This document shows positions 1-37,266 of a DNA stretch of 37,266 nt, piece after piece. The DNA is from a virus (Duplodnaviria > Caudoviricetes). The notes under the pieces were generated by a model, which was given only the letters and a program-made list of their open reading frames with translations, was not told where the DNA came from and ran no database searches. Position numbers and translations under genes: made by a program. Within the stretch, counting starts at the first letter, position 1. Every line of letters begins with the position of its first letter. The stretch lies in the IMG/VR virus record IMGVR_UViG_3300016666_000029, positions 1 to 37,266 of that record; one strand, 5' to 3'.

Positions 1-22
1 TCCTGCTCTGGCTGTGCCAAGG
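1..22. repeat. Terminal direct repeat (22 bp, identical to 37245-37266); probable circular assembly overlap
   Basis: tcctgctctggctgtgccaagg is at both ends; a 20-bp copy is also at 37161-37180. Confidence 0.9.
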
Positions 23-131
23 CTTCTTTGGTGGCCTCGACTGCGTCATGTCGTTTCCAAACTAGGTCAGTCGCAACGTGCGCAGACCCCAATAACTCCA
101 GCGCCAGCGTCAATGCTTCTTTATCGGTCAT
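1..131 (-). CDS. 5' part of a hypothetical protein spanning the circular junction (continues at 37244..36908; about 155 aa in total)
   Basis: ATG at 131 overlaps the glutaredoxin stop (ATGA). MTDKEALTLALELLGSAHVATDLVWKRHDAVEATKEALAQPEQ joins in frame to EHFALKHRIAE. Confidence 0.8.
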   Translation of the reverse strand, partial: MTDKEALTLALELLGSAHVATDLVWKRHDAVEATKEALAQPEQ

Positions 132-367
132 GGTTTATCTCCAACCTGTTTCAAAGCAGCCTGTAACCCTGCCAAACCACCTACTCTTTGGTCATTTATG
201 AAGATTTGAGGCAATCCACGCACATTTGGATAAGCAAACTCAAATGCTTTACGGACTGAAGCATCGTCCATGTCTTGCTCAATAAACCTTAAACCCTGAG
301 ATTTAAGAATTAGTTTTGCAGTTACGCAATTAGGACAACCCTTTTTTGTGTATAAAAAGATGTTCAT
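128..367 (-). CDS. Glutaredoxin / NrdH-like redoxin
   Basis: IFLYTKKGCPNC active site and LPQIFIND..VGG; start reassigned to the ATG at 367. Confidence 0.88.
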   Translation of the reverse strand: MNIFLYTKKGCPNCVTAKLILKSQGLRFIEQDMDDASVRKAFEFAYPNVRGLPQIFINDQRVGGLAGLQAALKQVGDKP

Positions 368-444
368 ATTGAAGTCCAGACATAAAAAACCCATGACCAA
401 AAGGCCATGAGTCCTAAAAGTATCAATTTCCACTCAAAACTCAT
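364..444 (-). CDS. 26-aa hydrophobic peptide (not in the ORF track)
   Basis: [26 protein letters not shown]; ATGA overlaps with both neighbours. Confidence 0.6.
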
Positions 445-674
445 ACAGATTCTTGCTTGTAGTTGAGTTTGTGGTGCTGAAAACGCATGGCTGCTTCCAT
501 TTCTAGCTCTTTGAACTGCTCATCAGCCAATAAACCGATGACATCTCGTCCTTCAAACCAGATTTCTTTGATGTTTTCGTTATAAGTAGAGTCCTCATCT
601 TGCTCATACTCATAAACGACTGTAACGATCTCGCTACCAGCGCCTGTTGTTGTATCAAATTCCCATGTTGACAT
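441..674 (-). CDS. Hypothetical acidic phage protein
   Basis: 77-aa ORF with GGGAG RBS and its own upstream promoter-like region. Confidence 0.75.
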
Positions 675-727
675 ATATTTACTCCCGTTAAAAACTGTTA
701 ATTTACGCTTGTTTTTTTCTTTTTGAA

Positions 728-742
728 TAGGGACTTACCCTT
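728..742. promoter_or_regulatory. Palindromic operator-like motif, copy 1 (TAGGGACTTACCCTT)
   Basis: Fits WAGGG-N5-CCCTW; lies 22 nt upstream of a TAAATT -10-like hexamer on the minus strand. Confidence 0.6.
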
Positions 743-1169
743 ACTCAAGACACTCTTTGACGCAAATATCCACACCAGGGTTTGAGCAATAAACCTTTGT
801 TACATGGATGTTCACAATCTGAGAATCATCTCTGTAAACCACTCCATTCATCCCATCTTCTACGGATTTCAAAATATTTGATGCATCTGGCTTCTTAATT
901 GGCTTCTCAGAGCCATTATTTATGGCCTCTAAGCGTTTTTTTGTGCATGACTTAGGGATAGGTACTCTGATATACAAATAAAGCGATACAGGCGTTTCTA
1001 GTGGCTCGGAACTTCCAATCGCTTGTTTGGCAGCTTCTTTGATTAGGGCTTCATATGTTCTTGTTTTCTCTGGGGTATAGGCTTGGACAAAGTTGCCACG
1101 CTTTGCATATCTAGCCCTTTGTTTGCCAACAGGATTAGCGTCTACTTTGAAATTAACCATGAAAGTCAT
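741..1169 (-). CDS. rusA: RusA-family Holliday junction resolvase
   Basis: P.GKQRAR, KKPDASNILKSVEDGMNGVVYRDDSQIV catalytic motif; ATGA coupling to the methylase stop. Confidence 0.88.
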   Translation of the reverse strand: MTFMVNFKVDANPVGKQRARYAKRGNFVQAYTPEKTRTYEALIKEAAKQAIGSSEPLETPVSLYLYIRVPIPKSCTKKRLEAINNGSEKPIKKPDASNILKSVEDGMNGVVYRDDSQIVNIHVTKVYCSNPGVDICVKECLE

Positions 1170-2023
1170 TTCAAGATTCTCCATGCTGTTGCAGCACATA
1201 ATGGGACTTGTCCATTACCAATGGCTTTAAGTCTGTCCACCCTAGCGGCCACCCCATTAGCCACTCGACCCATGTTGGGTTCAGTTGACCACCATTGCCT
1301 GCTCCCATTAGACGAGCCTCTTCCACTGTTGTGTTTTTGTTCAACAAATCCCAACTCCCACTCCCGCCACACATCCCCTTTGTTCTTGGTGTCGGCCAAG
1401 TAAGAACTGCTGTGCTTAGACTCGTTTGAGTGCCTTTCTTGCCTTCTCTGCGAATCTGTAGACCTTGCCTGGCCTCGCTGTGAACTGGTGTAGGCCAATT
1501 CCCCAACGATCCACATCCTATCTCTTTGGTGTGGGGCATTAACATCGGCTGCTCCCATAACAGTCCATTTACAGTCATACCCCATTTTGGTAAGGTCTCC
1601 AACGACTCTTGTTCCTCCTCGAGTAGTGAGCATTGGGGAATTTTCCACGAAGACGAAATGTGGTCGTACTTCGCTAACCACCCTCGCCATTTCGTGCCAC
1701 ATTCCAGATCGTTCTCCATCAAGTCCATCGCCTTTTCCGGCAGCTGAGATGTCTTGGCATGGAAACCCTCCCGATACGACATCAACAATTCCTCTCCAAG
1801 GCTTTCCGTCAAAGGTTTGTACATCATCCCAAATCGGGAAAGGCGGGAGAAGTCCGTCATTTTGTCTGGCGCACAGTACGCTAGCTGGGTAGGGTTCCCA
1901 CTCGACTGCACAGACTGTTCTCCATCCAAGCAAGTGTCCACCAAGGATTCCACCGCCTGCTCCTGCGAAGAGAGCGAGTTCATTAAGGCTTTGCTGATTA
2001 ACCAAGTCATTCAATTGTTCCAT
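1166..2023 (-). CDS. DNA (cytosine-5)-methyltransferase, catalytic (alpha-like) chain
   Basis: Motif I LFAGAGG, IV GGFPCQDIS, VI FVENS, VIII PHQRDRMWIVG, X RLKAIGNGQVP; no clear motif IX; exact start uncertain. Confidence 0.92.
   Translation of the reverse strand: MEQLNDLVNQQSLNELALFAGAGGGILGGHLLGWRTVCAVEWEPYPASVLCARQNDGLLPPFPIWDDVQTFDGKPWRGIVDVVSGGFPCQDISAAGKGDGLDGERSGMWHEMARVVSEVRPHFVFVENSPMLTTRGGTRVVGDLTKMGYDCKWTVMGAADVNAPHQRDRMWIVGELAYTSSQRGQARSTDSQRRQERHSNESKHSSSYLADTKNKGDVWREWELGFVEQKHNSGRGSSNGSRQWWSTEPNMGRVANGVAARVDRLKAIGNGQVPLCAATAWRILK
1171..2010 (-). CDS. Overlapping-frame partner (beta-like) chain of the C5-methyltransferase
   Basis: 279-aa open alternative frame; ATGA-coupled to the upstream gene's stop; WPTP repeats and motif-IX-like GQLNPTWVEWLMGWPLGWT. 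Confidence 0.72.
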   Translation of the reverse strand: MTWLISKALMNSLSSQEQAVESLVDTCLDGEQSVQSSGNPTQLAYCAPDKMTDFSRLSRFGMMYKPLTESLGEELLMSYREGFHAKTSQLPEKAMDLMENDLECGTKWRGWLAKYDHISSSWKIPQCSLLEEEQESLETLPKWGMTVNGLLWEQPMLMPHTKEIGCGSLGNWPTPVHSEARQGLQIRREGKKGTQTSLSTAVLTWPTPRTKGMCGGSGSWDLLNKNTTVEEARLMGAGNGGQLNPTWVEWLMGWPLGWTDLKPLVMDKSHYVLQQHGES

Positions 2024-2219
2024 TTTTCATTAAACTCATGTAATTTCGAACTCTATCTCTAGCACCAGTCCCATAGATTCGTTCACACCTCTCTAGCCTG
2101 GCACGAACAAAGTCGTTATCTCTGGTTGTCTGCCAAGAGCGGAATATTTCCCTTGCTTCGGCTTTCTCCAGAACTACTCTGTCGCTTTCATTGGATATGT
2201 TTTTGCGTGAATACGCCAT
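2007..2219 (-). CDS. Hypothetical protein
   Basis: 70-aa ORF in a tightly packed operon. Confidence 0.7.
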   Translation of the reverse strand: MAYSRKNISNESDRVVLEKAEAREIFRSWQTTRDNDFVRARLERCERIYGTGARDRVRNYMSLMKNGTIE

Positions 2220-2233
2220 AGGTGTTTACTCTA
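2219..2233. promoter_or_regulatory. Degenerate operator-like motif, copy 2 (TAGGTGTTTACTCTA)
   Basis: Resembles TAGGG-N5-CCCTA with 2 mismatches; at a gene junction. Confidence 0.35.
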
Positions 2234-2333
2234 GGTCACCAGTAAGTTCTAAAGCCTTGTTTATCAGATAAAGCGGAACATTCTTTCCATCTTTTACCTT
2301 GTCTAACAGTTGGTGTGCTTCAAAGTAGTTCAT
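2226..2333 (-). CDS. 35-aa hypothetical protein (not in the ORF track)
   Basis: MNYFEAHQLLDKVKDGKNVPLYLINKALELTGDLE fills the gap between neighbouring genes. Confidence 0.6.
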   Translation of the reverse strand: MNYFEAHQLLDKVKDGKNVPLYLINKALELTGDLE

Positions 2334-2802
2334 GCTTAAATTTCTTTTCTAAGAAATAAGACCAAATTGCACCACCAGAAACTTTGGCGATAAATTGAAG
2401 TGCTACGATTTCAGGCATCAAAACGCCAAATGCTATGGTTGGGAACAACAAAGAATCCACGGCAGCACCAGCAGTATTCGAGATGTTTGCTCGTTTAATC
2501 CATGATCCAGTTGTTTTTACAAATACTGCCCAATCAACTAAAGCGGCAACTAAGAATGACACGGCAGAAGCTACTGCAATCATGCCCGCAGCAGGGTTTA
2601 ACAAGTAAGTTAAAGCCCCTGTGCCAATAATCAGACCGCCCATTTGCCATATTTTAAGGCGTACATGAAGCCAGTCCCTAAGTGTCAGGTCTAGTCCAAT
2701 AAATAAAAATGCGTTGATTGGGCTGATTGCAGGGCCAAATGTAGCCACCAAAAGGTTTGCCAAGGTCATTGCCACGGCATAAATCATTAAAGCAAAAATC
2801 AT
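2320..2802 (-). CDS. VUT-family (YhhQ/DUF165-like) membrane transporter, putative queuosine-precursor uptake
   Basis: Multi-TM protein with AN..V, IGLDLTLRDWLH, R...SN..GAAVDSLLF..IAFG and Q...KV motifs; ATGA-coupled start at 2802. Confidence 0.75.
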   Translation of the reverse strand: MIFALMIYAVAMTLANLLVATFGPAISPINAFLFIGLDLTLRDWLHVRLKIWQMGGLIIGTGALTYLLNPAAGMIAVASAVSFLVAALVDWAVFVKTTGSWIKRANISNTAGAAVDSLLFPTIAFGVLMPEIVALQFIAKVSGGAIWSYFLEKKFKHELL

Positions 2803-3539
2803 AAAAGTGTTTCCTGTTCCATTGGTTGATAAAAATTCCATTGAGAAGGAGCATTGAATGCCTCGATCCTAGAACGCATGATTTGCGCCCTTGCTTCCTT
2901 TGTAGGCGGCAAATAATTACCATGCTTCCAATGCACATCAATGCCTACATTCCTGCCAATATTGGTGCTGTCGGCTGATGAAAATGGAAGTTTGGTAAAT
3001 ATTGCAGGGTCTAGCATCCTCAAACCATGCAGTTTGCAAGCAGGTCTTCCCATGTCATCACAAATAACCCGCATTGCCTGGCTCATCTTGACCCACCAAA
3101 GAGATGTTCCAACTGTGGAGAACTCGCCAGAACTTCCAATACAAACCCGAACATAGGTGTTTGCCAGTTGTTCTAGTCTTTCAAGGGACTCGTGCATATG
3201 CCAAACTGGTGCGCCAAACCATGTCGGAAGTGGGCAGTCTTTCAACAAAGCATCATTGTCTGCCTCATTCCCATCGATTACATCAGGAATCACGGCAAAG
3301 TCGCAAGAAGGTACTTTTTTCAGGTCTAGTGACCAGTCATAGAAAGGCTGCCAGTCTGTAATTGGCTTGCCTTGCTTCCAAGCAGAGAATGCTCCATTGT
3401 CTATTGCGAATGACTGGCAAACCTCTATGGCTGATGCAAGTTGGTCAGAGTGAGCAAATGATACAAAAGCATGACCACCCTCTATTGCCTTAACAGCTAC
3501 TGTGGCAGGAGTTATTGGTAAACCATGATAGTGGATCAA
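2799..3539 (-). CDS. TGT-fold (DpdA-like) putative DNA base-exchange transglycosylase
   Basis: IDNGAFS, IPDVI, PVWH, CIGSS, LHGL and SADS occur in the order of TGT barrel motifs; no Zn-binding C-terminal module. Confidence 0.6.
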   Translation of the reverse strand: MIHYHGLPITPATVAVKAIEGGHAFVSFAHSDQLASAIEVCQSFAIDNGAFSAWKQGKPITDWQPFYDWSLDLKKVPSCDFAVIPDVIDGNEADNDALLKDCPLPTWFGAPVWHMHESLERLEQLANTYVRVCIGSSGEFSTVGTSLWWVKMSQAMRVICDDMGRPACKLHGLRMLDPAIFTKLPFSSADSTNIGRNVGIDVHWKHGNYLPPTKEARAQIMRSRIEAFNAPSQWNFYQPMEQETLL

Positions 3540-4300
3540 GATTTACTCCTTAATTGAGCCATTGCCTGTCTGATATGGTCTGGCATTGGCGTTGCTTTTT
3601 TGGCATCTTCAATAATCTTGGTTAAAGCGGGGTCTGGTTCATTTGAAGGTGGAACTGTAGTCCTGATGTTGTCGGCAGGATTTCCTTTGATCTCAAAAAC
3701 ATCTTGCCAACCAGAAGTGATTGATTTCTCCAAGACTAACTTAATGTCCTGACCATTGGTTCTAAACCGACTTAATTTGTCAATTAGAAGTTTGATGGCG
3801 TAGTCAGTTGGCGGCTTCTTGATGCGCTTTCTCATTTCCAAGAATTGCTCCCAAGTTTCCTTTGGAATCCAATCTGGCAAAACAAAGGCAACGCTAGTTG
3901 CTTTCTCTTTTATTTGGTTATTGGTTATTGGTTTATGGTTATTGGTTGCTATTGGGGTAGCATTAGGGGGGCTATTAGCCTCCCCATTGGGTGGTGTTCC
4001 CCACCTCTTGGCCGCCCCTCGTTTACCCGCTGCTGAAAACTCTTTGTATTGTGCAATTTGCTTGTCAGCTCTAGGGTTTACAAAGCCATCTGGAGTTGAG
4101 AGAAAGAACTCATTGAGTACTGTTAAAACATCTTCCTCATGGTCACGCATTCCGATCTGACGAGCAACATCTCGGTGTTTGATAGGTTGTTCGTGTAAGA
4201 AATAAAAGTCAAGCAAGCGCCTGTACGCCAAGTCTTCGTAGTGCGAAAGATGGCGTGTGTGACTCATGTAGTCACCAATGTGAAACTGGTAATAATGCAT
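3536..4300 (-). CDS. YdaU/DUF1376-family replication initiator
   Basis: MHYYQFHIGDY..HT.HLS..ED.AYRRLLD.Y N-terminus; AGKRGAAKRW linker; LPDWIP...W..F...RK C-terminal domain. Confidence 0.85.
   Translation of the reverse strand: MHYYQFHIGDYMSHTRHLSHYEDLAYRRLLDFYFLHEQPIKHRDVARQIGMRDHEEDVLTVLNEFFLSTPDGFVNPRADKQIAQYKEFSAAGKRGAAKRWGTPPNGEANSPPNATPIATNNHKPITNNQIKEKATSVAFVLPDWIPKETWEQFLEMRKRIKKPPTDYAIKLLIDKLSRFRTNGQDIKLVLEKSITSGWQDVFEIKGNPADNIRTTVPPSNEPDPALTKIIEDAKKATPMPDHIRQAMAQLRSKS
3905..3990. other. Candidate replication origin (short repeats inside the initiator gene)
   Basis: Tandem TTATTGG/TTGGTTA units at about 3911-3955, next to an AT-rich tract, as in lambdoid origins inside the initiator gene. 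Confidence 0.4.
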
Positions 4301-4328
4301 TTTCAGACCCAAACATCGACCCTAAGAA

Positions 4329-4395
4329 GAAACTGCGGCAGGAGGGGTCTGTTCTCTTTTCGTATCGGGTAATTAGTCCGAACTAGCCGTGTTTC
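4329..4395 (-). ncRNA. C4-like structured antisense/leader RNA
   Basis: GAAAC-A-CGGC...GCCG-CA-GUUUC closing stem, two inner hairpins and GCUAG/GAAAAG/CUGCC landmarks; loop CAGACCC is complementary to GGGUCUG just before the initiator ATG. Confidence 0.62.
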
Positions 4396-4400
4396 AAACA

Positions 4401-4429
4401 ATTGTAAACTTAAAAAAGCCTACTGTAAA
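4401..4429 (-). promoter_or_regulatory. Sigma70 promoter TTTACA-17-TACAAT
   Basis: Near-consensus hexamers with a 17-nt spacer; predicted +1 near 4395, at the base of the structured RNA. Confidence 0.72.
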
Positions 4430-4430
4430 C

Positions 4431-4772
4431 TTAAATATTTTGGTGATTTGTGATGTCTTTTGAAAAATCGTGTCTTTTGTACAACTTGTTCAGTTGAGCT
4501 TTCATGGCTCTGTATTCAGCAGGGGTAAAGATTCCTTGAGTCTGGATTCCATTGAAAACAGTCTGACTAGGCTTTGGTACATCCTCTTCCAAGGTGTATT
4601 GGTTAATCCAGAATTTCCCAGATTTCACCAGTTTGGCAGTCAATTTACCCTGATTGCGTAGTTTCTTGGTTGTTGAGATAACTGTTGCCTGGCTCATTCC
4701 TGTGATCTCTGCCAGTTCGTGCGAGGTTAAAGGGCCGTTTTGTAGTGCATCAATGATAGCGGCTTGTGTCAT
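4431..4772 (-). CDS. Winged helix-turn-helix DNA-binding protein
   Basis: IIDALQNGPLTSHELAEITGMSQATVISTTKKLRNQGKL. Confidence 0.8.
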   Translation of the reverse strand: MTQAAIIDALQNGPLTSHELAEITGMSQATVISTTKKLRNQGKLTAKLVKSGKFWINQYTLEEDVPKPSQTVFNGIQTQGIFTPAEYRAMKAQLNKLYKRHDFSKDITNHQNI

Positions 4773-4948
4773 TGGTACATTTCCTGAATGTTGATAGGTC
4801 GGTTAAGGTGGTTTTCGAGCGTTCTACAGAGCAAAGCCACAATAGCAGCATTGAAGTCCTCTGGATCGTCTACATAAGCATTAGCCATTGTGATTGCGTA
4901 ATCAAGCAATGTCTCAGCGCATTTTTGTTCAATTTGTTCAATGTTCAT
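4769..4948 (-). CDS. 59-aa hypothetical protein (not in the ORF track)
   Basis: MNIEQIEQKCAETLLDYAITMANAYVDD...; ATGA-coupled to the HTH gene. Confidence 0.65.
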   Translation of the reverse strand: MNIEQIEQKCAETLLDYAITMANAYVDDPEDFNAAIVALLCRTLENHLNRPINIQEMYQ

Positions 4949-5001
4949 GATTTTACAAAAGTTAAGATGAATAGCCTAACATGGGAAAAATTACAGTCTA
5001 T

Positions 5002-5016
5002 TAGGGTTTATCCCTA
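5002..5016. promoter_or_regulatory. Palindromic operator TAGGGTTTATCCCTA in the divergent control region
   Basis: Perfect 5-5-5 inverted repeat between divergent operons; TG-extended -10-like hexamers lie 23 nt away on both sides. Confidence 0.68.
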
Positions 5017-5086
5017 TTAAATAGTCTTAAAAAGTGTGGCACATTATTCATGTGGACAACAAATAAGCCACATTTAATAGGAGTTA

Positions 5087-5290
5087 ATGATGCCGATTCT
5101 TAATGGAAAAAAGGTTGTAGACCTAGAAGTAGATGGTGTAGACAGCAGGGATTACCCAGATTTCTCTGATGCCTACTTTTCATTTGGATGCTATGAAGAT
5201 GGGACACCATTGTCAGAAGATGAGTTAAACAGACTCACCGTACTGGCAAGCGATGTTCTGTGGGAAATGGCTTATGAAAGTTTGCACTAA
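5087..5290 (+). CDS. Hypothetical acidic phage protein
   Basis: Strong RBS (TAGGAG); DGVD.RDYPDFSDAY motif. Confidence 0.8.
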   Translation: MMPILNGKKVVDLEVDGVDSRDYPDFSDAYFSFGCYEDGTPLSEDELNRLTVLASDVLWEMAYESLH

Positions 5291-5472
5291 TGAAAACACT
5301 ATTTCAGATTTACGCAGAAGAGTTTGCACACATTCAATACTGTTGCTATTGCATGGAAACAAAAGGTGACAGATTGACTTGTTGTGATGAAGCAGATTGG
5401 ATCGAGTTTAAAGACTTAGACATCGAAGACCAAAGAGCAATCATTGATGAAGAGTTAAACGATAATTTTTAA
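5290..5472 (+). CDS. Small Cys-rich hypothetical protein
   Basis: YCCYC...CC; TAATG coupling. Confidence 0.7.
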   Translation: MKTLFQIYAEEFAHIQYCCYCMETKGDRLTCCDEADWIEFKDLDIEDQRAIIDEELNDNF

Positions 5473-5482
5473 GGAGTTAATA

Positions 5483-6085
5483 ATGGGTGTTCATAAGAAG
5501 TTAATGCAAGCAAGAATCCTCTTGCAAAACGCACCACTTAAGAAGTCTGGTCACAACAAGTTTGCTGGCTATTCTTACTTTGAACTTGGTGATTTCATTC
5601 CAACAATCAATCAGATATTCACAGATGTAGGTCTTTGTGGTGTCGTATCTTACGACTCTGACATTGCAAGTCTGACAATTACCGACATTGACGATGGAAC
5701 AAACATCATCATTACCTCACCAATGGCAGAAGCCAACCTCAAGGGCTGCCATCCCATCCAGAATCTTGGTGCGGTAGAGACATATACCAGGCGCTATCTT
5801 TGGGTGACAGCAATGGAGATTGTTGAGCATGATGCTCTTGATTCTTCTGCTCCACTCAAAGAAGAGAAAGTAGTTATTAGCCCAACACAAGGCATTGCAG
5901 ACACACTACCACCAGAAGAGATGGAGTATCTGCGAGAGTTGGCTATGGAGATCATGTCTCTTGATGGTAAACAAGGACTTGAGAAGATGGAATCAGAGAA
6001 CCTAGAAGCTGACCAAAAGGTTGCTTTATGGGGACTGTTGCCAAGCAAAGTAAGAAGTGCAATTAAGAAAGCAAAGGAAGTTTGA
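5483..6085 (+). CDS. erf: ERF-family ssDNA-annealing recombinase
   Basis: KKSGHNKFAGYSYFELGDF and Q.LGA..TY.RRYL.......VEHD motifs. Confidence 0.85.
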   Translation: MGVHKKLMQARILLQNAPLKKSGHNKFAGYSYFELGDFIPTINQIFTDVGLCGVVSYDSDIASLTITDIDDGTNIIITSPMAEANLKGCHPIQNLGAVETYTRRYLWVTAMEIVEHDALDSSAPLKEEKVVISPTQGIADTLPPEEMEYLRELAMEIMSLDGKQGLEKMESENLEADQKVALWGLLPSKVRSAIKKAKEV

Positions 6086-6086
6086 T

Positions 6087-6326
6087 ATGGAAAAGCGAGA
6101 TAACTCGGGCGTACTTTTTAAAGCTGATAAAACAGATAATGAACGAGCGCCACAGTACAAAGGTAGCATCACTGTTGATGGAAAAGATTATTGGATATCA
6201 GCATGGATTAAAGATGGTAAGAGTGGAAAGTTCATGGGTTTAGCAGTAGCACCAAAAGAGCAACAAGCAAAAGCCTCTGAGCGTTCTAGAGCAACAAACT
6301 TCGATGACGAAGACCTGCCTTTCTGA
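6087..6326 (+). CDS. Small SSB-like / DUF736-like ssDNA-binding protein
   Basis: NSGVLFK...P.YKG.I.V.G..YWISAW and an acidic DDEDLPF C-terminal tip; adjacent to ERF. Confidence 0.72.
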   Translation: MEKRDNSGVLFKADKTDNERAPQYKGSITVDGKDYWISAWIKDGKSGKFMGLAVAPKEQQAKASERSRATNFDDEDLPF

Positions 6327-6333
6327 TGGTTTA

Positions 6334-6378
6334 TGGGGGAAAGTGGGCAATAAGTGCCGGACGAACATGAGTACCCCA
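6334..6378 (+). ncRNA. Candidate structured RNA element with a loop-E-like motif
   Basis: TGGGG/CCCCA stem, GAA opposite AGUA, inner GGCA-ATAAG-TGCC hairpin; intergenic. Confidence 0.4.
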
Positions 6379-6399
6379 CCTTTTTAATAGGAGTCAATA

Positions 6400-6729
6400 A
6401 TGAGTTTAGATAAAATATGGTTTGGTGGCGCAGTAGAGAAATTCTTTGGTTCTCCACCATTCAAATTGGTCAGAAAAAACGACCCTACAACGAGCCATGA
6501 AGCAGCTCAAGTGGTAGACACCCAAAAGCTAGAACAAATCGTCTATGAGGCGATTAAAGGCTTTCCAGATGGATGCATTTCAGATGAAGTGCTAGAGAAG
6601 TTCCCGCAGTACCCATATTCCTCAATAACTGCCCGATACAAGGCTCTGTTAGACAAAGGATTCATTGAAATTACAGGCACTCGCCTTGGTCGTTCTGGCA
6701 AAAAACAAAGGGTTATGAAATGCAAATAA
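6400..6729 (+). CDS. Putative winged-helix DNA-binding protein
   Basis: DPTTSHEAA lead-in, SSITARYKALLDKGFIE..G.R.GRSGK.QRV wing; TAGGAG RBS. Confidence 0.7.
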   Translation: MSLDKIWFGGAVEKFFGSPPFKLVRKNDPTTSHEAAQVVDTQKLEQIVYEAIKGFPDGCISDEVLEKFPQYPYSSITARYKALLDKGFIEITGTRLGRSGKKQRVMKCK

Positions 6730-6905
6730 CACTACCACCTCATTCAAAGATTAGTTACCCATCTGTCTCCAACAAAGACTTTAAATGGGAATCTGGTTCT
6801 GATGTCCAAGCACTATGGAGAAAGCATGGCTGGACTCCACCATCCGAGAGAATGATTCCACCACCACCAGAGAAGTTTCAAGAACCTTTAAGGAGAACAA
6901 GATGA
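6720..6905 (+). CDS. Hypothetical protein
   Basis: DVQALWRKHGWTPPSE; ATGA-coupled to MazG. Confidence 0.65.
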   Translation: MQITLPPHSKISYPSVSNKDFKWESGSDVQALWRKHGWTPPSERMIPPPPEKFQEPLRRTR

Positions 6906-7210
6906 GTTACGCTCAAATTGAGATGCAAATAATCCAATGGGCAGAAGCTCGTAAGATTATTCCCAATAGCAATCCAGAATCTCAGCTGCTCAAAGCAGTA
7001 TCTGAAATGGGAGAATTAGCAGATGCCACGATTAAAAAAGATCGGGAAGCGATTATTGATGCTGTTGGCGATGTCATGGTATGTCTGGTTAATTATTGCG
7101 CTCTACAAGACCTGAATCTGGTAGACTGTATGGAAGTTGCATACGATCAGATCAAAAATCGTAGGGGTACTCTTTTGCCAAACGGAGTGTTCCAGAAAGA
7201 ATCTACTTAG
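6902..7210 (+). CDS. MazG-like nucleotide pyrophosphohydrolase
   Basis: QLLKAVSEMGELAD...IIDAVGDVMV...AYDQIKNRRG; start reassigned to 6902. Confidence 0.85.
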   Translation: MSYAQIEMQIIQWAEARKIIPNSNPESQLLKAVSEMGELADATIKKDREAIIDAVGDVMVCLVNYCALQDLNLVDCMEVAYDQIKNRRGTLLPNGVFQKEST

Positions 7211-7346
7211 CAAGTAAGTAAAGACCCACATTTGAAAATGCGTACCCTGCGTACACAATAGCCATATGTGGGTTATCTTTCCATAGCTGTTCACCAGCTA
7301 TATAAGCATAGATTGCCCCTGTGAGAATAATGAGCCAAGAACTCAA
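7203..7346 (-). CDS. 47-aa two-TM membrane protein (not in the ORF track)
   Basis: TTG start overlaps the upstream stop; MSSWLIILTGAIYAYIAGEQLWKDNPHMAIVYAGYAFSNVGLYLLAK. Confidence 0.6.
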   Translation of the reverse strand: MSSWLIILTGAIYAYIAGEQLWKDNPHMAIVYAGYAFSNVGLYLLAK

Positions 7347-8323
7347 AATTCGCTCACATCGATGACTTCACCACGAAACTCAATCTGTCCTTCATAGAAC
7401 TTATGGATCAGTTCAGGCCACAGAAGTTTCCCATTAAAGAAACTGAGCATTGCAAACCCTGATCTGTGGTTATTTGGATTTAGCTCGCCATAGGTAAATT
7501 GTGGGCCATCTGGTTCTGCAAGAGTACCAGTATCTACGCCATATCTGTTTCCGTTGTAGTCACTAAATGGCGTAACTTTGAGAGAGTGCAAATGTCCAGT
7601 CACAATAGAAACCCCCGCATTAACAGTATTATTATGAGTAGCGTGAATACCACCTTTATAGCGATGCTTCACGATAACCTGAGGAGTGGGCCAACAAGCC
7701 CAACAGAACTCCCAATTGGGAATGTGATCTTCTAACTTAAATCCTGCAACTTCTTTAAATTGTGGCGCATGATTAGCCAACTTGCTAGCAAATCTTGAGT
7801 CATGGTTTCCAAATGTAAACACTAGCTTTACATTGTGTCTCTCAGCTTTGGCTGCTTCCTCAATCTCACCCAACATTCCCTGACAAGCCTTTAACTCCTG
7901 AATAACAGAGACTTGATGATCAGATGGGTCATAACGAGATATAGACGATCCATCAAAGGCATCGCCATTACAGATCACGGCTTTAGGTTTAAACTCTTGA
8001 ATAGCCCATAAAAGCCCTTTAAAGGCGGTAGAGCGTTGACCAGGTATGAAGTGAGCATCCGAGAAGACTAAAACTACGCCATCTTCTATGCCAAGATCAA
8101 TCTGTTTTAAAGGTGAATGTGATTTAGGGCGTTTATCGTAATAGGTAGCACGAACATCATCTGATGCTAGCTTTATGTTGTAGTGATTTTCAATCCATCG
8201 TCTACGCAAGAATACAGCCCTTGTATGTATTCCTAAATGCTTGCCAACTGCTGATGCAGACCTTAATTCCATCCAAATCTTGATGAACTCTGCGTCTGTG
8301 CAAGTTTGATTATGAGCGCCCAT
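7343..8323 (-). CDS. Calcineurin-like metallophosphoesterase with N-terminal HTH-like region
   Basis: SDAH, NGDAFD, GNHD and GHLH motifs; start reassigned to 8323. Confidence 0.85.
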   Translation of the reverse strand: MGAHNQTCTDAEFIKIWMELRSASAVGKHLGIHTRAVFLRRRWIENHYNIKLASDDVRATYYDKRPKSHSPLKQIDLGIEDGVVLVFSDAHFIPGQRSTAFKGLLWAIQEFKPKAVICNGDAFDGSSISRYDPSDHQVSVIQELKACQGMLGEIEEAAKAERHNVKLVFTFGNHDSRFASKLANHAPQFKEVAGFKLEDHIPNWEFCWACWPTPQVIVKHRYKGGIHATHNNTVNAGVSIVTGHLHSLKVTPFSDYNGNRYGVDTGTLAEPDGPQFTYGELNPNNHRSGFAMLSFFNGKLLWPELIHKFYEGQIEFRGEVIDVSEF

Positions 8324-8684
8324 TCGATTCCTTGAAGAGTAATTGCTCAAGCAAGTTAATGACCCTGTGTTCTTGCATTTCCACCTCTTCTTGAGAAGAT
8401 TTAGGGTCTTGTGCAACAGTCATTAGGTCGTGAAGCATCACATGGAGCAATTCATGCAAAGCTGTCTTGTCTAAGGACTCAGGCGTGATCTTCTCTGCAC
8501 CAAAGTCACCCAAACGATAAGTCGCTAATCTGGCATTCTCATTGAACTCCACAGAAGCCATTGCTTGCTTTGCAGGCTTAGAGCCTTTCTCTATTCTCCA
8601 GTCACCCAGAGATAGTGTTTTCTGCCATTTCTTCACACATTCTGCAAAGAATTCAGCATCCTGTTGAGTTGGAATGTTTGACAT
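8310..8684 (-). CDS. Small HEXXH zincin-like metallopeptidase
   Basis: ALHELLHV motif with a downstream EH. Confidence 0.65.
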   Translation of the reverse strand: MSNIPTQQDAEFFAECVKKWQKTLSLGDWRIEKGSKPAKQAMASVEFNENARLATYRLGDFGAEKITPESLDKTALHELLHVMLHDLMTVAQDPKSSQEEVEMQEHRVINLLEQLLFKESNGRS

Positions 8685-8717
8685 AACACCGCTTTATACA
8701 CAACTTTTTCACTTATT

Positions 8718-9317
8718 TTATGAAGTCAATACTGCAAGTGCGTGATTTATGTGCTTTTCTCTGTCTGCCAAACCAATAAAACCACCATTGATCTTCTTGG
8801 TCATCATCTTGTAATCCCGAGAATCAGCGTATTGGTTGAGCTTATGGGTGTCCCAAAACCAACCAGCAGTTAGTGCAGCGTACATAGGCGTGCCAACTAA
8901 TTCAGGTTGCATCACAAAGTCTTCGCCAATGGCTTGCCCTGCATGGTAATAGTTGGCATGTCCTGTCAATTGAATGCATCCACGACCTCTAAAACGATAT
9001 CCGTCACCAGAAGCCTCATCTCTATTTCCCATGCGATTTGCGTAAACCATATTGGCTATTTTCTTGGGATTCTTAGCGTATTGATTGGCAATCTCTAAAG
9101 TTGGAAAACGCTTAGGCCACAACTTCATCAGAGTCTCAGCACGATAATTAAGATTTTCTTCCAGTGTCTTAAAATTACCACACTCATGAGAGCATTGACC
9201 AATGAAAGCAGCTTGTCTTAATGGGCTAGACATATCAAATCTCTGAAATGTAGTGTTCAGAGCTGCTTCCCAAACAGGGTCAATATGTAGTTGTTTTAAT
9301 TGTTCAGCGCTTATCAT
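8718..9317 (-). CDS. Endolysin, glycoside hydrolase family 19
   Basis: AAFIGQCSHE, EENLNY, GDGYRFRGRG.IQLTG, TKKINGG..GL.DR. Confidence 0.92.
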   Translation of the reverse strand: MISAEQLKQLHIDPVWEAALNTTFQRFDMSSPLRQAAFIGQCSHECGNFKTLEENLNYRAETLMKLWPKRFPTLEIANQYAKNPKKIANMVYANRMGNRDEASGDGYRFRGRGCIQLTGHANYYHAGQAIGEDFVMQPELVGTPMYAALTAGWFWDTHKLNQYADSRDYKMMTKKINGGFIGLADREKHINHALAVLTS

Positions 9318-9801
9318 TTAATAAATTCCTTACATCGTTGTAAGCATCCACACAGGCATTCAAAGCAGCCGTATTACGATCCCCTTGAGCCACTATTTCT
9401 GCGATGGCTTGGAGGGTTGCTCGTTCGGCATCAGAAGCTGTGTCAGCCTGTCTGTCAGGTTTACTGGTTGCTTCTGTATTTGTGGTGGCAGAGGCGGTAT
9501 TTGTGGGGGTTGATACACAACTTGAGGGGTTGATACGCACCCTACCAGCACGAATGGCACGATCCAAAGCAGACTGTTTTTCATTGACAACATTTGTAAC
9601 CTCTTGAAGTTTGGTTGCGTTAGCGTTGAGTTGTTCTGTAAGTTTCTGTTCAGTTTTACGAGACTCTTCATTCTTTTTAGCAATGGCTACTTGCATTTCC
9701 TTATCTCTGTCTGACCAACCAAAGTGATATCCACCACGATATGTACCAAAGAGAGATATCAATAGTCCAACAATGAGCCAAGGTAATGGTATGCCAAACA
9801 T
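9304..9801 (-). CDS. Rz-like inner-membrane spanin
   Basis: N-terminal TM, coiled coil, C-terminal ALNAC; next to the endolysin. Confidence 0.8.
   Translation of the reverse strand: MFGIPLPWLIVGLLISLFGTYRGGYHFGWSDRDKEMQVAIAKKNEESRKTEQKLTEQLNANATKLQEVTNVVNEKQSALDRAIRAGRVRINPSSCVSTPTNTASATTNTEATSKPDRQADTASDAERATLQAIAEIVAQGDRNTAALNACVDAYNDVRNLLNDKR
9393..9584 (-). CDS. Rz1-like outer-membrane lipoprotein spanin embedded in Rz
   Basis: MKNSLLWIVPFVLVGC lipobox followed by a Pro-rich segment, in an alternative frame inside Rz. Confidence 0.78.
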   Translation of the reverse strand: MKNSLLWIVPFVLVGCVSTPQVVYQPPQIPPLPPQIQKQPVNLTDRLTQLLMPNEQPSKPSQK

Positions 9802-10283
9802 TATTCAGCCTCCCGACGAGCTACTGCTATCTGAACTCGGTCATGGTCATCTTCCAAGTGGTCTGGTGGAGTTGTTGGTGGTGGGCCAGGAGTCCATGCC
9901 TCATCTAAATCAGGATTTTTGTAGCCCATCCAATTAAAACTAGGCATTGGATTAGAAGGCGCAGGAGGCGTTGGAATGGGTTGCGTAGGTGTAGGTACTG
10001 GCGCAGGCGTTGTAGCGTTCTGGATGGCGTTTACAGCCGTTCCTACACCCTTTTTACCAATAACTCCACCAATACCGCCAACAATCAGCAAAACAATGTC
10101 GTTCAGCATCTTGGTATAAGCCATGTCAATCGGGGCCATGGTCTTAATTGGTTGTGTCACAAAGGTGACAGAGTAAAGTAGTGCAACAACAATAAAGCAA
10201 AGAATCAGGGTAACAACAACAACTACAAAACCCCAAACATAGGTTTCAACTTCTTCAATTGTTGGTCTTTTCTGGTGGGACAT
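9801..10283 (-). CDS. Two-TM holin-like protein with a Pro-rich tail
   Basis: Two hydrophobic helices; directly upstream of spanin and endolysin. Confidence 0.55.
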   Translation of the reverse strand: MSHQKRPTIEEVETYVWGFVVVVVTLILCFIVVALLYSVTFVTQPIKTMAPIDMAYTKMLNDIVLLIVGGIGGVIGKKGVGTAVNAIQNATTPAPVPTPTQPIPTPPAPSNPMPSFNWMGYKNPDLDEAWTPGPPPTTPPDHLEDDHDRVQIAVARREAE

Positions 10284-10455
10284 CTGTTACCTTCTTTTCA
10301 AGAATAGGAGCAACTAAGTATTCAGGACATTGCTGAGTAAACTGACATTTTGGTTTCTGGCACTCTTCAGCATGGAAAAAGTCAGGGTTCTGGCACTTAT
10401 AGCGATACCTGTCTTCACAGCCAGTTAACAGCAATAGCAAGAGTAAATATTTCAT
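10255..10455 (-). CDS. Small Cys-rich lipoprotein
   Basis: MKYLLLLLLLTGC lipobox plus four more Cys. Confidence 0.75.
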   Translation of the reverse strand: MKYLLLLLLLTGCEDRYRYKCQNPDFFHAEECQKPKCQFTQQCPEYLVAPILEKKVTDVPPEKTNN

Positions 10456-10628
10456 ACATTTACATCCACTTCAGTAGCCTTAATCCAATGGGTTTTGATC
10501 TCTTGGCACTTTTGTTGGTGTTCTGCTTGTCGGTTTAACTCTGCTAAACGCTGCATATTCTGTTGGTGGATCACCCTTTGAGCCTCCCATAACATACGAG
10601 CGTTTTCTGCATAAGTAGTGATTCTCAT
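10452..10628 (-). CDS. 58-aa hypothetical coiled-coil protein (not in the ORF track)
   Basis: MRITTYAENARMLWEAQRVIHQQNMQRLAELNRQ...; ATGA overlaps at both ends. Confidence 0.62.
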   Translation of the reverse strand: MRITTYAENARMLWEAQRVIHQQNMQRLAELNRQAEHQQKCQEIKTHWIKATEVDVNV

Positions 10629-10780
10629 TTCCCAAGACCCACCTTTCCAAGCAAAAGATTGACAATCTTGTCTGCCAAATCATTTGGCAAGAACTTCAGA
10701 AACCCTAAGAAATAAAGTGCTACACACCCATAGACAACAATCTTAAGGGCTAAATCAAAGGTTTTCTGGTACTCGTTCAT
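10625..10780 (-). CDS. 51-aa membrane protein (not in the ORF track)
   Basis: MNEYQKTFDLALKIVVYGCVALYFLGFLKFLPNDLADKIVNLLLGKVGLGK; ATGA overlaps at both ends. Confidence 0.65.
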   Translation of the reverse strand: MNEYQKTFDLALKIVVYGCVALYFLGFLKFLPNDLADKIVNLLLGKVGLGK

Positions 10781-11277
10781 CTACCGCACCTTGCACCCTT
10801 GCACATATCCATGATCTCATTTACGCCAACAAACAGTAAAAACAGAATAAAGAATACGCCACCGATAATCATGGCCCACTCTTGCATTTCCTGCTCTTTT
10901 GCTTTGGCTTCCTTCTCTGCTTTCCTTAAAGCACTTAATTCTTTAGCATCAGCCAAGTCCATTTCTGCTTGACGAGCCTTGATCTTGTTCCAGACATCCA
11001 CTTTGCCTGTTTGCATGAACAACATCTTGAGTTCTTCTTCAAAAGCACGAGCTTGTTCAAGAGCCATCTCAATTTGTAAAGCAGCGCCCATATTAGAGCC
11101 TTTTTTATCTGCTTTAGCTTGTAGCATAGCCTTTGTAGCTTGGCTTTTAGCATCAAACATCTTGCCCAACATAGGAGCAAGACCACCTAAGTCATTGGCT
11201 ACTTTACTAGCCTTTTTAACCATTGAAATGGCACTTTGTAGGCTATTTAAAGCACTAATCGGATCCAAGGGTATCAT
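10777..11277 (-). CDS. Coiled-coil protein with a C-terminal TM anchor
   Basis: MIPLDPISAL... helical body with a hydrophobic C-terminus; ATGA-coupled start at 11277. Confidence 0.75.
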   Translation of the reverse strand: MIPLDPISALNSLQSAISMVKKASKVANDLGGLAPMLGKMFDAKSQATKAMLQAKADKKGSNMGAALQIEMALEQARAFEEELKMLFMQTGKVDVWNKIKARQAEMDLADAKELSALRKAEKEAKAKEQEMQEWAMIIGGVFFILFLLFVGVNEIMDMCKGARCGR

Positions 11278-11387
11278 TTTCTCTTCTCCCACTTGAGACA
11301 GACTACTCTGCGATTAAACACATCGCCAGTCCAAGTCCATTTAACACATCGGTATTCAATGGTTGCCGCCAAGAGAAAGGCGATCAT
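11274..11387 (-). CDS. 37-aa peptide with a Cys pair (not in the ORF track)
   Basis: MIAFLLAATIEYRCVKWTWTGDVFNRRVVCLKWEKRK; ATGA overlaps at both ends. Confidence 0.6.
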   Translation of the reverse strand: MIAFLLAATIEYRCVKWTWTGDVFNRRVVCLKWEKRK

Positions 11388-11476
11388 GGAAATGCCCAGA
11401 TAACTACAAAACTACAAAATATGACAAAAGCAGAGAGAACGGCTGCCGCTACAAATGCAACAGCCCAATCTCTCAT
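11384..11476 (-). CDS. 30-aa single-TM peptide (not in the ORF track)
   Basis: MRDWAVAFVAAAVLSAFVIFCSFVVIWAFP; ATGA overlaps at both ends. Confidence 0.58.
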   Translation of the reverse strand: MRDWAVAFVAAAVLSAFVIFCSFVVIWAFP

Positions 11477-13419
11477 GGTTTAAATTCAGCCTGATTCAAT
11501 GCTTGGTTAATTCGTGCTTTGATCTTATTATTTTTGATTTGCTGACTTGCAACACGAACCAAACTCAAAACTGGAACTGGCAAACCAGTCAATGCACCAG
11601 TAGCGCCAGCTTCAGCCATTGCACTCATCAAGGCCATTGAAGTACCAGAACTGTTAATCAATGTGCCTGGTGGTACTGTCTGAACATATTTCACGACTTC
11701 ATTTAAGTCACGAACAATTTGAGCCTTCTCTTTGCCCAAAATGATATCTAAACGACCATCTGTATCCAAAGCATTGACTGCTTGGTTTAGTTTTGCAGGA
11801 GAAACAATAGGTCTGCCACTAGAGTCAGTCTGCAAGCCACTTGTTGCTACATTTTCTAAGTGCTTAATGGTTGCACCTTGCAATTCTTTCATTGCTTGTT
11901 GACCATTTTTGCCACTTGTCAGCAAAACTCTACGCAAGAAAGTAACTTCCTCGGGTGTTGCATTTAAGATAGATCGTTTAAATGCTTCACTAGCAGCTAC
12001 TTTAGGATCATCCTTACCTTTAATAGTAGTTAACAAATTTGAGACTACTGCACGACCTTCATACTTACGAGCCTGAGACTCACGCAAAGCGCGAGCTTCT
12101 GCGTAAAGTGGGCCAGCAGTATCTTTTGTAGTTTCATCAATGATTGACTTCAAAATAGCAGACTGACGCTTGTTGACAATGTCATAGTCAGTAGCCATGT
12201 TGATTTCTCTACGCAACTCTTCTAACTTCTTAACAGTTGCATCCAATGGCACTAAATTACCATTGTCATCTTTGGTAGCAATACCTAGTTTTACAGCAAA
12301 CTGTTTGGCAGTATCAGGAATAGCAGCAGATGGGACACCACTTGGTTGGCTATTCAAGTAGTCAAACAATGTCGTAGTTGTCTCTTGATCGCCATACTTA
12401 ATAACTCTTGGCAATGTCAAATCTACTGGTAACAATGCTTCAGGAGAGTTATCTGCCTTGCGATAAGCAGCAGCAGTTTTAGCCTTAGCACCTTGCCAAC
12501 CTTGTGACAGAGCATCAATAACTGCATTACCAGTAGAAGCAGGGCCAATAGCAGCAGTCTGAGAGCCAGTCATATCAATCAAAGCATCAAAGTTCTGCAA
12601 TGCTTGTAAATTGTTTTGCTCTGCTCTCTGACGGAGTGGCTCACCCAATGGGCCTTTAATCTGTTCTTTCTCAAAAGCCAATTGACTAGCTTCACGAGTA
12701 GCAGCGCCTTTTGTCAAGTCAACAGGAACTGGCAAACCTTGAGCAGTAGTAACTCGTTGAAGTTCTGCAGGAGTTGCAGCAGCACCAGCACTTGTACGAG
12801 CGCCAACACCAGTAGTAGGTGTTAAGTCCATTCCTAATGCTTCTTTAACGATGCTAGTGCCTCGTTGAGCGCCTTGAGAAATCTGTTGAGCGCCTTGTTG
12901 GACAGACTGCAAGCCACGCAAAGCAGTAGCCTCTGCAATTGGTGTAGCTTGTTTCAGCGCCTGACCAAGCATTCCAGCTTCAGTAACAACAGGAATAACA
13001 GGAGGCAATGCTTCTGCAACTTTACCAATAGACTGAACTTGCTCCATGCCTGATTGAGTTCTAGGCATATAGGTGTAACGCTGACCACCAGCCATAGCTT
13101 GCTCTTGAATAGCTCTAGCAGCCTCTGGAGTGCCAAATTTGCCTGCTTTTGCTTGCTCAATAGCGCCAGTAATGCCGCCACCGATAGTTCCTAGCAAACC
13201 AGTAGTACCACCAGTTAGCAAAGTCAATCCTGCTTCACCAGCGCCAAGCAGTTGATCTCCCAATCCTGATGGAGCAGGACTAGGAGCAGTAGCCATCTGA
13301 GCAGTATTCTGTTGACTCTTGGCTATTTGATAAGCCTGTGCAACAGTTTCAAACTCTGGCGTTCCTTGTTTTGCCCTATTTTGGACAATCCAAGTTGCGT
13401 ATTCTTCTGCTGTTGCCAT
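11473..13419 (-). CDS. Internal virion / DNA ejection protein (large)
   Basis: 648 aa, Ala/Gln/Gly-rich and helical; third of three such genes after the tail genes. Confidence 0.65.
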   Translation of the reverse strand: MATAEEYATWIVQNRAKQGTPEFETVAQAYQIAKSQQNTAQMATAPSPAPSGLGDQLLGAGEAGLTLLTGGTTGLLGTIGGGITGAIEQAKAGKFGTPEAARAIQEQAMAGGQRYTYMPRTQSGMEQVQSIGKVAEALPPVIPVVTEAGMLGQALKQATPIAEATALRGLQSVQQGAQQISQGAQRGTSIVKEALGMDLTPTTGVGARTSAGAAATPAELQRVTTAQGLPVPVDLTKGAATREASQLAFEKEQIKGPLGEPLRQRAEQNNLQALQNFDALIDMTGSQTAAIGPASTGNAVIDALSQGWQGAKAKTAAAYRKADNSPEALLPVDLTLPRVIKYGDQETTTTLFDYLNSQPSGVPSAAIPDTAKQFAVKLGIATKDDNGNLVPLDATVKKLEELRREINMATDYDIVNKRQSAILKSIIDETTKDTAGPLYAEARALRESQARKYEGRAVVSNLLTTIKGKDDPKVAASEAFKRSILNATPEEVTFLRRVLLTSGKNGQQAMKELQGATIKHLENVATSGLQTDSSGRPIVSPAKLNQAVNALDTDGRLDIILGKEKAQIVRDLNEVVKYVQTVPPGTLINSSGTSMALMSAMAEAGATGALTGLPVPVLSLVRVASQQIKNNKIKARINQALNQAEFKP

Positions 13420-14963
13420 TAACGACCTCCACGCAAGATAGCATCTGCTGCACTCATAATGTTCGAAACTTGAGCATTTGGTGATGGCATATTAGGCGTT
13501 GGAATCTGGTTAATCAAAGCCTGACGCTGACCTTCACGGCTTGCACCTGAATAACGATCATTTACATCTTTAGCAACACGAGATGAGAAGTCATTGAATG
13601 ACTCACCTGGTCGAACAGTAAAGTCACCAGCAATAAATGTACTTCCTGCTCTAGTCAAAGCACCATTATTCTTAGCAAGCCAATCAGTCTTAGCATTTGC
13701 AACAGCAGAGTCAATATCTTGCAATTTAGCCATACCACGCAAGAATTGAGCGATATTGGCAGAATTAGAAGTGTCTTTAGGGAATCCAGACAGAGCCATT
13801 TGAATGTCTTTATCTGTTGCAGGGCCTGGTGGCAATGCTTTGATTGCTGCGCTGTTACGCAAACGAGTGTATTCCTGACGCAAAGAAGTCTCATAGCCTT
13901 CTGCACCAATTGTTGATTTAGCAAACTCACTAAGGCTAGACAACTTGCCATAACCACCAAGGCTTTCAATTCTGTTTGCCAGATCATTGAACTGGTCAGC
14001 AGATTGTTTAGCAGTAGCAGCTACTACAGCATTCTCATTAATCAGTTTACGAGTGTCAGCAGGAATCTCAGTATTGAGTTTGTTAATCTGTGCCAGTTTC
14101 TCCAACACATTGACATTGGTCATCTGTGTGTCCAAGTTCAACTTAGCACCACGAGTTCCAATCTCACTCTGCAGATTCTTGATGTTCCATGTTTTCTCTT
14201 GCAAACCAAGTTCTTGCGCTCTTTGAGTAAATTGAGACTCAATAAAGGCTTTCTGAGCTTTTGCCGATTTTTCAATAAGTTCAGCTTGCTTAGATGGTGT
14301 TGCAACAGCAGCCTCTGCTTGTGCAGTAGTAGCTTCAGCAGCCAGTTTATTGGTCTTAGCAGCAGCCTCTTGTGCTTTATAGATGCTTTCCAACTCAGCA
14401 CGACCAGCAGGAGTTTGCAACAATTGTGCTTCAACTCGTTTAATGTCATAACTTGGCCCACTAACACCAGCGCCAGGCATCACATTCCCTTCATCATCTT
14501 TCAATGGGAATTGTGTTGGTTGACCATACATGGTCGCTTGACCACCAGGTTGGAATGCTTGCTGAGAAATCTGACGAGCCTGTAAAGCCTCTTGTTGAGC
14601 CTGAATCTGAGCTTGTCTTTGAGTCATTTGGTCAGCAGTTGTAAGCAAACGCAAAGCTAAGTCTTGATTACCAATTTGGCTTGCTTTTTGAGCTGCTTGA
14701 GTCAATGCAACTGGATTAGTGATATCCAAACCACGCATGATCTCTTGTTGCTGAGTAATCATTCGCAACTGTGGGTCTTCAGCACCAAGCAAACCACCTA
14801 CAGCACGACCAAGACCAGCAGAACCTGCATAAATTCCTGCATTGGCTCTTTGAATTGGAGATAATTTAGATAAAGCAATACCTTGATCCATTGCAGACTG
14901 TTGAATCTGCTGGTTATATAGTTCAGGAGTTAATCCGAACAAGCTAGGGACAATATCTGCCAT
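13419..14963 (-). CDS. Internal virion / DNA ejection protein
   Basis: Ala/Gln-rich coiled coil, GPATDKDI segment; position in the operon. Confidence 0.65.
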   Translation of the reverse strand: MADIVPSLFGLTPELYNQQIQQSAMDQGIALSKLSPIQRANAGIYAGSAGLGRAVGGLLGAEDPQLRMITQQQEIMRGLDITNPVALTQAAQKASQIGNQDLALRLLTTADQMTQRQAQIQAQQEALQARQISQQAFQPGGQATMYGQPTQFPLKDDEGNVMPGAGVSGPSYDIKRVEAQLLQTPAGRAELESIYKAQEAAAKTNKLAAEATTAQAEAAVATPSKQAELIEKSAKAQKAFIESQFTQRAQELGLQEKTWNIKNLQSEIGTRGAKLNLDTQMTNVNVLEKLAQINKLNTEIPADTRKLINENAVVAATAKQSADQFNDLANRIESLGGYGKLSSLSEFAKSTIGAEGYETSLRQEYTRLRNSAAIKALPPGPATDKDIQMALSGFPKDTSNSANIAQFLRGMAKLQDIDSAVANAKTDWLAKNNGALTRAGSTFIAGDFTVRPGESFNDFSSRVAKDVNDRYSGASREGQRQALINQIPTPNMPSPNAQVSNIMSAADAILRGGR

Positions 14964-14975
14964 GTTTTTCTCCAA

Positions 14976-17030
14976 TTAAGTCCAGTATTCAGGATTTGCA
15001 TATTCGCCAACGGCATAAGGATTTCCAGCTATGCCTGTCCCTAAATTTGTTCCTGATGAAAACAAACCTTGAGCAAATTTACCTAATCCTTGTCCAAGCA
15101 AAGATGTTGGGCTTCCTAATCCAGACAATGCTGTTGCATAAGGATTAGTTGTAGCTTCATCACTTGTGGCAAGTTTAGTGCTTAGTTGAGCGCCTGTTAA
15201 TCCAAGTTGTCCTGCTTTTGCACCAGCATTTGCTTGTTGTTGAGCAAGAGCCAAACTCATGTTATATGGCTGTTGTGCTTGAGATTCCAAGTTCTGCACT
15301 TGTCCTATGGCAGTTGTATATGGCGCATAAGCCGCTTGTTGGCCTGCATAATATTGACCCATAGCACCAGCACCTTGACCGAGCAACCCCGCACCGAACG
15401 CAACTTGTTGTTGACCCGCTTGTTGAGCATTAGCAGCCAATTGTGCTTCTTGCATTGCACGAGCATTAAACAAAGCCTGTAATTCAGGTGTTGTAGCACC
15501 ATAACTACCACCTTGAGCAACTGCTAATCCTGCACGACCTTGTTGTTGTAACTTATTCTGCAAATTAGCCAATTCAAGTTCACGACCTGGCTGTAACAAA
15601 TTCATTTGCTGAGTAATGTAGCGTTGGGCCACTTCTTCAGGAGTTTGAGCCAAGTATTTGTTGCCAAGGTTAAACAAACTCTGAGCGCCTGTTTGCAAAG
15701 GAGCAAATTGTTGAGGGGCTTGCTCTGCTTGAGTCAATCCTTGATTAGCCAAAGCCATCAAACGATCTTGTTGTGCTTTAGCTTCTGGAGAAAGCGTATA
15801 ACCAGCGCTTTCCAACTGACCAGTTGTAGGGTTATAAGTAAATTGTGAACTACCAAACCGAGTAGTCATGCCAACAGGACGGAATTGAGCCGCTTGTTTG
15901 GCAGCAGCAGTCTCAGCATCAATTCGTTGTTGTGCCGCTTGAGCAGCTTCTCTAGATTGCTGCATCTGAAGCAGATTACCTACTGTACCTAAACCACCAG
16001 AGAATAAATTAGATAACTGTTGATCTGTTAAGCCACTTAGCAAGTTTGATCCTACACCAGTAAGCAAGTTAGTAGCTGCTGTAGTTAATGGATTTATATT
16101 AGTAGTTACAGGAGTAGTTCCAGGTATAGTTCCAGTAGTAGTTCCAGTAGTGGTTCCAGTAGTGGTTCCAGTAGTGGTTGGACTTAACAAACCACCAGTA
16201 GTAGTATCAGTAGATAATGTTTGTGCAACAGTATCACCAGTAATACCACCAGCAGCGCCAGTCAACAAACCACTACCACCCGTTAAATTAGTCAATGTAG
16301 GAACTTCAGCACCTGTAGCTAAAGCATTGGCTAAAGTTTCTGCTCCTACTGTTCCACCAGCACCACCAAGGGCTATATCTTGAGCCGCAAGTTCAGCCGC
16401 AGTCAAACCAGTTGTAGTTGGTGCTACACCACTAGTTAATAATCCTCCTGCACCAAGCGCACCAGCAGTAGCTGCATTAGCCAAAGCAGTAGCGCCTGCA
16501 GTACCGCCAACACCACCTAGAGCCATGTCAGCCGCAGCCAACTCAGATGCTGTCAAACCAGTAGTAGCTGCAGTAGCCTCACCAAACAATGATGGAACGC
16601 CAAAAGCCAATCCTGCTAATGCTAAACCACCAAGGATTGCACCTTTATCACTTGTTGACTTACTCCAAGTAGAGATAACTGGATTGCCAGAAGCATCCTT
16701 TTTGATCTCATAAATCGTACCACCACCACCAGTATAGGTAGAGCCAAAACGACGATTGGTTTCACTTAAGTCAGCATTCTTTAGGTCTCTTACACCTTCA
16801 TTGACAAGGTGACGAGCCATATCCAAGAAAACTTGTTCAGCAGCATTAGGCGCACGACCAAGTAACTTAGTAGCCTCATCATAGTTAAAGCCTACACTCT
16901 CGCCTTTAGTGGCAAATACACCACCTTTAATAGCTTTAGGGTCAACAGCAGCTGCAATCTGCTTTGACAATGACAAAATCACGGCAGGATCATATGTCTT
17001 GCCTTGATAATCAGTTACTAAATCTGCCAT
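14976..17030 (-). CDS. Internal virion / ejection (pilot-like) protein with low-complexity repeats
   Basis: Gly/Ala/Thr-rich hydrophobic middle, Gln-rich C-terminal half (AAQFRPVGMTTRFG); start reassigned to 17030. Confidence 0.62.
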   Translation of the reverse strand: MADLVTDYQGKTYDPAVILSLSKQIAAAVDPKAIKGGVFATKGESVGFNYDEATKLLGRAPNAAEQVFLDMARHLVNEGVRDLKNADLSETNRRFGSTYTGGGGTIYEIKKDASGNPVISTWSKSTSDKGAILGGLALAGLAFGVPSLFGEATAATTGLTASELAAADMALGGVGGTAGATALANAATAGALGAGGLLTSGVAPTTTGLTAAELAAQDIALGGAGGTVGAETLANALATGAEVPTLTNLTGGSGLLTGAAGGITGDTVAQTLSTDTTTGGLLSPTTTGTTTGTTTGTTTGTIPGTTPVTTNINPLTTAATNLLTGVGSNLLSGLTDQQLSNLFSGGLGTVGNLLQMQQSREAAQAAQQRIDAETAAAKQAAQFRPVGMTTRFGSSQFTYNPTTGQLESAGYTLSPEAKAQQDRLMALANQGLTQAEQAPQQFAPLQTGAQSLFNLGNKYLAQTPEEVAQRYITQQMNLLQPGRELELANLQNKLQQQGRAGLAVAQGGSYGATTPELQALFNARAMQEAQLAANAQQAGQQQVAFGAGLLGQGAGAMGQYYAGQQAAYAPYTTAIGQVQNLESQAQQPYNMSLALAQQQANAGAKAGQLGLTGAQLSTKLATSDEATTNPYATALSGLGSPTSLLGQGLGKFAQGLFSSGTNLGTGIAGNPYAVGEYANPEYWT
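16129..16178. repeat. 12-bp in-frame tandem repeat (GTTCCAGTAGTR x about 4) encoding TTTG
   Basis: Visible in the sequence. Confidence 0.8.
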
Positions 17031-17041
17031 GATTCGCTTCC

Positions 17042-17863
17042 TTATAAATTTCCAGCGTATGTTGATGGGAATGCTCTGCCAGTACCCCAAATAATTCGTA
17101 CAGCACCACTACCGCCTGCTCCTGCGGAAGAGCCTGATGATCCACCAGAACCAACAGTTACTGTGTAAGTGTCACCAGGTGTAACAGAAATACTATTGGC
17201 ATAACGCAAACCACCGCCACCGCCACCGCCTCCATTGCCACCACCGCCACCCCCATAGTTACCACCAGCAGTTGCTGAATTAGCAGAAGATGTTGATGCA
17301 GTCGATCCACTTGATCCACCACCACCACCAGTTGCAGTATTTGATACTGGCGCTCCACCACTTCCGCTAGAACCTTCGCCATATAAACCTACACCGCCAC
17401 CACCAGCTCTTGCAAAATTACCTGTATTTACACCACCACCACCGCCACCACCACCTGAACCAGATGATCCAGTTGTGCTTGATGTATTAGCGCCATCACC
17501 GCCATTTCCTGAATACCCACCAGCACCTCCACCACCGCCTTGTGTATTTGAAGAAACATATCCACCAGCGCCACCATTACCACCACCAATGTTTCCACTA
17601 ATGGTTGTACCAGTACCTCCTGCGCCAGAACCATAAGGTTGGCCTGCACTACCGCCATTAGCAGTTACAACGCTTCCAAATGATGTAGAACCGCCATCAG
17701 AAGTTCCAGCACCACCACCTCCTCCACCGCCACCAACACACAATACACAAATGCTTGTGACATTGTATGGAACTGTAAATGTATATGTTCCTGGTGTTGT
17801 ATAGGATTTCTCTCCTAATGGAGATGATGTTCCTGCCAAAAAGGTGTTAAGCGCTGCAAACAT
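17042..17863 (-). CDS. Glycine-rich fibre tip / receptor-binding protein
   Basis: Starts MFAA; YTTPGTYTFTVP..V.CVGGGGGG ... GGSGAVRIIWG. Confidence 0.72.
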   Translation of the reverse strand: MFAALNTFLAGTSSPLGEKSYTTPGTYTFTVPYNVTSICVLCVGGGGGGGGAGTSDGGSTSFGSVVTANGGSAGQPYGSGAGGTGTTISGNIGGGNGGAGGYVSSNTQGGGGGAGGYSGNGGDGANTSSTTGSSGSGGGGGGGGVNTGNFARAGGGGVGLYGEGSSGSGGAPVSNTATGGGGGSSGSTASTSSANSATAGGNYGGGGGGNGGGGGGGGLRYANSISVTPGDTYTVTVGSGGSSGSSAGAGGSGAVRIIWGTGRAFPSTYAGNL

Positions 17864-18414
17864 TATGGTGTGTATCCCTGAACTGCTGATCCATACCAAT
17901 TTGTACCATCAGATACAAATGAAAAAATGTCCATTTTTCCAGCTGTAGAAGTTACAACTGGTGCTGTAGCTGAATTCCATTTAACACTTGTAAATGTTGC
18001 AGTACCACCACCAGTAGATGCAGCTTGTTTAAGCAACAAAATGAAAGACTTTCCTGCAGTAGCAGTAGGCATTGTGAAAGTGCAAGCAGTTGATGCAGTC
18101 AAAGTAGCAGTTTGTACAGTACCGCTTGTCAATGACAAAGTGCTAGAACTAGTAACAGTACCAATGGACACAACACCTTCTGTATAGTTGTTTACAGTAG
18201 GGTTAGTTAGAGTCTTGTTTGTCAGAGTCTGAGTATCTGTAGTGCCAACAATCGTGCCACTTGGTGCGCTAGATGAATCTAACTTAGTCGCAACAGCAGT
18301 CTGAATGTTGTTGAACTCAGTATCAATCTCAGTACCTTTAACAATCTTTAAAGGATTGCCAGAAGATAGATTATCTTTAGACGCAAAGTCTGTACTTTTG
18401 GTGTAGTTGCTCAT
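17863..18414 (-). CDS. Short tail fibre / adaptor protein
   Basis: N-terminal tail-anchor-like MSNYTKSTDF..KD.L...KIVKGTEID.EFN; C-terminal ~120 aa paralogous to 27342..28172. Confidence 0.72.
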   Translation of the reverse strand: MSNYTKSTDFASKDNLSSGNPLKIVKGTEIDTEFNNIQTAVATKLDSSSAPSGTIVGTTDTQTLTNKTLTNPTVNNYTEGVVSIGTVTSSSTLSLTSGTVQTATLTASTACTFTMPTATAGKSFILLLKQAASTGGGTATFTSVKWNSATAPVVTSTAGKMDIFSFVSDGTNWYGSAVQGYTP

Positions 18415-19970
18415 GCTATTTTTCCATTCTTAGCTTGAATTTCAATTTTCTGAATAGAGCATTGCGCTCCGTTGATAACAAGTTCATAACCAGTCTGTAC
18501 AACTTTACCTGATCCACTTGCTGAAACTGTCAAAGTGTTTAGAGCAATACCATCAGAATAGTAAGCTACTGTTGTCGCATTAGCACCATATTCAGCAATA
18601 CCATACTGAGCAACACCTTGAAGTGGAATTGTTGCATTAGCACTCAAATAATTGCTCTTAAAGTCAAAGCCCCATTTAATGGTGACAGTTTGATTTGTTC
18701 CACCAATGACAACAGCAGATATCTTCTTCAGAATAGATGTTTGATTAACATTACCAAGGTCTGCATTGTTTGTGTAATACATCATGCGATATGTGGCAGT
18801 ATCATCAAGATAGCCAGTATGCGATCCAATGTATCCAGTTTTGCCAATATACAAATCACCATTTCTGCGTGATAAGAATGACTTTGGCTCAATAGAGTCC
18901 CATGTAGTTACTCTTGATGATCCATCTTGCAATTGAACTTTTGTGTCAAAGCAATAAACAGACTTATAAGTTGGCATTGTGAGCAGATAAAAACCTTCAC
19001 GCTCAGAATAAACAGACTTAATTGAAGATAATGTTTCACCAGCAACAGATGTCATCAAATCATTACGAACATTCTTAGACAAATCACGCTCTGGAGCAGA
19101 CTTCTCTTGAATAGTTCTCATTAAAGAACGAACACCACTATTAGACAAGAAAATTACATCAGAACTGGTTGTCTGAACAGAATCTCTAGCCAAGCATCCA
19201 ATGCCACCAATGGTGTCATACAAACTCATGGTCGATGGTGTTGTAGCTCCTTGATAAACCAAGATTTGACGCTTACCAAAGATAAACAAGAAGCCATTAT
19301 GAGCAGCCAATGCTTGTACTTCATCAGCACCATTAGGCCAAATCTGATTGACATTCAATGATCCTGAAGTGCCACCAGTCCATACATGACCAGTTAGCAA
19401 ATCAGAGAAAGTGATTGTTGTTTTGTCACTAGAAGTATTAGCTACCCACAAACGACCAAAAGCAGAAATTGCCAAGTTTGCCAATGGAACAGTTCCACCA
19501 TAACCAGACTTCTCACTCACTCTGCGATAAGTAGTTGTACTTACTGCAGGATCGTAAATCAATGGATCATGGCCTGTTTGAAAGAAATATGTAATACCAT
19601 TCAAAGACGCACATTGCCAGTTATTAGCAGTAATTGTAGGAGCAGTACCACCGCCACCATAGGTCAACTCAGTAATAGCATTTGAAGTGCCGAGTTTAAA
19701 CAACTTGTTGTTACCAGCAAACAAAACAGTCAAAGTGCCATCAGTCTGCACTAACTCATGGATAACACCAACATCATTAGAGCCAAGATTGCCAGTAGAT
19801 GAGTTTAGTTTTGTCCAACCTTTACGAGAACCAATACGACCATATTGGTCAATGACACAGTTGGTTGCAACAAGTGCGAACCCAGATGCCAAATCCAATG
19901 GCGAATCTTGCGTATTCAGGCCGTAGAAGCCTGGCGCAGAGATGCTGAATGTTTGGATAGCTTGAGCCAT
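18411..19970 (-). CDS. Tail tubular protein B / head-closure (P22 gp10- or T7 gp12-like)
   Basis: 519 aa, beta-rich, PGFYGLNTQDSP N-terminus; follows tubular A. Confidence 0.72.
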   Translation of the reverse strand: MAQAIQTFSISAPGFYGLNTQDSPLDLASGFALVATNCVIDQYGRIGSRKGWTKLNSSTGNLGSNDVGVIHELVQTDGTLTVLFAGNNKLFKLGTSNAITELTYGGGGTAPTITANNWQCASLNGITYFFQTGHDPLIYDPAVSTTTYRRVSEKSGYGGTVPLANLAISAFGRLWVANTSSDKTTITFSDLLTGHVWTGGTSGSLNVNQIWPNGADEVQALAAHNGFLFIFGKRQILVYQGATTPSTMSLYDTIGGIGCLARDSVQTTSSDVIFLSNSGVRSLMRTIQEKSAPERDLSKNVRNDLMTSVAGETLSSIKSVYSEREGFYLLTMPTYKSVYCFDTKVQLQDGSSRVTTWDSIEPKSFLSRRNGDLYIGKTGYIGSHTGYLDDTATYRMMYYTNNADLGNVNQTSILKKISAVVIGGTNQTVTIKWGFDFKSNYLSANATIPLQGVAQYGIAEYGANATTVAYYSDGIALNTLTVSASGSGKVVQTGYELVINGAQCSIQKIEIQAKNGKIA

Positions 19971-20620
19971 TAAATAGCCTCAAAAGTACCAAATTCAGGA
20001 TAACGAGTTGCTTCTGTTGCAATGTAGTCAGACAACATAGACTTGTACAACTGATAAGCCTCAGAAGAGTTCAATCCACCATCCTCACCACGCTCAACCA
20101 AAGCCCTTGCATAAGCGTTCTGAACAACTAATTCAGCAGGGACAGAGATAACTGTACTGTCACTAGACAAAACAGCTTGTGGGACGATTAAACTGAACTT
20201 GATGCTATATACACCATCAGGAATTGGAAACAATGTAACCTTAGTATCATAACTAGCATCTACACCATCAAAGGTGTAATACATTGGGATAGAACTTGAT
20301 GGAGTGCCAAAGTTCAGAAAGCGATTCATATTGGCGAACGGAATGTTCTCAATACTGATCTTGCTAGTAGAGTTAATAGCGTCTTGAACACGGAATTTCT
20401 GACCAGCACCAGTCATTGAGTACGAATAAGTACCCGCAGTAGTAGTCAGGGTTACTGTTGTTCCAAGAACATTCCACTCATAAGCATCTTCGATCTGACG
20501 CTTGGCATCATTGACAAACTTGCCAATCAATGTTGAATAGGTTGTTTCGGAAACAGTAGAGACTTCCTCTTCGCGTAGGCGAACAAGCACATCATTGACT
20601 GCTTGCAAATAGGTTGTCAT
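19970..20620 (-). CDS. Tail tubular protein A / head-tail adaptor
   Basis: MTTYLQAVNDVLVRLRE...FVNDAKRQIE..YEW, LFPIPD..Y. Confidence 0.75.
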   Translation of the reverse strand: MTTYLQAVNDVLVRLREEEVSTVSETTYSTLIGKFVNDAKRQIEDAYEWNVLGTTVTLTTTAGTYSYSMTGAGQKFRVQDAINSTSKISIENIPFANMNRFLNFGTPSSSIPMYYTFDGVDASYDTKVTLFPIPDGVYSIKFSLIVPQAVLSSDSTVISVPAELVVQNAYARALVERGEDGGLNSSEAYQLYKSMLSDYIATEATRYPEFGTFEAI

Positions 20621-20910
20621 TTCTTATTCCTCTCTGAAATCGCTTTAGCTTTTGCCCTAGCGTCTGCTTTGGACGATGCGCCCCAAGCCTTCAGAGATAA
20701 TAAGAGTCGGGTAGGCTTCCCATCTTTCATCTCAGGCCCAGGCATATTGCCCATGCGTGCTAAAAAGGAGGCCCTACGAGGGTTGTCGCCCGACTTTACT
20801 GGTGGCTTTAAATTACCACCTGTTTCTGCATTATACGATGCTCTACCCTTGGCATTCAAGCCACCTTTAGGGTTTTGGCCTGCTTTTGTTTGCCAAGTTG
20901 GAGATTTCAT
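20617..20910 (-). CDS. Small basic phage protein
   Basis: NPKGGLNAKGRASY, RRASFLARM, SLKAWG. Confidence 0.75.
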   Translation of the reverse strand: MKSPTWQTKAGQNPKGGLNAKGRASYNAETGGNLKPPVKSGDNPRRASFLARMGNMPGPEMKDGKPTRLLLSLKAWGASSKADARAKAKAISERNKK

Positions 20911-21068
20911 TACTTCACCTTTTTTGGTTTCTTCGCAGTTTTTGCAGCCGCCTTAAAAGCCTCCGCAGTAGGAGCGCCCTTAGAGCCGACTTTACGCATC
21001 TTTTCACCCGAACCAGCCTTGATGCGTTCTTGTTTAGCATGAATATTTGCGTAAAGACCTTGTTTCAT
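20910..21068 (-). CDS. 52-aa Lys/Ala-rich protein (not in the ORF track)
   Basis: MKQGLYANIHAKQERIKAGSGEKMRKVGSKGAPTAEAFKAAAKTAKKPKKVK; coupled on both sides. Confidence 0.72.
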   Translation of the reverse strand: MKQGLYANIHAKQERIKAGSGEKMRKVGSKGAPTAEAFKAAAKTAKKPKKVK

Positions 21069-21232
21069 TTCATCTTCTTTGGCTTGGATTTACCAGCTTC
21101 AGACAAAGCAATAGCAATTGCCTGTTTGCGAGAAGTCACTTCAGGCCCTTTTTTAGAGCCAGAATGGAGCATTCCAGACTTGTATTCGCCCATAACTTTG
21201 CCAATTTTCTTGGCTGCAGCTGCTTTTTTCAT
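21065..21232 (-). CDS. 55-aa basic protein (DUF6496-like)
   Basis: KIGKVMGEYKSG.LHSG...V.SRKQAIAIALSEAG; start reassigned to 21232. Confidence 0.75.
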   Translation of the reverse strand: MKKAAAAKKIGKVMGEYKSGMLHSGSKKGPEVTSRKQAIAIALSEAGKSKPKKMK

Positions 21233-21630
21233 GGTTTCTCTTTCGTAATAGGCCCACCAGACTTCCAAGCATCACAAGTGCGGGCCGATGCACAAGTAAA
21301 TTGAAACAAGTCACAATAACCAAGATCAGCCGCTTTGATGAAGTTTTCATCATAAGACAAGCCTTCTTCGTTCTTCTCCAAGCCTGATTTGATGCATTCC
21401 ATCATTTTGGGAGTTTGAATAAAAGCAGCACAATTGCCACACCTCATACCCTTAATGGTATTGGTAGGAGCGTTGTACATCTTGGCTTTTTTCAACCAAA
21501 AAGCATCATTTGGCTCATTAGGATTAGGTGGCCCATAACCAAACTTCTTAAACGCATTGTTGCGGTTCTTCAGGTTAATGGTTATATCCTGAGTGGATAT
21601 AGGGCAAGTTACACCAGTTAGTAGGCTCAT
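21229..21630 (-). CDS. Cys-rich protein with HiPIP-like cysteine spacing
   Basis: RCGNCAAF ... GYCDLF ... TCDAW. Confidence 0.6.
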   Translation of the reverse strand: MSLLTGVTCPISTQDITINLKNRNNAFKKFGYGPPNPNEPNDAFWLKKAKMYNAPTNTIKGMRCGNCAAFIQTPKMMECIKSGLEKNEEGLSYDENFIKAADLGYCDLFQFTCASARTCDAWKSGGPITKEKP

Positions 21631-21830
21631 CGGATCACCTTAGTGGCTACAAAAGAGATAAATCCACCAACTACGGAAGCAATAGCCATGCCGACAAACA
21701 TACCACCTTTAGATTTATTTGCCATTTCCAGAAGTGACTTGATGTCTTCACGCAGGGCATGAACTTCTGCTTGTAATGACTCAACTTGGGCTTCTAATTT
21801 GCCAAAGTCTCTTGGGTCAATATCAGACAT
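21627..21830 (-). CDS. Small coiled-coil protein with a C-terminal TM
   Basis: FGKLEAQVESLQAEV... followed by a hydrophobic tail. Confidence 0.7.
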   Translation of the reverse strand: MSDIDPRDFGKLEAQVESLQAEVHALREDIKSLLEMANKSKGGMFVGMAIASVVGGFISFVATKVIR

Positions 21831-22020
21831 TTGCTACCTTTCTTGGCCTGCCAGCCTTCTTGACAGGAGTTGGTGGTTTTAGAACTAGCTGTTTATCGTT
21901 ATTCTCAACTTCTTCTATATCAATTCTGACATAACCTTGATGACCAACCATACTCTGAATATCTTGTGGTTGGGTAAAGGTCACAGTTTGACCGCTTTGA
22001 AGACAACGATAAGTAGCCAT
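21823..22020 (-). CDS. Hypothetical protein with a basic GRPRK tail
   Basis: MATYRCLQSG...KKAGRPRK; start reassigned to 22020. Confidence 0.68.
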   Translation of the reverse strand: MATYRCLQSGQTVTFTQPQDIQSMVGHQGYVRIDIEEVENNDKQLVLKPPTPVKKAGRPRKVANV

Positions 22021-22026
22021 ATTCTT

Positions 22027-22055
22027 ATGAAAATGGGGGTTATTAGCCCCCATTT
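22027..22055 (-). terminator. Hairpin / possible weak intrinsic terminator
   Basis: AAATGGGGG-CTAATAA-CCCCCATTTT directly after the decoration gene. Confidence 0.5.
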
Positions 22056-22057
22056 AA

Positions 22058-22381
22058 TTAGACCATGCGAGCCACGACTACACGAAGAGTCGCAGATGCC
22101 AAGTCAACAGTTGAGCCAGACTCATTCTGGATGCGGAATTTAACTGTGTTTGCAGCAGAGACATAGCCTGTTACTGTCAAACCAACCAAATCAACACCCA
22201 AAGACACGCCAATGACCATATCACCCAAGGCTACGCCAGGGATTGTAATATCGTCAGTCTCGCCTGCACCATCAACCAATGAACCAGCGTCCAAAGTAGC
22301 CTTAACTACCCATGTATCGCTGAAAATGCCACGGAATGTATCGTTGCCACGACGAGATGTTACCGAAGATGCGGTTGCCAT
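22058..22381 (-). CDS. Putative capsid decoration / minor head protein
   Basis: 107 aa, beta-rich, immediately after the capsid gene; GGAG RBS. Confidence 0.6.
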   Translation of the reverse strand: MATASSVTSRRGNDTFRGIFSDTWVVKATLDAGSLVDGAGETDDITIPGVALGDMVIGVSLGVDLVGLTVTGYVSAANTVKFRIQNESGSTVDLASATLRVVVARMV

Positions 22382-22401
22382 ATTAGTTCTCCAATTAGAT
22401 T

Positions 22402-22433
22402 AAAAAAGTCCCCCCACCGATTAAGGCGAGGGG
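22402..22433 (-). terminator. Rho-independent terminator after the major capsid gene
   Basis: CCCCTCGCC-TTAATC-GGTGGGGGG then ACTTTTTT. Confidence 0.72.
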
Positions 22434-22449
22434 TAATTGGCTACTGCAA

Positions 22450-23412
22450 TTAAGCTGGAACTGCCAGAGCGTAAGCGCTGGAAGACAAGGCTGCACCAGT
22501 TGTTGCGGCTGTGCGAACAGCTTTCACGCCATACAGAGTGTCAGATGTGAACAGAGTAGCCAAGTACTCTTGTTTGTACTGAACTTGTGAGCGCACACCA
22601 ACTTGCTCAACCAGAACCATAGAATCCTTGTGGCCCATCAAGCAGATGCGGTCAGTACCAGAGTTACCAGCACCGAAGTCAGCATTGCTTGTTGTGAACA
22701 CGGGGATACCATACAGTTGACCGATTTCACCATTGCGGATTGCGTCACCATTGCCCACGAAAGCCTGTTCTGTGTAACGAGCCAAGCCCATCAAAGTGTT
22801 ACGGCTTGAGGGAGGAATGATGAAGAAGCGACCATCCATAGGAGTGTCGTTGTCATCCAAACGCTGAATAGTGCGACGAATAGCAGCATCAGTCAAAGCA
22901 GCGGCATTAGAAGTAGAACTGTTATAAGCAGTAGTACCATCAGAACCGATGTAAGCCTTAGTGCTAGAAGTGGCAGTAGCATAGTCATTAGTACCAACTG
23001 TAGCGCCATTGAAATAGCGACCCAATTGAACCAAGTCAGAGTCCACTTGTTTAGCCAGAGCATAGCCAGCGTCTGCTGTGTAGAACTGACGCAAGCTGTT
23101 CAAGGCTTGTGCTTCAACGATGTCTTCGATCAAACGGCTATATTCATAGTGCTTGTCGATAGCGATCTGAACTTCAGTCTCAGTAGCAGCAATCAGAGTA
23201 ACTGCTGTAGAAGCAGCTTTAGCTGATGCAGAACCGCGAGTAGGAGCTGGAATGTGAACTGTGTCACCTTTCTTGCCCTTGAAGTTCATTTTGTTGACGA
23301 TGTTTGCCAATACAAGGTTTTTCTTGTAGGCGGCAACAATCTCATCACTCCAGATTTCTGGAATAAAGGTTGCTGCTGTGGTTGTGGTTACTGCTGGGGT
23401 TGGAAAAGCCAT
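22450..23412 (-). CDS. Major capsid protein
   Basis: FIPEIWS, GDTVHIP, AGYALAKQVD, G.IGQLYGIPVF, DTLYGVK; follows the scaffold. Confidence 0.9.
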   Translation of the reverse strand: MAFPTPAVTTTTAATFIPEIWSDEIVAAYKKNLVLANIVNKMNFKGKKGDTVHIPAPTRGSASAKAASTAVTLIAATETEVQIAIDKHYEYSRLIEDIVEAQALNSLRQFYTADAGYALAKQVDSDLVQLGRYFNGATVGTNDYATATSSTKAYIGSDGTTAYNSSTSNAAALTDAAIRRTIQRLDDNDTPMDGRFFIIPPSSRNTLMGLARYTEQAFVGNGDAIRNGEIGQLYGIPVFTTSNADFGAGNSGTDRICLMGHKDSMVLVEQVGVRSQVQYKQEYLATLFTSDTLYGVKAVRTAATTGAALSSSAYALAVPA

Positions 23413-23436
23413 GATTAAATCTCCAAAAATAAATTG

Positions 23437-24177
23437 TTACCGAACCCTGCCCTCTGCGTATGCTTGCATGATCTCGTCACTTAACGCATCGTAGCGGTTA
23501 GGGTCTTGCATTTTCAGCCGAATAAGGTCTGCCCTTCGATAAACCTTCCTAGAGGACTCACCAGAACCACCTACATCAACTCCTACGGCTTTAAGACTTT
23601 GCTTGCGTGTAGCCTCATTAGAAGCCTCACTTTGCTGTTTCTTAACGCCACGAAGTTGCTTATATGTGCTTAACAGTTCATTGGCAGAATCATAGTCAAA
23701 CTCAGCATCAGCACGCTTAAACAACTCAATACGAACAGGGCTTGATTTCACCCAATTTGCAAAGTCCTGATCTTTAGCAATATCGCCAAAATCGGGGTGT
23801 TCTTGCGCTAACTTCTGTTGAATCTGTGTCCTTTTCAATTCTAGCGTTGCTTGTCGCGCAGCTATGATGTCAGGGTGACTATCAACTGTCTTCTGAACTG
23901 CCTTCTTTGGGTCTTCAAAAAAGTCAATCTCAGGTTCGTCCTGCCTAATAGGTTGTTGTTTAGACCCAAGGTTCTGTCTAATGAGTTCATCGGCTAGTTT
24001 TCTTACTTCACCAACCTCTTGAGCCTGCTTTCCAATCAGCTTTTCAGCCTCTTGGTGCATTCGTACAATCTCATCTAAACTTTTATCCCTGTATTTTTCA
24101 GGGAGTTCAGGTTTTGTAGCTTTTTGCTCTTCGATTTCTAACTCACCAGGCAATTCTTTGTCTTCATCAATCAACAT
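23437..24177 (-). CDS. Capsid scaffolding protein
   Basis: PEKYR.KS..EI..MHQEAEKLIG.Q..EVGE.RK, C-terminal AYAEGRVR; acidic and helical. Confidence 0.78.
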   Translation of the reverse strand: MLIDEDKELPGELEIEEQKATKPELPEKYRDKSLDEIVRMHQEAEKLIGKQAQEVGEVRKLADELIRQNLGSKQQPIRQDEPEIDFFEDPKKAVQKTVDSHPDIIAARQATLELKRTQIQQKLAQEHPDFGDIAKDQDFANWVKSSPVRIELFKRADAEFDYDSANELLSTYKQLRGVKKQQSEASNEATRKQSLKAVGVDVGGSGESSRKVYRRADLIRLKMQDPNRYDALSDEIMQAYAEGRVR

Positions 24178-24234
24178 ATTTTTCCTTTTTCCTGCCGTCA
24201 ATCGGTTGTAGGAGATTCAACTCGGCATTATTGC

Positions 24235-24462
24235 TTATGAGTTGAGTTTGCGTTCACTCTTTAACTTGTCGGTATGACTCTTTCCAAATTTAGAATGAGC
24301 TGTTGGGAATGCACCCGACCATCCTTCAAGTTTAAAAGCTGGCGCAGATAAAGTGCGGTTGGCAGTAGCTCCACACTCACACATTAGACTGATTGCCTCA
24401 TAATCAACCAATCTTTCTGTTTTGTGTCCATTTTCACAGACGAAATCAAACATTCTTCTCAT
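24235..24462 (-). CDS. FmdB-like zinc-ribbon protein
   Basis: FDFVCENGH..E...CECG..A.R.LSAP. Confidence 0.72.
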   Translation of the reverse strand: MRRMFDFVCENGHKTERLVDYEAISLMCECGATANRTLSAPAFKLEGWSGAFPTAHSKFGKSHTDKLKSERKLNS

Positions 24463-24685
24463 TTAGTTCCTCGTATGCTCTTTCGCTGACTTCTTTCAAG
24501 TTTTTCAGCCAAATGAGTATAGAAAGTTCACCTTTACGGAATTGTAGACTTTTTTCGTCACTTATTGTTGCAATATTATTCAAAGGTTCAATCATATTGT
24601 CAATATCTTCCAAAAGTTGTTTCCAACCTTCAGAAGCCATCATTGAGAAACGCTCGGTATAGTATTTTTCTAACTGGTTATCCAT
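24446..24685 (-). CDS. Hypothetical head-module protein
   Basis: GWKQLLED...LQFRKGEL.IL; located between portal and scaffold. Confidence 0.72.
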   Translation of the reverse strand: MDNQLEKYYTERFSMMASEGWKQLLEDIDNMIEPLNNIATISDEKSLQFRKGELSILIWLKNLKEVSERAYEELNEKNV

Positions 24686-25076
24686 AAAACTCGTCCAAAT
24701 AATCTGCCATTTTTCTCAAAATATCAGGATTGTCTTTTGCGTTACCAAGTGCCATGTTACAAGATTGACAAATCAAACCTCTAACTCCACCATTTTTATG
24801 ACAATGATCTACCACTAATCTAGTAAATTGACCAGAATAATGTTCAGTATTACAAATTTGGCATTTCCAATCTTGTTTTTGAGCTATTTCATTATATTGA
24901 TTTTCTGAAATACCATAATTTCTTCGAAAATGAGCATCTCTACCATAGTATTCATAGTGACATTTTCTACAATGTTTGTAGTATCCATCTTTGTATCTTG
25001 AGTTTTTATGAAATTCAGTAGTTAACTTTATTGAATTACACAAACTACAAGTTTTTAGATGTTCATTAGGTGTCAT
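24678..25076 (-). CDS. Endonuclease VII-like (HNH-type) free-standing endonuclease
   Basis: KTCSLC...CRKC, YGIS..QY, CQIC, VDHCH..G.VRGLIC..CN.ALG..KD; visibly AT-rich. Confidence 0.85.
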   Translation of the reverse strand: MTPNEHLKTCSLCNSIKLTTEFHKNSRYKDGYYKHCRKCHYEYYGRDAHFRRNYGISENQYNEIAQKQDWKCQICNTEHYSGQFTRLVVDHCHKNGGVRGLICQSCNMALGNAKDNPDILRKMADYLDEFYG

Positions 25077-25354
25077 ACGGAATCAGCACCATTTCCAGAA
25101 ATAATGACTGTTTCTACAGGATCAGGACGAGTAGCAACTTCTACTGTGTAAACCACGCCATTTTCTACATAAGGATCACAGCCTACTAGCATTTGAGTAG
25201 CTCTATCATGTTCTTTGAAGATGCTAACCTTTAGGCAACCATTCTCAGTAAAGAAGTCATCATTAGGGCCAGTAATAGGAAACGATGTGTTTGGGAATAA
25301 CTCACGATAGTCGCCTATTGTGATACTTCCATTTTCTAGTTTTGCAATGTTCAT
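25073..25354 (-). CDS. Small fibre-associated protein (chaperone-like)
   Basis: YRELFPNTSFP motif; directly after the LamG gene. Confidence 0.6.
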   Translation of the reverse strand: MNIAKLENGSITIGDYRELFPNTSFPITGPNDDFFTENGCLKVSIFKEHDRATQMLVGCDPYVENGVVYTVEVATRPDPVETVIISGNGADSV

Positions 25355-25356
25355 GG

Positions 25357-27342
25357 TTATCCTTTATCTGGGAAAGCAGAAGATGGTACTGTAAAGTTTG
25401 ATGTGTACCGAGCCACGCCTTTGGTGATTCGTAAATCGTCTATGTAGCCAAAATAAGGCCCGATATTACCCGCCGCAGAAGAACCAATCAACAAATATGA
25501 ATCAGTAAAATTGGTTGTGGTTGTGTTTGATCCAGCGCTAGTTCCGTTAATCCAAATTGTCAAAGTTCCGCTTGAACGAGTCACCGCAAAGTGATACCAA
25601 GTGTTTGTAGAAAAAGTAAAAGAGCCATTCAAAATCCCACCTACTGCCGCAACATATGGGATAGTTGACCCGTTAATACCGATCCTAAAACCAGTTGTTG
25701 TACCACCAGAACGGAAGTCAATAATGTTGTAATCAGTAGACGATGTTAATTGAGTAGGATAGACCCACATTTCAACTGTAAAGTCACCTGTGTTAAATGC
25801 TCTGATTGGATTAGGCGACCCTGCCGCTTGTAACCAATCACCTGTCCCATCAAAATACATCGAGCCAGTACCATACTTTTTAACGCTTGTAGAAATCTGT
25901 GCATTGCCCACAGTTTCTAAGTCGTTCATCATGGCGTTGTCTAAGATGCCAGCGTTGGTGTTATTTAGTAACAATGATGTGCCTGATATGGCTGTTAGCG
26001 GTGCTGTTGGTGGGGTGAAATTCGCTGTATAGACTGCCGATGCAACTTCCCTAACATTAGAAATGTAGCCATTTAACGGATTAACACCTGCCGCCCCAGA
26101 ACGTGCAACAGCACCTACGCCAAGAGTTACCGATGACGATGTATTGGTCGTGTTTGTACCTTGCCCATCTAACACACCATTTAGATAAAACTTCACATTG
26201 TTTGTGCCGCTTCCGTTGCGAACCATTGCAACATGATTCCACTGGTTAAGTGGCAACGTAGATGTGCTGTTAAATTGCAATGATGTGCATTGAACTTCAA
26301 TGTTTCCAGCGGCAATCATTACAAGTCCGTAGCCAACATTGGTGTCCGCTTTATGAACAATCGTTCTTGCATTTGCGGATGTTGTTGGAACATAAACCCA
26401 TGCCTCAACAGTAAAGTCACCAGCAAAATCTAAAGCACTTGCTGTGGCAACACTTAAATAATCCCCACTACCATCAAAGTACCCAGAGCCACCAATCACG
26501 CTTGTGGAGTAGGCAGTTGTAGGGCTAAATGGGCTGAAGCGTTGGACGCTTACATCGCCATTCTTTGTAATAGTGAAGGCGTTTGAACTGTTGTCAATAA
26601 AACGATTGCTTTGGCAAGTCAACAACGATGTGTTGGTGATTGCTGTCAGAGGCGTTGTGCTTGGTGTAAACGATCCCGTATATAAAGCCGTACCCTTGAC
26701 TAAACGGGCGTTTGATAAATAGCCAGTCCCGTAATAAGCACCATCTTGGCGACCGCCAAAAGAAAGCGCTGATGTTCCTGCGCGAATTGTTCCACCAGCA
26801 TTAGACGCAACAGAAACACCATTTACATAAAGTGTATCTGTAGCACCATTACGAACCCATGCAACATGTTGCCAAACATTTGGTGATACTGCCCCAGCAG
26901 AAGATGTAGTGTCACCAGTAGATGATGAACCATTTGAAGATGTGCTTGTACCAATAATTCCACTAGAAGTGGTAATTGCCATCTGGTACTCTAAATCGCC
27001 TGCGTTCCACTTTGAGAAAAAGTGAAAATATGATGTTGCCGTGGTGTAGTAAACCCACGCCTCCATTGTAAAGTTTCCGCTATTTAATTGAAGTGCGGCA
27101 TTGTTGGCAACATCCAACCGATCCCCAGACCCATCAAAGTAATTAGACCAATTAGACCCATAAGGCGAGAATGTGCCTTGGGTTGTATTGCCGTTGCGGG
27201 TAATGGTGAAGTTGTTTGAGGATGAGTCTACAAAAGTATTGTTCTGAGCGCCATTAGTCCCATTACCATGTAACAACATCGTTACATTTTTAAACTGAGG
27301 GTCTTTAGCGTCTACGCTACCTGATTTAGAAGCTGCAAACAT
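25357..27342 (-). CDS. Triple LamG / concanavalin A-like lectin receptor-binding protein
   Basis: Starts MFAA; three repeats of YFDG.GD.L...FT.E.WVY...W.H.A..R...GYI...R.....A.YT..FT.P. Confidence 0.85.
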   Translation of the reverse strand: MFAASKSGSVDAKDPQFKNVTMLLHGNGTNGAQNNTFVDSSSNNFTITRNGNTTQGTFSPYGSNWSNYFDGSGDRLDVANNAALQLNSGNFTMEAWVYYTTATSYFHFFSKWNAGDLEYQMAITTSSGIIGTSTSSNGSSSTGDTTSSAGAVSPNVWQHVAWVRNGATDTLYVNGVSVASNAGGTIRAGTSALSFGGRQDGAYYGTGYLSNARLVKGTALYTGSFTPSTTPLTAITNTSLLTCQSNRFIDNSSNAFTITKNGDVSVQRFSPFSPTTAYSTSVIGGSGYFDGSGDYLSVATASALDFAGDFTVEAWVYVPTTSANARTIVHKADTNVGYGLVMIAAGNIEVQCTSLQFNSTSTLPLNQWNHVAMVRNGSGTNNVKFYLNGVLDGQGTNTTNTSSSVTLGVGAVARSGAAGVNPLNGYISNVREVASAVYTANFTPPTAPLTAISGTSLLLNNTNAGILDNAMMNDLETVGNAQISTSVKKYGTGSMYFDGTGDWLQAAGSPNPIRAFNTGDFTVEMWVYPTQLTSSTDYNIIDFRSGGTTTGFRIGINGSTIPYVAAVGGILNGSFTFSTNTWYHFAVTRSSGTLTIWINGTSAGSNTTTTNFTDSYLLIGSSAAGNIGPYFGYIDDLRITKGVARYTSNFTVPSSAFPDKG

Positions 27343-28172
27343 TAGAAATTCTGTCCAATAGTTGTGCCGTACCAGTTTGTGCCATCAGCAAAGAAACTGT
27401 AAATATCTTGTTTACTAGCAGTTCCTGTGATGGTTGGTGCTGTTCCACCAGGCCATGTAACTGTTGACCATGTAACAGATCGTGAACCAGTACCATCTTG
27501 TTTCAACATAATCACAAATGACTTTCCAGCAGTAGCGGTTGGCATGGTGATAGTAGCGTTACCAGTTAAAGTTAATTGCTGAACAGTACCATTTGTCAAA
27601 GATACAGTAATTGCTGTTCCTGTGTTGGCTGTGTATAGCGTTTCTGTATAGTTTGTGACTGTTGGGTTTGTCAGAGTCTTGTTGGTCAAAGTCTCTGTGC
27701 CTGTATAGGTCACAATACTTGCACCAGCCAAGGTTGTCGCACCAGTACCACCATTTGCAATAGCCAAAGTACCAGTTACATTAGCAAGATTGACAGTTCC
27801 AAGCGTCTGTTTTAGTGAACCATAAGTATCATAAGTGCCATCTGTAGACCAAGTATCACCTACTGCAAGGGTGACTTTAGCAATAACTCGCTGAGTTGCA
27901 TTATTGTCATACTTAACAGTAATAGTTACTGCTGCAGTATCTTTGTTCTCAATGAAGATACCTTTAATGATCCTACGAGTGCTACTTGCAGGAGCAGAAA
28001 CTACTGTGACATCTGTTGTTCCATTCAAAGCGCCATCTAAAGCGCCTTCTGTGAATGTAGTTCCATTGTTGTCAGCATAAGATACTGTAAAGTCAGGATT
28101 TGTCGTAGCCGCAGCACCAGACATTGCGACCTTGATGGTCTTTAGAGTTGAATCAAGAATTAGGGTTGCCAT
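27342..28172 (-). CDS. Fibre adaptor protein
   Basis: LAIANGGTG fibre motif; C-terminal domain paralogous to 17863..18414. Confidence 0.7.
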   Translation of the reverse strand: MATLILDSTLKTIKVAMSGAAATTNPDFTVSYADNNGTTFTEGALDGALNGTTDVTVVSAPASSTRRIIKGIFIENKDTAAVTITVKYDNNATQRVIAKVTLAVGDTWSTDGTYDTYGSLKQTLGTVNLANVTGTLAIANGGTGATTLAGASIVTYTGTETLTNKTLTNPTVTNYTETLYTANTGTAITVSLTNGTVQQLTLTGNATITMPTATAGKSFVIMLKQDGTGSRSVTWSTVTWPGGTAPTITGTASKQDIYSFFADGTNWYGTTIGQNF

Positions 28173-28181
28173 ATTTACCTC

Positions 28182-30095
28182 TTAGACCATAAACCATGCA
28201 TAAGCATTGCCAGCACCACTACTTCCACCACCTGAAGAGGCAATTGTAATTCCACCAGAAGAGTTAGTGATTGTTATATTGCTACCAGCAGTCAAAGTAG
28301 CCGCTGTATAACCAGTTCCGTTGCCAATTAACAACTGTCCATTAGTAGGAGTAGTCGTTACTCCAGTACCGCCATTAGCAATAGGCAAGGCAGTACCGCT
28401 ATATGTCATAGCCAAAGTACCAGAAGTGGTAATTGGGCTTCCTGAGATACTAAATATGGATGGAACAGTAGCCGCTACAGAAGTAACAGTACCAGTATTA
28501 GATGTGTAACCATTAGGGTTAGTTGCTGCATAAGCACCTAATGAACTAAGTGCGCCAGCAGCAGTTGTTGCTCCTGTACCGCCATTGGCAATAGGAAGCG
28601 TACCATTAACACCAGCAGTCAGAGAAACTGTATTGTTTTCCCAGAGTGAAGTGCTTGAGTTATAGATTAAAGTTTGAGCATTAGATGGAGTTTGAGCAGA
28701 CACATTGTGTAGCTCATCCATTTCATAACCATTTTGAACCTTAACAAATAACTTACCTTGTGTTGGGTGTGCGTGTTCAACAATAGCGACATAAACCAAA
28801 TGATTTGGAGCATAAGGCTTAGTAGCCGTATAAGTTCCTGCTGTAGTTGGACTTAAATAAAGTTGAGCGCCATCTGTATATGCAGATGTGTCCATGCCAG
28901 TAACCAAACCAATAATGGTTACATAACCATTAGAGTTATTGGAAAGATCAGCACTCATCACACCCAAAGTTTGTGCAGATGTTGCATCGCCACTTGCTAA
29001 CGCTTTTGTAACTGTTGGTATTTGACCTGTAGCACCATTGATATAAACAACAGTACCTTTTGTTAAGGTTGCTCCAGTAGAGTTTCTTACTTGGCAGATA
29101 ACATTGGTTGTAGAAGCTGCTACTGCAACAGATAAATCAGCCACACCAGATGCTGTAGAAACGCTCACAGAGCCATCTGTTGAAGTAATGCTACCAATAG
29201 CATTAACATCGGTATAAGTAAGCGAGACAGCACCAGTTTGACTGTTTACGCTTGTAACCAAGTTAGTCTGGTCAATCTTCTGCCAAACAGAACCATTGAA
29301 AAGCAACCAATCGCCAATCTGCCAATCAGTAATCCCATTTAGATTAGTCGATCCAGCAGTAGAAACAATGTAGTAATAGCCATTTGTGCCAGTACTAGAA
29401 GCAAGAGTAGGCGTGTTGGTAGAGGCATTCCATGTTCCTTGATAACTTAGTCCACCAGCAACAGAAGCCCATGAAGTGCTTGTTCCATTGGTAGTTAAGA
29501 ACTTACCTGAGTTACCAGTTTGGCTAGGAATCAGCGTATTGATCTGCGTCTGCAAAGAATCCAAAGTATCTAAGACAGATTGAGAAGTGCCACCGCCATT
29601 GGTGATAACTTTAATCTGGTTAGACAACTCCATTGGCATGATTTCGCCAACATTGATCTCATTGCCGTTAGACAATGTAATAACCAATCCACCATCAAAA
29701 TCTAGGTAAGCATTGGTTACTGATACGCCATCAATACCATCTCGTCCGTCTTTACCAGCAGGGCCTTGAGCGCCTTGCCGACCAGGTGCGCCATCCTTGC
29801 CAGGCTTTCCATCTCGTCCATCTCTACCATCTGAGCCGTTGATACCATCACGACCATCTTGAATGGATGCAACTCGTTTTTCAATGAGATTGCCTAAATC
29901 GTCATAGCGACTACGGATGTCTGACTCAATTTTCTTTAAGGCTTGAACAACAAGATCAACATTCTCGCCAATCTTCTGTTTCTGGACTGCCCTTGCTTGA
30001 GCTACTGATGTTTTAACAGAGTTAAGAATGGCCTCCTGCTGTTCGGGAGTCATGCTTTTTAGGATTAACTCCTTGACCAGACTTTCAGCGTCCAT
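28182..30095 (-). CDS. Collagen-repeat fibre protein (head or portal-associated fibre)
   Basis: Coiled-coil N-terminus, about 14 Gly-X-Y triplets, YQGTWNASTNTPTL, VTSVNSQTGAV and two LPIANGGTG repeats. Confidence 0.72.
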   Translation of the reverse strand: MDAESLVKELILKSMTPEQQEAILNSVKTSVAQARAVQKQKIGENVDLVVQALKKIESDIRSRYDDLGNLIEKRVASIQDGRDGINGSDGRDGRDGKPGKDGAPGRQGAQGPAGKDGRDGIDGVSVTNAYLDFDGGLVITLSNGNEINVGEIMPMELSNQIKVITNGGGTSQSVLDTLDSLQTQINTLIPSQTGNSGKFLTTNGTSTSWASVAGGLSYQGTWNASTNTPTLASSTGTNGYYYIVSTAGSTNLNGITDWQIGDWLLFNGSVWQKIDQTNLVTSVNSQTGAVSLTYTDVNAIGSITSTDGSVSVSTASGVADLSVAVAASTTNVICQVRNSTGATLTKGTVVYINGATGQIPTVTKALASGDATSAQTLGVMSADLSNNSNGYVTIIGLVTGMDTSAYTDGAQLYLSPTTAGTYTATKPYAPNHLVYVAIVEHAHPTQGKLFVKVQNGYEMDELHNVSAQTPSNAQTLIYNSSTSLWENNTVSLTAGVNGTLPIANGGTGATTAAGALSSLGAYAATNPNGYTSNTGTVTSVAATVPSIFSISGSPITTSGTLAMTYSGTALPIANGGTGVTTTPTNGQLLIGNGTGYTAATLTAGSNITITNSSGGITIASSGGGSSGAGNAYAWFMV

Positions 30096-32115
30096 TGCTC
30101 AACTCCTTGGTCAACTGATCTAAGAAATCTTGTTCCATGCCTGAGATTTTATTTTGCTTTTCAGCCATTTGCATCTCGACAATCTTAGATTTGTTCTTAA
30201 TATCAGCCTCCTTGAGCATCAATTCAGCAATCTTGACTCGCTTATTAAACTCATCTGATTCTTGACCAGTAGGCAAGTTCTTAGTAGTGCTACTAATCAC
30301 TTTTGCTTGCATTTCTTGAGGCATCAACTGAGCTTCAACTGCCAATTTAGTCGCTTCAGCACGATTTTGCTCTGCTTGTGTTGCTTGGACTGCAATTTGA
30401 GCCTGTGCCAACTGCATAGCCAACTGTTGTTGAACTTGTTGCATCTGCTGAGCTTGTGGATCAGGCTTAGCCATCTGATCGAGCATCTGAATCAACTCAT
30501 GTCGGTTAGACAGAGAAGAATTAGCCATGATGCCCTTCAAAATTACGGGCAAAACTGGTGTATTGGGGCCAAGAGTCTGCAACAAAGAGATGAATTGCTG
30601 TTGTTCATGCTCACGAGCAATGATGCCCAAAGCAGCAGTAGGAATAAACTTCAGGTCAACAGTAGGATAACGCTCTGGATCAAACTGCATATAGCGATAA
30701 GCAGCCTTATTGATGAACGGAATCATAAAATCTTCTTGGAAGTTCACCAAGGTACGCTTGTACTTCTTGATAATCGAGGCAACAGCCATCGAAATACCAC
30801 CTTGGTTAGCATCCCGAGAAACACTAGAGACCATTCCGTTGCTATCTAGCGTACCAGTAGACTGCAAGAGCATTCTTTCAAACTCTTTGGCAGTATTCAT
30901 GTTGCCAGGGTCAGTATTACCAAACTTGAACGGATACAAAATCTCGTTAGGATTTCCGTTTGTCAGGATGTTCTTGCCTGGTTTCACCTCAAACTTAGCA
31001 CCTCTAGGCAAACGAGTGGCATCCATAGCCATCATTGGGCTAGTAGTCAGCGCCAATGAGTCCAAATGAGAGCGAATCTGTGCGTCAATGGCTTTCTGAG
31101 AGTTGTAAGCCTTCTCTACAGTACCACGACCGAGCAAACGATTAGGAACAGTATCGTCTTGATAAGCAAGAATAGGACGATCCTTCATCATGTAAGGATT
31201 CTTTTCTGCTTTCAAGAGTACGCCATCGTTAGCAATAACGATAATGGCCTCTACCAAGTCTGAATAATCGTCTTGAACAGAGTCTTCAGGGAACAAATCC
31301 TCAACTTCTGCACCTTCTTCTAGCTTCTCAATGTACTCTCTTGGAACTAGACCATAGTAGGTAAGAAGTTTTACTTTATCGTCTTCATACTGAGTAATCT
31401 CTTGAGTAGGCTCAAGGTCAGTATCCATCGAATCAGTACCAATCTCTACCTTGCGATAGATACCATCTTCTTGGCCTTTAACGATCTTATGGATAGAGAC
31501 ATACTTCTCAATAGCCACACCCATACAGTCTTCAATAGAAGTGCCATTAGGGTCAAACAAGAAGTTCTTAGGGTTAACAGGAACAATCTTGACAGCAATG
31601 CGGTCTTTTTCTAGTACACCAATGGCGGCTTGGCCTGGCTGTCCAGCAATCGGTTGAGTGCTAGGAACAAAGATTTTCTCTGTTTTGACAACAATCTCAC
31701 CAATGCCAGTACCATAGATTTCAGCCATCAACTCAATCTGGTCAATGGACTTGCGAATCTTGTCTACTTTGAAGTCTTCCATCAGTTGAGCCTTAATCAT
31801 GGCTACATCCAATGGATTGTTGTTTACATCACGGATATCGTCTTGAATGTCAAAGAACTCACCCTGACCGAAGATAGCTTCCATGATCTCGGCATGACGA
31901 GTCTCAACGGCTTGAGTTGTGCCAGGAGTGACAATACGAGAACGCTCAGATTCCCGAGTCTTGTCTTGTGCATCCCATTCACCACGGAAGATACGCTCAT
32001 ATTCAAGCCAATCTGTTAGATAATTGGTATCTCGATAATCACGCCAGCGATCACAATGGTTAACAACAAAGTTAACTAATTCTTTATCGCTTTCTGTTGG
32101 TTCTTGGAATTCCAT
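30085..32115 (-). CDS. Portal protein
   Basis: 676 aa, directly after TerL; YGTGIG, FLFDP, GRG..E..YN.Q; Gln-rich C-terminal barrel as in P22-like portals. Confidence 0.88.
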   Translation of the reverse strand: MEFQEPTESDKELVNFVVNHCDRWRDYRDTNYLTDWLEYERIFRGEWDAQDKTRESERSRIVTPGTTQAVETRHAEIMEAIFGQGEFFDIQDDIRDVNNNPLDVAMIKAQLMEDFKVDKIRKSIDQIELMAEIYGTGIGEIVVKTEKIFVPSTQPIAGQPGQAAIGVLEKDRIAVKIVPVNPKNFLFDPNGTSIEDCMGVAIEKYVSIHKIVKGQEDGIYRKVEIGTDSMDTDLEPTQEITQYEDDKVKLLTYYGLVPREYIEKLEEGAEVEDLFPEDSVQDDYSDLVEAIIVIANDGVLLKAEKNPYMMKDRPILAYQDDTVPNRLLGRGTVEKAYNSQKAIDAQIRSHLDSLALTTSPMMAMDATRLPRGAKFEVKPGKNILTNGNPNEILYPFKFGNTDPGNMNTAKEFERMLLQSTGTLDSNGMVSSVSRDANQGGISMAVASIIKKYKRTLVNFQEDFMIPFINKAAYRYMQFDPERYPTVDLKFIPTAALGIIAREHEQQQFISLLQTLGPNTPVLPVILKGIMANSSLSNRHELIQMLDQMAKPDPQAQQMQQVQQQLAMQLAQAQIAVQATQAEQNRAEATKLAVEAQLMPQEMQAKVISSTTKNLPTGQESDEFNKRVKIAELMLKEADIKNKSKIVEMQMAEKQNKISGMEQDFLDQLTKELSNGR

Positions 32116-33374
32116 TACACCCCCGATATTATGTCTAGCGGCTGCCAGTCATCTTCTTCTTCTTGCTCAAAGTAGGAAGTAACTGCTAGCTGATCCATGT
32201 ATGATAATGCATCTGGTAAGTCATCATGCACACCAGAAGCAGGAAACATCAGAAGTTGGTCGATAAATTCATCCCAATTCTCTTCAGAATTAAGCACAAT
32301 TCTGCCATGTTCAAAGCGTCCTTGCAATGCCCAAATGATTCTATCCGTTTTTTTCCTATTTCCATGGGTTAAATCTTGGATATGGGCATAAACATTGTTC
32401 TTACGCATTAAGTCGCTCAGATAGGGCAAAACAGCGTTCTTTAGTGCCCCCCTCTCGATTCCCACGCAAGTCGGTCTAAAGTCTCTGATCGCCAACAGTA
32501 TCTTGGCTGCTGTCTCTCGGATATCCCATCTTCCATGAATGATCTCTTTGACAAACCACTTACCATCGTCTGTTACCTTAACGATACAGATAGCCGACTC
32601 ATCCAGTCTTTTCTTGGAATTCCCTGCTTGTTTGGCAACTTCCTCAAAGCCAGCTAGGTCAATCGAGATGAAATAGCTCCCATGTTCAGGCTCTACCCCA
32701 TATTTGATCCACTCTTCCTTGAAGATATCACTACCCGCATTGGAGAAAGAAGCCATGTATTCCTGTTTAAAAGCAAAGGAACTTAGCGTCTTTTTGGCAG
32801 ATTCAATCTCACTAGGGTCAATCAAAGGGTTATCTTGGGTTGTAAAGTGCCAACTCTTCCAGTCTGGGTCAGTCCCCTCTTCTCCTAATTTAAAGGTGTC
32901 ATAGAACCAATTACGCCCTTTAGGAGTCCCAATAAACAAGGCTCTACCCTTCTTATCAGACAGAGAAGCCCGAATAACTTGTTCCCAAGCCTCAGGCTTA
33001 ATGTCCGCAACCTCATCTAGCACAGCATAAGTCAAAGACACACCACGAAGCGTATCAGGTCTATCAGCGCCACGGACATAGATTCTTGCTCCGTTTATCA
33101 GGGTAATGTCCAAGTTATTGACATGGCTACCTTGAATAACATCTCTACCAAGGTCTAACAACAAGTCCCAGACGATTTGACGAGATTGACCCATTGTTGG
33201 AGAAACATACAAAACTGCCGAACCTTGAGGACATCTCAATCCTTCAATTAACAGGGTTGTAGCCGCTAATCTAGACTTTCCGCACCGCCTACCAGCCGCA
33301 ACAACTTTAAATCGTGCTTTGCTCTTAAAAACTTCTTGTTGCCATGGTAGGAGTTGGAAATTGAGATCAGCCAT
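32115..33374 (-). CDS. terL: Terminase large subunit
   Basis: VVAAGRRCGKS Walker A, AVLDE Walker B, IGTPKG.NWFY, IDLAG nuclease motif, HDDLPDAL; start reassigned to 33374. Confidence 0.95.
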   Translation of the reverse strand: MADLNFQLLPWQQEVFKSKARFKVVAAGRRCGKSRLAATTLLIEGLRCPQGSAVLYVSPTMGQSRQIVWDLLLDLGRDVIQGSHVNNLDITLINGARIYVRGADRPDTLRGVSLTYAVLDEVADIKPEAWEQVIRASLSDKKGRALFIGTPKGRNWFYDTFKLGEEGTDPDWKSWHFTTQDNPLIDPSEIESAKKTLSSFAFKQEYMASFSNAGSDIFKEEWIKYGVEPEHGSYFISIDLAGFEEVAKQAGNSKKRLDESAICIVKVTDDGKWFVKEIIHGRWDIRETAAKILLAIRDFRPTCVGIERGALKNAVLPYLSDLMRKNNVYAHIQDLTHGNRKKTDRIIWALQGRFEHGRIVLNSEENWDEFIDQLLMFPASGVHDDLPDALSYMDQLAVTSYFEQEEEDDWQPLDIISGV

Positions 33375-33873
33375 AGAACTTGTTTTTCTTTCGTAGGTTG
33401 TCTGTCTTTGTAAGTATTTGTAAGTTCCACGGAACATTTAATCCGCTAACAAACTTACCTCGCAATGGAACTATATGGTCAACATGATACTGTTCGCCAG
33501 TATGCATTCCTAGCATATGCGCTGTATAGTAGAATTCTTCTATCTTTTGAAACGCATGGTCATCTAACCATTTAGGCGTACGCAATAGCATTTCTGCTCG
33601 CTTCTTAGACGAATAAGCTGCTTGTTTATGCTTATTTTTCTCTCGCCAATCACACATTCTGGCGGAATATTCTTCTTTTTTAGACTCATAGTTAGCTTTC
33701 ATTTGAGCTAATCTAGAGTCTTTTTTCTTCTCAAAATCAATAGCCATACACTCGCAACAAGTGCCTTTATCCGTGTAACGCTTGGCAATATGCCCATGTT
33801 TACATGGCTTACCAGTAAAATAAACCCGCTCACCTAGTGCTTTAGCTTTGGATCGTTCTGCTGCTTTACTCAT
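33367..33873 (-). CDS. HNH homing endonuclease
   Basis: YFTGKPCKHGH N-terminus, TPKWL, YHVDHIVPL.G..VSGL.VPWNLQIL...DN..K.N. Confidence 0.88.
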   Translation of the reverse strand: MSKAAERSKAKALGERVYFTGKPCKHGHIAKRYTDKGTCCECMAIDFEKKKDSRLAQMKANYESKKEEYSARMCDWREKNKHKQAAYSSKKRAEMLLRTPKWLDDHAFQKIEEFYYTAHMLGMHTGEQYHVDHIVPLRGKFVSGLNVPWNLQILTKTDNLRKKNKFYG

Positions 33874-34237
33874 ATTTAGGCTCTATATCTTCCACTTCAC
33901 TAGGGTTGATTATAGTCGGCTCACCAAGGCCTGTAATATTGATCGTCACAGCACTCCTTTGACTCTTATCCTTCTCAAACATCGAAACAGGAAGAGTCCG
34001 ATCAATACACATCTTCAAAGCCGCCATCTGACCAGGGTGCTCGTCATTCAAAGCAATTTCAATCACCTTCTGCGCTACATCCTTACCCCCAGAGCGAATC
34101 ATTAACTCCTTCAACTCCTTTAACCTTTGATGGTCAGTCTTAGGCAATACAGCAGGCGGGTTATCAGCAAACCTCTGTATCGTCATCTTTACAGACCCTT
34201 TTGGTCTTCCTCTTCCACGCTTGAGTGTTGTTTCCAT
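33866..34237 (-). CDS. terS: Terminase small subunit (putative)
   Basis: KRGRGRPKGS, AALKMCIDRTLP, VTINITG; upstream of TerL; start reassigned to 34237. Confidence 0.72.
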   Translation of the reverse strand: METTLKRGRGRPKGSVKMTIQRFADNPPAVLPKTDHQRLKELKELMIRSGGKDVAQKVIEIALNDEHPGQMAALKMCIDRTLPVSMFEKDKSQRSAVTINITGLGEPTIINPSEVEDIEPKYE

Positions 34238-34324
34238 TTGTCCTTTTCCTTTTTTTGTGGGAGGGAGCCAATTTCCTTTTTTTTGAGGATAGGAGCCACC
34301 TTCAATTTCCACCGCCACCACTCA

Positions 34325-34355
34325 CCCCTCCCCCCCCATCAATCCCAACCAACCC
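34325..34355 (-). other. G-rich tract (G-quadruplex-capable) in the non-coding region upstream of terS
   Basis: Minus strand GGG-TTGGTT-GGG-ATTGAT-GGGGGGGG-A-GGGG. Confidence 0.45.
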
Positions 34356-34385
34356 ACCAACCAGAACCAGCACACAAATCCAGTC

Positions 34386-34408
34386 TAAATGCGAATGATT
34401 CTCATTTA
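34386..34408. promoter_or_regulatory. Fur-box-like 11-1-11 inverted repeat
   Basis: TAAATGCGAAT-G-ATTCTCATTTA (1 mismatch); minus strand GTAAATGAGAATCATTCGC matches 14/19 of GATAATGATAATCATTATC. Confidence 0.6.
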
Positions 34409-34526
34409 CAAAAGCAAGAGGATTGGATGGTCGCTTATTGGGGTACTTCATTCAGTTCCATTCCTTACCCTAACCTATCTAACCCTTCTATCTTTCCCTA
34501 TACTATTTACTAACAATGTCTCTTCA

Positions 34527-34748
34527 TTAGGGTTGTTCATTCTTTCCCGACCAGTTAGTTACTAACCCTATTGCCTCTACTGGTTCATCTACTCTGTATC
34601 CTATTGTATGCAGATGCTGATAAATGGCTAATAGATTCTCGAAACCCTTTGATATGTTACCTTGTCCTGCTGTTAGTAGTATCTGTCTCTTGGGGTTGTC
34701 TAGTTTTCTTCGGAACTGCCTAGTATCAGCTTTCGGTGGTCTGGACAT
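34527..34748 (-). CDS. Small putative DNA-binding protein
   Basis: MSRPPK...FRRKL....RQILL.AG.GNISKG; upstream extended -10 TGGTAGAAT at 34781-34789. Confidence 0.62.
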   Translation of the reverse strand: MSRPPKADTRQFRRKLDNPKRQILLTAGQGNISKGFENLLAIYQHLHTIGYRVDEPVEAIGLVTNWSGKNEQP

Positions 34749-34792
34749 CTTTTCATCCTACCTAATAAATAATTTAAGAAATTCTACCATTT

Positions 34793-34807
34793 AAGGGTTT
34801 TTACCTA
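34793..34807. promoter_or_regulatory. Operator-like motif, copy 4 (AAGGGTTTTTACCTA), in a divergent promoter region
   Basis: Matches the motif; 22 nt upstream of TATTAT on the plus strand. Confidence 0.55.
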
Positions 34808-34881
34808 TTTATTTGCGTCACCAATGGGCTATTATTCTTTTACCGACCTAGCGGTTCTAGGACACTTAATAGGAGTTAATT

Positions 34882-34986
34882 ATGTCTGATCTTCAATCTA
34901 CCATTGCTGATATCACTACTGCCGTTGTTATCGGTCTTGCTCTCTGTGTTGGGCTGCTTGCTTACTTCGATATCCTTGTGAAGTAA
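34882..34986 (+). CDS. 34-aa single-TM peptide with its own promoter (not in the ORF track)
   Basis: TAATAGGAG RBS; MSDLQSTIADITTAVVIGLALCVGLLAYFDILVK. Confidence 0.68.
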   Translation: MSDLQSTIADITTAVVIGLALCVGLLAYFDILVK

Positions 34987-34996
34987 TACTTTCTAG

Positions 34997-35278
34997 CTAA
35001 AATATACTCTCTTTGTGGTCTAGTTCCAGTAGATTCTTGATAGTCTCATTCAGAGCATCTATCTCGTCCATCTTCTGAATAGACCACATTCTCTTTTGTC
35101 CATGCCATCCTAGTATTGGGTGCATATGACAGTCCCTACATAGGGCTATACAAGTGTATTGAAGACCTTGTTTTACATGGTGAGCATCACTTGGGCCACT
35201 TGTTCCGCATACTGAGCAAGGTAAAGATTTAACCAAGGCTAAATGCTTTTTCTCTTTAGCGTTTAGTTTGTTGTTCAT
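34997..35278 (-). CDS. Ref / DUF968-like small HNH-type zinc nuclease
   Basis: LPCSVCG....DAHH.......CIALC..CH...GWHG. Confidence 0.68.
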   Translation of the reverse strand: MNNKLNAKEKKHLALVKSLPCSVCGTSGPSDAHHVKQGLQYTCIALCRDCHMHPILGWHGQKRMWSIQKMDEIDALNETIKNLLELDHKESIF

Positions 35279-35598
35279 TGAGTGGCTTTTTGCTCCATTC
35301 TGGCTGAGTACTGTTCTGTTCTCCAGACCTCGATCCTAGCTTGCGCTGCTGTCATCAGCCATCTATATCGCTCTTCCTTCTCCACGGCTTGTCTGATGCC
35401 TTCTAGGATTTCTATGTAGTCCTGGTGAGCATAAGCATAGGTTTCCTGTTTTCCTAGCACTTCTGTACCAGCTTGGGCTTGTAATTGGGCTTTTCTGCTC
35501 TTTCTGAACTCTTCCAAGTACATTCTGTCTGCCTTTGCCTTGGCATATAGAGGAGCTGTGTCAATCAGGAATTGGATTGCTTTTGTTGGTTCATTCAT
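35275..35598 (-). CDS. Helical hypothetical phage protein
   Basis: YAKAKA.R.YLEEFRKS...E.YAYAH..Y...A.IEVWRT; ATGA coupling. Confidence 0.75.
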   Translation of the reverse strand: MNEPTKAIQFLIDTAPLYAKAKADRMYLEEFRKSRKAQLQAQAGTEVLGKQETYAYAHQDYIEILEGIRQAVEKEERYRWLMTAAQARIEVWRTEQYSARMEQKATQ

Positions 35599-36056
35599 GT
35601 TATCTCCACCACCAGATCGCCATTGGATTTGATGTAATTTCTTGTTTTTTGGATATATTTCTCAAATTCAGCCCTAGAAATGCTCGATTGTTGTAGATCA
35701 GCATACTGAATCAGCTCTCTGATTGCCTTAATTGATTGACCATCTAAGCCCATTTTCATGGTTTCTTGGTATCTCATGGCTGCTTTATGTAGTCCTTCTT
35801 GAGCTTTCTCACATATTGGCAATACTTCAGGGCCAATTCCGTTCTTTCCCATCATCTCGGATAGATTTAGGACATCTACTAGGGTTCTCCAGTCTGTGAT
35901 TGTTCCTAATCCTTTTGTCATGGCATCTAGGGCTGAATATTCAAGAAGTCTGAGTTTGTCCAACTTGTCTCTATCTGTGATAGAAGCACCAGTTATTGCA
36001 TGAAAAATGGTGTTTATCTCAGTTGACCAGAACTTGCGTTTAGTTTGTTTTCTCAA
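35595..36056 (-). CDS. Hypothetical protein
   Basis: 153-aa ORF with a TTG start overlapping the upstream stop. Confidence 0.72.
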   Translation of the reverse strand: MRKQTKRKFWSTEINTIFHAITGASITDRDKLDKLRLLEYSALDAMTKGLGTITDWRTLVDVLNLSEMMGKNGIGPEVLPICEKAQEGLHKAAMRYQETMKMGLDGQSIKAIRELIQYADLQQSSISRAEFEKYIQKTRNYIKSNGDLVVEIT

Positions 36057-36343
36057 GTATTCTTCTCCTTGAGTTTGGCTTCAACCTCTTCAGCAATTGC
36101 TTCTGGGTTTTTGAGTTCAACGCAATATTGAATCTCCTCATCCGTCAGCCCAACCCATGTGCGCTGTGATGGGCGAACTCCTCCCGCCATGTGACCAGCA
36201 GGCTCTTCAGGCCATTCCTCTTGCTCAGGATGCGACTTGCACAAATCATCAAGAACTTTGTTTAAACCAACGATGTTGATGTCTGCGTTGTGTGGCGCAT
36301 TGAACAGCGCATAGATTGCAGTTATTGCTTCGCTTTTTGTCAT
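36053..36343 (-). CDS. Mosaic hypothetical protein (PEQE / QRTWVGLTDEEI / KLKEKNT motifs)
   Basis: Start reassigned to 36343 (ATGA coupling). Confidence 0.7.
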   Translation of the reverse strand: MTKSEAITAIYALFNAPHNADINIVGLNKVLDDLCKSHPEQEEWPEEPAGHMAGGVRPSQRTWVGLTDEEIQYCVELKNPEAIAEEVEAKLKEKNT

Positions 36344-36479
36344 GTGTTCTTCTCCTTGAGTTTGGTCATTGCAAAAACAACGCCAGCACGCCATGCTTCT
36401 GCCGTTTTAAATGCGTAATCGGAACGTAGCAATCCTTGGTCAATCTCATCATCCGTCAGCCCAACCCATGTGCGCTGTG
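36131..36479. repeat. 38-bp direct repeat pair (36131-36168 and 36442-36479; 19-bp partial copy at 37007-37025)
   Basis: aatctc(c/a)tcatccgtcagcccaacccatgtgcgctgtg with one mismatch. Confidence 0.85.
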
Positions 36480-36693
36480 GGCCATACTCCACGGCCACCA
36501 CCTCAATGCCGCCACTGGGCGTGCGCTTGATGATGCTGACGCAAGAGCCGTCCTTGCTCCAGTCGACACCCCACTCGACGCGCTCTTGCTTTTCCTTCGC
36601 CAATGCTTCTTCAAAATCTGCTCGGATACCAGCAAGATTCATTTGCAGATTCATGTTTGACCTAATGATGTCTTCAACTTCTTTGTCTGTCAT
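36340..36693 (-). CDS. Mosaic hypothetical protein (MTDKE / QRTWVGLTDDEI / KLKEKNT motifs)
   Basis: Shares linker motifs with its neighbours; ATGA coupling. Confidence 0.72.
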   Translation of the reverse strand: MTDKEVEDIIRSNMNLQMNLAGIRADFEEALAKEKQERVEWGVDWSKDGSCVSIIKRTPSGGIEVVAVEYGPQRTWVGLTDDEIDQGLLRSDYAFKTAEAWRAGVVFAMTKLKEKNT

Positions 36694-36911
36694 GCTTCCC
36701 CCTTAATGCCGTGTGCGGCGCTCATGCCAGACAAGTAAACTGCCAACAGTGTTTGTTGCAATGACGCGCCAGCGTTAGTCATGGTTGTAAAAATTGAAAG
36801 CGCCTCGGCCTCAACAAACTTTCTGGTGTCGGCTGGAATCTTGGTTATGTCCATACCCTTTGGCCTGATTGTCTTGTTGATAGCGCTTGAGTGTTGTGTC
36901 TCCAATTTCAT
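36690..36911 (-). CDS. Mosaic hypothetical protein ending AHGIKG
   Basis: ATGA coupling on both sides. Confidence 0.65.
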   Translation of the reverse strand: MKLETQHSSAINKTIRPKGMDITKIPADTRKFVEAEALSIFTTMTNAGASLQQTLLAVYLSGMSAAHGIKGEA

Positions 36912-37266
36912 ACCAACCCCTTAATGCCGTGCGCGCGTTCAATGGCTCTGGCAAAGTGAATGTCCGTGTGCTGATGAGAAGACGCACACTCAGCCACAAT
37001 CAAAATAATCTCCTCATCCGTCAGCGGCAAACGCTGTGGTGGGGTGGTGTAGAGGGGAACGTCAAAGTCCACGCGATTCTTTGGCAGGCAATTATCATAC
37101 TGCGCCTTGCTCATTAAGTGGTTCTTGCGCCAGTCCACACTTGACGCATATGCCACAGGCTCCTGCTCTGGCTGTGCCAACTGTGCTTGCAAGCCAATCA
37201 CTGCGCCTTCAAGTTCAGCGATGCGGTGTTTCAAAGCAAAGTGTTCCTGCTCTGGCTGTGCCAAGG
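36908..37266 (-). CDS. 3' part of the junction-spanning mosaic protein (LAQPEQE x2, PLYTTPPQR, LTDEEI, FARAIERAHGIKG)
   Basis: In frame with 131..1 across the terminal repeat. Confidence 0.75.
   Translation of the reverse strand, partial: LAQPEQEHFALKHRIAELEGAVIGLQAQLAQPEQEPVAYASSVDWRKNHLMSKAQYDNCLPKNRVDFDVPLYTTPPQRLPLTDEEIILIVAECASSHQHTDIHFARAIERAHGIKGLV
37245..37266. repeat. Terminal direct repeat (copy of 1-22)
   Basis: Exact 22-bp identity. Confidence 0.9.

What the first reader, a model, noticed from the sequence alone, without database searches (positions are those of the whole stretch)
2320..3539. Minimal two-gene DNA base-exchange module: TGT-fold enzyme coupled to a VUT/YhhQ-like transporter, with no biosynthesis genes
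Seen: the 246-aa protein has DNGAFS, PDVI, PVWH, IGSS, LHGL and SADS in the order of the tRNA-guanine transglycosylase barrel motifs (DSGGF, substrate-binding Asp, QG, GG, HxxG, nucleophile Asp). It lacks the Zn/tRNA-binding module. It is ATGA-coupled downstream of the replication initiator and upstream of a multi-TM protein with VUT-type motifs. I recognise no folE/queD/queE/queC in this apparently complete genome. Established: DpdA proteins are TGT paralogues that insert 7-deazaguanines into DNA, and YhhQ imports preQ0/preQ1. Inference: the phage imports a scavenged precursor and swaps it into its own DNA as anti-restriction protection. The divergent pocket residues may mean a different base or an uncharacterised DpdA clade.
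Basis: partly seen in the sequence, partly recalled or inferred. Interest (0 to 1): 0.82.

Follow-up and report, generated by a model that had tools for sequence, protein, structure and literature searches.

The report
Phage DpdA plus deazaguanine importer
A complete freshwater phage genome carries a known type of guanine-swapping enzyme (a "singleton" DpdA) overlapping a small YhhQ/VUT-type membrane protein and no genes to make the base; the pair likely imports a 7-deazaguanine and writes it sparsely into phage DNA, a layout already catalogued in other phages but still untested.

Summary
The 246-aa ORF folds as a TGT-type barrel (best matches Cap10, arcTGT, TGT, DpdA). It keeps the three Asp residues and the DpdA-type His. 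The downstream ORF is a Vut_1 protein. No folE/queD/queE/queC/queF was found in the complete genome.

The enzyme is not a new clade. It is a published "singleton" DpdA (PHROG 887), 32% identical to that of Salmonella phage 7-11 and 39% to Pantoea phage MED16, with the same main pocket residues. Those two phages carry only sparse dADG (about 9 and 33 per genome), and MED16 DNA was still cut by the enzymes tested. Broad anti-restriction armour is therefore doubtful. DpdA+YhhQ phages without synthesis genes are already in Hutinet 2019's table, and this scan found the pair before on other DNA.

Added here: the cassette is accessory (1 of 20 close relatives). The same enzyme clade swaps among three neighbours: VUT, an 80-aa QueF-L-like protein and a Cys-less QueD. 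A 99%-identical enzyme has the mini-QueF-L between the two genes. Several cultured coliphages carry the same pair and allow a direct test.

Verdict: new member of a known kind, modest interest.

The parts
2799..3539 (-). Singleton-type phage DpdA (TGT-fold DNA transglycosylase homologue), 246 aa; D47, F51, D86, H114, L173, D190
   Evidence: PHROG 887 E 1.7e-69; fold matches; 39% to MED16 and 32% to 7-11 DpdA, 29% over 161 aa to CAjan DpdA; residue conservation
2320..2802 (-). Short VUT/YhhQ-family membrane protein, 160 aa (start at 2802 rather than 2841)
   Evidence: Pfam Vut_1 E 6.8e-9; PHROG 4899 shared with CAjan gp41 and phiLM21 gp26; the same Met starts the gene in loci where another gene lies upstream
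2799..2802 (-). ATGA stop/start overlap coupling enzyme to transporter; the place where relatives carry an 80-aa QueF-L-like gene bounded by TTATGA on both sides
3536..3550 (-). AGGAG ribosome-binding site (3550-3546) and TTGA overlap with the upstream DUF1376 replication gene
   Evidence: sequence; Pfam DUF1376 and PHROG 'primosomal protein' for the upstream gene

Best explanation
The two overlapping genes form a swappable accessory cassette in the phage's replication operon, in which the VUT protein likely raises the cell's pool of a 7-deazaguanine base and the DpdA likely exchanges that base for a small number of guanines in phage DNA. Shown here: fold, catalytic residues, family membership, coupling, absence of synthesis genes and patchy distribution. 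From literature on the family: Asp95/Asp256 double displacement in bacterial DpdA (equivalent to D47/D190), preQ0/preQ1 import by E. coli YhhQ, and dADG in two phages with this enzyme clade. Inferred: that this protein acts on DNA, that the product is dADG or dPreQ0, that the level is low (tens of sites per genome), and that any protection is narrow, covering particular sites rather than the whole genome.
For: TGT/DpdA structures rank top. In 85 homologues from HMMER searches D47, H171, D190 and S191 are 85/85 and D86 and H114 are 84/85. They map by motif and spacing to DpdA Asp95, Phe99, Asp130, His181, Leu236 and Asp256 (PMC10164549 passages). D47, F51, D86, H114, L173, R174 and D190 are the same in the 7-11 and MED16 enzymes, whose phages hold 50 and 354 dADG per 1e6 nt. 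Three different deazaguanine-pathway-type genes recur next to this enzyme clade: VUT, an 80-aa protein whose model matches archaeosine synthase QueF-L (Z 12.4, rmsd 1.3, 80 aligned), and a PTPS/QueD-like gene. 71 of 73 VUT-seeded loci have the enzyme within 1.5 kb, and the other two are cut short upstream. The genome has no tRNA genes.
Against: No activity has been measured for this protein or its VUT. In the passages read, dADG in 7-11 and MED16 was not tied to the phage dpdA by a deletion. dADG at about 1 per 1000 nt is also what bacterial Dpd systems make, and the MED16 host is unsequenced, so a host origin is not excluded. MED16 has none of the three partners, and none was found for 7-11, so partners are not needed for dADG. 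In CAjan, deleting yhhQ left modification unchanged. The VUT is far below the curated YhhQ cut-offs (18.5 vs 252 bits; 15 vs 51 bits). The mEp021 VUT homologue occurs with no PHROG 887 gene in its genome. An unrelated aldolase ties with DpdA in the fold search. The host is unknown.
Confidence: 0.6

Rival explanations
1. With the importer present, modification is dense (CAjan-like, tens of percent of G) and gives broad protection from restriction.
For: Same PHROG family as CAjan DpdA, which modifies about 30% of G. The low levels in 7-11 and MED16 come from phages without a VUT and could be supply-limited. The genome strongly avoids G-containing palindromes (observed/expected 0.66 for 4-mers, 0.44 for 6-mers), which points to heavy restriction pressure.
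Against: The closest measured homologues give 0.02-0.13% of G and MED16 DNA is cut. Environmental precursor is scarce (inference). 20 of 21 related loci lack the cassette and show the same palindrome avoidance (0.67 and 0.48), so avoidance is lineage-wide and says nothing about the cassette's effect.
Confidence: 0.17
2. The cassette is a counter-defence that binds or drains 7-deazaguanines needed by deazaguanylation-dependent immunity (type IV CBASS, QatABCD), with DNA modification a side effect.
For: Cap10 bound to an amido-deazaguanine-modified protein is the top fold match (Z 15.3, tied with arcTGT at 15.2). Cap9/Cap10 and the conjugation are essential for that defence (bioRxiv 2025.04.06.647259 passages). 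Low DNA levels would fit a sink.
Against: An importer would add precursor rather than remove it. Cap10 also keeps the TGT catalytic residues, so the fold match does not discriminate. No direct evidence.
Confidence: 0.1
3. The enzyme acts on host tRNA (queuosine-type or at another position) to tune translation, as the PHROG label 'queuine tRNA-ribosyltransferase' suggests.
For: TGT fold; VUT proteins serve the tRNA-Q pathway in bacteria (PMC5372724 passages).
Against: No Pfam TGT match; no Zn module; DpdA-type His; homology to CAjan DpdA, which is required for DNA modification; no phage tRNAs; location among replication and DNA-methylase genes.
Confidence: 0.07
4. The pair handles a purine analogue other than the known 7-deazaguanines.
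For: Clade-specific N48 and R174 differ from CAjan DpdA. The COG1738 family is described as heterogeneous. A Cys-less QueD paralogue in other phages was proposed as a CDG decarboxylase.
Against: The main pocket residues are unchanged across all partner classes and match the dADG-bearing phages.
Confidence: 0.06

Closest known systems
Gamma-proteobacterial 'singleton' phage DpdA (Hutinet et al. 2019 group 3, PMC6884629; cluster DpdA/TGT_1 in PMC8306585): Salmonella phage 7-11 gp032, Pantoea phage MED16 gp38, SEN1, BTP1, SfI, HK106, PEAT2
   Same: 32% and 39% identity over nearly the full length, same PHROG 887, same main catalytic and pocket residues, no precursor-synthesis genes
   Different: 7-11 and MED16 have no detected VUT neighbour; here the enzyme is coupled to one. 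PEAT2 is listed as DpdA-only in the 2019 table but has the VUT gene next to it.
DpdA + YhhQ phages without synthesis genes in Hutinet 2019 Supplementary Data (Sinorhizobium phiLM21, Clostridium CDKM15, halophage eHP-6)
   Same: Same two-gene layout. In phiLM21 dpdA overlaps yhhQ, followed by a DNA methyltransferase near replication genes; its YhhQ is 32% identical to this VUT, same PHROG 4899.
   Different: phiLM21 DpdA is another subfamily (PHROG 1279; no significant alignment). CDKM15 and eHP-6 were not compared.
Escherichia phage CAjan DpdA1 cluster (folE, queD, queE, queC, yhhQ, dpdA; PMC7544227)
   Same: DpdA 29% identical over 161 aa (E 2e-11); transporter gp41 27.5% identical and the same size (159 aa)
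   Different: CAjan makes preQ0 itself and modifies about 30% of G; its yhhQ is dispensable. This phage has no synthesis genes.
E. coli YhhQ (COG1738) preQ0/preQ1 transporter
   Same: Same Pfam family; the VUT profile finds it at E 3e-6
   Different: 221 vs 160 aa, weak pairwise identity, far below NCBIfam equivalog cut-offs; substrate not tested

Membership tests
TGT/DpdA superfamily | (beta/alpha)8 barrel most like TGT-family structures | tested here: met
   five TGT-family chains among the top nine rows, four on top; an aldolase ties with the fourth
TGT/DpdA superfamily | Acid/base Asp, base-reading Asp and nucleophile Asp conserved | tested here: met
   D47 85/85, D86 84/85, D190 85/85; mapped by motif, strand order and BLAST to CAjan DpdA, not by residue-level superposition
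Phage DpdA1 (PHROG 887), singleton subgroup | Sequence homology to listed members and the conserved DpdA His | tested here: met
   H114 84/85
Phage DpdA1 (PHROG 887), singleton subgroup | No preQ0/G+ synthesis genes in the genome | tested here: met
   0 matches in a complete genome, controls rang
Phage DpdA1 (PHROG 887), singleton subgroup | Inserts a 7-deazaguanine into DNA | not testable with these tools
   needs LC-MS/MS; only homologue-bearing phages were measured
Canonical tRNA-guanine transglycosylase (PF01702) | Pfam TGT match and Zn-binding CxCxxC module | tested here: not met
Vut_1 / COG1738 (PF02592) | Pfam match above curated cut-off, hydrophobic membrane protein | tested here: met
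   (36.7 vs 27.2 bits); three segments pass a strict hydropathy cut, as for E. coli YhhQ
YhhQ equivalog (NF008406 / TIGR00697) | Score above the equivalog cut-off | tested here: not met
   18.5 vs 252 and 15 vs 50.95 bits
Vut_1 / COG1738 (PF02592) | Imports preQ0, preQ1 or queuine | not testable with these tools
   needs complementation or uptake assay

The most novel reading that the evidence does not exclude
This large DpdA clade is an amide-specific enzyme: it inserts free 7-amido-7-deazaguanine (ADG, the QueC intermediate) directly into DNA with no DpdB or DpdC. Phages tune its supply with interchangeable one-gene accessories at the same cassette slot: a mini importer (this genome), an 80-aa QueF-L-like protein that would hydrate preQ0 to ADG through its Cys thioimide, or a Cys-less QueD. 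This would explain the dADG of phages 7-11 and MED16, left open in the papers read, and define a sparse, site-level phage DNA mark with a role other than genome-wide armour.
Probability: 0.25. Interest if true: 0.62.

Novelty: new member of a known kind. Interest (0 to 1): 0.27.

Why it matters
The singleton DpdA group is large: 7,822 of 7,999 scored candidate proteins were homologues, and an estimated 2,300 viral stretches match. Its product, target and benefit are left open in the papers read. The pair itself is not new. The value here is a sharper prediction (sparse dADG rather than dense preQ0) and ready test systems: cultured coliphages such as Phleasolo and LHE71 carry the same VUT + PHROG 887 pair. 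If the enzyme takes ADG directly, it would answer how these phages get dADG without DpdC.

Tried and rejected
Sequence searches of the PDB with the enzyme, its 85-sequence profile, or the mini-protein profile gave nothing meaningful. Pfam and NCBIfam do not recognise the enzyme or the mini-protein. Foldseek ranked generic TIM barrels first and did not discriminate. The whole-length MAFFT alignment with E. coli TGT was unreliable after the first motif and was not used. Palindrome avoidance was tried as a test of protection and rejected as uninformative: it is the same in relatives without the cassette (CAjan control 0.90 and 0.69). A PAPS-reductase-like gene near many relatives was rejected as a partner: its position varies and the window lacks it. 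Pocket residues do not track partner type. No Rfam match (no preQ1 riboswitch) and no tRNA in the genome. The host could not be assigned: the capsid has only distant cultured relatives, and the nearest prophage enzymes (69-72%) are in Acidovorax, Variovorax, Achromobacter and Pseudomonas. Laid contigs showed the stretch intact in the probable source run and only fragments of relatives in RNA-labelled runs, which is no evidence of expression. The ESM Atlas QueF hit for the mini-protein scored 0.88, a lead only. No complex prediction was run.

Full report
The sequence. The window is a complete 37.3-kb phage genome (22-nt terminal repeat; classed direct terminal repeats and 100% complete), found in freshwater metagenomes. 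On the minus strand a DUF1376/primosomal replication gene (3536-4312) is followed by the 246-aa ORF (2799-3539), the 160-aa membrane ORF (2320-2802), a 70-aa ORF, a C5 methyltransferase and RusA. The replication gene overlaps the enzyme by TTGA, and the enzyme overlaps the membrane gene by ATGA.

The enzyme. It has no Pfam or NCBIfam hit but matches PHROG 887 at E 1.7e-69. An AlphaFold2 model built on 85 homologues has pLDDT 94 and eight barrel strands. Against 48,161 PDB chains the top rows are Cap10 (Z 15.3, rmsd 3.7, 232 aligned), arcTGT (15.2, 4.7, 230), bacterial TGT (13.5, 3.8, 220) and S. Montevideo DpdA (13.4, 3.4, 214). An aldolase ties at 13.4 and other TIM barrels follow closely, so the fold alone is suggestive. 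The residues add the specificity. PMC10164549 (passages) names Asp95, Phe99, Asp130, His181, Leu236 and Asp256 in DpdA. By motif, spacing and BLAST to CAjan DpdA (29% over 161 aa, E 2e-11) these correspond to D47, F51, D86, H114, L173 and D190, conserved in 85, 63 (83 with Tyr), 84, 84, 80 and 85 of 85 homologues. This mapping is not a residue-level superposition. There is no CxCxxC Zn motif, but CAjan's validated DpdA shows none either.

It belongs to a described group. tblastn finds 106 of 50,697 phage records, including 7-11, SEN1, BTP1, SfI, HK106, PEAT2 and Athena1. Hutinet et al. 2019 (PMC6884629; passages; part 1 of 2 of one supplementary table) list these as DpdA-only phages. That paper already proposes host or exogenous precursor and notes YhhQ in some phages; its table lists phiLM21, CDKM15 and eHP-6 with DpdA and YhhQ only. 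In phiLM21 the two genes overlap in the same order; its YhhQ is in the same PHROG 4899 but its DpdA is another subfamily. Two homologue-bearing phages have been measured. 7-11 (32% identity) has 50 dADG per 1e6 nt. MED16 (39%) has 354 per 1e6 nt and its DNA was cut by the tested enzymes except two Dam-sensitive ones (PMC8306585; part 2 of 8 and passages). By my arithmetic that is about 9 and 33 sites per genome. The main pocket residues are the same in those enzymes. Caveat: in the passages read no deletion ties that dADG to the phage gene, and bacterial Dpd systems make dADG at about 1 in 1000 nt.

The transporter. It passes the Pfam Vut_1 cut-off, is the same size as CAjan gp41 and 27.5% identical to it, and lies far below the YhhQ equivalog cut-offs. 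E. coli YhhQ imports preQ0/preQ1 by an indirect assay, and the family is heterogeneous (PMC5372724 passages). CAjan yhhQ is dispensable where synthesis genes exist (PMC7544227 passages). No QueF, QueC, QueD, FolE or radical SAM gene was found in this genome.

Co-occurrence. Among the 80 closest viral loci (best of 597; 84-99% identity; many near-copies), 56 have the VUT alone, 17 have an 80-aa gene between enzyme and VUT, 7 have only the 80-aa gene, and none lacks both. Among 80 loci from bacterial genome contigs (best of 200), 8 have the VUT, 16 more have only the 80-aa gene and 56 have neither, 10 of these with short flanks. 71 of 73 newly fetched VUT-seeded loci have the enzyme nearby (7 repeat loci not counted). 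Of 21 phage records with this VUT, adjacency to the enzyme is visible for eight distinct phages (ECO111 5-P, PEAT2, Tbat1_6, Opt-79, Phleasolo, RCIP0319, LHE71, AB3P2). mEp021 has the VUT with no PHROG 887 gene; the rest were not checked. Both orders (enzyme-VUT and VUT-enzyme) occur. The cassette is accessory: 1 of 21 terminase-related loci spanning the replication region has it, as does 1 of 20 whole records (1 of 6 near-complete). Both genes are under purifying selection.

Interchangeable neighbours. The 80-aa protein models at pLDDT 96 and matches archaeosine synthase QueF-L (Foldseek top ten rows; Z 12.4, rmsd 1.3 over 80 residues). All 109 collected sequences keep an N-terminal Cys motif. 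72 of 74 new loci seeded with it hold the enzyme. It is absent from this genome. The nearest tree neighbour, 99% identical, carries it between the two genes, and both upstream genes end in TTATGA, so a clean loss or gain gives the window's junction; the direction was not tested. A third neighbour, a PTPS/QueD-like gene with no Cys before its HGH motif, flanks the enzyme in 14 loci with 66-82% identity. On a FastTree tree of 134 representatives of 391 enzymes, partner type changes at least 51 times, while D47, N48, D86, I88, H114, G135, H171, R174 and D190 are invariant. These loci were partly seeded by those motifs, so the HMMER-derived counts are the fairer measure. The simplest reading is one enzyme with one chemistry and optional supply genes.

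Mechanism and function. Most likely the VUT adds precursor and the enzyme exchanges it into DNA through a covalent D190 intermediate, at low density. Whether the base enters as ADG (a QueC intermediate) or as preQ0 later hydrated is open. Broad anti-restriction is the weak step: the measured homologues argue against it, and palindrome avoidance is lineage-wide and uninformative. 7-deazaguanine can also be a liability, since GrwAB restricts such DNA (PMC12137116 passages), which could favour sparse marking and a patchy cassette (inference).

Novelty. The enzyme family, the pairing and the salvage idea are in print. I found no paper that tests the pair, or that describes the 80-aa partner, in nine full-text searches of the open library; subscription papers, including a 2024 review that I only recall, and most supplements were not seen and may bear on this. 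Cui et al. 2023 (PMC10516641) was read as passages only. Earlier notes of this scan report the same pair, the trio and the QueD partner in other genomes. I found the 80-aa gene before reading them and looked at the QueD partner afterwards. Verdict: real, well supported, a new member of a known kind; interest 0.27.

Noticed in passing
window 1166-2023 and 1171-2010 (-): A C5 cytosine methyltransferase is encoded in two almost fully overlapping frames (285 and 279 aa). The first has the Pfam catalytic domain and a motif-X-like end; the second hits PHROG methyltransferase families and ends in a motif-IX-like stretch (motif labels recalled). This resembles the M.EcoHK31I alpha/beta layout (PMC2836561 passages). 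Both frames recur together in relatives.
   Followed up: partly
L003:1225-1467 and over 100 related sequences; absent from the window: 80-aa QueF-L-like T-fold protein (PHROG 37496, unknown function) almost always beside this DpdA clade; also in cultured phages Epa33 and Mae-JY30.
   Followed up: yes
L322:4195-4590, L205, L206, L210, L308-L311, L319-L321, L349, L351: QueD/PTPS-like gene without the catalytic Cys next to close relatives of the enzyme; a possible analogue of the proposed CDG decarboxylase DpdL.
   Followed up: partly
whole window: Strong avoidance of restriction-type sites: CCGG 4 vs 48 expected, ACGT 10 vs 124, GGACC/GGTCC 0 vs 26 each, CACTG/CAGTG 7 vs 62 each, several 6-bp palindromes absent (both strands counted). 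Shared by relatives without the cassette.
   Followed up: partly
L509:2456-2968 (phage mEp021): A VUT homologue of the same type sits between DNA methyltransferase genes with no PHROG 887 DpdA in the genome, so these small VUTs may have other uses.
   Followed up: partly
window 6815-7210 (+), 7343-8416 (-), 128-364 (-): MazG-like pyrophosphatase, metallophosphoesterase and glutaredoxin-like genes; common phage accessories with no link shown to the cassette.
   Followed up: no
window 25357-27342 and 28182-30095 (-): Virion-region genes with three laminin-G/lectin domains and a collagen-like repeat, placed between portal and capsid genes.
   Followed up: no
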